From: Methanothrix sp.
GTDB taxonomy: Archaea; Halobacteriota; Methanosarcinia; Methanotrichales; Methanotrichaceae
Direction: 5' to 3'
DNA: 33,942 nucleotides
Assembly: GCA_037128175.1 (NCBI GenBank)
Contig: JBAXWY010000030.1
Location: 1-33,942 of the forward strand
Under the pieces are notes generated by a model that made no database searches, was not told where the DNA came from, and worked only from the letters and a program-made list of their open reading frames with translations. Of this stretch, positions 1 through 33,942 are shown in pieces (within the stretch, counting starts at the first letter, position 1; every line of letters starts with the position of its first letter). The position numbers and the translations under genes were made by a program.

Positions 1-295
1 TGAGCGTAGGCCAAGCCAAGGTTGACTAGTTCGGCTCCTTCATTCCTTCTGTCCCCGACTCCGCGGGAGATCTTCAAGGCCTGCTCATGGCATTCAATGG
101 CCTTACGGATCTCTCCCAAGTGAGCGTAGGCCAAGCCAAGGTTGACTAGTTCGGCTCCTTCATTCCTTCTGTCCCTCATCTTACGAGCGATCTTCAAGGC
201 TCGCTCTAGGTACCCTATGGCCCTGCGGGTCTCGCCCATGTCGGCGTAGGCCATGCCCAGGTTGCCCAAATGTACTCCTTCATTGCCTTGATCTC
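1..295 (-). repeat. 120-nt period tandem repeat encoding TPR units
   Basis: Positions 1-55 are identical to 121-175; a diverged third copy lies at about 241-295. The 120-nt period equals 40 aa, in frame with the NLR-like ORF. Confidence 0.9.
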
Positions 296-2597
296 TCATC
301 ATCTTTGATGCTTTTAAGCCCGTTTCAAGCCAGTTAATTTTATCCAGTGGATGCAGGCGCAAATTAAAAACGTAGCCTCCAACGTACGCGTAAGAGCTAG
401 CCAATTCTTGGGATGATTTCAAATCACTATTTTTCAATTTACTGGGGCTTTGAATCGCGTTCTTTACCCAGGCTTGTCCAACTTTGATATTCGGCCATTC
501 TCGATCGAAAAGATCCAAGCCTGCAAATAGATTCATCTCGCCTTTTTTATAGAGATTTTCAGCTTGGGAAAGGACCTTCGAGTAATGCTTGGCATGTTTC
601 TGCTGGACATCAGTAAGTTCTTCTTGGTCGAGGCACGATTCTGCAAAAAGACGAGCCAGATCATGAAGTCTGTATCTTCCATCCCCAAAATCAGGTGTTA
701 CTGCAAAATCCACCAGGCTCCATTGCACCAAATCGCTCAGCGCCTCAGCCGATGGGCCAGGAGCCATCTTGAAAACAGCAGCCGCAGCATTGCGATCGAA
801 ATCTTCTGGAAAAACAGATAGACGTCGCCATTGCTTTTTTCGTCCGGGAGCGAGCAGATCATAGCTGAGGCTGAAGGAGCCCTTTACTAACTTAAGCAGT
901 GTTACTTTATCCTTCAGAAGTCTTTGGTACTCGGGAACGCTTAAATCCTTCTTTTCAGCTAAAGCGCTAGCTGCATTGCGAAGCGCAAGAGGCAGGTAAC
1001 CGCATATTTTTGCCAGCTCTTCGGCCCGGTCGCCAATGCGTGGGGCAATTTCAAGAAGAAGCTCGCACGCCTTATCTGATGGCAAGATATCCAGATCTTT
1101 TTCCGCCAAGCCTGGCAAGGCAAATTTTATTCTCGATGTTATGAGAACGGCGCAGCCTGCGGGGGGCAGCAGAGGCGCAACTTGCTCGCTGCCTGCGGCA
1201 TTGTCCAGCAGCAAGAGAGCACGCTTGTTGGCCAGAATGGAGAGATACAAACCACGCAGTTCATTTGAGTTTTCCGGCAGGCGATCAGCAGGATTGTAGG
1301 CCCGGATAACCTGAGCCATGGCCTCTGCGGTAGTCAAGGGTGGCAATTCCGGATTATTGCTTGTTCCCCGCATATCTACGAAGATCTGGCCATCAGGAAA
1401 TTGGCTCTTGATTTTATCTGCCAGGACCAGGGCCAGGGCGGTCTTGCCCACGCCGCCCATGCCACGCAGGCCGGTGATGGTAGCTCCCTTCTCGAAGTTG
1501 GAGAGGATGTCGCGGATTTCGTCCTCGCGGCCCTTGAAGTCACGCGGGGGCGGCGGGATTTGGCGAGGTATCACATGAACGGATGGCGCTGCAGGTGATA
1601 CAGGAGGGGCGGACTCATTATTGGATTTGATCTTAGCCAATTCACAATTAAATTGACCATCTGGGGATGAGCTTATATCCTCTACCCATTCACCCCGCAC
1701 GTCATCCCAACGTCGAAGAAATACGGAAACTGTTCCTTTATCAAAATCAAGATGCACGAAGTTATATGAACTCGTGTAGTGCGGGCTATTTTCTATTCTC
1801 TTGCGATAAGAAGCACCCGCCGGAATGATAATTGCATTGCCTTGTGTGCTATGCGAGGACTCTACTCTGGGCCGGTGCGTATGGCCGCAGAGAATGAAAT
1901 CACAACTACTTCTCATGGGCCGTTCGATCCGAATAAAATCATATTCCTCCAGCCAATCAAGAGGATGATGAAGAACTGCAATTTTGATATCTGCTTCGGC
2001 TAAGCCTTTTGCAGATTCCCGAATTTGCGGCTCCCCAATAATTAAATATCCTTTCTCAATTTCCTTTCGTCCACACCCCAACGCAGAGTTCAATCCTCTA
2101 ATGGAGATATTCTTCCCGTTGATTGACCAGAAGCAACTATCCGCATAATCCGGAGATTTCTGGCCGGTGTAGCCGGTCACGAATTTAGTGAATGCCCAAA
2201 AAAGGTCCTGTAGCTTCCTTCTTTTTCGTTCATCCGTTAGCCATTCCTTTGTCTGGGCTTCCGACTCGATCGGCTTCTGAAGATCAGAAGAAAAAAGTTT
2301 TAGCTCATCTCGATCAAGGTCATGATTTCCCGGCACAATAAAAAGTCGATTGGGTTTCAGAACAGTTGCATCCAAAATCGGATCAAGCAATTTTTCTTTG
2401 GCAGTTTGATATTCTTCAGGCTTCCCGCTAGATGCCAGGTCTCCGCTGAAAACGATAAAGTCTACCTCAGCCAGGCTCTGACTGATATCAGCTCGTCTCG
2501 TGATATCATTCAGAAGGGCTTCAAGCACGATTTCACGATCAAATTCGGTTCCTTTTTGATGCCAATCAGAGAGATGCAGCCACGTTAAACCCGTCAT
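1..2597 (-). CDS. NLR-like protein: N-terminal calcineurin-like metallophosphoesterase + NB-ARC/STAND NTPase + C-terminal TPR repeats (3' end beyond window edge)
   Basis: Hand translation from ATG at 2597 (preceded by GAGGAAGGA) gives an open frame to the window edge, >865 codons. MPE motifs: WLHLSDWH, FSGDLA, VPGNHD, VLHHP, CGHTH. Pro-rich linker, then DFKGREDE, Walker A GMGGVGKT, Walker B LLLLDN, VLITSR, GxP motif CGYLPLAL and MHD-like YRLHDL. Ends in 40-aa TPR units (EGAELVNLGLAYAHLGEIRKAIECHEQALKISR). Absent from the ORF track because there is no stop codon in the window. Confidence 0.93.
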   Translation of the reverse strand, partial: MTGLTWLHLSDWHQKGTEFDREIVLEALLNDITRRADISQSLAEVDFIVFSGDLASSGKPEEYQTAKEKLLDPILDATVLKPNRLFIVPGNHDLDRDELKLFSSDLQKPIESEAQTKEWLTDERKRRKLQDLFWAFTKFVTGYTGQKSPDYADSCFWSINGKNISIRGLNSALGCGRKEIEKGYLIIGEPQIRESAKGLAEADIKIAVLHHPLDWLEEYDFIRIERPMRSSCDFILCGHTHRPRVESSHSTQGNAIIIPAGASYRKRIENSPHYTSSYNFVHLDFDKGTVSVFLRRWDDVRGEWVEDISSSPDGQFNCELAKIKSNNESAPPVSPAAPSVHVIPRQIPPPPRDFKGREDEIRDILSNFEKGATITGLRGMGGVGKTALALVLADKIKSQFPDGQIFVDMRGTSNNPELPPLTTAEAMAQVIRAYNPADRLPENSNELRGLYLSILANKRALLLLDNAAGSEQVAPLLPPAGCAVLITSRIKFALPGLAEKDLDILPSDKACELLLEIAPRIGDRAEELAKICGYLPLALRNAASALAEKKDLSVPEYQRLLKDKVTLLKLVKGSFSLSYDLLAPGRKKQWRRLSVFPEDFDRNAAAAVFKMAPGPSAEALSDLVQWSLVDFAVTPDFGDGRYRLHDLARLFAESCLDQEELTDVQQKHAKHYSKVLSQAENLYKKGEMNLFAGLDLFDREWPNIKVGQAWVKNAIQSPSKLKNSDLKSSQELASSYAYVGGYVFNLRLHPLDKINWLETGLKASKMMRDQGNEGVHLGNLGMAYADMGETRRAIGYLERALKIARKMRDRRNEGAELVNLGLAYAHLGEIRKAIECHEQALKISRGVGDRRNEGAELVNLGLAYA

Positions 2598-2771
2598 TCC
2601 TTCCTCGAAATATGCTGGTTAGAATCATTAAATTATTTCAGGGATGTAGTTTCAGAAACTCTGGTCCTGAATTGATTTTAAGAACTCCGCTAAGAATATA
2701 TAATTTGCTAGCAACCGACCCGCATTTGGCTGTTATGCAAACTATTTTCAACAAAAATTTAAATGAAAAAT

Positions 2772-3068
2772 TCAGATCTTGTCCGCCCCTCCCATCTCCT
2801 TCTCCTTTTTGACCAGCCCGCCGTAGGCCACTCCCGCCTCCGTGAGCGCAATCTTTTCCCCCACCAGTTCGATCAGCCCGGCCAGCTCCAGGCGGTGCAG
2901 GTGGTAGTCGAGCATCTTCTCGCCCACAGCCGCCGCAATCTCCGGCACGCTCAAGACTCCCTGGTTCATGAGGATGATCATATTCCTTCTGATGGGGCTT
3001 TCCAGGGCGTGATGCACCAGAGCCATCTCCTCCGGTGACTCTGGCTTGGCTTTCTTTCCGATCAGCAT
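2772..3068 (-). CDS. ArsR-like winged helix-turn-helix protein
   Basis: 98 aa with the HALESPIRRNMI...SVPEIAAAV...LDYHLHRLELAGLI pattern typical of ArsR/HTH_20 domains. Confidence 0.8.
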   Translation of the reverse strand: MLIGKKAKPESPEEMALVHHALESPIRRNMIILMNQGVLSVPEIAAAVGEKMLDYHLHRLELAGLIELVGEKIALTEAGVAYGGLVKKEKEMGGADKI

Positions 3069-3242
3069 TTGTATTCATCAGGCGTCAGACTTTATATTAA
3101 GCAATGCCCGTATTAAATGGACCATGTCGGACCACAACATTGCAGCCTTGCCGCAGGGGGCGGCGAAAGCAGAGAGCTTTCATTCCTGCATCTGCCGGAA
3201 TGATAAAAGAGAGGACGCCAACTCAGCGGAGGGCTTAGGGCA

Positions 3243-3926
3243 ATGGCCATGATCCGCGCCCTGGCGGTGGACATCGACGGCACCTTGAGCGACCAAGATC
3301 GAGTGCTCTGTCCCGCCGCCCTGCAAGCGCTGCGCAAGCTAAAGGTGCCCGTGGTGCTGAGCACGGGCAACTCCCACTGCTTCACCAGAACGGTTTGTGT
3401 TCTCCTGGGCACGCCCCGTATTTTCATCGCCGAGAACGGAGGCGTGCTATCCTACTCCGATGATGAGATCGAGGTACTGGCGGACCTGAAAGTCTGTGAG
3501 GATGCCTTCGAAAAGCTGTCCGCCGAGTTTCCCCTGCAGAGATTCAGCTCCTCTCGCTACAGATTTACCGATATTGCCCTGCAACGCAACTTCGATGTGC
3601 CGGCTGCGGCCAGGCGCGTCCAGGAGCTGGGCCTGCCCGTGCATATCATAGATACCACCTTTGCTGTGCATATCAAAGACAAGCGTGTTGACAAGGGCAC
3701 GGGCCTCTCTCGCATTGCGAAGCGCATGCAAATCGAGCTGTCCGAGTTTGCCGCCATCGGCGACAGCAACAGCGATCTTCCAATGTACCGGTTGGCTGGC
3801 TTTCGGGCCTCTGTGGGCAACGCTCGAGCGGAGCTAAAGCAGATTTCCGACTACGTGGCAAATGCCGAATACGGGAACGGCTTTGCAGAAATCATAAATT
3901 ACATGAAAGAAAAAGAGATGCTTTAA
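3243..3926 (+). CDS. HAD-superfamily phosphatase, archaeal phosphoglycolate phosphatase / SPP-like
   Basis: DIDGTL motif I, STGN motif II, AENGG, KGTG and IGDSNSD motif IV. The start may be the second ATG at 3249. Confidence 0.9.
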   Translation: MAMIRALAVDIDGTLSDQDRVLCPAALQALRKLKVPVVLSTGNSHCFTRTVCVLLGTPRIFIAENGGVLSYSDDEIEVLADLKVCEDAFEKLSAEFPLQRFSSSRYRFTDIALQRNFDVPAAARRVQELGLPVHIIDTTFAVHIKDKRVDKGTGLSRIAKRMQIELSEFAAIGDSNSDLPMYRLAGFRASVGNARAELKQISDYVANAEYGNGFAEIINYMKEKEML

Positions 3927-3970
3927 ACGTCTGGTGTGTTTCATCTGATCTTCCCTGGAGATTGATTTAG

Positions 3971-5224
3971 TTGCCCGGAGACAAAAAAGCCCTTCTTGCC
4001 GTCCTCGGCTCCTGCATCGCCCTCTTTTGGCCGGGCGCTCTTACCTTCGGCTTTGCTGGGGTCATGGCCCCCATCTGGCAGGAGATGTTTCATGTCGGGC
4101 GCGCCGCCACGGGCCTGACCATCTTTTTCATGCTCGCGGCGGTAGGCGCTTTCATGTTCCTGGTGGGCCGCTGGCAGGAGCGCTGGGGCCTGAGGCGCAT
4201 GATCACTCTGGGCGTCATCCTCACTGCCCTCGCCTCCCTGCTCGTCTCTCAGGCCACCTCGATTTACACCGTCTACGTCTGGGCCTTTCTCAACGGTATG
4301 GCCTCCAGCTTTGTCTACGTTCCCGCCCTGACCCTGGTGCAGTGGTGCTACCCGCAAAAGAGGGGGCTGGTGACCGGCACGGTGAGCATGGTCTTTGGGC
4401 TGGCGGCAGCCATCATTTCGCCTCTCTTTGCAAAAATGCTCTCGGCCTTGGGCTACGAGGCCATGAACCTGGTTGTCGCCCTTCTCACCCTTTCCATCGG
4501 CCTGGCTGGGGCCTATTTTGCCCGCGCTCCGCCTGCTTGGGAGAATGCCACCTCTGCCCGGCGCGCCCGGGGCGTAGCGGCTGCAATACCGACGGCACAG
4601 ATCATAACCGCAGCAAAATCGTTCACCGTAAAAGAGAGCCTGCATACCAGAAGCTTCTGGCTGCTCTGGATCACCTGGACCTTTGCAGGAGCTGCGGGCG
4701 TCTCCATGACCCTCCTCGCCACCGGCTACGGGCTCTTCCTGGGCTTTCCTTTATCCTCAGCCATCATTATCCTGACCGCCTTTAATCTCACCAACGGAAT
4801 GAGCCGCCTGATCAGCGGCATTCTCTCCGACCGGTTTGGCAGAAATCGGGTCATGAGCCTGGCCTTCCTGGCCGCCGGCATCGCCTATTTCTTCCTGCCT
4901 TTGGCAGACGATCTCGTGACCTGCGCTCTGCTGGCCGCAGTAGTGGGCTTTTCCTTCGGCACCCTCTTCTCCGTCTCTGCGCCACTGGTGGCGGACTGCT
5001 TCGGCCTGGAGCACTTCGGGGCAGTCTTCGGCCTAACCTTCGCAGCCTACGGCTTTGTGGCCGGGCCTCTGGGGCCCACCCTCTCCGGCTACCTGCTGGA
5101 TGTGACTGGAGACAATTTCTTCCTGGTCTTCCTCTATCTGGGCATCTTCTGCCTGCTGGCGAGCGTGTGCATCCGGCAGGTGGTGCCGCCGCAAAGGGCT
5201 TCTATCCAGGAAATTGCGCCTTAG
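3971..5224 (+). CDS. MFS transporter (OFA/oxalate-formate antiporter-like)
   Basis: About 12 hydrophobic segments; GRWQERWG and GILSDRFGR MFS motif A; WCYPQKRGLVTG typical of the OFA family. TTG start. Confidence 0.88.
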   Translation: MPGDKKALLAVLGSCIALFWPGALTFGFAGVMAPIWQEMFHVGRAATGLTIFFMLAAVGAFMFLVGRWQERWGLRRMITLGVILTALASLLVSQATSIYTVYVWAFLNGMASSFVYVPALTLVQWCYPQKRGLVTGTVSMVFGLAAAIISPLFAKMLSALGYEAMNLVVALLTLSIGLAGAYFARAPPAWENATSARRARGVAAAIPTAQIITAAKSFTVKESLHTRSFWLLWITWTFAGAAGVSMTLLATGYGLFLGFPLSSAIIILTAFNLTNGMSRLISGILSDRFGRNRVMSLAFLAAGIAYFFLPLADDLVTCALLAAVVGFSFGTLFSVSAPLVADCFGLEHFGAVFGLTFAAYGFVAGPLGPTLSGYLLDVTGDNFFLVFLYLGIFCLLASVCIRQVVPPQRASIQEIAP

Positions 5225-6176
5225 CCGGGACTATGAAGCAGGTGCAATCAAAGACGCCTCCGGCGGACTTGAAGGCTTTAGCATCTATATAGTTCATATC
5301 GCTAAATCCGCCGAAACAACAGGGCAGCCATGAATCTTCCTTCTCTTTCTCCTTTGCGTAGGTGGTAAGATTCATATTTTTCTTGATGTGGAAGTTCCCC
5401 ACGTAATCCTCATCCAATTCTATCAAAGGCTTCTTCCAGGCTTTCATTGCCAACCCGAGGATTTGTTCCTCCTCCGAATCTTCTTCCGGCTCTTCATCCA
5501 CCGGGATTCCCTGAAGCTGAAGCACACCAAAGTGTGCCCGGCCATCAATCAAGTCCTCTTCTATGTTCATGGTGGTGTTAATTGTGTAATCTCCTGCATT
5601 TGATTGAGCATCAAGCACCTTGTTTAGTCCATGAGCTCGATCGACGAGATGATGCAAGGAATTCAAACCATTGCGATTCATAATCCAATCCTCTTCGCTC
5701 AGGAGAGAATTGAAAACAACCGGATTCTGATTATAGTATCGTGATCCTATGCCCATTGCTGAGGAGCTGTATGTCATTTTACTGTCTTCTTTCATCTGAA
5801 TAATGCTCGTTGCAGCTTCTTCCTCATCGATTACCTCTTCGTCTTCGTCCAGAGCACCGTTTATCCAGGTCTTATTGCTGTACGAACTCTCTAAGTATAT
5901 TATCGAATCAGTATTTATATTGCCGCTGCCGTGTGCTTTTGTCTTCGCCTCAACGCCATTGAACAGGCGCCCTTCCGTCCAGGTATCATCTGGCATTTGA
6001 GCATATTTATGGACCGCAAAGAAGCCCGTGCCGCTCACGTTCTGTTCAAGGTTGAATTTTAGACTTTTCTCTTCCAATGTCGTGGGATTGCTATATGCCA
6101 TATCATTTTCCTGTAATTGCTCCTCCTCGCCCCCGCTATCGGCTGCAGCCATGCCTATCAGTGCAAAGAGAGCCAC
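5202..6176 (-). CDS. Secreted acidic hypothetical protein with C-terminal WLPCC...GVFDCTC motif
   Basis: 324-aa ORF with a signal peptide ending AAA|DS. The frame extends upstream to CTG at 6197 (REIILLVALF). Its tail is shared with 32797..33759. Confidence 0.8.
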   Translation of the reverse strand: MALFALIGMAAADSGGEEEQLQENDMAYSNPTTLEEKSLKFNLEQNVSGTGFFAVHKYAQMPDDTWTEGRLFNGVEAKTKAHGSGNINTDSIIYLESSYSNKTWINGALDEDEEVIDEEEAATSIIQMKEDSKMTYSSSAMGIGSRYYNQNPVVFNSLLSEEDWIMNRNGLNSLHHLVDRAHGLNKVLDAQSNAGDYTINTTMNIEEDLIDGRAHFGVLQLQGIPVDEEPEEDSEEEQILGLAMKAWKKPLIELDEDYVGNFHIKKNMNLTTYAKEKEKEDSWLPCCFGGFSDMNYIDAKAFKSAGGVFDCTCFIVPAKAQFPG

Positions 6177-6691
6177 TAATAAAATAATCTCCCTCAGATC
6201 ATTCCCTCCTCAGACAACCTTCGATGTTAGCACGTATTGCTTATGTTATTTTAAGATATCTGCTAATGATTTACAAATATGGCATTAACGCATAATTTTT
6301 AAGTATTTGTATTACCTTAAGACTACAAGTTGTAGTTAGGACTAAAAAGTCTAAATTCGATGCAAATATCGTGCCTATACGTTCTATATAAGAAAAAGAT
6401 TTTCCGTAATGGTTGCAACTTGGCATGCATTGTATTCCATCTGAAAAGCCATTCGCGATCTCAGTATGCTTCATAATATGCGCTTGGAGCCTTTCACTGT
6501 TAAATTTAATCAATTTGCATTTTCCGGAAATAGGCCCCATAGATATTTATTTTATATTATAACTATCAAGAAACTAATATCATTTTTTGCCCATTAGTAT
6601 TCTGTATATACGTTTGAAGAATTTAATATTACTAAATATGATTCAGGATAATCTTTTATAATTGAATGCTATTCTGGTTATGGGTGAAACT

Positions 6692-7411
6692 ATGCATATT
6701 CCTGATGGCTATCTAGGGCCAAATACATACATTGCATTTTGGATCATTATGATCCCTATATGGTATTATGCCGGAAAGAAACTCAGTTCTGAGCTAAGGT
6801 CCAGGCAGGTCCCCCTCTTGGCAATGGCTGCAGCGTTCTCTTTTGTAATCATGATGTTCAATGTGCCAATCCCAGGGGGCAGCACCGGTCATGCTGTGGG
6901 CGGCGCAATAATTGGCATCGTTCTGGGACCCTGGGCGGCAGTGATTGCCATATCCGTTGCCCTTGTGTTGCAGGCCCTGATGTTTGGAGATGGAGGCATT
7001 ACGGCTATAGCAGCCAATTGCTTCAACATGGGCGTAGTAATGCCCTTCGTTGCCTATTATGCCTATAAGCTCATCAGTGGGGGCGCAGATATTACATCAT
7101 CGAGAAGGGTCGTTGTCGCGGCCGTAGCTGGCTGGTTATCTCTTACCTTGGCGGCTTTCTTTACGGGAGTTGAATTTGGGCTACAGCCAGTATTGAATCA
7201 CAGCCTTGAAGGAGTCCCGATGTATATGCCCTATCCACTGAGTGTGACGGTTCCTGCCATGGTACTGGAACACGCACTCGGGTTTGGCATACTTGAAGCG
7301 CTGATTACGGCACTTATATTCGCTTACATCCAGAAGACAGATACAAGTATTCTGTATGGCGAACAATCCCGGTCGCTAAAGAAAAAGCCCAATGCGGCAG
7401 CGAGTGCTTGA
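6692..7411 (+). CDS. cbiM: ECF-type Co/Ni transporter substrate-binding component CbiM/NikM
   Basis: Diagnostic N-terminus MHIPDGYL at ATG 6692 after a GGTGA RBS; PIPGGSTGH and GDGGITA motifs. Confidence 0.92.
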   Translation: MHIPDGYLGPNTYIAFWIIMIPIWYYAGKKLSSELRSRQVPLLAMAAAFSFVIMMFNVPIPGGSTGHAVGGAIIGIVLGPWAAVIAISVALVLQALMFGDGGITAIAANCFNMGVVMPFVAYYAYKLISGGADITSSRRVVVAAVAGWLSLTLAAFFTGVEFGLQPVLNHSLEGVPMYMPYPLSVTVPAMVLEHALGFGILEALITALIFAYIQKTDTSILYGEQSRSLKKKPNAAASA

Positions 7412-7420
7412 GGTGAGATA

Positions 7421-7735
7421 ATGGATAAGATGATGAGAAATCTCGCAATTGGCCTGGTATTGCTCATAATTCTGGCTCCATTGGGCCTCCTGGCCGTAGG
7501 CGAAACCTTTGGTGAATGGGGGCCGCAAGAGGTGAAAGAGAAACTTGGATTTGTGCCACCTGGCCTGGAACAGCTTTCGGGAATTTGGAATGCACCTTTG
7601 CCGGATTACGCCCTGCCCGGGAGCGGCGATTCGATGACAACAGCAGCGGCCGCTTATATCCTATCCGCAGTGATCGGCGTTATTGTCTGCGCGGGCCTGC
7701 TTTACGTCATAGGTAAAAGGGTTGCCAAAGACTGA
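7421..7735 (+). CDS. PDGLE-domain Co/Ni transport accessory protein (NikN/CbiN-like)
   Basis: Two TM segments with GEWG and APLPDY motifs; GAGGTGA RBS directly after cbiM. Confidence 0.85.
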   Translation: MDKMMRNLAIGLVLLIILAPLGLLAVGETFGEWGPQEVKEKLGFVPPGLEQLSGIWNAPLPDYALPGSGDSMTTAAAAYILSAVIGVIVCAGLLYVIGKRVAKD

Positions 7736-7738
7736 AAC

Positions 7739-7751
7739 TTTTTTTCTTTTT
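7739..7751 (+). terminator. Archaeal oligo-T terminator
   Basis: TTTTTTTCTTTTT immediately after the stop of the cbiM-PDGLE operon. Confidence 0.6.
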
Positions 7752-8323
7752 CAGTTATTAAATGGTTCTCGCTGTTTCGAGTGTGTAATAGAATAATCGA
7801 GTTCTCTGGCCATAGTTTTAAGGGCAGGCTTTGTGGGGGCAAGTAGGATGATCATTGGTGGAGACCACAGGTTCTTACTGCCCGCCTTTTTGGTCCTGGT
7901 GAGCGGGCTGCTTTGCTCGCAGACGATACCGCAGCGCGAACCATCCTGGTCCCAGTGATCTTGCCGGTCGGGGTTATTTTTCTCTTTTTCGCGAGGGCGG
8001 TCTTAATCAAAATAATATTCTCAGGACCGCGAAAGGCATTTGCAGAAGAGGAGCGCCCTGACCGTAGGCCGCACAATCCCAGGGCGACCAATGGCAGATG
8101 GCCAGGGCACATCATTCATCCTATTTTGCTTTGGCAGGTGAGTGCAGCAAGAGCGATATGGTAAAGGAGGCCTTTGCGCTATTCGCCCGCATCATGAATA
8201 TAATCGTACATAGTATTAAATCTTTTGCTAATCGTATTAATTTGGGTCAGCGCACGATAAAGCATGCGCACTGATTGCGGCAGTGATGTAGCTGTGTCAC
8301 CAGGGCGTTATTGATCGCATTAT

Positions 8324-9121
8324 CTAAAAAAATCGTGCCGCCTGAGTTGATATTTCATCTACAAACTTACATATTTCTTTCAGCACCACAGGATCGTTCA
8401 CCCAGATTCCTCCCTCGTAGTTGGCTTCTGTACCGCCTTTGGTAAGGTTGGCAGAAGTGACTATCGCCTCCTTCCGGTCTACCATGTAGATCTTGGCATG
8501 AAGCTTTGCTACCAGCACAACCTCTCCACCCAGTTCGTTGACCTCCTCCTGCAAATTGTCACTCAGGCCCAAAGAGTAGTCCGACTCGCTTCCTCGCATG
8601 AATACCCTCAGCTTTCCTCCTCTTCGGGAGAACTTTCTTAGTGGCCCTTTCATCCGGTTCCAGGTCTGCCTTTTTATCCAGGGTGACACGATTACTATAT
8701 CGAATTTGGCATATTCCAGCATGCGGTAGAGTTCGTCCTCGAATGCATGCCTTCCCTGGGGGGAACAGGTGCCCAGGAAAAGAACGCACGGATTTGTTTG
8801 AGATTTTGCGATGGAATCTTCCAAGAACTGCAGCCGCTTCGCGCCTGCATAATTCTCGGTCTGCTTGACTATCTTAAGCTCCTCTTCCAGTTCAAAGGCC
8901 CGTTCTTTCCACTTGAGCAATTGGGCAAAGTCACGCTGGAGCTGATCAATGCTGCCTTCTTTTTTCCTCAGTTTATCCTGGCAAAGGAGAAGGTTTTTTT
9001 GCAATTGCCGGCAGTCGTCTTGCAGCCTCTTGTTCCGGCTTTCCTGGAGCTGGATGATGCATACTGAGAATATCGCCAACACTAGAAAGATCAGCCATAT
9101 CAAATACTCATCCATAGCCAT
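8324..9121 (-). CDS. Membrane-anchored coiled-coil protein with single-HKD phospholipase D/nuclease domain
   Basis: N-terminal TM (LIWLIFLVLAIFSVCII), about 70-aa coiled coil, then IVSPWI, LHAKIYMVD (HxKxxxxD) and TSANLT...NYEGG. Confidence 0.85.
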   Translation of the reverse strand: MAMDEYLIWLIFLVLAIFSVCIIQLQESRNKRLQDDCRQLQKNLLLCQDKLRKKEGSIDQLQRDFAQLLKWKERAFELEEELKIVKQTENYAGAKRLQFLEDSIAKSQTNPCVLFLGTCSPQGRHAFEDELYRMLEYAKFDIVIVSPWIKRQTWNRMKGPLRKFSRRGGKLRVFMRGSESDYSLGLSDNLQEEVNELGGEVVLVAKLHAKIYMVDRKEAIVTSANLTKGGTEANYEGGIWVNDPVVLKEICKFVDEISTQAARFF

Positions 9122-9284
9122 CGACCTTTAGAAAGATCTCTCTTGCAAGTTATATAAAGATGGTGTAATCAATATACATATACTCTATTTAGAATTAAAT
9201 ATAAAAAAATCTGATAACAGAATATATCGAAAACATACCACTTGATTAATAAATTAATAAAAATGGATTTCAGGCATCCTCTGC

Positions 9285-10958
9285 CTAGAACATCCCCGGC
9301 GGCATGCCGCCCATTCCACCCATGCCGGGCGGCATTCCCATACCGCCCATTCCTGGTGGCATTCCACCTGCGCCGCGTGGTGGAGGCGTCTTGGTCGAAG
9401 CCAGAACATCATCGATGCGCAGAATGAGGCAGGCAGCATCAGTTGCCGACAAAAGAGCCTGAATCTTGACGCGGAGCGGCTCAACCACACCCAGCTTCAG
9501 CATATCCTCGATCTCACCGGTGTAGGCGTTAAGCCCCATGTTCTTGTTCGTGCCATGCCTGTTCTTCAGTTCGATAGCCTTGTCGATGGCATCAAAGCCG
9601 GCATTCTCGGCCAGGGTCTTGGGCACGATCTCCATGGCCTCAGCGAACTTGGTGACGGCCAGTTGCTCGCGGCCCTTTAAAGTGGATGCATACTCCCGCA
9701 GGCGCATGGAAAGCTCGATCTCTGGAGCTCCGCCGCCCGCCACCAGCTTGCCGTCCTCCACCACATCGGCCACGGCGTGAAGGGCATCGTCTAAAGCTCT
9801 CTCCATGCCGTTTAGGACCTGCTGAGTGCCGCCCCGCAGCAGAAGGGTTGCAGAATGATTCTTGGTGCCGGTGATAAAGGTCATGATACCGCTTCCCATG
9901 CGCTTTTCCTCTACCAGGGCGGCGCTGCCAAGATCGCTGGGACCTAGCTCATCCAGGCCCGTGACGATGTTAGCTCCCGTAGCTTTGGCCAGCTTGTCCA
10001 TGTCCTTTTTGATGACGCGACGCAGAGCTAGAATTCCGGCGTCAGCCAGGTGGTGCTGGGCCAGATCGTCGATGCCTTTTTGGCAGAAGACCACGGTGGC
10101 GCCGCTGGCAATCACTTTATCAGCAGCCTCTTTTATCCTCAGTTTCTCATGATCCATGAATAGCTGGAACTGAGTGGCGGAGGTGATCTGCAGCTCGGTC
10201 TTGGTCTCGGTTTCCTTGGACTCGATGGCTGTGGAGAGAAGAGCAATTTTGGCATTCACAACCTTGCGGGGCATGTTCTGGTGGACGATCTCTTTATCGA
10301 TCGCTATGCCTTCAATGATCTGTGAATCCAGGGTGCTCTCGCCGACCTTCTTTTCCACATTGACCCGGTCCATGTCAAAGCTTTTCTTGCCGTTGTAGGT
10401 CTCAATGGCGTTGAGGACCAGGTCAACGGCATAACTGGCCATCTTGCTGTCCGGGGACTCGGCCAGCTTTCCGGTCATGGCCGTCTCGGCGATCCTCTCC
10501 AGGAGAGCGCGATCGTTTTCCGAGGCATCAAATGATATGGATTTCACAATCTGCACGGCCTTTTCCGCAGCCATTCTGTACCCCTGCACAATCATGGTGG
10601 GGTGAACCTTCTGGTCTATGAGGACCTCGGCTTTCTTGAGCAGCTCGCCGGCCAGGATGGCCACGGTGGTGGTGCCGTCGCCTACCTCCTTATCCTGGGT
10701 CTTGGCAGCCTCGATAAGCATCTTAGCCGCGGGATGCTGTACATCCATCTCTTTTAAGATAGTCACGCCATCATTGGTGATGGTTACGTCTCCAATGGAG
10801 TCCACCAGCAATTTGTCCATGCCTTTGGGGCCCAGGGTGCTCCTCACCGCGTTGGCCACGGCGCGGGCAGCCATGATGTTATTCGAGATAGCATCTCTTC
10901 CCGACTCTCTGCGGGTGTCCCTTAAAATGATAATTGGCGATCCGCCCATTCCTGCCAT
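9285..10958 (-). CDS. ths: Thermosome subunit (group II chaperonin)
   Basis: [23 protein letters not shown] and GGGAPE motifs; Gly-Gly-Met C-terminal tail. Confidence 0.97.
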
Positions 10959-11148
10959 TTTGATAATCCTCCAGTATTGCGATTTCTCAGGTTCACAGTA
11001 TTTGATCTTCTATAAAAGAATTTCCCCAAAATACGACAGCATACGATTGTTCCAGGGCATCCAATGATTGGCCGCGAGGATAAGGGCAGAAACTATAAGT
11101 ACAGGAAGGTCATCAGTACCCATGCTAACCCAATCAGAGGAATCAAAA

Positions 11149-11343
11149 ATGGTAAATGGAACAGTTAAGTTTTTCAACAGAGTCAAGAGCTTTGGATTCA
11201 TAGCAGGCGACGATGGTAAGGACTATTTTGTACACGTTACTGGCCTGAAGCCCGGTGTCACTATCGATGAGGGTGACAAGGTAAGCTTCGAGGTCATTGA
11301 GGGCGAGAAAGGCCCCAAGGCTGACAAAGTAGATAAGCAGTAA
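11149..11343 (+). CDS. csp: Cold-shock domain protein (CspA family)
   Basis: 64 aa from ATG 11149 after GAGGA: GTVKFFN, KSFGFI (RNP1), YFVH (RNP2), GEKGPKA. Confidence 0.95.
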   Translation: MVNGTVKFFNRVKSFGFIAGDDGKDYFVHVTGLKPGVTIDEGDKVSFEVIEGEKGPKADKVDKQ

Positions 11344-11379
11344 ACACTCGCAGTGATAGTATAGTAGAAAAATGGAAAG

Positions 11380-11402
11380 AAAAGCTGAAAGGCTTTTTTT
11401 TT
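11380..11402 (+). terminator. Hairpin plus T-tract terminator after csp
   Basis: AAAAGC-TGAAAG-GCTTTT followed by further T residues. Confidence 0.6.
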
Positions 11403-11540
11403 CATTCTTCTATTATTATTAACTTTACTTTTTAGTCATATTTGCATTATTCTGTTTTGCATTTTCGTATTTCCCGCTGGCAACCTGGCAAAACCTTTTT
11501 CCTATCCTCGTTCTATGAAATGCGAGAGGAGATCGATGCG

Positions 11541-14498
11541 TTGTCTGCACCACAGGAGATAGTTGAGCTTGTAGAGAGATTTAGCAGCAGGATAAACGAG
11601 TATCGCTCCAGCCAGTACAACGAGACCGAGCTACGGGGTGAGTTTGTAAATCCCTTCTTTGCGGCATTAGGCTGGGACGTGCACAACCGACAGGGCCTGT
11701 CGAGCGACAGCAAAGAGGTGAAGCTGGAAGAGTCCATCCGCATGGAGGAGAGCATCAAGAATCCGGATTACAGCTTTCGATTAGGAAAAAGCCGCCGGTT
11801 CTTTGTGGAGACCAAAAAGCCCTCCATCAACATCGAGGGGGGTGTTTATCCTGCTTTCCAACTGCGCAGATACGCCTGGTCGGCGAGCCTTGCCGTCTCC
11901 ATTCTTACGGACTTCGAGGAGTTTGCCGTCTACGATTGCCGGGCAGAGCCCAGCAAGACGGACAAGCCGGGCAAAGGTCGCCTTCTCTACCTGCAATACG
12001 ACCAGTACGTGGAGCGTTGGGACGAGATTGCCGCCCTCTTTTCCAAGGAAGCGGTGCTGGGCGGATCGCTGGAAAGGTTTATCGAGTCGATACCGGAGAA
12101 GCGGGGCATCAAGCGAGTGGACGCAGCCCTGCTGGAGGAGATCTCGCTCTGGCGCGAGGCCCTGGCCAGGAGCATTGCCCTGCATAATCCAGCCCTCAGC
12201 CAGCGGGATCTGAACTTTTCCGTGCAAAGGACAATTGACCGGCTCCTATTCTTGCGCATTTGCGAGGATAGGGCCATCGAGGAGTACGGACGGCTCAAGG
12301 CGCTGCTCAAGGTGGAAGGGGTCTACGTCCATCTGCTCCAGCTCTTCGCCGAGGCGGACGAGCGCTACAACTCCGGCATCTTCCACTTCCAGGAGGAGCG
12401 GGAGAGGAAGGAGTCTCCCGACAGCCTGACCACGGCTCTGGTCATCGATGATGCCACGTTAAAAGAGATCATTCAGGACCTTTACTTCCCGGACAGCCCT
12501 TATGTCTTCTCCGAGATCCCGGCAGAGATTTTAGGCCAGGTTTATGAGCAATTTTTAGGCAAGGTCATCCGGCTGGAGGAAGGCCACAAAGCGATAGTGG
12601 AGGACAAGCCTGAGGTGCGAAAAGCGGGCGGAGTCTACTACACGCCTCCCTACATCGTGGAGTACATTGTCAAGAACACCGTGGGTAAGCTTTTGCAGGA
12701 CAATACTCCCGCCAAAGCGGCACAGCTTCGTCTCCTCGATCCTGCCTGCGGCTCGGGCTCGTTTCTCATCGGAGCCTACCAGTTCCTGCTGGACTGGCAC
12801 ATGGACTGGTACCGTGCCAACCTGGTTCCCCTTTTGGAGAAAAACCAGTCCACCGCTTCGCCCGAAGTGCTGCGGCTCCTACCGGCTGCGCCCGAGCAGC
12901 GCTCTGACCGGCGGGCCAGGAAGATCCACGCCCGCGCCGCCCAGGCATCGCTGCCCATCTTCAAGGCCAACGGCAACGAATGGAGTCTGACCACCACAGA
13001 GAGAAAGCGCATCTTGCAGAGCAACATTTATGGGGTGGACATCGACCCGCAGGCGGTGGAGGTGACCAAGCTCTCGCTCTTGCTGAAGGTCCTGGAAGGC
13101 GAGACAGAGGAGAGCATCAGCAGCCTGCTGCGCTACTTCAAAGAGCGGGCCTTGCCGGATCTGGGCAGCAATATCAAGTGCGGAAACTCACTTATAGGCT
13201 ACGATTATTATGATGATCATAAGAACCTGAGCACAGAAGAGGTGCAGAGGATCAACGCCTTCGAGTGGAAGACAGAGTTCCCAGAGATCTTTGAGCGAGG
13301 CGGGTTTGATGCGGTGATAGGCAATCCGCCGTATATCGAAAATCGATTATTGCTGCAGAGCACTGTTGACTATTTTCATGGCAACTACCAATCAGCGGGT
13401 GGAAGACTAAATACGTTTTCCTTATTCATCGAACAAAGTATAAATCAATTGGATAATGGCGGTCGTCTCGGAGTAATTATCCACCGAAATGCAATTAAAT
13501 CCAATTATTATCATAAACTTAGGGAATTCATCCTGAACACAACTTGTGTTGAGGAAATCGTCGATTTAAAGGGAGGCATTTTTGAAGGAGTAACAGGAGA
13601 GATGGTAATTCTGATATTAGTAAAAGAATGTGAAGCTAAAAAAAGAAATGCCATACAAACAAAAATTTTATCTAAAATAAAGGATTTATCTAAAAATGAG
13701 TTTGAGCGAAGCGAAATAAATCAGGATTTTTTTAATAAACTACCAGGTTATCGATTAAATATTTATATTTCTAAGGATGATGTTAAGTTATTAACAAAGA
13801 TTGAGCAAAATTCAATTCCATTGATCAAGATAGCTGAGACAAAACAGGGCATTATTGTCGGCGATGAATCGAAGTATATATCAAATTCTGAGATTAATGA
13901 CAAATACAAAAAGATATTGAGAGGGCGTAATATCGGAAGGTATAAAATAAATTATAAAGGAGATTATTTGTATTATGATAATAAAGCTTTAACTAGAGCG
14001 AGAGAGCAGAGAATTTTTGAGTGTAAAAAGAAGATATTGACTCAACATGTGAGCGATAAAATCATTGCAGCACTTGACGAAGACCAATATTATGCACTAC
14101 AAACCATAAATGTTGTTCTTATGAAAGATACATGTTTATCTGTAGAATATATTTTGGCTTTATTAAATTCGAAACTCTTAAATTTTTATTACGAGAAATA
14201 CTTTAATATGGGTGCAGATTTCACGACAGCAGTCGCGACAGAGAATCTTAATACACTGCCCATATATAATTTAAATTTCAATGACAAATCATGCAGAGGA
14301 TTTCACGACAATCTATCACAATTAGCCATTCAAATTTCTGAATTTAATAAAAAATTAGATAACAGCTTGAATGAATTTGAAAAATTGTTGATCACACGTC
14401 AGATCGAGGCCACGGACCGGCAGATCGACAGGCTGGTGTACGAGCTCTACGGGCTAACGGAAGAGGAGATCGGGATTGTGGAGAACGCGGCAAAATAG
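11541..14498 (+). CDS. Type IIG (Eco57I-like) fused restriction-modification enzyme: REase + N6-adenine MTase + TaqI-C-like TRD
   Basis: PDY...VETKK nuclease motif, QLRRYAW, GVYYTPP, LDPACGSGSFL (motif I), GVDID, GNPPY (motif IV) and C-terminal DRQIDRLVYELYGL. Start placed at the in-frame TTG 11541 after a GAGGAG RBS (the ORF track starts at 11442). Confidence 0.93.
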   Translation: MSAPQEIVELVERFSSRINEYRSSQYNETELRGEFVNPFFAALGWDVHNRQGLSSDSKEVKLEESIRMEESIKNPDYSFRLGKSRRFFVETKKPSINIEGGVYPAFQLRRYAWSASLAVSILTDFEEFAVYDCRAEPSKTDKPGKGRLLYLQYDQYVERWDEIAALFSKEAVLGGSLERFIESIPEKRGIKRVDAALLEEISLWREALARSIALHNPALSQRDLNFSVQRTIDRLLFLRICEDRAIEEYGRLKALLKVEGVYVHLLQLFAEADERYNSGIFHFQEERERKESPDSLTTALVIDDATLKEIIQDLYFPDSPYVFSEIPAEILGQVYEQFLGKVIRLEEGHKAIVEDKPEVRKAGGVYYTPPYIVEYIVKNTVGKLLQDNTPAKAAQLRLLDPACGSGSFLIGAYQFLLDWHMDWYRANLVPLLEKNQSTASPEVLRLLPAAPEQRSDRRARKIHARAAQASLPIFKANGNEWSLTTTERKRILQSNIYGVDIDPQAVEVTKLSLLLKVLEGETEESISSLLRYFKERALPDLGSNIKCGNSLIGYDYYDDHKNLSTEEVQRINAFEWKTEFPEIFERGGFDAVIGNPPYIENRLLLQSTVDYFHGNYQSAGGRLNTFSLFIEQSINQLDNGGRLGVIIHRNAIKSNYYHKLREFILNTTCVEEIVDLKGGIFEGVTGEMVILILVKECEAKKRNAIQTKILSKIKDLSKNEFERSEINQDFFNKLPGYRLNIYISKDDVKLLTKIEQNSIPLIKIAETKQGIIVGDESKYISNSEINDKYKKILRGRNIGRYKINYKGDYLYYDNKALTRAREQRIFECKKKILTQHVSDKIIAALDEDQYYALQTINVVLMKDTCLSVEYILALLNSKLLNFYYEKYFNMGADFTTAVATENLNTLPIYNLNFNDKSCRGFHDNLSQLAIQISEFNKKLDNSLNEFEKLLITRQIEATDRQIDRLVYELYGLTEEEIGIVENAAK

Positions 14499-14572
14499 GG
14501 AAAAAGCAAATCTTTAATATGCAATTGGCCATATTAAACGAATACTAAAAGTCAACTACGGTCGAGGATGAA

Positions 14573-14704
14573 ATGGAAGTACAGCATGTTTGTGATGGGA
14601 ACGCAGATTGGGACCCATCGAAGTACAGAGGAATGTACAAAAACCTGAAGGTGGATGTCAAAAAAGAGAGCGCAGCTTTAAGGAACGAATGGACAAGGGA
14701 ATGA
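14573..14704 (+). CDS. 43-aa small ORF, possibly an orphan antitoxin-like peptide
   Basis: MEVQHVCDGNADWDPSKYRGMYKNLKVDVKKESAALRNEWTRE; GAGGA RBS; its TGA overlaps the next ATG (ATGA at 14701-14704). Confidence 0.45.
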   Translation: MEVQHVCDGNADWDPSKYRGMYKNLKVDVKKESAALRNEWTRE

Positions 14705-15474
14705 AAAATGATGGTGAAGTGGTCGAGAGCCCGACGGTCCGTTTCTGGGAGGTGGATTTCCTGCGAGGCGGGGCCATCCTCCTCATGGTCCTCTACCATC
14801 TGGTCTTCGATCTGGACTATTTCGCCGTCTACGATATCGATGTCTCTTCCGGCTTCTGGCTGGCAGTGGCCCGCCTCACCGCCTCGCTCTTTCTCCTCCT
14901 CGTCGGACTCTCCCTCACCCTGAGCCACTCTCGGGCAAAGCTCTTGGGGCAGGAAGATCGGTTTCGCCTGCGGCTTTTGAAGAGGAGCGCCTGGATACTG
15001 GGCCTGGCCCTGGGCATTACCATCGTTACCTATCTCTTCATCGGCAAAGGATTCATCGTCTTTGGAGTGCTGCACCTCATCGGCCTCTCGCTACTGCTGG
15101 CCTATCCATTTCTTCGGCTGCACAAGGCGAACTTCATTTTCGGATTATTAATTATACTATTAGGAATATATTTACAGAACATCAGCGTCAGCTTTCCCTG
15201 GCTGCTCTGGCTGGGGCTGGCGCCGGCGGGCTTCTATTCGGTGGATTACTTTCCCGTCTTTCCCTGGTTCGGGGTGATTCTGGTGGGGATGGGGCTGGGA
15301 GATCGGCTCTATCCCGGCTACCGGCGCAGGATTCCGGTGCCGGATCTTGCCGGGTCGCCCTTTGTGAGAGCTCTGGCATTTCTGGGAAGAAACTCGCTGG
15401 CCGTCTATCTGGTCCATCAGCCGGTGATGATCGCTATTTTGTATCTCGGTGGTGTCTCGTTAACCTGGCATTAG
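14701..15474 (+). CDS. DUF1624 / heparan-alpha-glucosaminide N-acetyltransferase-like membrane protein
   Basis: RFWEVDFLRGGAILLMVLYH, FGVLHLIG, DYFPVFPW and GRNSLAVYLVHQP motifs. Start placed at ATG 14701. Confidence 0.88.
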   Translation: MKNDGEVVESPTVRFWEVDFLRGGAILLMVLYHLVFDLDYFAVYDIDVSSGFWLAVARLTASLFLLLVGLSLTLSHSRAKLLGQEDRFRLRLLKRSAWILGLALGITIVTYLFIGKGFIVFGVLHLIGLSLLLAYPFLRLHKANFIFGLLIILLGIYLQNISVSFPWLLWLGLAPAGFYSVDYFPVFPWFGVILVGMGLGDRLYPGYRRRIPVPDLAGSPFVRALAFLGRNSLAVYLVHQPVMIAILYLGGVSLTWH

Positions 15475-15531
15475 AATCCAGGGATTGCTGCGCAAGACAA
15501 AAATAGCAGGGAGACGCCGGGAAGGATAACC

Positions 15532-15726
15532 ATGAACGGACAACATAGGAAAGACATCCGCCCCGGCCTGACCGTGGACGTCGTCCTCAAGAACGACCAG
15601 CGCACCGGCAAAAGAACACGTGGCATCGTCAAAGAGCTGCTGACCAGTTCCCCCACCCATCCGCACGGCATCAAAGTAAGGCTGGCGGACGGCCAGGTGG
15701 GCCGGGTGCAGGAGATCATCGAATAA
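15532..15726 (+). CDS. YwbE family protein (DUF2196)
   Basis: VLKNDQRTG...LLTSSPTHPHGIKVRLADGQVGRV signature. Confidence 0.9.
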   Translation: MNGQHRKDIRPGLTVDVVLKNDQRTGKRTRGIVKELLTSSPTHPHGIKVRLADGQVGRVQEIIE

Positions 15727-15760
15727 CTTTTTATCTCACCATTTCCACACACCCTGCTCA

Positions 15761-16045
15761 ATGGTAAAAGAAGTACATGCCGCACACATTCTGTGCAAGA
15801 CGGAAAAGAAAGCAATCGAGGTTGCAGAAAAGCTGGCCACGGGGCAGGAAAACTTTGCCGAGATGGCTCGCAAATACTCGCTGTGCCCTTCCGGCAAAAA
15901 CAGCGGCGACCTGGGCTGGTTTGGCAAGGGCAAAATGGCCCTGGAGTTTGAGAAGGCCGCCTTCGAGGGCGAGAAGGGCAAGATCCTGGGGCCGGTTAAG
16001 ACCCAGTTCGGCTATCACCTGATCAAGGTCCTGGATAGGAAATAA
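15761..16045 (+). CDS. ppiC: Parvulin-type peptidyl-prolyl isomerase
   Basis: AAHIL, FAEMARKYSLCPSG, GDLGWF and PVKTQFGYHLI motifs; 94 aa. Confidence 0.93.
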   Translation: MVKEVHAAHILCKTEKKAIEVAEKLATGQENFAEMARKYSLCPSGKNSGDLGWFGKGKMALEFEKAAFEGEKGKILGPVKTQFGYHLIKVLDRK

Positions 16046-16085
16046 AAAAGGCCTCTCCCAGGAAGGGCCAACAAGCTTTTTTTTT
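16045..16085. terminator. Probable bidirectional terminator
   Basis: A-tract, imperfect GGCC...GGCC hairpin (16050-16069) and T-tract between convergent genes. Confidence 0.55.
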
Positions 16086-16686
16086 ACCGATCCCGCATCT
16101 TTTGCATATCAGGCCCGGCTTTCTTCAGTTCCACCTGGCCGCGCGTGAGATTGCCTTGCAGAATATCATCCTTCGATTGGGATATCGCCGTAGATATGTT
16201 GTTCATCTCGATAGTAAAATTGCCGTCGAACTTGATCGTCAGCGGTTTGTATTTGCTGTACTTTTTAGAAAAAGCCGCAAAGGCGCTCTCCAACTCTCCA
16301 TAGCGCATTGTTGCATTATCACTCCTTCCCTGATCCAGGGAATGCAGCGCCTGGTTATAGGACTCGTTTACAATGCCTAAATCCTCCAGAAAGATGCTCT
16401 TGGTCAAGACTGCGCTGGCATAGCTGCCCGCCGCGGCGAGAAGCAGGGCCACGACAACAAAGGCAGTCATGAGATTCTTGTCTTTGCGCCGGACGATCTC
16501 GCATCTGTTCCAGCCCAGCAAGTTGTAGATGCTGCAAGTAGCCGTGGCCGCCTGAAGCAGCATCACTCCGGCGATCAGGTAAAGGGGGATCTGCCACTCC
16601 GTAGTTACCCAAAAGAAGGCCACAAGGATGCATATCTCTGCCAGAATTACCCTTAAAAGCCGATCCATGATGCCAAGGTTCTTCAT
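16084..16686 (-). CDS. DUF2892 (YgaP-like) membrane protein with an extra TM and helical C-terminal domain
   Basis: KNLGIMDRLLRV...CSIYNLLGWNRC DUF2892 pattern, then a third TM and a soluble helical region. Confidence 0.78.
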   Translation of the reverse strand: MKNLGIMDRLLRVILAEICILVAFFWVTTEWQIPLYLIAGVMLLQAATATCSIYNLLGWNRCEIVRRKDKNLMTAFVVVALLLAAAGSYASAVLTKSIFLEDLGIVNESYNQALHSLDQGRSDNATMRYGELESAFAAFSKKYSKYKPLTIKFDGNFTIEMNNISTAISQSKDDILQGNLTRGQVELKKAGPDMQKMRDR

Positions 16687-16799
16687 GAGAACGACTGTAT
16701 TTGTTTGGGATTATAAGTCTTTGCGGCAGGAAGTAAGCATTAGAAGATGACGATCCTGAATGAAGTCCATTTAAATAGTATGAAAAAAGGTTTCGTCCC

Positions 16800-17471
16800 A
16801 TGCCTCCTGTATCTAAAATCATCCTTAACAATCTTTTGGATTTTAAGGAAGTTTACGATATAAGTGCGCCGCTAAACACGGTGCCCGCCTACCCCGGAGA
16901 CAGGCCCTACTTCCAGGAGTGGATGGCAAGGTTGGATAAAGGCGATGACTATAGTTTATCCGCCTTGGCTCTCAGCTCTCATGCCGGCACCCATCTGGAT
17001 TTTCCCTCCCATCTGCTAAAAAGCGGCAAGACCCAGGAACAGTATCCCATGAAGCGCTTTATCATCCCGGCAGAGGTCATCTCCGTTTCGGGAGATGGGC
17101 CGGTCCTGCCGTCCAGCTTGCCGGTCTGCAAGATTGATAAAGGTCAGGCTCTGCTCTTTAAGACCGGCAATTCCAAAAAGAGGCTCATGCATCAAGCCGC
17201 CTTCTCGGAAGAGTTTGTCTGCCTTTCGTTGGACTTGGCGCAACTTTGTGTTGCCAAAGAGGTCAGCCTGGTGGGGATCGATTACCTCTCCGTAGATAAA
17301 TATGGGGACGACTCAATGCCAGTGCATCGCACTCTTCTGGAAAATGATGTTCTCATCCTGGAAGGCATCGATCTTGCAGCTGTTCCTTGTGGCAGATACC
17401 GCCTCATCTGCCTTCCCCTGAGCGTAAAGGATGCAGAAGCCTCTCCGGTGCGAGCTGTCTTAGTAAGGTGA
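16800..17471 (+). CDS. Cyclase family (kynurenine formamidase-like) metal-dependent hydrolase
   Basis: YPGD, HAGTHLDFP (HxGTHxDxP), GIDYLSVD, ILEG and ASPVRAV motifs. Confidence 0.9.
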   Translation: MPPVSKIILNNLLDFKEVYDISAPLNTVPAYPGDRPYFQEWMARLDKGDDYSLSALALSSHAGTHLDFPSHLLKSGKTQEQYPMKRFIIPAEVISVSGDGPVLPSSLPVCKIDKGQALLFKTGNSKKRLMHQAAFSEEFVCLSLDLAQLCVAKEVSLVGIDYLSVDKYGDDSMPVHRTLLENDVLILEGIDLAAVPCGRYRLICLPLSVKDAEASPVRAVLVR

Positions 17472-17490
17472 TGATACGGACCCGCTGCAT

Positions 17491-17886
17491 ATGTTCCGAT
17501 CCGCCCTGGAAGTCATGCATGAGGCGATCTGCCTTTGTGACCTGAACGGGGCTGTTCTTTACATGAATTCTGCGGCAAAGGAACTGACGGGATGGCAGGA
17601 AGGATCTGCTTGCCATGAGATCAGCCGCCAAATCCTGATCGATTCCGGCCAGACTGCCTGCGGGAATGTCAGACTAAACGGCAGGCACCTCTACTATTCC
17701 ATCTCACCTATGCCGAATGATACACAGCCATGCGGTTTTTTGGTCATCCTGAAAAGCACGCCCAAAGACGATCTGCGTAAAAGGGACAGAATATTGGCTG
17801 GTGCGGCTTTAGCAACGATCCAAAAGAGGGCTAAAATCGGACCTGACCTCATCAAGTTCATCGCCAGCAACAAGGTAACTGCTTGA
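17491..17886 (+). pseudogene. Lone PAS-domain ORF, probable truncated or internally deleted sensor protein
   Basis: PAS signature (EAICLCDLNGAVLYMNSAAKELTGW) followed by the start of a coiled helix (RDRILAGAALAT) and an abrupt end; no output domain. Confidence 0.55.
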
Positions 17887-18087
17887 AGCCCAAGCAGACA
17901 TTTTTCTTTTCTTCAAATCATTATTTTCCAGAACGAAGAAATACACGCATTCATCTTGAAGCAACCCATGAAAAAGCATCCTGTCGCATGAGATAGCATA
18001 TATGACCAAAGTGCCCGAACCTAAAGCGTGTTGTGTCTCGGAGTATTGCAGCCCCTTGGAGTCAAGACCAGACGATTTGCGAGATAG

Positions 18088-18801
18088 ATGAGATTGGAAC
18101 AAAAGATTAATTATCTCATCTCGCCATCAAGATTTTTAGTGAAAGGGAATTTGCTCTGTCTAATCGTCATCGGAGTTGCAGCCCTAGCATTGGTAGCGGG
18201 CTTTTTTTACAGTGTTAAAGCGGCAGGTTATAGCCCTAATGAGCCTTATTTTACTTCTGCCCATGGTCTTACGCACCACATAAATGAAAGGTCTTTTGCA
18301 GATAAGGGATTTCTTTATGATGAGTCATCAACAGTAAGTGGTTCGGGAGAGATTTCCATCAAAGGATCATTTCACGATTATGCAGTGGATTCTAGCGGCT
18401 GGATGAAAGGTTCCGGATCAATTAACTTCGAATCTCTACGAAACATGAATAAGATTGGCAAAGAAGTTGACTTCACCCAGAAGTCCGATCTGGTTTTTGC
18501 GGGAGGGCAACTCAAGAATAGCAAGAGCCTGAAACTACCACTATTCGAAAAAGGTATTGGTGCCAGTGTGAGCGAGAGGTTCAATCTAAGCCATGTGGAC
18601 AAGAGTGAGACTAATACGATCAGGTCCATCAACCGCTTTAATAATACAATGTATTATGACACAGCACTGGCGTTTGAGGGGCTCTGGAATATCAAGAATA
18701 TGCGAGGCTGGTCGATCAACATGAATCGAAGTGAGCAGTCCTATTCGGGGTCTTTCCAAACTCAAAAGAAGATTGAGTTCGATGATTCTGCCCGAATTTA
18801 G
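18088..18801 (+). CDS. Exported or membrane-anchored hypothetical protein, possible relative of the WLPCC-tail proteins
   Basis: N-terminal hydrophobic segment (start may be the downstream in-frame GTG of VKGNLL); S/G/N-rich, beta-like sequence; ends EQSYSGSFQTQKKIEF. Confidence 0.75.
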   Translation: MRLEQKINYLISPSRFLVKGNLLCLIVIGVAALALVAGFFYSVKAAGYSPNEPYFTSAHGLTHHINERSFADKGFLYDESSTVSGSGEISIKGSFHDYAVDSSGWMKGSGSINFESLRNMNKIGKEVDFTQKSDLVFAGGQLKNSKSLKLPLFEKGIGASVSERFNLSHVDKSETNTIRSINRFNNTMYYDTALAFEGLWNIKNMRGWSINMNRSEQSYSGSFQTQKKIEFDDSARI

Positions 18802-19215
18802 CATTCCTATAGCCAGTATTGCCAAAGCATGTTACCGGCATCCACTTCAGAACCGAAGAAATGCCCACAGAATCCTGGTTGATCTTTTCAGCCTCTTAGT
18901 CTCGATGCGCAGTTTGAGTAATGATGAAAGCACTGTGCTTGTGGGGTAAGCTTTTTTTTAGGAGGAAAGCCACAATGACTTTTAATCAGATATTTATTTT
19001 ATGTTTTCCACTCTTCAGATATATTGCTGGCTCGATTAAGGTACTCAAGCACTTCTTCAGTTAACTGCAACGCAGGGCGCTAACTCACAAATAGCATGAT
19101 ATTAAATTGAGAGCCAGGTATTAAAATATTGTCAGGTTATTTTGGAAGCTGAATACTAGTGAATGCTGCATTATGGCATTATTTGGCCGGGTGAACCAGA
19201 AATTTGGATTGGCCC

Positions 19216-19953
19216 CTACAACTTCCTTCCAACTGTTGCACAATAGATGACGAACTCATCCACTCCATCAATCCCAAGCAATCCGGCCATAAGCTCGTCG
19301 TCGAAAGCTCCAATTGCACAAGCGCAACAATTAATCTGCTCCGCCGCAAGATAGAGGTTCTGGCATACATGGCCGGCGTCTAGGTGAACTAACCGATAAG
19401 CTCGTTCGCTATACCTCCATGCCATACGATAGATGACACAAGACCAGATGAAAGTTACAGCCGAGTCCTTCACTATGGCCTGCTTGAGACAGGCTTCCAT
19501 GACCCGATCTGTCATGCCAGGGCTAATCTCGATGGGCATGAGACGATGGGAGAATGCCAAATAACGATAGAGTCCAGGCTCAAGGCCGCTAACTCGATTG
19601 ACCAGCAAATAGGTCTCAAAGGCATGGCGGCCCCCTGCAGATGGAACATTACGAAATGTGGCATATGGTTCATGCCGCTGTACGATCCCCTGTGTACACC
19701 AGAGAAGGTAAGCGAGTTCCTGTAAGGTTAGAGGATCGCCGGCATACTCCCTAATCGACCTTCGCGATTCAATGGCAAAACGAAGTTCTAATGGTGGGGT
19801 GGATATTTCCACGGGCTGTGGCAGCGAAATGAACCTAGCATCTTCTGGAACAGGCTTCTCAAGGGAAGGGGCCGGAAGACCTAGGAACTGATCCGCGCGG
19901 GAAAGACGGTCATATCGAGTCATCTCCATGAATATTCGTCCTGTGGTCTGCAT
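19216..19953 (-). CDS. SagB/ThcOx-family nitroreductase-like FMN oxidoreductase
   Basis: RRSIREY, LLWCTQG, PSAGGRH, GLYRY and LDAGHVCQNLYL motifs. Confidence 0.9.
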   Translation of the reverse strand: MQTTGRIFMEMTRYDRLSRADQFLGLPAPSLEKPVPEDARFISLPQPVEISTPPLELRFAIESRRSIREYAGDPLTLQELAYLLWCTQGIVQRHEPYATFRNVPSAGGRHAFETYLLVNRVSGLEPGLYRYLAFSHRLMPIEISPGMTDRVMEACLKQAIVKDSAVTFIWSCVIYRMAWRYSERAYRLVHLDAGHVCQNLYLAAEQINCCACAIGAFDDELMAGLLGIDGVDEFVIYCATVGRKL

Positions 19954-20210
19954 AGATCTTAGTTTCTCGATTTTAATATAATAAGGTCACGATGTTCAGA
20001 ACATATTGCGAAGCAAATTCACATCGACGTTGCTGCAAGAATGTTTGGAACTCGTGGACCAAAAATCCACAATGAGAGGTCGAGTGCTATACTTATATGC
20101 CCCGCAGCAGTACGTCCGCGAGATGGCTCTCGTTAAGTCTCTTCATCGTCGATATAGATGACATCGCATAGTGCATCACCCCGCAATTCCAGAACAGATA
20201 CTAAGTGCAG

Positions 20211-21209
20211 TTACGGTATATTTGATTTACTTAAGGCAAAGTATGCCAGCAGGGCTTCCAGCTGAATTCTCTCGTTAGCGCCTTCCGTCATGCGAAAATC
20301 GATCTCTCCGATGCGGTCGATCAGTCTGACTTTGTCCTTGTCCGGTATATCTAGGTCCAGCATGGCCCGGTGAATCTGGACCACCACGTCCTGGCCGGAG
20401 AGCCCCTTGGAGAGCAGCAGATCGTCCAATGCCGCCCGCGCCCCCACGAAGTCTCCGGAAAGAGCCGTCTTTATGAAATCTCGAATTTCCTGTGGCTTGG
20501 CGGTGGATGTGATCTGGTAGATCGTCTCCTCGTCCACCTTATCGTCCAAAAGGGCAGCCGCCTGCAGAGCATTGATGGCTTTTCGCATATCTCCGCCGGC
20601 AACATATTCAATGGCGGACAGACCCTCGTCCGATACTATCAGCTTTTCCTCATCGGCGATGAATTTGATGCGCTTCTTGACGGCCGCCGCCGAGAGGGGC
20701 TTGAAGCGGTAGACGGCACAGCGAGACTGGATGGGCTCAATAATCTTGGAGGAATAGTTGCAGGATAGTATGAACCTGGTTGTGGCCGAGTAACGCTCCA
20801 TAGTGCGCCGCAGAGCGCTCTGGGCGTCGTTGGTCAGGGCATCGGCCTCGTCCAGAAATATAACTTTAAAATCGGCTACCCCGAGCGGTGCCATGCGGGC
20901 GAAGTCCTTGACCTTGTGGCGGATGATGTCTATGCCTCGCTCATCGCTGGCATTCAGCTCGATGAAATTGTTTCTCCAGGTCTCGCCAAAGATCTCTTTG
21001 ACGATGGAGATGGAGGCCGCCGTCTTGCCCACGCCCGGCGGCCCGGAGAACATAAGATGCGGCAAGTTTCTGGTCTTTACATAGGACTTGAGACGGCGGA
21101 TTATCTCGTCCTGGCCCACAATGTCGTCCAGCTTTTCAGGCCGGTACTTCTCGATCCAGATCTCCTCTTTAATAAATAACTCCTCCTGAGAAATGGTTCG
21201 TGCTGTCAT
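20211..21209 (-). CDS. rfcS: Replication factor C small subunit
   Basis: WIEKYRP, GPPGVGKT, ELNASDERG, LDEAD, QSRC and GDMRKAIN motifs. Nearest in-frame ATG is 21209, but an ATT start at 21173 is possible (see findings). Confidence 0.97.
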   Translation of the reverse strand: MTARTISQEELFIKEEIWIEKYRPEKLDDIVGQDEIIRRLKSYVKTRNLPHLMFSGPPGVGKTAASISIVKEIFGETWRNNFIELNASDERGIDIIRHKVKDFARMAPLGVADFKVIFLDEADALTNDAQSALRRTMERYSATTRFILSCNYSSKIIEPIQSRCAVYRFKPLSAAAVKKRIKFIADEEKLIVSDEGLSAIEYVAGGDMRKAINALQAAALLDDKVDEETIYQITSTAKPQEIRDFIKTALSGDFVGARAALDDLLLSKGLSGQDVVVQIHRAMLDLDIPDKDKVRLIDRIGEIDFRMTEGANERIQLEALLAYFALSKSNIP

Positions 21210-21290
21210 TATATCAATATTGCTGCAAGGCAACAAAGGCTAAATATAGATGTGTAACATGATGGCAAAGCGTTTTTTGGAGGATTTCCT

Positions 21291-24200
21291 GTGATCACCG
21301 AGGTGGCTGGGCAGTATAATGCAGAGGATCTGGAGAACCAGATCAGATTGTTGTGGGAAAAGGAGCAAACCTACCGCACGGTTAGGAAGCTTCGGGTGGG
21401 CGGCAAGAAGTTCTTCTTCGTGGACGGACCGCCCTACACCACGGGGCGCATTCACCTGGGCACCGCCTGGAACAAGGTGATCAAAGACTCGGTTCTGCGC
21501 TACAAGTCCATGAACTGTTTTGAGGTCAAGGACAGGGCGGGCTGGGATATGCACGGCCTGCCCATCGAGGTCAAAGTAGAGGAGTCCTTCGGCTTTAGAA
21601 ACAAGAAGGATATTGAGGCTTATGGCGTCGATAAGTTCATCGCCCGCTGCAAGGAGTTCGCGCTTCGCCAGAAGGACGACATGACGGCTCAGTTCAAGAT
21701 CCTGGGGGCCTGGCTGGACTGGGAAGATCCCTACATGACGCTCAAGAACGAGTATCTGGAGGCGGCCTGGTGGACTCTGAAAAAGGCGCATGAGAATAAC
21801 CTCCTGGAAAGAGGTTTGCGGGTGGTCAATTGGTGCCCGCGCTGCCAGACGGCCATTGCCGACTCCGAGGTGGAGTACTGGGATGAGACCGACTACTCCA
21901 TCTATGTCAAATTCCCCGTGCTTGGCGAAGAGAATACCTACATTGTCATCTGGACCACCACGCCCTGGACCATTCCCGCCAACGTGGCCGTAGCAGTCAA
22001 CCCCACCTTCCAATATTCCAAAGTGCGAGCCATGAAGGATGGAAAGGCCGAGATCCTCATCATGGCCTCGGACCTGGTCGAGTCCGTGCTCAAGATCGGT
22101 CGCTATCAAGACTTTGAGCTGCTTTGTGCCCTATCCGCAGAGCAAATGCAGGAGCTCACATACAGTCACCCCTTGGGCGGCATGGTCCCCCGGCAAAAAG
22201 AGATTTTGCACAAGGTTTATGCCGCCGACTTCGTGACGGCAGAGAACACCGGCTGCGTGCACATCGCTCCCGGCCACGGTCTCGAGGACTACGAGCTGGG
22301 AATGAAACATCATATGGAGATCTTCTGCCCTGTGGGCGGAGACGGACGCTACACGGCCGAGGCAGGAGAGAAGTATCAGGGCCTGTATGTCAAGGAGGCG
22401 GATAGCGAAGTTATCGCCGATCTGGAGGAACAGGGTAAACTGCTGTCCCAGGGACGGCTAGCGCACCGCTACGGCCATTGCTGGCGTTGCAAGACGCCTA
22501 TCATCTTCATCGCCACTAGCCAGTGGTTTTTGCGAATATCCGATCTGCGGGACAAGATGCTCGAAGAGGTCTCGCGCATAACCTGGTATCCGGAGTGGGC
22601 AGGATCGGCTCGCTTCTCGGACTGGATCAAGAATGCCCGCGACTGGTGCATCTCCCGGCAGAGGTACTGGGGAATTCCTCTGCCTATCTGGACCTGCCCG
22701 GCCTGCGGCCATTTAGAGGTGATCGGCACGGCTGCTGAGCTCGAGGAGAGAAGCGGTCAGAAGCTGGCTGATCTGCACCGGCCGGATGTGGACCATATCT
22801 TTTTGGACTGCCCCTGCGGCGGCAAAATGGTGCGCTCGCCTGATGTTTTTGATGTCTGGTTTGACAGCGCCGTAGCCTCCTGGGCCACTTTACGCTTCCC
22901 CAGCCACGAAGAAGAATTCAGGGAATGGTGGCCGGCTGATTTCATCACGGAAGGGCATGACCAGACGCGCGGCTGGTTCTACTCTCAACTGGGGGCCGCC
23001 ATGGTCTCCTTTGGCAGAGCGCCTTACAAGAGCGTCCTCATGCACGGCTTTACCTTGGACGACCAGGGCAGGAAGATGTCCAAGAGCATAGGCAACATCG
23101 TCCAACCGGAGGAGGTTGTGCAGAAGTTTGGAGCCGACATCCTGCGCTTTTATGTGCTGGGAGCCAATGCCCCCTGGGAGGATCTGCACTTCTCCTGGGA
23201 TGCTGTGGAGAACACCAGCCGCATGCTCAACATCTTCTGGAATGCTTATCGCTTTGCCCTGCCCTACATGGTCCTGGATAAGTTCGATGCCGGCAAGGCG
23301 GATCTGTCCAGGTACGAGAGCAATCTACGCCCCGAGGATCGCTGGATTTTGTCCCGGGTAAACAGCCTGATTGAGGACGTCACAAAAGAGATGGAGGTCT
23401 ACCAGTTGCATCGCATTGTGCGCTCCATCTCCGACTTCATACTGGAAGATCTGTCTCGCTGGTACATCCAGCTGGTGCGGCCCCGCACCTGGATTGAGCA
23501 GGATAATCCGGACAAGCTCGCCGCCTACGCCACCATCTATGAGGTTTTAGTTAAACTCTCAAAGCTCATGGCTCCGTTCACGCCCTTCATCGCCGAGTCC
23601 ATCTACCAGAATCTGGTGAAAGGCCTAGACGAAGGTGCACCGCAGTCGGTACACATGTGCCAGTGGCCCAAAGCCGATGCGGGGCGAATAGACAAGCATC
23701 TGGAAGAGAGCATGGCACTGGTAAGGGAGGTTTCCATGGCCGCTTCCAATGCCCGCCAGAAAGGAGGCCGCAAATTGCGCTGGCCTGTCTCAGAAATCTT
23801 AATAGCTCCGGCCCAGGAGGCCGTGGACTTGGGCGGCCTGGAAAATGTCCTTAAGGGCCAGACCAACTCCAAGAAGATAACCGTGCTAGCTGCCGGAGAA
23901 AAGCCAAAGATGGACCTGGAGATCGCCCCAGTTCATAAGAAGATAGGTCCGGTCTACAAGGGCGAAGCCAAGAATGTCGTCGAGGCCATAGCCGCTGCCA
24001 ACCCTGCCGAGGTCAAGAGGCAACTGGATGCTGGGGACGCGACCATATCTTTCAGAGGAATGGAGTATAAAATAACCGCCGATATGGTGCAAATCAAGGA
24101 ATTGCCGTCGCAAAATCTGCCTGCCGCAGAGTTTTCCCGAGGATTTGTCTTCGTGGACATCACCCTCACACCCGAACTGGAGGCGGAAGGGTATGCCCGA

Positions 24201-24452
24201 GAGATCATTCGCCGCATCCAGGATATGAGAAAAGAGCTGGATCTGCGCGTGGAAGATCAGATCCGGGCCATTGTCGATATCGAGAGCAAGCCGATCCTTG
24301 ACTTAGCCCTGCAAAAGAAGGAGCATATTGCCGGCGAGGTTCGAGCTGCAAATTTCCAGTTGGGCCTGGGCCTGGAACTAGAGGGCAAGCTGGTTAAAGA
24401 CTGGGATATAGAGGGAGTCTGTGTGAGAATCGGCATAGATCGGGCAGTATAA
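21291..24452 (+). CDS. ileS: Isoleucine--tRNA ligase
   Basis: DGPPY..HLGT (HIGH-like), GWDMHGLPIE, WTTTPWT, DWCISRQRYWG and KMSKS motifs; GTG start after GGAGG. Confidence 0.98.
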   Translation: MITEVAGQYNAEDLENQIRLLWEKEQTYRTVRKLRVGGKKFFFVDGPPYTTGRIHLGTAWNKVIKDSVLRYKSMNCFEVKDRAGWDMHGLPIEVKVEESFGFRNKKDIEAYGVDKFIARCKEFALRQKDDMTAQFKILGAWLDWEDPYMTLKNEYLEAAWWTLKKAHENNLLERGLRVVNWCPRCQTAIADSEVEYWDETDYSIYVKFPVLGEENTYIVIWTTTPWTIPANVAVAVNPTFQYSKVRAMKDGKAEILIMASDLVESVLKIGRYQDFELLCALSAEQMQELTYSHPLGGMVPRQKEILHKVYAADFVTAENTGCVHIAPGHGLEDYELGMKHHMEIFCPVGGDGRYTAEAGEKYQGLYVKEADSEVIADLEEQGKLLSQGRLAHRYGHCWRCKTPIIFIATSQWFLRISDLRDKMLEEVSRITWYPEWAGSARFSDWIKNARDWCISRQRYWGIPLPIWTCPACGHLEVIGTAAELEERSGQKLADLHRPDVDHIFLDCPCGGKMVRSPDVFDVWFDSAVASWATLRFPSHEEEFREWWPADFITEGHDQTRGWFYSQLGAAMVSFGRAPYKSVLMHGFTLDDQGRKMSKSIGNIVQPEEVVQKFGADILRFYVLGANAPWEDLHFSWDAVENTSRMLNIFWNAYRFALPYMVLDKFDAGKADLSRYESNLRPEDRWILSRVNSLIEDVTKEMEVYQLHRIVRSISDFILEDLSRWYIQLVRPRTWIEQDNPDKLAAYATIYEVLVKLSKLMAPFTPFIAESIYQNLVKGLDEGAPQSVHMCQWPKADAGRIDKHLEESMALVREVSMAASNARQKGGRKLRWPVSEILIAPAQEAVDLGGLENVLKGQTNSKKITVLAAGEKPKMDLEIAPVHKKIGPVYKGEAKNVVEAIAAANPAEVKRQLDAGDATISFRGMEYKITADMVQIKELPSQNLPAAEFSRGFVFVDITLTPELEAEGYAREIIRRIQDMRKELDLRVEDQIRAIVDIESKPILDLALQKKEHIAGEVRAANFQLGLGLELEGKLVKDWDIEGVCVRIGIDRAV

Positions 24453-24499
24453 ACCGAAAATAGGTGCGAGATCAATTTAGATCACAGGAGTTTTATAAT

Positions 24500-24976
24500 A
24501 TGGGTATGGAAGAAGATGTCATGGTGGCACCAGTTCCCGTCAGGGTCAAAGGGGTCTACATTGCCGAATCAGAAGGAAGCGCGCCTGTACCTGTGGTCCT
24601 CCTAGAGGATGAGATGGCGAGGATCGTGCCCATATTTGTGGGGCTGTCTGAGGCCGTCTCCATTCATCATGCCCTTTCCGGGGAATTGTCGCCCCGGCCC
24701 ATGACCCATGATCTCTTCATCTCCGTCCTGGAATGCCTTTCTGCCAGCATCACCAATGTGCTCATCGATGATCTGGATGCAGGCATCTACTATGCTCGCA
24801 TCACCATCAAGAGCGAGAGCAAACAGAGCGAGATAGATGCCCGTCCCAGCGACTGCCTGGCCCTGGCTCTGAGGAGTCGCGCTCCTATCGAGGTGCAGGA
24901 GAAGGTAGTCCATGAAGCCTGCATCAGCAAGAGCGATGTGGAGAAGCTGGTCAGCATAGACAACTATCTGCAGTAA
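24500..24976 (+). CDS. Bifunctional nuclease family protein (DUF151/BFN)
   Basis: VPIFVG, PRPMTHDL and IDARPSDCLALALR motifs; start placed at the in-frame ATG 24500. Confidence 0.9.
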   Translation: MGMEEDVMVAPVPVRVKGVYIAESEGSAPVPVVLLEDEMARIVPIFVGLSEAVSIHHALSGELSPRPMTHDLFISVLECLSASITNVLIDDLDAGIYYARITIKSESKQSEIDARPSDCLALALRSRAPIEVQEKVVHEACISKSDVEKLVSIDNYLQ

Positions 24977-25020
24977 ATTCGGCACAAAGGTTATCTTCCA
25001 AAACCGGCAATCCAATTGTT

Positions 25021-26217
25021 ATGACTGTGGATTCGGTGGAAAAGCCTGCTGATAACCGTTGGAGTGAACCAGCCCGTTATATTATGGGCGTGGTCCTGCT
25101 TTTGGCCGGGCTGTTCGTGGTGTACATTGGGCGATCTGCCATTCCTTTGGTGATATCTGCCGCACTGCTGGCCTTACTAGTAGATCCAATTATCCGGTTT
25201 TTGGCCGGGCGTCTGCGGATGAATAAAAATCTGGCAATTGTAATTACCTATTTGTTCGTGGTGGCCATGCTGCTGGTAGTTCCCTTGCTTTTGATCCAAC
25301 CGCTTGTGGAGGCAGCTAATTTTGCTCTACAAATTGATCCAAGTCTGATTATACAGAGATTGAGCCAGATTGTACAATCCTTTTCAACTGATCTGCAAGC
25401 CCACCAGTGGCTGGCAAGCGTATTGAACCCGGCTCTTGATTCCCTGTTGACGGCTCTGAATTATTCTACATCATCAGCCCAGACCCCAGTTCCAGCCATG
25501 CAAATGTCGGTTGCCGACTTGAGCAGCCGGATTGGAAATGCAATGGGTGCTGTGGCAGGATTTTTGGGACCGACTTTTTCTGGGTTAGCTTCGGTATTGT
25601 TCACGCTGCTGATGGCGCTGCAAATGACTCTCACCGCTGGTGAGTTCAAGAATTGGTTTTCGGACTTGATTCCACCGGGCCATGGACCGGAGCTCTCCTT
25701 GCTGTTTGGAAATATCCACATGACCTGGACAGGTTTCCTGCGAGGTCAAATTCATCTCATGCTGATAGTAGGCCTGGTCACCTGGGTGGGAGGTTTTATT
25801 CTGGGATTGCCGCAGGCATTTTTCCTGGGCGTCATTGCCGGATTCATGGAGTTGATCCCCAATGTCGGCCCGGTTCTGGCGGCTGTTCCTGCGGTTTTGA
25901 TCGCCCTCTTATTTGGATCAACACATCTGGCATTCAGCCACCTGAGTTTTGCGCTAGTGATTATTGGTTTCTACACGCTTGTCCAGATGCTGGAAAATCA
26001 ATTCCTGGTGCCAAAGATCATGGGTAATGCTGTCGATCTCCCCCCCCTGATAGTATTAATCGGTGTCATCGCCGGTGCCGAGGCATTCGGCATAATGGGG
26101 GCGCTCCTGGCTACACCGATGATCGCCACGGGAAAACTGATATTTCGTTATATTTATGGAAAGATCATGGTGGACGCCCTTGTTGCACCGACGGTTGGAT
26201 CGAAGCCGAATCAATGA
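25021..26217 (+). CDS. AI-2E family transporter (PerM/UPF0118)
   Basis: FLRGQ, IPNVGP, ENQFLVPKIMG and GALLATP motifs; multiple TMs. Confidence 0.9.
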   Translation: MTVDSVEKPADNRWSEPARYIMGVVLLLAGLFVVYIGRSAIPLVISAALLALLVDPIIRFLAGRLRMNKNLAIVITYLFVVAMLLVVPLLLIQPLVEAANFALQIDPSLIIQRLSQIVQSFSTDLQAHQWLASVLNPALDSLLTALNYSTSSAQTPVPAMQMSVADLSSRIGNAMGAVAGFLGPTFSGLASVLFTLLMALQMTLTAGEFKNWFSDLIPPGHGPELSLLFGNIHMTWTGFLRGQIHLMLIVGLVTWVGGFILGLPQAFFLGVIAGFMELIPNVGPVLAAVPAVLIALLFGSTHLAFSHLSFALVIIGFYTLVQMLENQFLVPKIMGNAVDLPPLIVLIGVIAGAEAFGIMGALLATPMIATGKLIFRYIYGKIMVDALVAPTVGSKPNQ

Positions 26218-27239
26218 CTAATCGTCTCCAGGTCGATCATATATCTCATAGTTAGGAGAACTGTGATATCTATTGCCAGCTTTATGAGGCCGGCAAACTC
26301 CATATCCAGGAAAATGAAGATGTCCACCAGGAAGATCTGAATGAGGATGGAGGTCTTGAACAGCCGGTAGGCTCTCAGCCTATCCCTACGCATCCTGAGA
26401 ACCCCCGCCGCTACATAAGCGCTGGCCAGCAATGCAGAGAGCGTCCCTCCTAACTCACTCAGGGTTAATGGCGGAAGCTGCAACTTGGGGATAAATAGTT
26501 GGATAATTTCCAGGGAGTTGATAAAGAGAGATAAGAGGGAGATGGTGATGAATAACGCCATCACGGCTCTGGTAAACCAGGGCTTTCTCACAATGCGTGC
26601 ATAGACGTTACTGGGCCGCCTTTTAATTCTTGTCCAGGCATCCGGCCCCTGGGCAGGTATGGATTTAATATTTTTCATCAGCTCGCTAAGAGCGATTGTC
26701 ACCGGATTATTGGGATCTGCTTCATTCAAGAGGCTCAGGGCTCTTTGCTGATCTTCAGATCTAAGATCCTGTGTCACTGCCTCCTTGGTAAGTTCGAGGA
26801 CGTTTACCAGCCGTTCCTTGTCCGACAACCAGGGGGAGCGATTGATGCGCTCCATGAGGAAATAGATGATAATGAAGATAATGTAGATAATGGCCACGCT
26901 TGGCTTGAAGAAGTAATCGTTATCTGCAGTGACAAACTTGCCAACCTCGTCTATGAAAGCTCCAAAGCCAAATCCGCCTAAAAGTGCAGCCATGGACCTG
27001 GCGGCCCGGCCGGTGAAAGCCTGAAACATTATCATGGCCAGCAGCATAAAGAGCCCGCCCACCAGCACATGAGCTATGTGCAGGTTTCCTGGGCTGAACT
27101 GGGGATAGCCAGTAAGATGCAAGAAGCCTCGTATGGCCAGAATTGATGCAACTGCTGTGACGAAGAAGATCTCCATCAGGTCTGACCCATCAAGATTACG
27201 CACGAAAATCCTATTGAAGGTCGCACTAATATTATTCAT
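26211..27239 (-). CDS. Uncharacterised polytopic membrane protein
   Basis: About 7 TM segments with polar motifs HIAHVLVGG and FIDEVGKFVTADNDYFF; start placed at the in-frame ATG 27239. Confidence 0.8.
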   Translation of the reverse strand: MNNISATFNRIFVRNLDGSDLMEIFFVTAVASILAIRGFLHLTGYPQFSPGNLHIAHVLVGGLFMLLAMIMFQAFTGRAARSMAALLGGFGFGAFIDEVGKFVTADNDYFFKPSVAIIYIIFIIIYFLMERINRSPWLSDKERLVNVLELTKEAVTQDLRSEDQQRALSLLNEADPNNPVTIALSELMKNIKSIPAQGPDAWTRIKRRPSNVYARIVRKPWFTRAVMALFITISLLSLFINSLEIIQLFIPKLQLPPLTLSELGGTLSALLASAYVAAGVLRMRRDRLRAYRLFKTSILIQIFLVDIFIFLDMEFAGLIKLAIDITVLLTMRYMIDLETISH

Positions 27240-27499
27240 GTATCTCCGGATGCTCTGAATCTGGCCCTGCAAATAGCTGTAACTAACCTATAATTACTCC
27301 ATTGTTACCGACTTACTTGAATATCTTCTTTTCCATCATTCGGACATAATCCTTATATACGATAATAGACGTATTCATGTTGTTCACAATTGTGATTGGC
27401 AAATTCAGGATATTGCTTTGCATACCTTTGCCCGGCAAAAAAGTCGTTGATTGCCGCAATATCGGTACCTGTATCCAAGCGTAACGTTAGGTGATAAAT

Positions 27500-27880
27500 G
27501 TGAGATTTGGCACAATAACCGGATCGTTGCTTCTGATGCTATTGATATCTTTAGCCACGCAAACCGCCCTGGCCAAGGACGAACCTGCCGAGCTTAAGGC
27601 AGAAGATGTGAAGATCTCCGAAATTTTAGAGAATGAGACCGCTTATCACGGCAAGATGGTAGTAGTCGAGGGCAAGATCGAGCTGGAATGCGGTGCAGGC
27701 TGCTGGTTTGTCCTGAATGACGGCACGGGGAGCATTTACGTTGATATTTTGCCCAATAACTTCGCCATACCTCAGAAGAGCGGCGAAGATGCCAGGGTCT
27801 ATGGTGAGGTCACTCTGAAGAACGGCGATCCTCAGATCATTGGCAAGATGGTGTTGATCGGCGGAGAAGTCTATCAATGA
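27500..27880 (+). CDS. Secreted OB-fold protein with CxxxC motif
   Basis: AGGTGA RBS then GTG at 27500; signal peptide ending ALA|KD; YHGKMVVVEGKI, ECGAGCWF, DGTGSIYV and VYGEV OB-fold pattern; ATGA-coupled to the permease. Confidence 0.8.
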   Translation: MRFGTITGSLLLMLLISLATQTALAKDEPAELKAEDVKISEILENETAYHGKMVVVEGKIELECGAGCWFVLNDGTGSIYVDILPNNFAIPQKSGEDARVYGEVTLKNGDPQIIGKMVLIGGEVYQ

Positions 27881-29064
27881 ACTTTTTTACCCTGGCGGCC
27901 AAGAACCTTCTACGCAGGAGGGGCCGGACCATGCTCACCGTTCTCGGTGTGGCCATTGCAGTATCCGTTCTCTTCAGCCTTCTGGCTCTCAATTCCGGTT
28001 ATGAAAAGGAGCTCTCCAAAGAGGTAAACAGCCTGGGCGTTCACATTCTGGCTGTGCCCAAGGGTTGCCCCTACGAGGCGGCCTCTTTGATCATGCATGG
28101 CGGCGTGATTCCCAAGTACCTCTCCGATTCCGATTACCGGAATGTGAGCACAATTGCCGGTGTTGAGCTGGCCGCCCCCATGCTTTTGCACCAGTTTATG
28201 AAAACGGACGAAAAGACCGGTGTCAGCACGCCGCACATCATTTACGGCATCAACATGGAAGAGACGAGGGAGCTCAAGCCCTGGTGGACGGTGGAGGGCA
28301 GATTCTTTTCCGATAATGAGACGCGCGTCATGCTGGTGGGCCGGGGTCTGGCGGACAAGGAGAACCTGAGCGTGGGGCAGGTGCTTCCCGTTGGCCCCAA
28401 GAAGGAGAACTTCACCATTGTGGGCATCCTGGGCCGGACGGGCGATCAGGACGACCAGTTCCACTTCTTCCCCTTAAAAGAAGCGCAGCGCGTCTTCAAT
28501 AAGCAGGGCATGATCACTACCATAGCCGTCAAGGTGAGGGATGTAAGCCGCATCGCCGCCGTCTCCCAGGAGATGGAAAAGATCCCGGACATTCAGGTGG
28601 TCACCATGACCCAGATCATGGGCACCATCATGAACCTGGCCGGCTCGGCGCGTTCGCTTTTGCTTACGGTAATTGCCATTGCGCTTATCATCAGCGCTTT
28701 TGGCATCATCAACACTCTGCTCATGTCTGTAAATGAGCGGACGCGGGAGTTCGGCATGATGAAGGCCATCGGAGCCTCAGGCCTGGACATCGGCAAGATG
28801 GTGCTGGCAGAGACGGTCTTCATTACTCTGCTGGGCGGCATCCTGGGCACTGTGGCAGCGGTGGTGGGCTCAAGCCTAATTGAGAGCTTCGTTAAGGGCA
28901 TGCTGCCCTACTCGCCTGGCGGATCGCTCATCTCTTACAGCCCGGAGCTGGTGGGCTTTGCCCTGGCCTTCTCCGTGCTGCTGGGCCTGGTCTGCGGCAT
29001 TTATCCGGCCATTAAATCCTCAAGGCTCTCGCCCATGGAGGCTATCCGGGGTGGCTTTGAATGA
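27877..29064 (+). CDS. MacB/FtsX-family ABC transporter permease
   Basis: KNLLRRRGRTMLTVLGVAI, a large extracytoplasmic domain, SVNERTREFGMMKAIGA and YPAIKSSRLSPMEAIR. Confidence 0.93.
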   Translation: MNFFTLAAKNLLRRRGRTMLTVLGVAIAVSVLFSLLALNSGYEKELSKEVNSLGVHILAVPKGCPYEAASLIMHGGVIPKYLSDSDYRNVSTIAGVELAAPMLLHQFMKTDEKTGVSTPHIIYGINMEETRELKPWWTVEGRFFSDNETRVMLVGRGLADKENLSVGQVLPVGPKKENFTIVGILGRTGDQDDQFHFFPLKEAQRVFNKQGMITTIAVKVRDVSRIAAVSQEMEKIPDIQVVTMTQIMGTIMNLAGSARSLLLTVIAIALIISAFGIINTLLMSVNERTREFGMMKAIGASGLDIGKMVLAETVFITLLGGILGTVAAVVGSSLIESFVKGMLPYSPGGSLISYSPELVGFALAFSVLLGLVCGIYPAIKSSRLSPMEAIRGGFE

Positions 29065-29759
29065 GCGGCATAATTGAGGCAAAGGAGCTATGCAAGGTCT
29101 ACCGGCGGGGCAGAGAGGAGATTCAAGCCCTCAAGAACGTTGACTTTAGCGTCAAGGCGGGCGAGTTTGTCTCTATCATCGGCCCCTCCGGCTCGGGCAA
29201 GACCGCCCTCTTGAATATGCTTGGTTGTCTTGACACACCCAGCAGCGGCAGTTTGCGCCTGAACGGCATCGAGATCGCGGGCCAGAAGGAGCGCGACCTG
29301 GTCAAGATTCGCAGGGAGAACATCGGCTTTGTCTTCCAGCAGTTCTACCTCATGCCCACGCTCACGGCGCGGGAGAACATTGAGCTGCCCCTGCTCTTTA
29401 GCAAAAAGAAACGCAGTGCGAAGAGGGTCGATGAGGTATTGCAGATGGTGGGGCTGGCCGATCGAGGCGATCACCTGCCCGGACAGTTATCAGGCGGCGA
29501 GATGCAGCGGGTGGCCATAGGCCGGGCTCTCATCAACGATCCCAAAATTGTGCTGGCGGACGAGCCCACGGGGAACCTGGACAGCGCCACATCGGAGATG
29601 ATCTTCGGTCTCTTTTCAGAGCTGAATAAGAGGGGCCTCACGCTGGTGGTGGTGACGCATAATCTGGATCTGGCTCGACGGGCGGAGAAGATGTACACGT
29701 TGCGGGACGGGCGGATCGTGAGCTGCGAGGAGCGAACGTGTGCGAGAGGGGCGGCCTGA
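29061..29759 (+). CDS. ABC transporter ATP-binding protein (LolD/MacB-like)
   Basis: GPSGSGKT, IGFVFQ, LSGGEMQR, LADEPTGNLD and VTH motifs. Confidence 0.96.
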   Translation: MSGIIEAKELCKVYRRGREEIQALKNVDFSVKAGEFVSIIGPSGSGKTALLNMLGCLDTPSSGSLRLNGIEIAGQKERDLVKIRRENIGFVFQQFYLMPTLTARENIELPLLFSKKKRSAKRVDEVLQMVGLADRGDHLPGQLSGGEMQRVAIGRALINDPKIVLADEPTGNLDSATSEMIFGLFSELNKRGLTLVVVTHNLDLARRAEKMYTLRDGRIVSCEERTCARGAA

Positions 29760-29854
29760 TTTATTAACTATTAAACAATTATTATTTTAAATGAATACTT
29801 CGCAGCTTGCAGCGGGGTGTGCAGAAACCTTATCAACAAAATTTTTTATATTAA

Positions 29855-31192
29855 TTACGATGATTGTCTTGCCTTTCCTTTCGCATGCCGCCTTTCCAGA
29901 TAGCTTACGGTCAATAGCAGCACCAGAGAGATGGCCATGCCCAGCAGTGGATAGCTTTGACCGAGGAACAGGGCAGTAGTTCCTCCCCCCACCAGCGCAT
30001 AGAGCGCTCCGCCCGAGGTCAGGCCCAGCCGCTCTTTGTAAAATCCGGCAACTGTCGGCAAGAGCAGGCCGCTGGTGAAGATCGTGTAGGCGATGAGCAG
30101 GGTCTTGATAATGCCGGGTAGCGAGATGGCCAGGAGGAGGGCAGACGCCCCAATGAGCACGACCATGATCCGGGAGATCTTCATCAGATGGGCAGAGCCT
30201 GCATTGGGCCTTGCCTTTTTGTAGATATCAAAGGTGAGGATGGATGTCACGGTCATGAGGCTTGTGTCCGCCGAGGACATGAAGGCCGCCAGAAGAGCGG
30301 CGGCTACCAGCCCCACCATTCCCGGCGAGAGAAGTCCCGTCATGAGCGAAAGAATGGCCCCTTCCGGTGGGGAGGCAGGATAAAGAGACCGGGAGAACAC
30401 GCCCAGGGATGTGATGATAAACGCCAGCGGTATGAGGATGATGGCCGCGAATAATGCCGAAATTTTTGCGTCTCTGGGACAGGAGGCGGAAAGCAGGCGC
30501 GAGTACATATCCGGGCCAACAAGATAGGCCGAGCCCACTACTATTATCATGGATAATACCTCCCAGCCACCCATTTGAGCCGATGTGGGAAAGCTATGGC
30601 TTAAAATAGGGCCCGGGCCGGCGAAGCTGAGTGCCGCAAAAAAAAGGATAACCATTCCTGTTATTATTATCAGAAACTGCACCAGATCGGTTCTCACTAC
30701 CGAGCTTTGCCCTCCGTGCGCTGTGTAGAGAACGAATACCAGGGTGCAGGCAATCATAAATATTGTGCCGTCTCCTCCAAAGATGGCGCCTAGGACCTTG
30801 CCGGCGGCCGCTATCTGCACAGCAATCACGCCAACCCAGGAGACGGCGATGAGAAGCGAGGCGGCAGTCCTTACCCTCTCGCCATAAAAAGAGCCCACCA
30901 GTTCCGGCAGAGTGTAGCATCCCTTCGCTCGGATCTTTTCCGCAAAAAAAAGCGACAGGATTAACATTCCTATGGTGCCGGAGAGCATCCACCAGGCCCC
31001 CGCTAGGCCGCTCTTAAATCCCAGGCCAGCCATGCCGATGGTGGAAGAGGCCCCTACAATTGTGGCACAAAAGGTGCCTGTGAGCAGAACCTTTCGCAAG
31101 CTTCGGCCCGCCAGATGAAAATCCTCCAAACCATGCAAGCGTAGCCCCCAGGCCCCAATCGTCAGCATGGCCAGCAGGTAAACCACTATCAC
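29855..31192 (-). CDS. Sodium:solute symporter (SSS) family protein
   Basis: DFHLAGRSL, GASSTIG, TLPELVG, GGQSSVVRTDLVQ and AAFMSSADT motifs; about 13 TMs. Confidence 0.92.
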   Translation of the reverse strand: MIVVYLLAMLTIGAWGLRLHGLEDFHLAGRSLRKVLLTGTFCATIVGASSTIGMAGLGFKSGLAGAWWMLSGTIGMLILSLFFAEKIRAKGCYTLPELVGSFYGERVRTAASLLIAVSWVGVIAVQIAAAGKVLGAIFGGDGTIFMIACTLVFVLYTAHGGQSSVVRTDLVQFLIIITGMVILFFAALSFAGPGPILSHSFPTSAQMGGWEVLSMIIVVGSAYLVGPDMYSRLLSASCPRDAKISALFAAIILIPLAFIITSLGVFSRSLYPASPPEGAILSLMTGLLSPGMVGLVAAALLAAFMSSADTSLMTVTSILTFDIYKKARPNAGSAHLMKISRIMVVLIGASALLLAISLPGIIKTLLIAYTIFTSGLLLPTVAGFYKERLGLTSGGALYALVGGGTTALFLGQSYPLLGMAISLVLLLTVSYLERRHAKGKARQSS

Positions 31193-31421
31193 GATGGCGG
31201 ATTGATTCGTAATTACATCGCCTCAATTGTAAACCGTACCGCGGGGTTTGGTTGACAATGATATAAATCTTTCCCAGAAAGCTAGCAGGCCCATGTGGTG
31301 CTTGGCAGGGTCTGCTTCGTAGGGAAAACAATATGAGATAGAATGTACAATCCAGAAATACAGAATGCATAACCTAGAGTGCATTAATTCCATTCAAAAT
31401 ATATCCTGGAAGGTGAAATAT

Positions 31422-31805
31422 ATGCGGATGTTTGCAAAGACGATATTGGTCTTGCTGGTAGCAGCATTATTGCTGCCTATGCTTGCTCTTGGCGTGGACG
31501 AGGTTGAGAAGCGTCCCGTAGAATCGGTTGCAGAGAATCTCTTTAACAAAGGCATCGGAAATGCGTGGGTGGGCGGCGATCCCTTTGCATCGAGCACGGG
31601 AACGGGCTACAACCAAATGCATGGTGTGGCAAGCCTCGATTTGGACTACCGGATCATTGGATATCTGAATGTGGCCTCCGGCTTAATTGTGGCAAGCGAC
31701 AGCGGCAATAGCCTGCATTTCACTCCGGGTCCAGGCAATTATCCGGTTTACGGATACTTCAAAGCAGACAAAATGATGGGGATTTTCATCGATTTTAACT
31801 TGTAG
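31422..31805 (+). CDS. Secreted hypothetical protein
   Basis: AGGTGA RBS then ATG 31422; signal peptide (KTILVLLVAALLLPMLALG); Gly/aromatic-rich mature region. Confidence 0.7.
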   Translation: MRMFAKTILVLLVAALLLPMLALGVDEVEKRPVESVAENLFNKGIGNAWVGGDPFASSTGTGYNQMHGVASLDLDYRIIGYLNVASGLIVASDSGNSLHFTPGPGNYPVYGYFKADKMMGIFIDFNL

Positions 31806-31818
31806 GATTGCGAAAGAT

Positions 31819-32238
31819 ATGTCGGGAAAATTGAGGGAGTATTTCAATAAGCAGCCGAGGCTTGGCGTCATAAGCACATCGAGTAAGGATGGAAAGGTCG
31901 ATTGTGCCGTTTACGGCTCCCCGCAAATGATCGACGAAAAAACTGTTATCGTGGCATTTGCCAGGGGCCGCACCTTTGCCAACCTAGAGGAAAATCCCCA
32001 TGCCGTATTCATGATAATGGAGCCAGGAGCGGGAATCCTTGATTGGAAAGGGATCCGGGTTTATCTGAAGATGTTGGAGTACGCCACCTCGGGGCCAAAG
32101 TTGGAAACGTACAAAAGCCAGATGGCCAAGGTTGTGGGCGAACAGGCGGCAGGGATGATTGCCGTGCTGGCAACCTTCGAGGTAACGGAAGTCCGGCCTC
32201 TGATCGATTTTGGGCAGGGCTGGGAGAAAGCAATCTGA
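31819..32238 (+). CDS. Pyridoxamine 5'-phosphate oxidase-like FMN-binding split-barrel protein
   Basis: ISTSSKDGKVDCAVYGS, RTFANLEENPHAVF, KGIRVYL and EVRPL motifs. Confidence 0.85.
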   Translation: MSGKLREYFNKQPRLGVISTSSKDGKVDCAVYGSPQMIDEKTVIVAFARGRTFANLEENPHAVFMIMEPGAGILDWKGIRVYLKMLEYATSGPKLETYKSQMAKVVGEQAAGMIAVLATFEVTEVRPLIDFGQGWEKAI

Positions 32239-32239
32239 A

Positions 32240-32833
32240 ATGAGATTGATCTATGCCGTTTTCATCCTTCTTCTGGCATTGATGACATCAGCAAATTGTC
32301 AGCAGACCGCAGAAGGATGGCTTAGTGATCTAGATCCCAATCTTGTCGTTTCCTGGATCGAAAAAGGCGTTACTCTCCATAACCAGGGCAGGTACGATGA
32401 GGCAGTTAGGGCTCTAGACGAGGCCATCAAGCAGGATCCCAATTATGCCTATGCCTGGAACATCAAAGGCGTTGTTCTCAGGAACCAGGGGCAGTCTCTC
32501 GATGACCCGGACATTGGTCTCGATGGCCAGGACAAGTACGATGAGGCCATGAAATGTTTTGATGAGGCCATCAGGCTTGATCCTAACCTTACCGAGGCCC
32601 GGGTCGACAAAGGCATTGCTCATCTTGGCCAAGGCGTTGCTCTCGCTCGCCTTGGTGTCGATGGCCGGAGCGAGTACGATGAGGCCATGAAATGTTTTGA
32701 TGAGGCTATCAGGCTAAATCCCAACAATGCTATGGTCTGGCGTCAAAAAGGCGTTGCTCTTTATAAAATGGGCCGAGAAACAGAGGCGGAAGCTGCCTAT
32801 GTCAGAGCCAAGGAGCTGGAGTATGAAGGCTGA
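32240..32833 (+). CDS. Secreted TPR-repeat protein
   Basis: Signal peptide MRLIYAVFILLLALMTSANC followed by TPR units (W..KG..L..QG.YDEA...DEAI..DPN). Confidence 0.88.
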   Translation: MRLIYAVFILLLALMTSANCQQTAEGWLSDLDPNLVVSWIEKGVTLHNQGRYDEAVRALDEAIKQDPNYAYAWNIKGVVLRNQGQSLDDPDIGLDGQDKYDEAMKCFDEAIRLDPNLTEARVDKGIAHLGQGVALARLGVDGRSEYDEAMKCFDEAIRLNPNNAMVWRQKGVALYKMGRETEAEAAYVRAKELEYEG

Positions 32834-33759
32834 TAACAGGTGCAATCGAAGACCCCTTTGGTACCGGATCCAAAGCCCTTTTTATCAAAGTACATCATGT
32901 CGTTCCAGCCCGCATAACAGCATGGTAACCAGCTATCTGCTTCATCACCGGTTTCATTGGAATTTTCGAATACAGATTTCATCTCTATTCTTCGTTTCAG
33001 ACCGTATGTACCGTAATACCGTTCTTCTCCCTCACTGAGGGCAGGATAGTTCTGGTGTTTGACATCGTACCGAGAATCTCTGAGCCTGTAGCTTAAATCC
33101 GCAATACCAGTTGTGTTAGCTTTGATTTCGTAACCTAAATATTTTGTAGGCTTGAATTCAGCCAAGATAATGGACTCATTGGTAGCCAGTACTGTAGCAT
33201 TCATCCTTTTTAGCCAAATAACAGACCTCTGTTCCTTAGAGAGCTCACGGTTGTACAAGAAGTTCGCACCCACAAAGTCTCCATTATTTCCCTCAAAATC
33301 TCGGTTATTTATCTGCTGGCCGGAATATGCTAGGGTTCTACTGGCTTTTATGAAGACCGGCCATTTCTCATTTTTGTACTCGATTGTGTATAGATCAGTT
33401 CCCGCGGGCTTATCTACTGTGATCTCGATTTCGTCCGGGTAAACAACGGACTGCATCATTATTTCATCCGCTGATTTGTAGCTACCTTCGAGAGAGCTTG
33501 TCCTCTGCCGAAGGCGTACGTCATTAGTTCCAATCTCTTCATAGTAGGATTGATATGGTCTTAGGATTCTACCACGAGACTCAACAGGTGATACTTTACC
33601 TTCCACAAAACTCGACAAGTCAAAACTAATATTACTGCCCTCACGATATATGGACCAGTGAGACGAGTTGGTGTCGACGTTGCTAGCCCAGAAGACTGAG
33701 TTAGCGTTTGAGGTTAGCAAGAAAATCGCTACAAGAAGAATCGCAAGATGCAGTCTCAT
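32797..33759 (-). CDS. Secreted hypothetical protein with C-terminal WLPCC...GVFDCTC motif
   Basis: 320 aa; signal peptide MRLHLAILLVAIFLLTSNANS; tail shared with 5202..6176. Confidence 0.82.
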   Translation of the reverse strand: MRLHLAILLVAIFLLTSNANSVFWASNVDTNSSHWSIYREGSNISFDLSSFVEGKVSPVESRGRILRPYQSYYEEIGTNDVRLRQRTSSLEGSYKSADEIMMQSVVYPDEIEITVDKPAGTDLYTIEYKNEKWPVFIKASRTLAYSGQQINNRDFEGNNGDFVGANFLYNRELSKEQRSVIWLKRMNATVLATNESIILAEFKPTKYLGYEIKANTTGIADLSYRLRDSRYDVKHQNYPALSEGEERYYGTYGLKRRIEMKSVFENSNETGDEADSWLPCCYAGWNDMMYFDKKGFGSGTKGVFDCTCYQPSYSSSLALT

Positions 33760-33942
33760 CCAAACCAGATATTCGATGAGAGGTAATTAAACCTTTTCAG
33801 AACGCTACAGTGCTTCCGGTTTTAGGTATATAAATTTTTGTCAAATTATTCCTCTCCTGATCAGCGAATATTAATATTATACCTTGGAGAGGATTCCTAT
33901 AAACCTGCCCAATTATTAATATGCAAAAGTATATATAGTATT

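Follow-up and report, generated by a model that had tools for sequence, protein, structure and literature searches.

A metallophosphoesterase-NB-ARC-TPR protein of Methanothrix, a probable archaeal relative of the single-gene antiviral receptors of bacteria

Introduction

DS-8 of E. coli, found as a DefensePredictor system, is a metallophosphatase-NACHT protein that blocks phage and needs both the catalytic residues of the phosphatase and the NTPase, and its authors expect a cyclic nucleotide as the substrate (PMC13092281, Science 2026). The effector family has been named 'Calcineurin-CE', a name cited here through a preprint (10.64898/2026.01.15.699771). According to the same preprint, the in vitro activities of the PUA-Cal-HAD phosphoesterase are conversion of dNDP to dNMP and cleavage of NAD+, and the enzyme depletes dNTP jointly with a HAD phosphatase. 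The validated STAND receptors in the literature cited here are bacterial (PMC13581612, PMC13092281). NB-ARC/TPR proteins of the NLR-like kind have already been noted in multicellular archaea, and the distribution of NLR-like architectures is reported to follow multicellularity in prokaryotes, including Methanosarcinales (10.1101/2020.01.06.895854).

The protein described here is encoded by Methanothrix, a filamentous acetoclastic methanogen. It carries a calcineurin-like metallophosphoesterase (MPE) domain, an NB-ARC NTPase and a TPR array in one polypeptide, and it looks like an archaeal relative of the bacterial single-gene antiviral receptors. To our knowledge, tests of STAND or NLR-like receptors have yet to include an archaeal one. 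A first-pass annotation of this DNA had proposed an immune receptor and knew of no characterized archaeal system of this architecture. The novelty was overstated, because DS-8 is phage-validated and 'Calcineurin-CE' has been described; published work already covers the logic, the family of the effector and the NB-ARC/TPR proteins of multicellular archaea, and the protein does not define a new category.

Results and Discussion

Recovery of the gene across a contig break

The window, the whole stretch of DNA that was analyzed, comprises 33,942 nucleotides (G000:C30:1-33942), and its left end is the end of the contig. The six-frame list and the translation gave an open frame at positions 3..2597 on the minus strand, with the ATG at 2597, that encodes 865 residues without a stop and overruns the left end of the window. 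The unbroken MPE, NB-ARC and TPR reading frame that had been translated by hand in the first-pass annotation is confirmed, and the Pfam matches given below lie above the curated cut-offs.

The remainder of the gene, which that annotation had asked for, was located on a second contig (G000:C72:6073-6702, minus strand). The end of C72 and the start of C30 share 26 identical nucleotides, and the two pieces give a joined frame of 3201 nt, or 1066 aa, to which C72 contributes 201 aa; the gene thus encodes at least 1066 aa. The MBL-fold gene of C72 is the immediate downstream neighbor of the homologous STAND gene in 12 of 17 related loci. The assembly is broken by a 120-nt tandem TPR repeat, within which C30 ends: TRF analysis of window positions 1-300 found a period of 120 with 2.2-2.5 copies and 79-82% matches. 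No public contig aligned to window positions 1-3100 bridges position 1, and the number of TPR units in this copy is therefore given below as a minimum. In the full-length form P0002, of 1026 aa, there are six regular 40-aa TPR units and then a tail of 26 residues.

Named relatives in the public databases all belong to Methanothrix or Methanotrichaceae, in agreement with the methanogen host proposed earlier, and public relatives carry the annotation 'tetratricopeptide repeat protein' or 'metallophosphoesterase'. In RNA libraries, the gene is covered by two exact contigs of 213 nt, both from one sample, which hints only weakly at transcription.

The phosphoesterase domain

The MPE domain, the presumed effector, spans aa 1-330 (1608..2597, minus strand), including a β-rich C-terminal extension, with support from Pfam, PADLOC, NCBIfam and an AF2 model (pLDDT 90.5, pTM 0.90). 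Pfam Metallophos matches residues 7-243 with E = 4.4e-14 and 53.8 bits, against a cut-off of 21.5. The five motifs named in the first-pass annotation were all located in the translation: DxH at aa 9-13, GD at 50-54, GNHD at 89-93, HH at 208-212, and GHxH, here GHTH, at 237-241. In an alignment of 35 relatives with 36-62% identity, every metal-binding residue is either invariant or conserved to 90% or more. By its gathering score and its five blocks of metal-binding motifs, the domain belongs to the calcineurin-like metallophosphoesterase superfamily. A prediction of the MPE domain as a homodimer gave a median score of 0.21, compared with a mark of 0.42, a result that weighs on neither side of the question of oligomerization.

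NCBIfam DS8_antiphage, presumably built from the published DS-8 to judge by its name, matches this domain with E = 5.4e-40 over profile positions 1-285; the score of 137 bits compares with a cut-off of 790 for this equivalog (NF053861), and the remaining ca. 700 profile positions are unmatched. PADLOC PDC-S60 matches with E = 2.5e-37, at positions 4-265 of a profile of 1027 and not along its whole length; a literature search for 'PDC-S60' found no mention. That both matches are confined to the effector domain, with DS8 far below its family cut-off, counts against a conflict sensor. It is the effector domain only that is shared with DS-8. Both proteins are single polypeptides with an N-terminal metallophosphatase, homologous in the two, followed by a STAND NTPase, but DS-8 is a bacterial, phage-tested protein with a NACHT domain, whereas the present protein is archaeal, is known from its sequence, and has an NB-ARC domain and a regular TPR sensor.

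NCBIfam DS9_1, an anti-phage phosphoesterase, also matches the MPE domain (E = 1.6e-14), which puts it in the same phosphoesterase family as PUA-Cal-HAD/DS-9. The latter differs in that its PUA-like sensor binds m6-dAMP, it assembles as a hexamer or filament, and it requires a HAD partner (10.64898/2026.01.15.699771). By analogy, the PUA-Cal-HAD enzyme is the best available guide to the class of substrate.

The effector of an otherwise identical NLR-like sensor might instead be a DNA or RNA nuclease acting in the manner of Mre11/SbcD. PADLOC PDLC00736, labeled 'Effector Endonuclease', matches the domain with E = 5.2e-30, there is a weak match to NCBIfam SbcD (1.5e-3), and Mre11 structures are found in the fold search with E of about 1e-7. 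However, these structures stand at rank 39 or lower. The neighbors in the fold search are small-molecule phosphodiesterases and phosphatases, and YydB (the top match), purple acid phosphatases, Rv0805, GpdQ, Lmo2642 and SMPDL3A all come ahead of Mre11. A literature search on YydB/YydD found nothing on function. [quoted passage not shown]

The MPE domain was found in 9065 representative clusters (E ≤ 1e-3), nearly always at the N-terminus, in proteins of 313-2616 aa. Partner domains were scanned in 44 of the 150 listed matches, picked by length. A STAND NTPase family is present on 24 of these 44 (NACHT on 12, NB-ARC on 6, nSTAND1 on 3, and nSTAND5, NPHP3_N and AAA_16 on 1 each), and other partners among the 44 are TIR, SIR2, PNP, NTase-conflict, EAD8 and NA-iREase1. 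To judge from these matches, the MPE is a widespread N-terminal module on NACHT, NB-ARC, nSTAND and further ATPases.

The NB-ARC domain and the TPR array

A proline-rich linker (aa 331-349; 1551..1607, minus strand) separates the MPE domain from the NB-ARC, or AP-ATPase type STAND, NTPase with its helical and winged-helix parts (aa 350-700; 498..1550, minus strand). Pfam NB-ARC matches residues 359-558 with E = 7.8e-9 and 35.6 bits, above the cut-off of 23.5, and Pfam NACHT does not match the protein at E ≤ 0.01. The four NB-ARC motifs of the first-pass annotation are present in the translation, all on the minus strand: GMGGVGKT at aa 379-386 (1440-1463), LLLLDN at aa 461-466 (1200-1217), GYLP at aa 533-539 (981-1001) and LHD at aa 643-648 (654-671), which we take to be Walker A, Walker B, a GLPL-like motif and an MHD-like motif, respectively. 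This gathering score and the four motifs in order assign the NTPase to the NB-ARC/AP-ATPase clade.

The nearest solved chain is that of AfsR (8k60), with E = 2.3e-51 over aa 340-660, and AfsR-type SARP regulators and actinobacterial NB-ARC-TPR proteins also give the closest curated match to the body of the protein (NCBIfam, E = 2.5e-61). Regulators such as AfsR are the best full-length-like matches of the NTPase, which counts against a conflict sensor. They would fit a housekeeping signaling switch, comparable to the regulatory STANDs MalT and AfsR, in which the NB-ARC-TPR part would respond to a metabolite or partner protein of the cell itself and the phosphodiesterase would clear a second messenger such as cAMP or c-di-AMP. 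The top NTPase matches are AfsR and HaaT-type proteins, and the cyclic-nucleotide phosphodiesterases Rv0805 and Lmo2642 are among the structural neighbors of the MPE domain. However, the AfsR profile aligns only at positions 269-621 of 986, with 207.8 bits against a cut-off of 1430, and AfsR has an N-terminal SARP DNA-binding and BTAD region where the present protein has an enzyme; the latter is without a DNA-binding or other regulatory output domain and does not qualify as a SARP/AfsR regulator.

A helical spacer (aa 701-760; 318..497, minus strand) joins the NTPase to the regular TPR units. Against 55 full-length relatives, the spacer has a median identity of 59%, compared with 80% for the NB-ARC part. 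The window holds the first 2.6 of the 40-residue TPR units, the presumed sensor (aa 761-865; 3..317, minus strand), recognized by the 40-aa register, by TRF and by several Pfam TPR families across residues 777-864. The C-terminal array of the joined gene has at least 8 such units. The protein therefore has the tripartite organization of an NLR-like receptor, with an N-terminal effector, a STAND NTPase and C-terminal repeats in one polypeptide. The effector-NTPase-repeat sensor logic and interchangeable effectors are also those of the antiviral Avs and bNACHT STANDs, for example, the SIR2-bearing Avs5, but Avs proteins are described with large irregular TPR-like sensors (PMC13581612), in contrast with the near-consensus 40-aa array found here, and the NTPase is of the AP-ATPase/NB-ARC clade.

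Ungapped 40-aa units, 641 in all, were collected from 102 of 120 relatives, each of which has 1-11 of them. Variation is greatest at positions 15, 16, 22, 25 and 26, all five in the first helix, and the scaffold positions are nearly fixed. Among 154 within-protein pairs of units with 80-99% identity, these five positions account for 36% of the differences, compared with 12.5% if they were spread evenly, a count that is partly circular because the five positions were chosen from the same data set.

Fungal NLRs have highly conserved TPR, WD or ANK repeats. The likeness to them includes the NB-ARC/TPR organization, near-identical repeats that vary at few positions, a variable number of units and swapped N-terminal domains. 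Fungal NLRs belong to another domain of life and bear a different set of effectors, and the likeness in the repeat arrays is one of architecture. Some fungal NLRs act in heterokaryon incompatibility, and a comparable self/non-self or programmed-cell-death receptor of the multicellular filament would be triggered by a polymorphic host or neighbor protein and not by a virus. The highly similar repeat units with few variable positions and variable unit number, the single locus with alleles bearing different effectors (see below), and the reported association of NLR-like architectures with multicellular prokaryotes (10.1101/2020.01.06.895854) are consistent with such a role. It is nevertheless quite improbable in our estimate, as neither a partner locus nor a polymorphic trigger is known and the experimentally tested prokaryotic STANDs with an enzymatic effector are all anti-phage in the work cited here (PMC13581612, PMC13092281).

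Divergence of the gene and exchange of the effector

Across the 17 related loci, the STAND proteins are 47-90% identical, whereas the flanking genes are much more conserved: 78-97% for the HAD hydrolase, 85-92% for a 98-aa gene and 83-96% for the MBL-fold gene, except for a broken copy of the last at locus L014. By this comparison, the STAND gene diverges much faster than its flanks. The identity of the MPE domain to that of relatives falls stepwise, at about 91, 76 and 45-57%, and that of the NB-ARC part is 61-88%.

In the relative P0120 and in the gene at locus L025, SIR2_2 takes the place of the MPE domain on an NB-ARC-TPR body that is 81-85% identical to the present one. P0120 is 81% identical to this protein over 677 aa, from ca. 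aa 350 to the C-terminus, and the N-termini are unrelated; the proline-rich linker is thus the junction at which effectors appear to be exchanged. The SIR2 gene at L025 is flanked by the same genes as the MPE version, and the defense models ThsA, LmuA and Dsr1/2 match its SIR2 domain. A scan of 24 N-termini on this NB-ARC clade within the family gave Metallophos in 18 and SIR2 and TIR in 1 each, with no match in the other 4. The effector would thus be a replaceable cassette, with the same NB-ARC-TPR body bearing SIR2 or TIR in related genomes. Such a change of output to SIR2 or TIR, with the body almost unchanged, does not readily fit a dedicated role in second-messenger turnover.

The NB-ARC clade occurs in just 53 of 101 family genomes, with 1-5 matches each, and 13 of the 103 matches have in-frame stops. 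The STAND frame looks fragmented at L024 and L027, the genome of the present gene has on contig C4 a paralogue broken into two frames, and IS110 transposases are inserted next to the gene in 2 loci. The patchy occurrence, the broken copies and the fast divergence speak against a housekeeping switch, which we judge improbable. The broken copies also raise the question of whether the present gene is itself decaying or inactive. This is very improbable, since the frame is unbroken over 865 aa and the further 201 on C72, the catalytic and nucleotide-binding motifs are all intact, and sequence identical across residues 1-700 is present in other assemblies.

The locus and its defense context

The STAND gene lies at a conserved chromosomal locus between genes for a HAD hydrolase, an MFS transporter, an MBL-fold protein and Mch. 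This fixed position between housekeeping-type genes is a point against a conflict sensor, and such a syntenic locus among core-type genes is what a housekeeping switch would lead one to expect. PADLOC matched four families on the protein at E ≤ 0.01 (PDC-S60, the 'Effector' model and two TPR models) and no Avs or NLR model, which also favors the switch, and it gave no match on the immediate flanking genes. The nearest defense gene, a type IIG restriction-modification gene (E = 8.9e-190), is about 9 kb away; together with a PLD-like gene, it falls within the range of 6-9 kb. The STAND gene is not in a dense defense island.

Directly upstream, on the same strand, is a conserved 98-aa gene (2772..3068, minus strand) that adjoins the homologous gene in 15 of the 17 related loci. 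It belongs to no Pfam or PADLOC family, and 13 of the 15 copies are full-length, those at L027 and L014 being partial. The adjacent HAD gene (3243-3926), of the Hydrolase_3 type, was considered as a DS-9-like partner. This was dropped, and the adjacency is probably coincidental, because the gene is equally conserved beside the SIR2 allele at L025 (97% identity) and has no PADLOC match. In same-genus genomes that lack the NB-ARC gene, an orthologue of the MBL-fold gene was found in 3 of 5; in two of these, neither the HAD nor the 98-aa gene was seen on one side within about 10 kb of it. A neighborhood search with non-Methanothrix MPE-NB-ARC-TPR representatives gave no locus for P0259 and only weak partial relatives for P0168.

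The immune receptor proposed in the first-pass annotation is therefore partly supported. The effector profiles, the SIR2 swap, the fast divergence, the copy variation and the occurrence of the MPE on many STANDs amount to real comparative support for such a role, as far as sequence comparison goes; on the other side stands the lack of a dense defense island around the gene.

Proposed mechanism and significance

We favor, with somewhat better than even confidence, a single-gene NLR-like conflict sensor, in which the repeats would sense a ligand and the oligomerized ATPase would activate a nucleotide-directed phosphoesterase. The mechanism is drawn from analogy with the Avs, bNACHT and DS-8 proteins. 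At rest, the ADP-bound NB-ARC and the TPR array would keep the protein as a monomer with a silent phosphoesterase. The trigger would be a foreign ligand, most probably a protein of a virus or mobile element, whose binding to the TPR array at its variable face would permit nucleotide exchange and oligomerization. Oligomerization would cluster and activate the phosphoesterase domains, which would then hydrolyze an abundant nucleotide-type metabolite; the candidates are (d)NDP/(d)NTP, NAD+ and an oligonucleotide signal, either cyclic or linear. As a result, the infected cell in the filament would arrest growth or die.

A further proposal, which we put forward only tentatively, is that Methanothrix has a single chromosomal 'immune receptor locus' resembling those of fungal and plant NLRs. 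Cassettes, of which several types of phosphoesterase, SIR2 and, on a paralogue, TIR were seen, would be swapped at the proline-rich linker, and the units of the consensus TPR array would be duplicated with one helix face varying, all of independent archaeal origin. If so, repeat-shuffling innate immunity or allorecognition would have arisen independently in an archaeal multicellular filament, with the collapse of the nucleotide pool by a Calcineurin-CE-type enzyme as its output.

As a test case, the family is compact, and its host is an environmentally dominant methanogen. Its useful features are a phage-validated bacterial counterpart of the effector, natural alleles with differing effector cassettes, and variable repeat positions that can be read directly. 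A substrate found for this enzyme would also inform on DS-8 and on the thousands of bacterial proteins with the same module.

Results

The STAND gene on the minus strand of the window (3–2597) translates as a single uninterrupted frame of 865 codons, which starts with the ATG at 2597 and reaches the first bases of the window without a stop. Contig C30 begins with the window, so what interrupts the gene is the end of the contig rather than a stop codon. Pfam matches above the curated cut-offs were obtained for Metallophos at residues 7–243 (E = 4.4e-14) and NB-ARC at residues 359–558 (E = 7.8e-9), and several TPR families match residues 777–864. This confirms the open frame with metallophosphoesterase (MPE), NB-ARC, and TPR parts described in the first-pass annotation, and the motifs quoted there are all present, in the correct order, in the translated protein.

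The rest of the gene, which the annotation had asked to be recovered, was located on contig C72 of the same genome. This contig ends in a 5'-open minus-strand frame that encodes 209 residues of TPR units and is closed by a stop, and its last 26 bases recur as the first 26 of C30. Across the two joined contigs, the frame has 3201 nt and encodes 1066 residues. The gene beside the TPR frame on C72 encodes an MBL-fold protein; because 12 of 17 related loci have this gene immediately downstream of their own copy of the STAND gene, the adjacency of the two contigs is confirmed. The assembly break falls inside a 120-nt tandem repeat (window 1–300; 2.2–2.5 copies with 79–82% matches). None of the public contigs matched to the region spans the junction, so 1066 residues is a minimum length. 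A database protein that is identical over residues 1–700 has 1026 residues, exactly one 40-residue unit fewer.

The C-terminus is a regular array of these 40-residue TPR units. We collected 641 ungapped units from 102 of 120 relatives, with 1–11 units per protein. The scaffold positions L1, E13, L17, G21, L27, and A33 have entropies below 0.7 bits, while the most variable positions, 16, 15, 22, 25, and 26, reach 3.0–3.5 bits. All five lie in the first helix with a spacing that fits one helix face, and, given the general structure of TPRs, they would be expected to face the ligand-binding groove. Among the 101 proteins with two or more units, 38 contain a pair with an identity of 80% or higher, and 16 a pair with 90% or higher. 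In 154 within-protein pairs (80–99% identical), 36% of the differences fall at the five variable positions, compared with 12.5% for an even distribution; this excess is suggestive only, since the positions were chosen from the same data.

The MPE domain matches PADLOC PDC-S60 and the NCBIfam models DS8_antiphage and DS9_1. DS-8 is a validated metallophosphatase-NACHT defence protein of E. coli, and its report states that protection is lost when either the catalytic residues of the phosphatase or the NTPase are mutated (PMC13092281). The MPE domain is also related to the Calcineurin-CE enzyme of the PUA-Cal-HAD system, which is reported to convert dNDP to dNMP and to cleave NAD+ in vitro (10.64898/2026.01.15.699771). 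An AlphaFold2 model of residues 1–340 is confident (pLDDT 90.5, pTM 0.90). Its nearest neighbour among solved or deposited structures is B. subtilis YydB, in an integrative model (E = 1e-23), followed by purple acid phosphatases, Rv0805, GpdQ, Lmo2642, and SMPDL3A; Mre11 appears only from rank 39. Judging from these neighbours of the model, a small-molecule phosphoester would be a more likely substrate than DNA.

Residues 1–340 retrieved 9065 representative clusters at E ≤ 1e-3, of which 691 reach E ≤ 1e-30. In these proteins, of 313–2616 residues, the domain nearly always sits at the N-terminus. The architectures of 44 of 150 listed matches, picked by length and hence not a random sample, were scanned. 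A STAND NTPase family is present in 24 of these 44 (NACHT in 12, NB-ARC in 6, nSTAND1 in 3, and nSTAND5, NPHP3_N, and AAA_16 in one each), and KAP, AAA_21, and AAA_35 occur once each. The C-terminal parts are HEAT, FGE-sulfatase, WD40, TPR, or PAS, and the further domains are TIR (2), SIR2, PNP_UDP_1, NTase-conflict, EAD8, and NA-iREase1 (1 each). The module is rare in the phylum of the window: at E ≤ 1e-20, it was detected in 7 of the 401 genomes, with the window's own genome among the seven. Three genomes of another archaeal family in this phylum (G145, G332, and G372; loci L071, L072, and L073) encode MPE-NACHT-FGE-sulfatase proteins of 1105–1130 residues, which share the N-terminal MPE-NACHT order with DS-8; this architecture is also found among bacterial representatives. 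In a genome of the window's own family, locus L075 (G152:C3) has a 554-residue MPE-TIR protein (2087–3748, minus strand) directly upstream of a TIR-NB-ARC-TPR protein (2–2068, minus strand). There, the phosphoesterase may be recruited in trans by TIR-TIR contact instead of by fusion.

A search with residues 1–700 scored 8000 candidates, and 3184 proteins matched at E ≤ 1e-3. Nearly all of the best 120 have 900–1300 residues and the same three parts, and the organism names among the matches listed are all Methanothrix or Methanosarcinales. The 17 loci in species-representative genomes are all from Methanothrix or Methanotrichaceae MAGs, and the STAND gene occupies a single syntenic position, in the order HAD hydrolase, 532-aa ORF (six genomes), 98-aa gene, STAND gene, MBL-fold gene, two genes, and Mch. 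The flanking genes are conserved, whereas the STAND gene is not: across the related loci, identities are 47–90% for the STAND gene, 78–97% for the HAD hydrolase, 85–92% for the 98-aa gene, and 83–96% for the MBL-fold gene (72% in the broken copy of L014). The STAND gene and its flanks are 47% vs 87–91% identical in L027, 61% vs 83–91% in L019, and 65% vs 92–94% in L024.

The 98-aa ORF (window 2772–3068, minus strand), just upstream of the STAND gene, has full-length copies in 13 loci, to which its 85–92% identity refers. It matches no Pfam or PADLOC family, and by eye it resembles a small winged-helix regulator. In L015, L017, L019, L020, L022, and L024, the HAD and 98-aa genes are separated by an ORF of 532–544 residues that carries a CarboxypepD_reg domain (about 7.2–9.4 kb in each locus); it is absent from the window, where the gap is only about 175 nt. 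IS110-family transposase genes are found between the 98-aa gene and the STAND gene in L017 (8348–9403, minus strand) and L028 (8355–9659, minus strand).

Divergence within the protein is a mosaic. In comparison with 55 full-length relatives, identity ranges from 61 to 88% for the NB-ARC part, with a median of 80%; for the MPE part it drops stepwise, with levels of about 91, 76, and 45–57% and a median of 53%. In L025, the same locus is occupied by a 1183-aa SIR2_2-NB-ARC-TPR gene, and database protein P0120, whose N-terminus is an unrelated SIR2, shares 81% identity with the protein of the window across the 677 residues that begin at the proline-rich linker. Among defence models, the SIR2 of the allelic gene matches those for ThsA, LmuA, and Dsr1/2. 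From the 30 best loci, 24 N-termini on the NB-ARC clade were scanned (four loci whose P-loop is preceded by fewer than 100 residues and one without a P-loop frame were left out), giving 18 Metallophos, 1 SIR2, 1 TIR, and 4 without a match.

The NB-ARC clade is present in 53 of 101 genomes of the family (31 of 64 high-quality genomes), with 1–5 matches per genome; by genus, it was detected in 33 of 54 genomes of the genus to which the window belongs, in 11 of 16 genomes of a second genus, and in none of the 7 of a third. In-frame stops are found in 13 of the 103 matches. A second gene of the clade in this genome (G000:C4:133564–135757, plus strand; loci L003/L009), 52–67% identical, is split within the NTPase into two overlapping frames of 240 and 513 residues, and is thus likely a frameshifted pseudogene or an assembly error. 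In G484:C11:54441–65847, five NB-ARC matches lie within 12 kb of one contig; since three of them contain in-frame stops, the cluster looks like a decaying tandem array.

The immediate neighbours of the STAND gene are ordinary (HAD, MFS transporter, CbiM, and the MBL-fold gene on C72), and neither the HAD, 98-aa, nor MBL-fold gene has a PADLOC match. Two further genes lie 6–9 kb away. A 265-aa PLD-like gene (8324–9121, minus strand; PLDc_2), flanked by thermosome and cobalt transporter genes, weakly matches the DrmC and Mokosh PLD models. A 1018-aa type IIG restriction-modification enzyme (11442–14495, plus strand; PADLOC REase_MTase_IIG, E = 8.9e-190; Eco57I, N6_Mtase, and TaqI_C) lies in the stretch of lowest G+C in the window (0.39 at 13–14 kb) and has a 74% identical copy in the related locus L012. 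The DNA was found in freshwater, lake, and sediment metagenome runs from 10 studies. RNA libraries of one sample contain two exact 213-nt contigs inside the STAND gene, a weak hint of transcription.

Discussion

Calcineurin-like phosphoesterases are listed as NACHT effectors in the bNACHT preprint (10.1101/2022.07.19.500537). A 2026 census of prokaryotic STAND proteins, which covers AP-ATPase, describes 589 clades and associates 198 of these with defence, and its main text, in the part available, does not mention metallophosphatases (PMC13581612). The available part of a 2020 preprint describes NB-ARC/TPR NLR-like proteins, without a phosphoesterase, in multicellular archaea including Methanosarcinales (10.1101/2020.01.06.895854). 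A literature search for NB-ARC in Methanothrix/Methanosaeta found no paper on this STAND family, and the literature searched gave no mention of PDC-S60. The paper defining Calcineurin-CE may already list the fusion.

The first-pass annotation proposed that the STAND gene encodes an NLR-like single-gene immune receptor. This is the best available reading of the sequence, with a function that we infer, and it now has comparative evidence that was not at hand for the annotation. Its strongest support comes from three observations: effector cassettes are exchanged at one locus, divergence is fast and mosaic, and the effector is homologous to a bacterial system that has been validated. Systems of this kind are known already; the novelty lies in the joining of a Calcineurin-CE-type effector to NB-ARC and consensus TPRs, in the occurrence in an archaeon, and in the way the locus behaves as a set of alleles.
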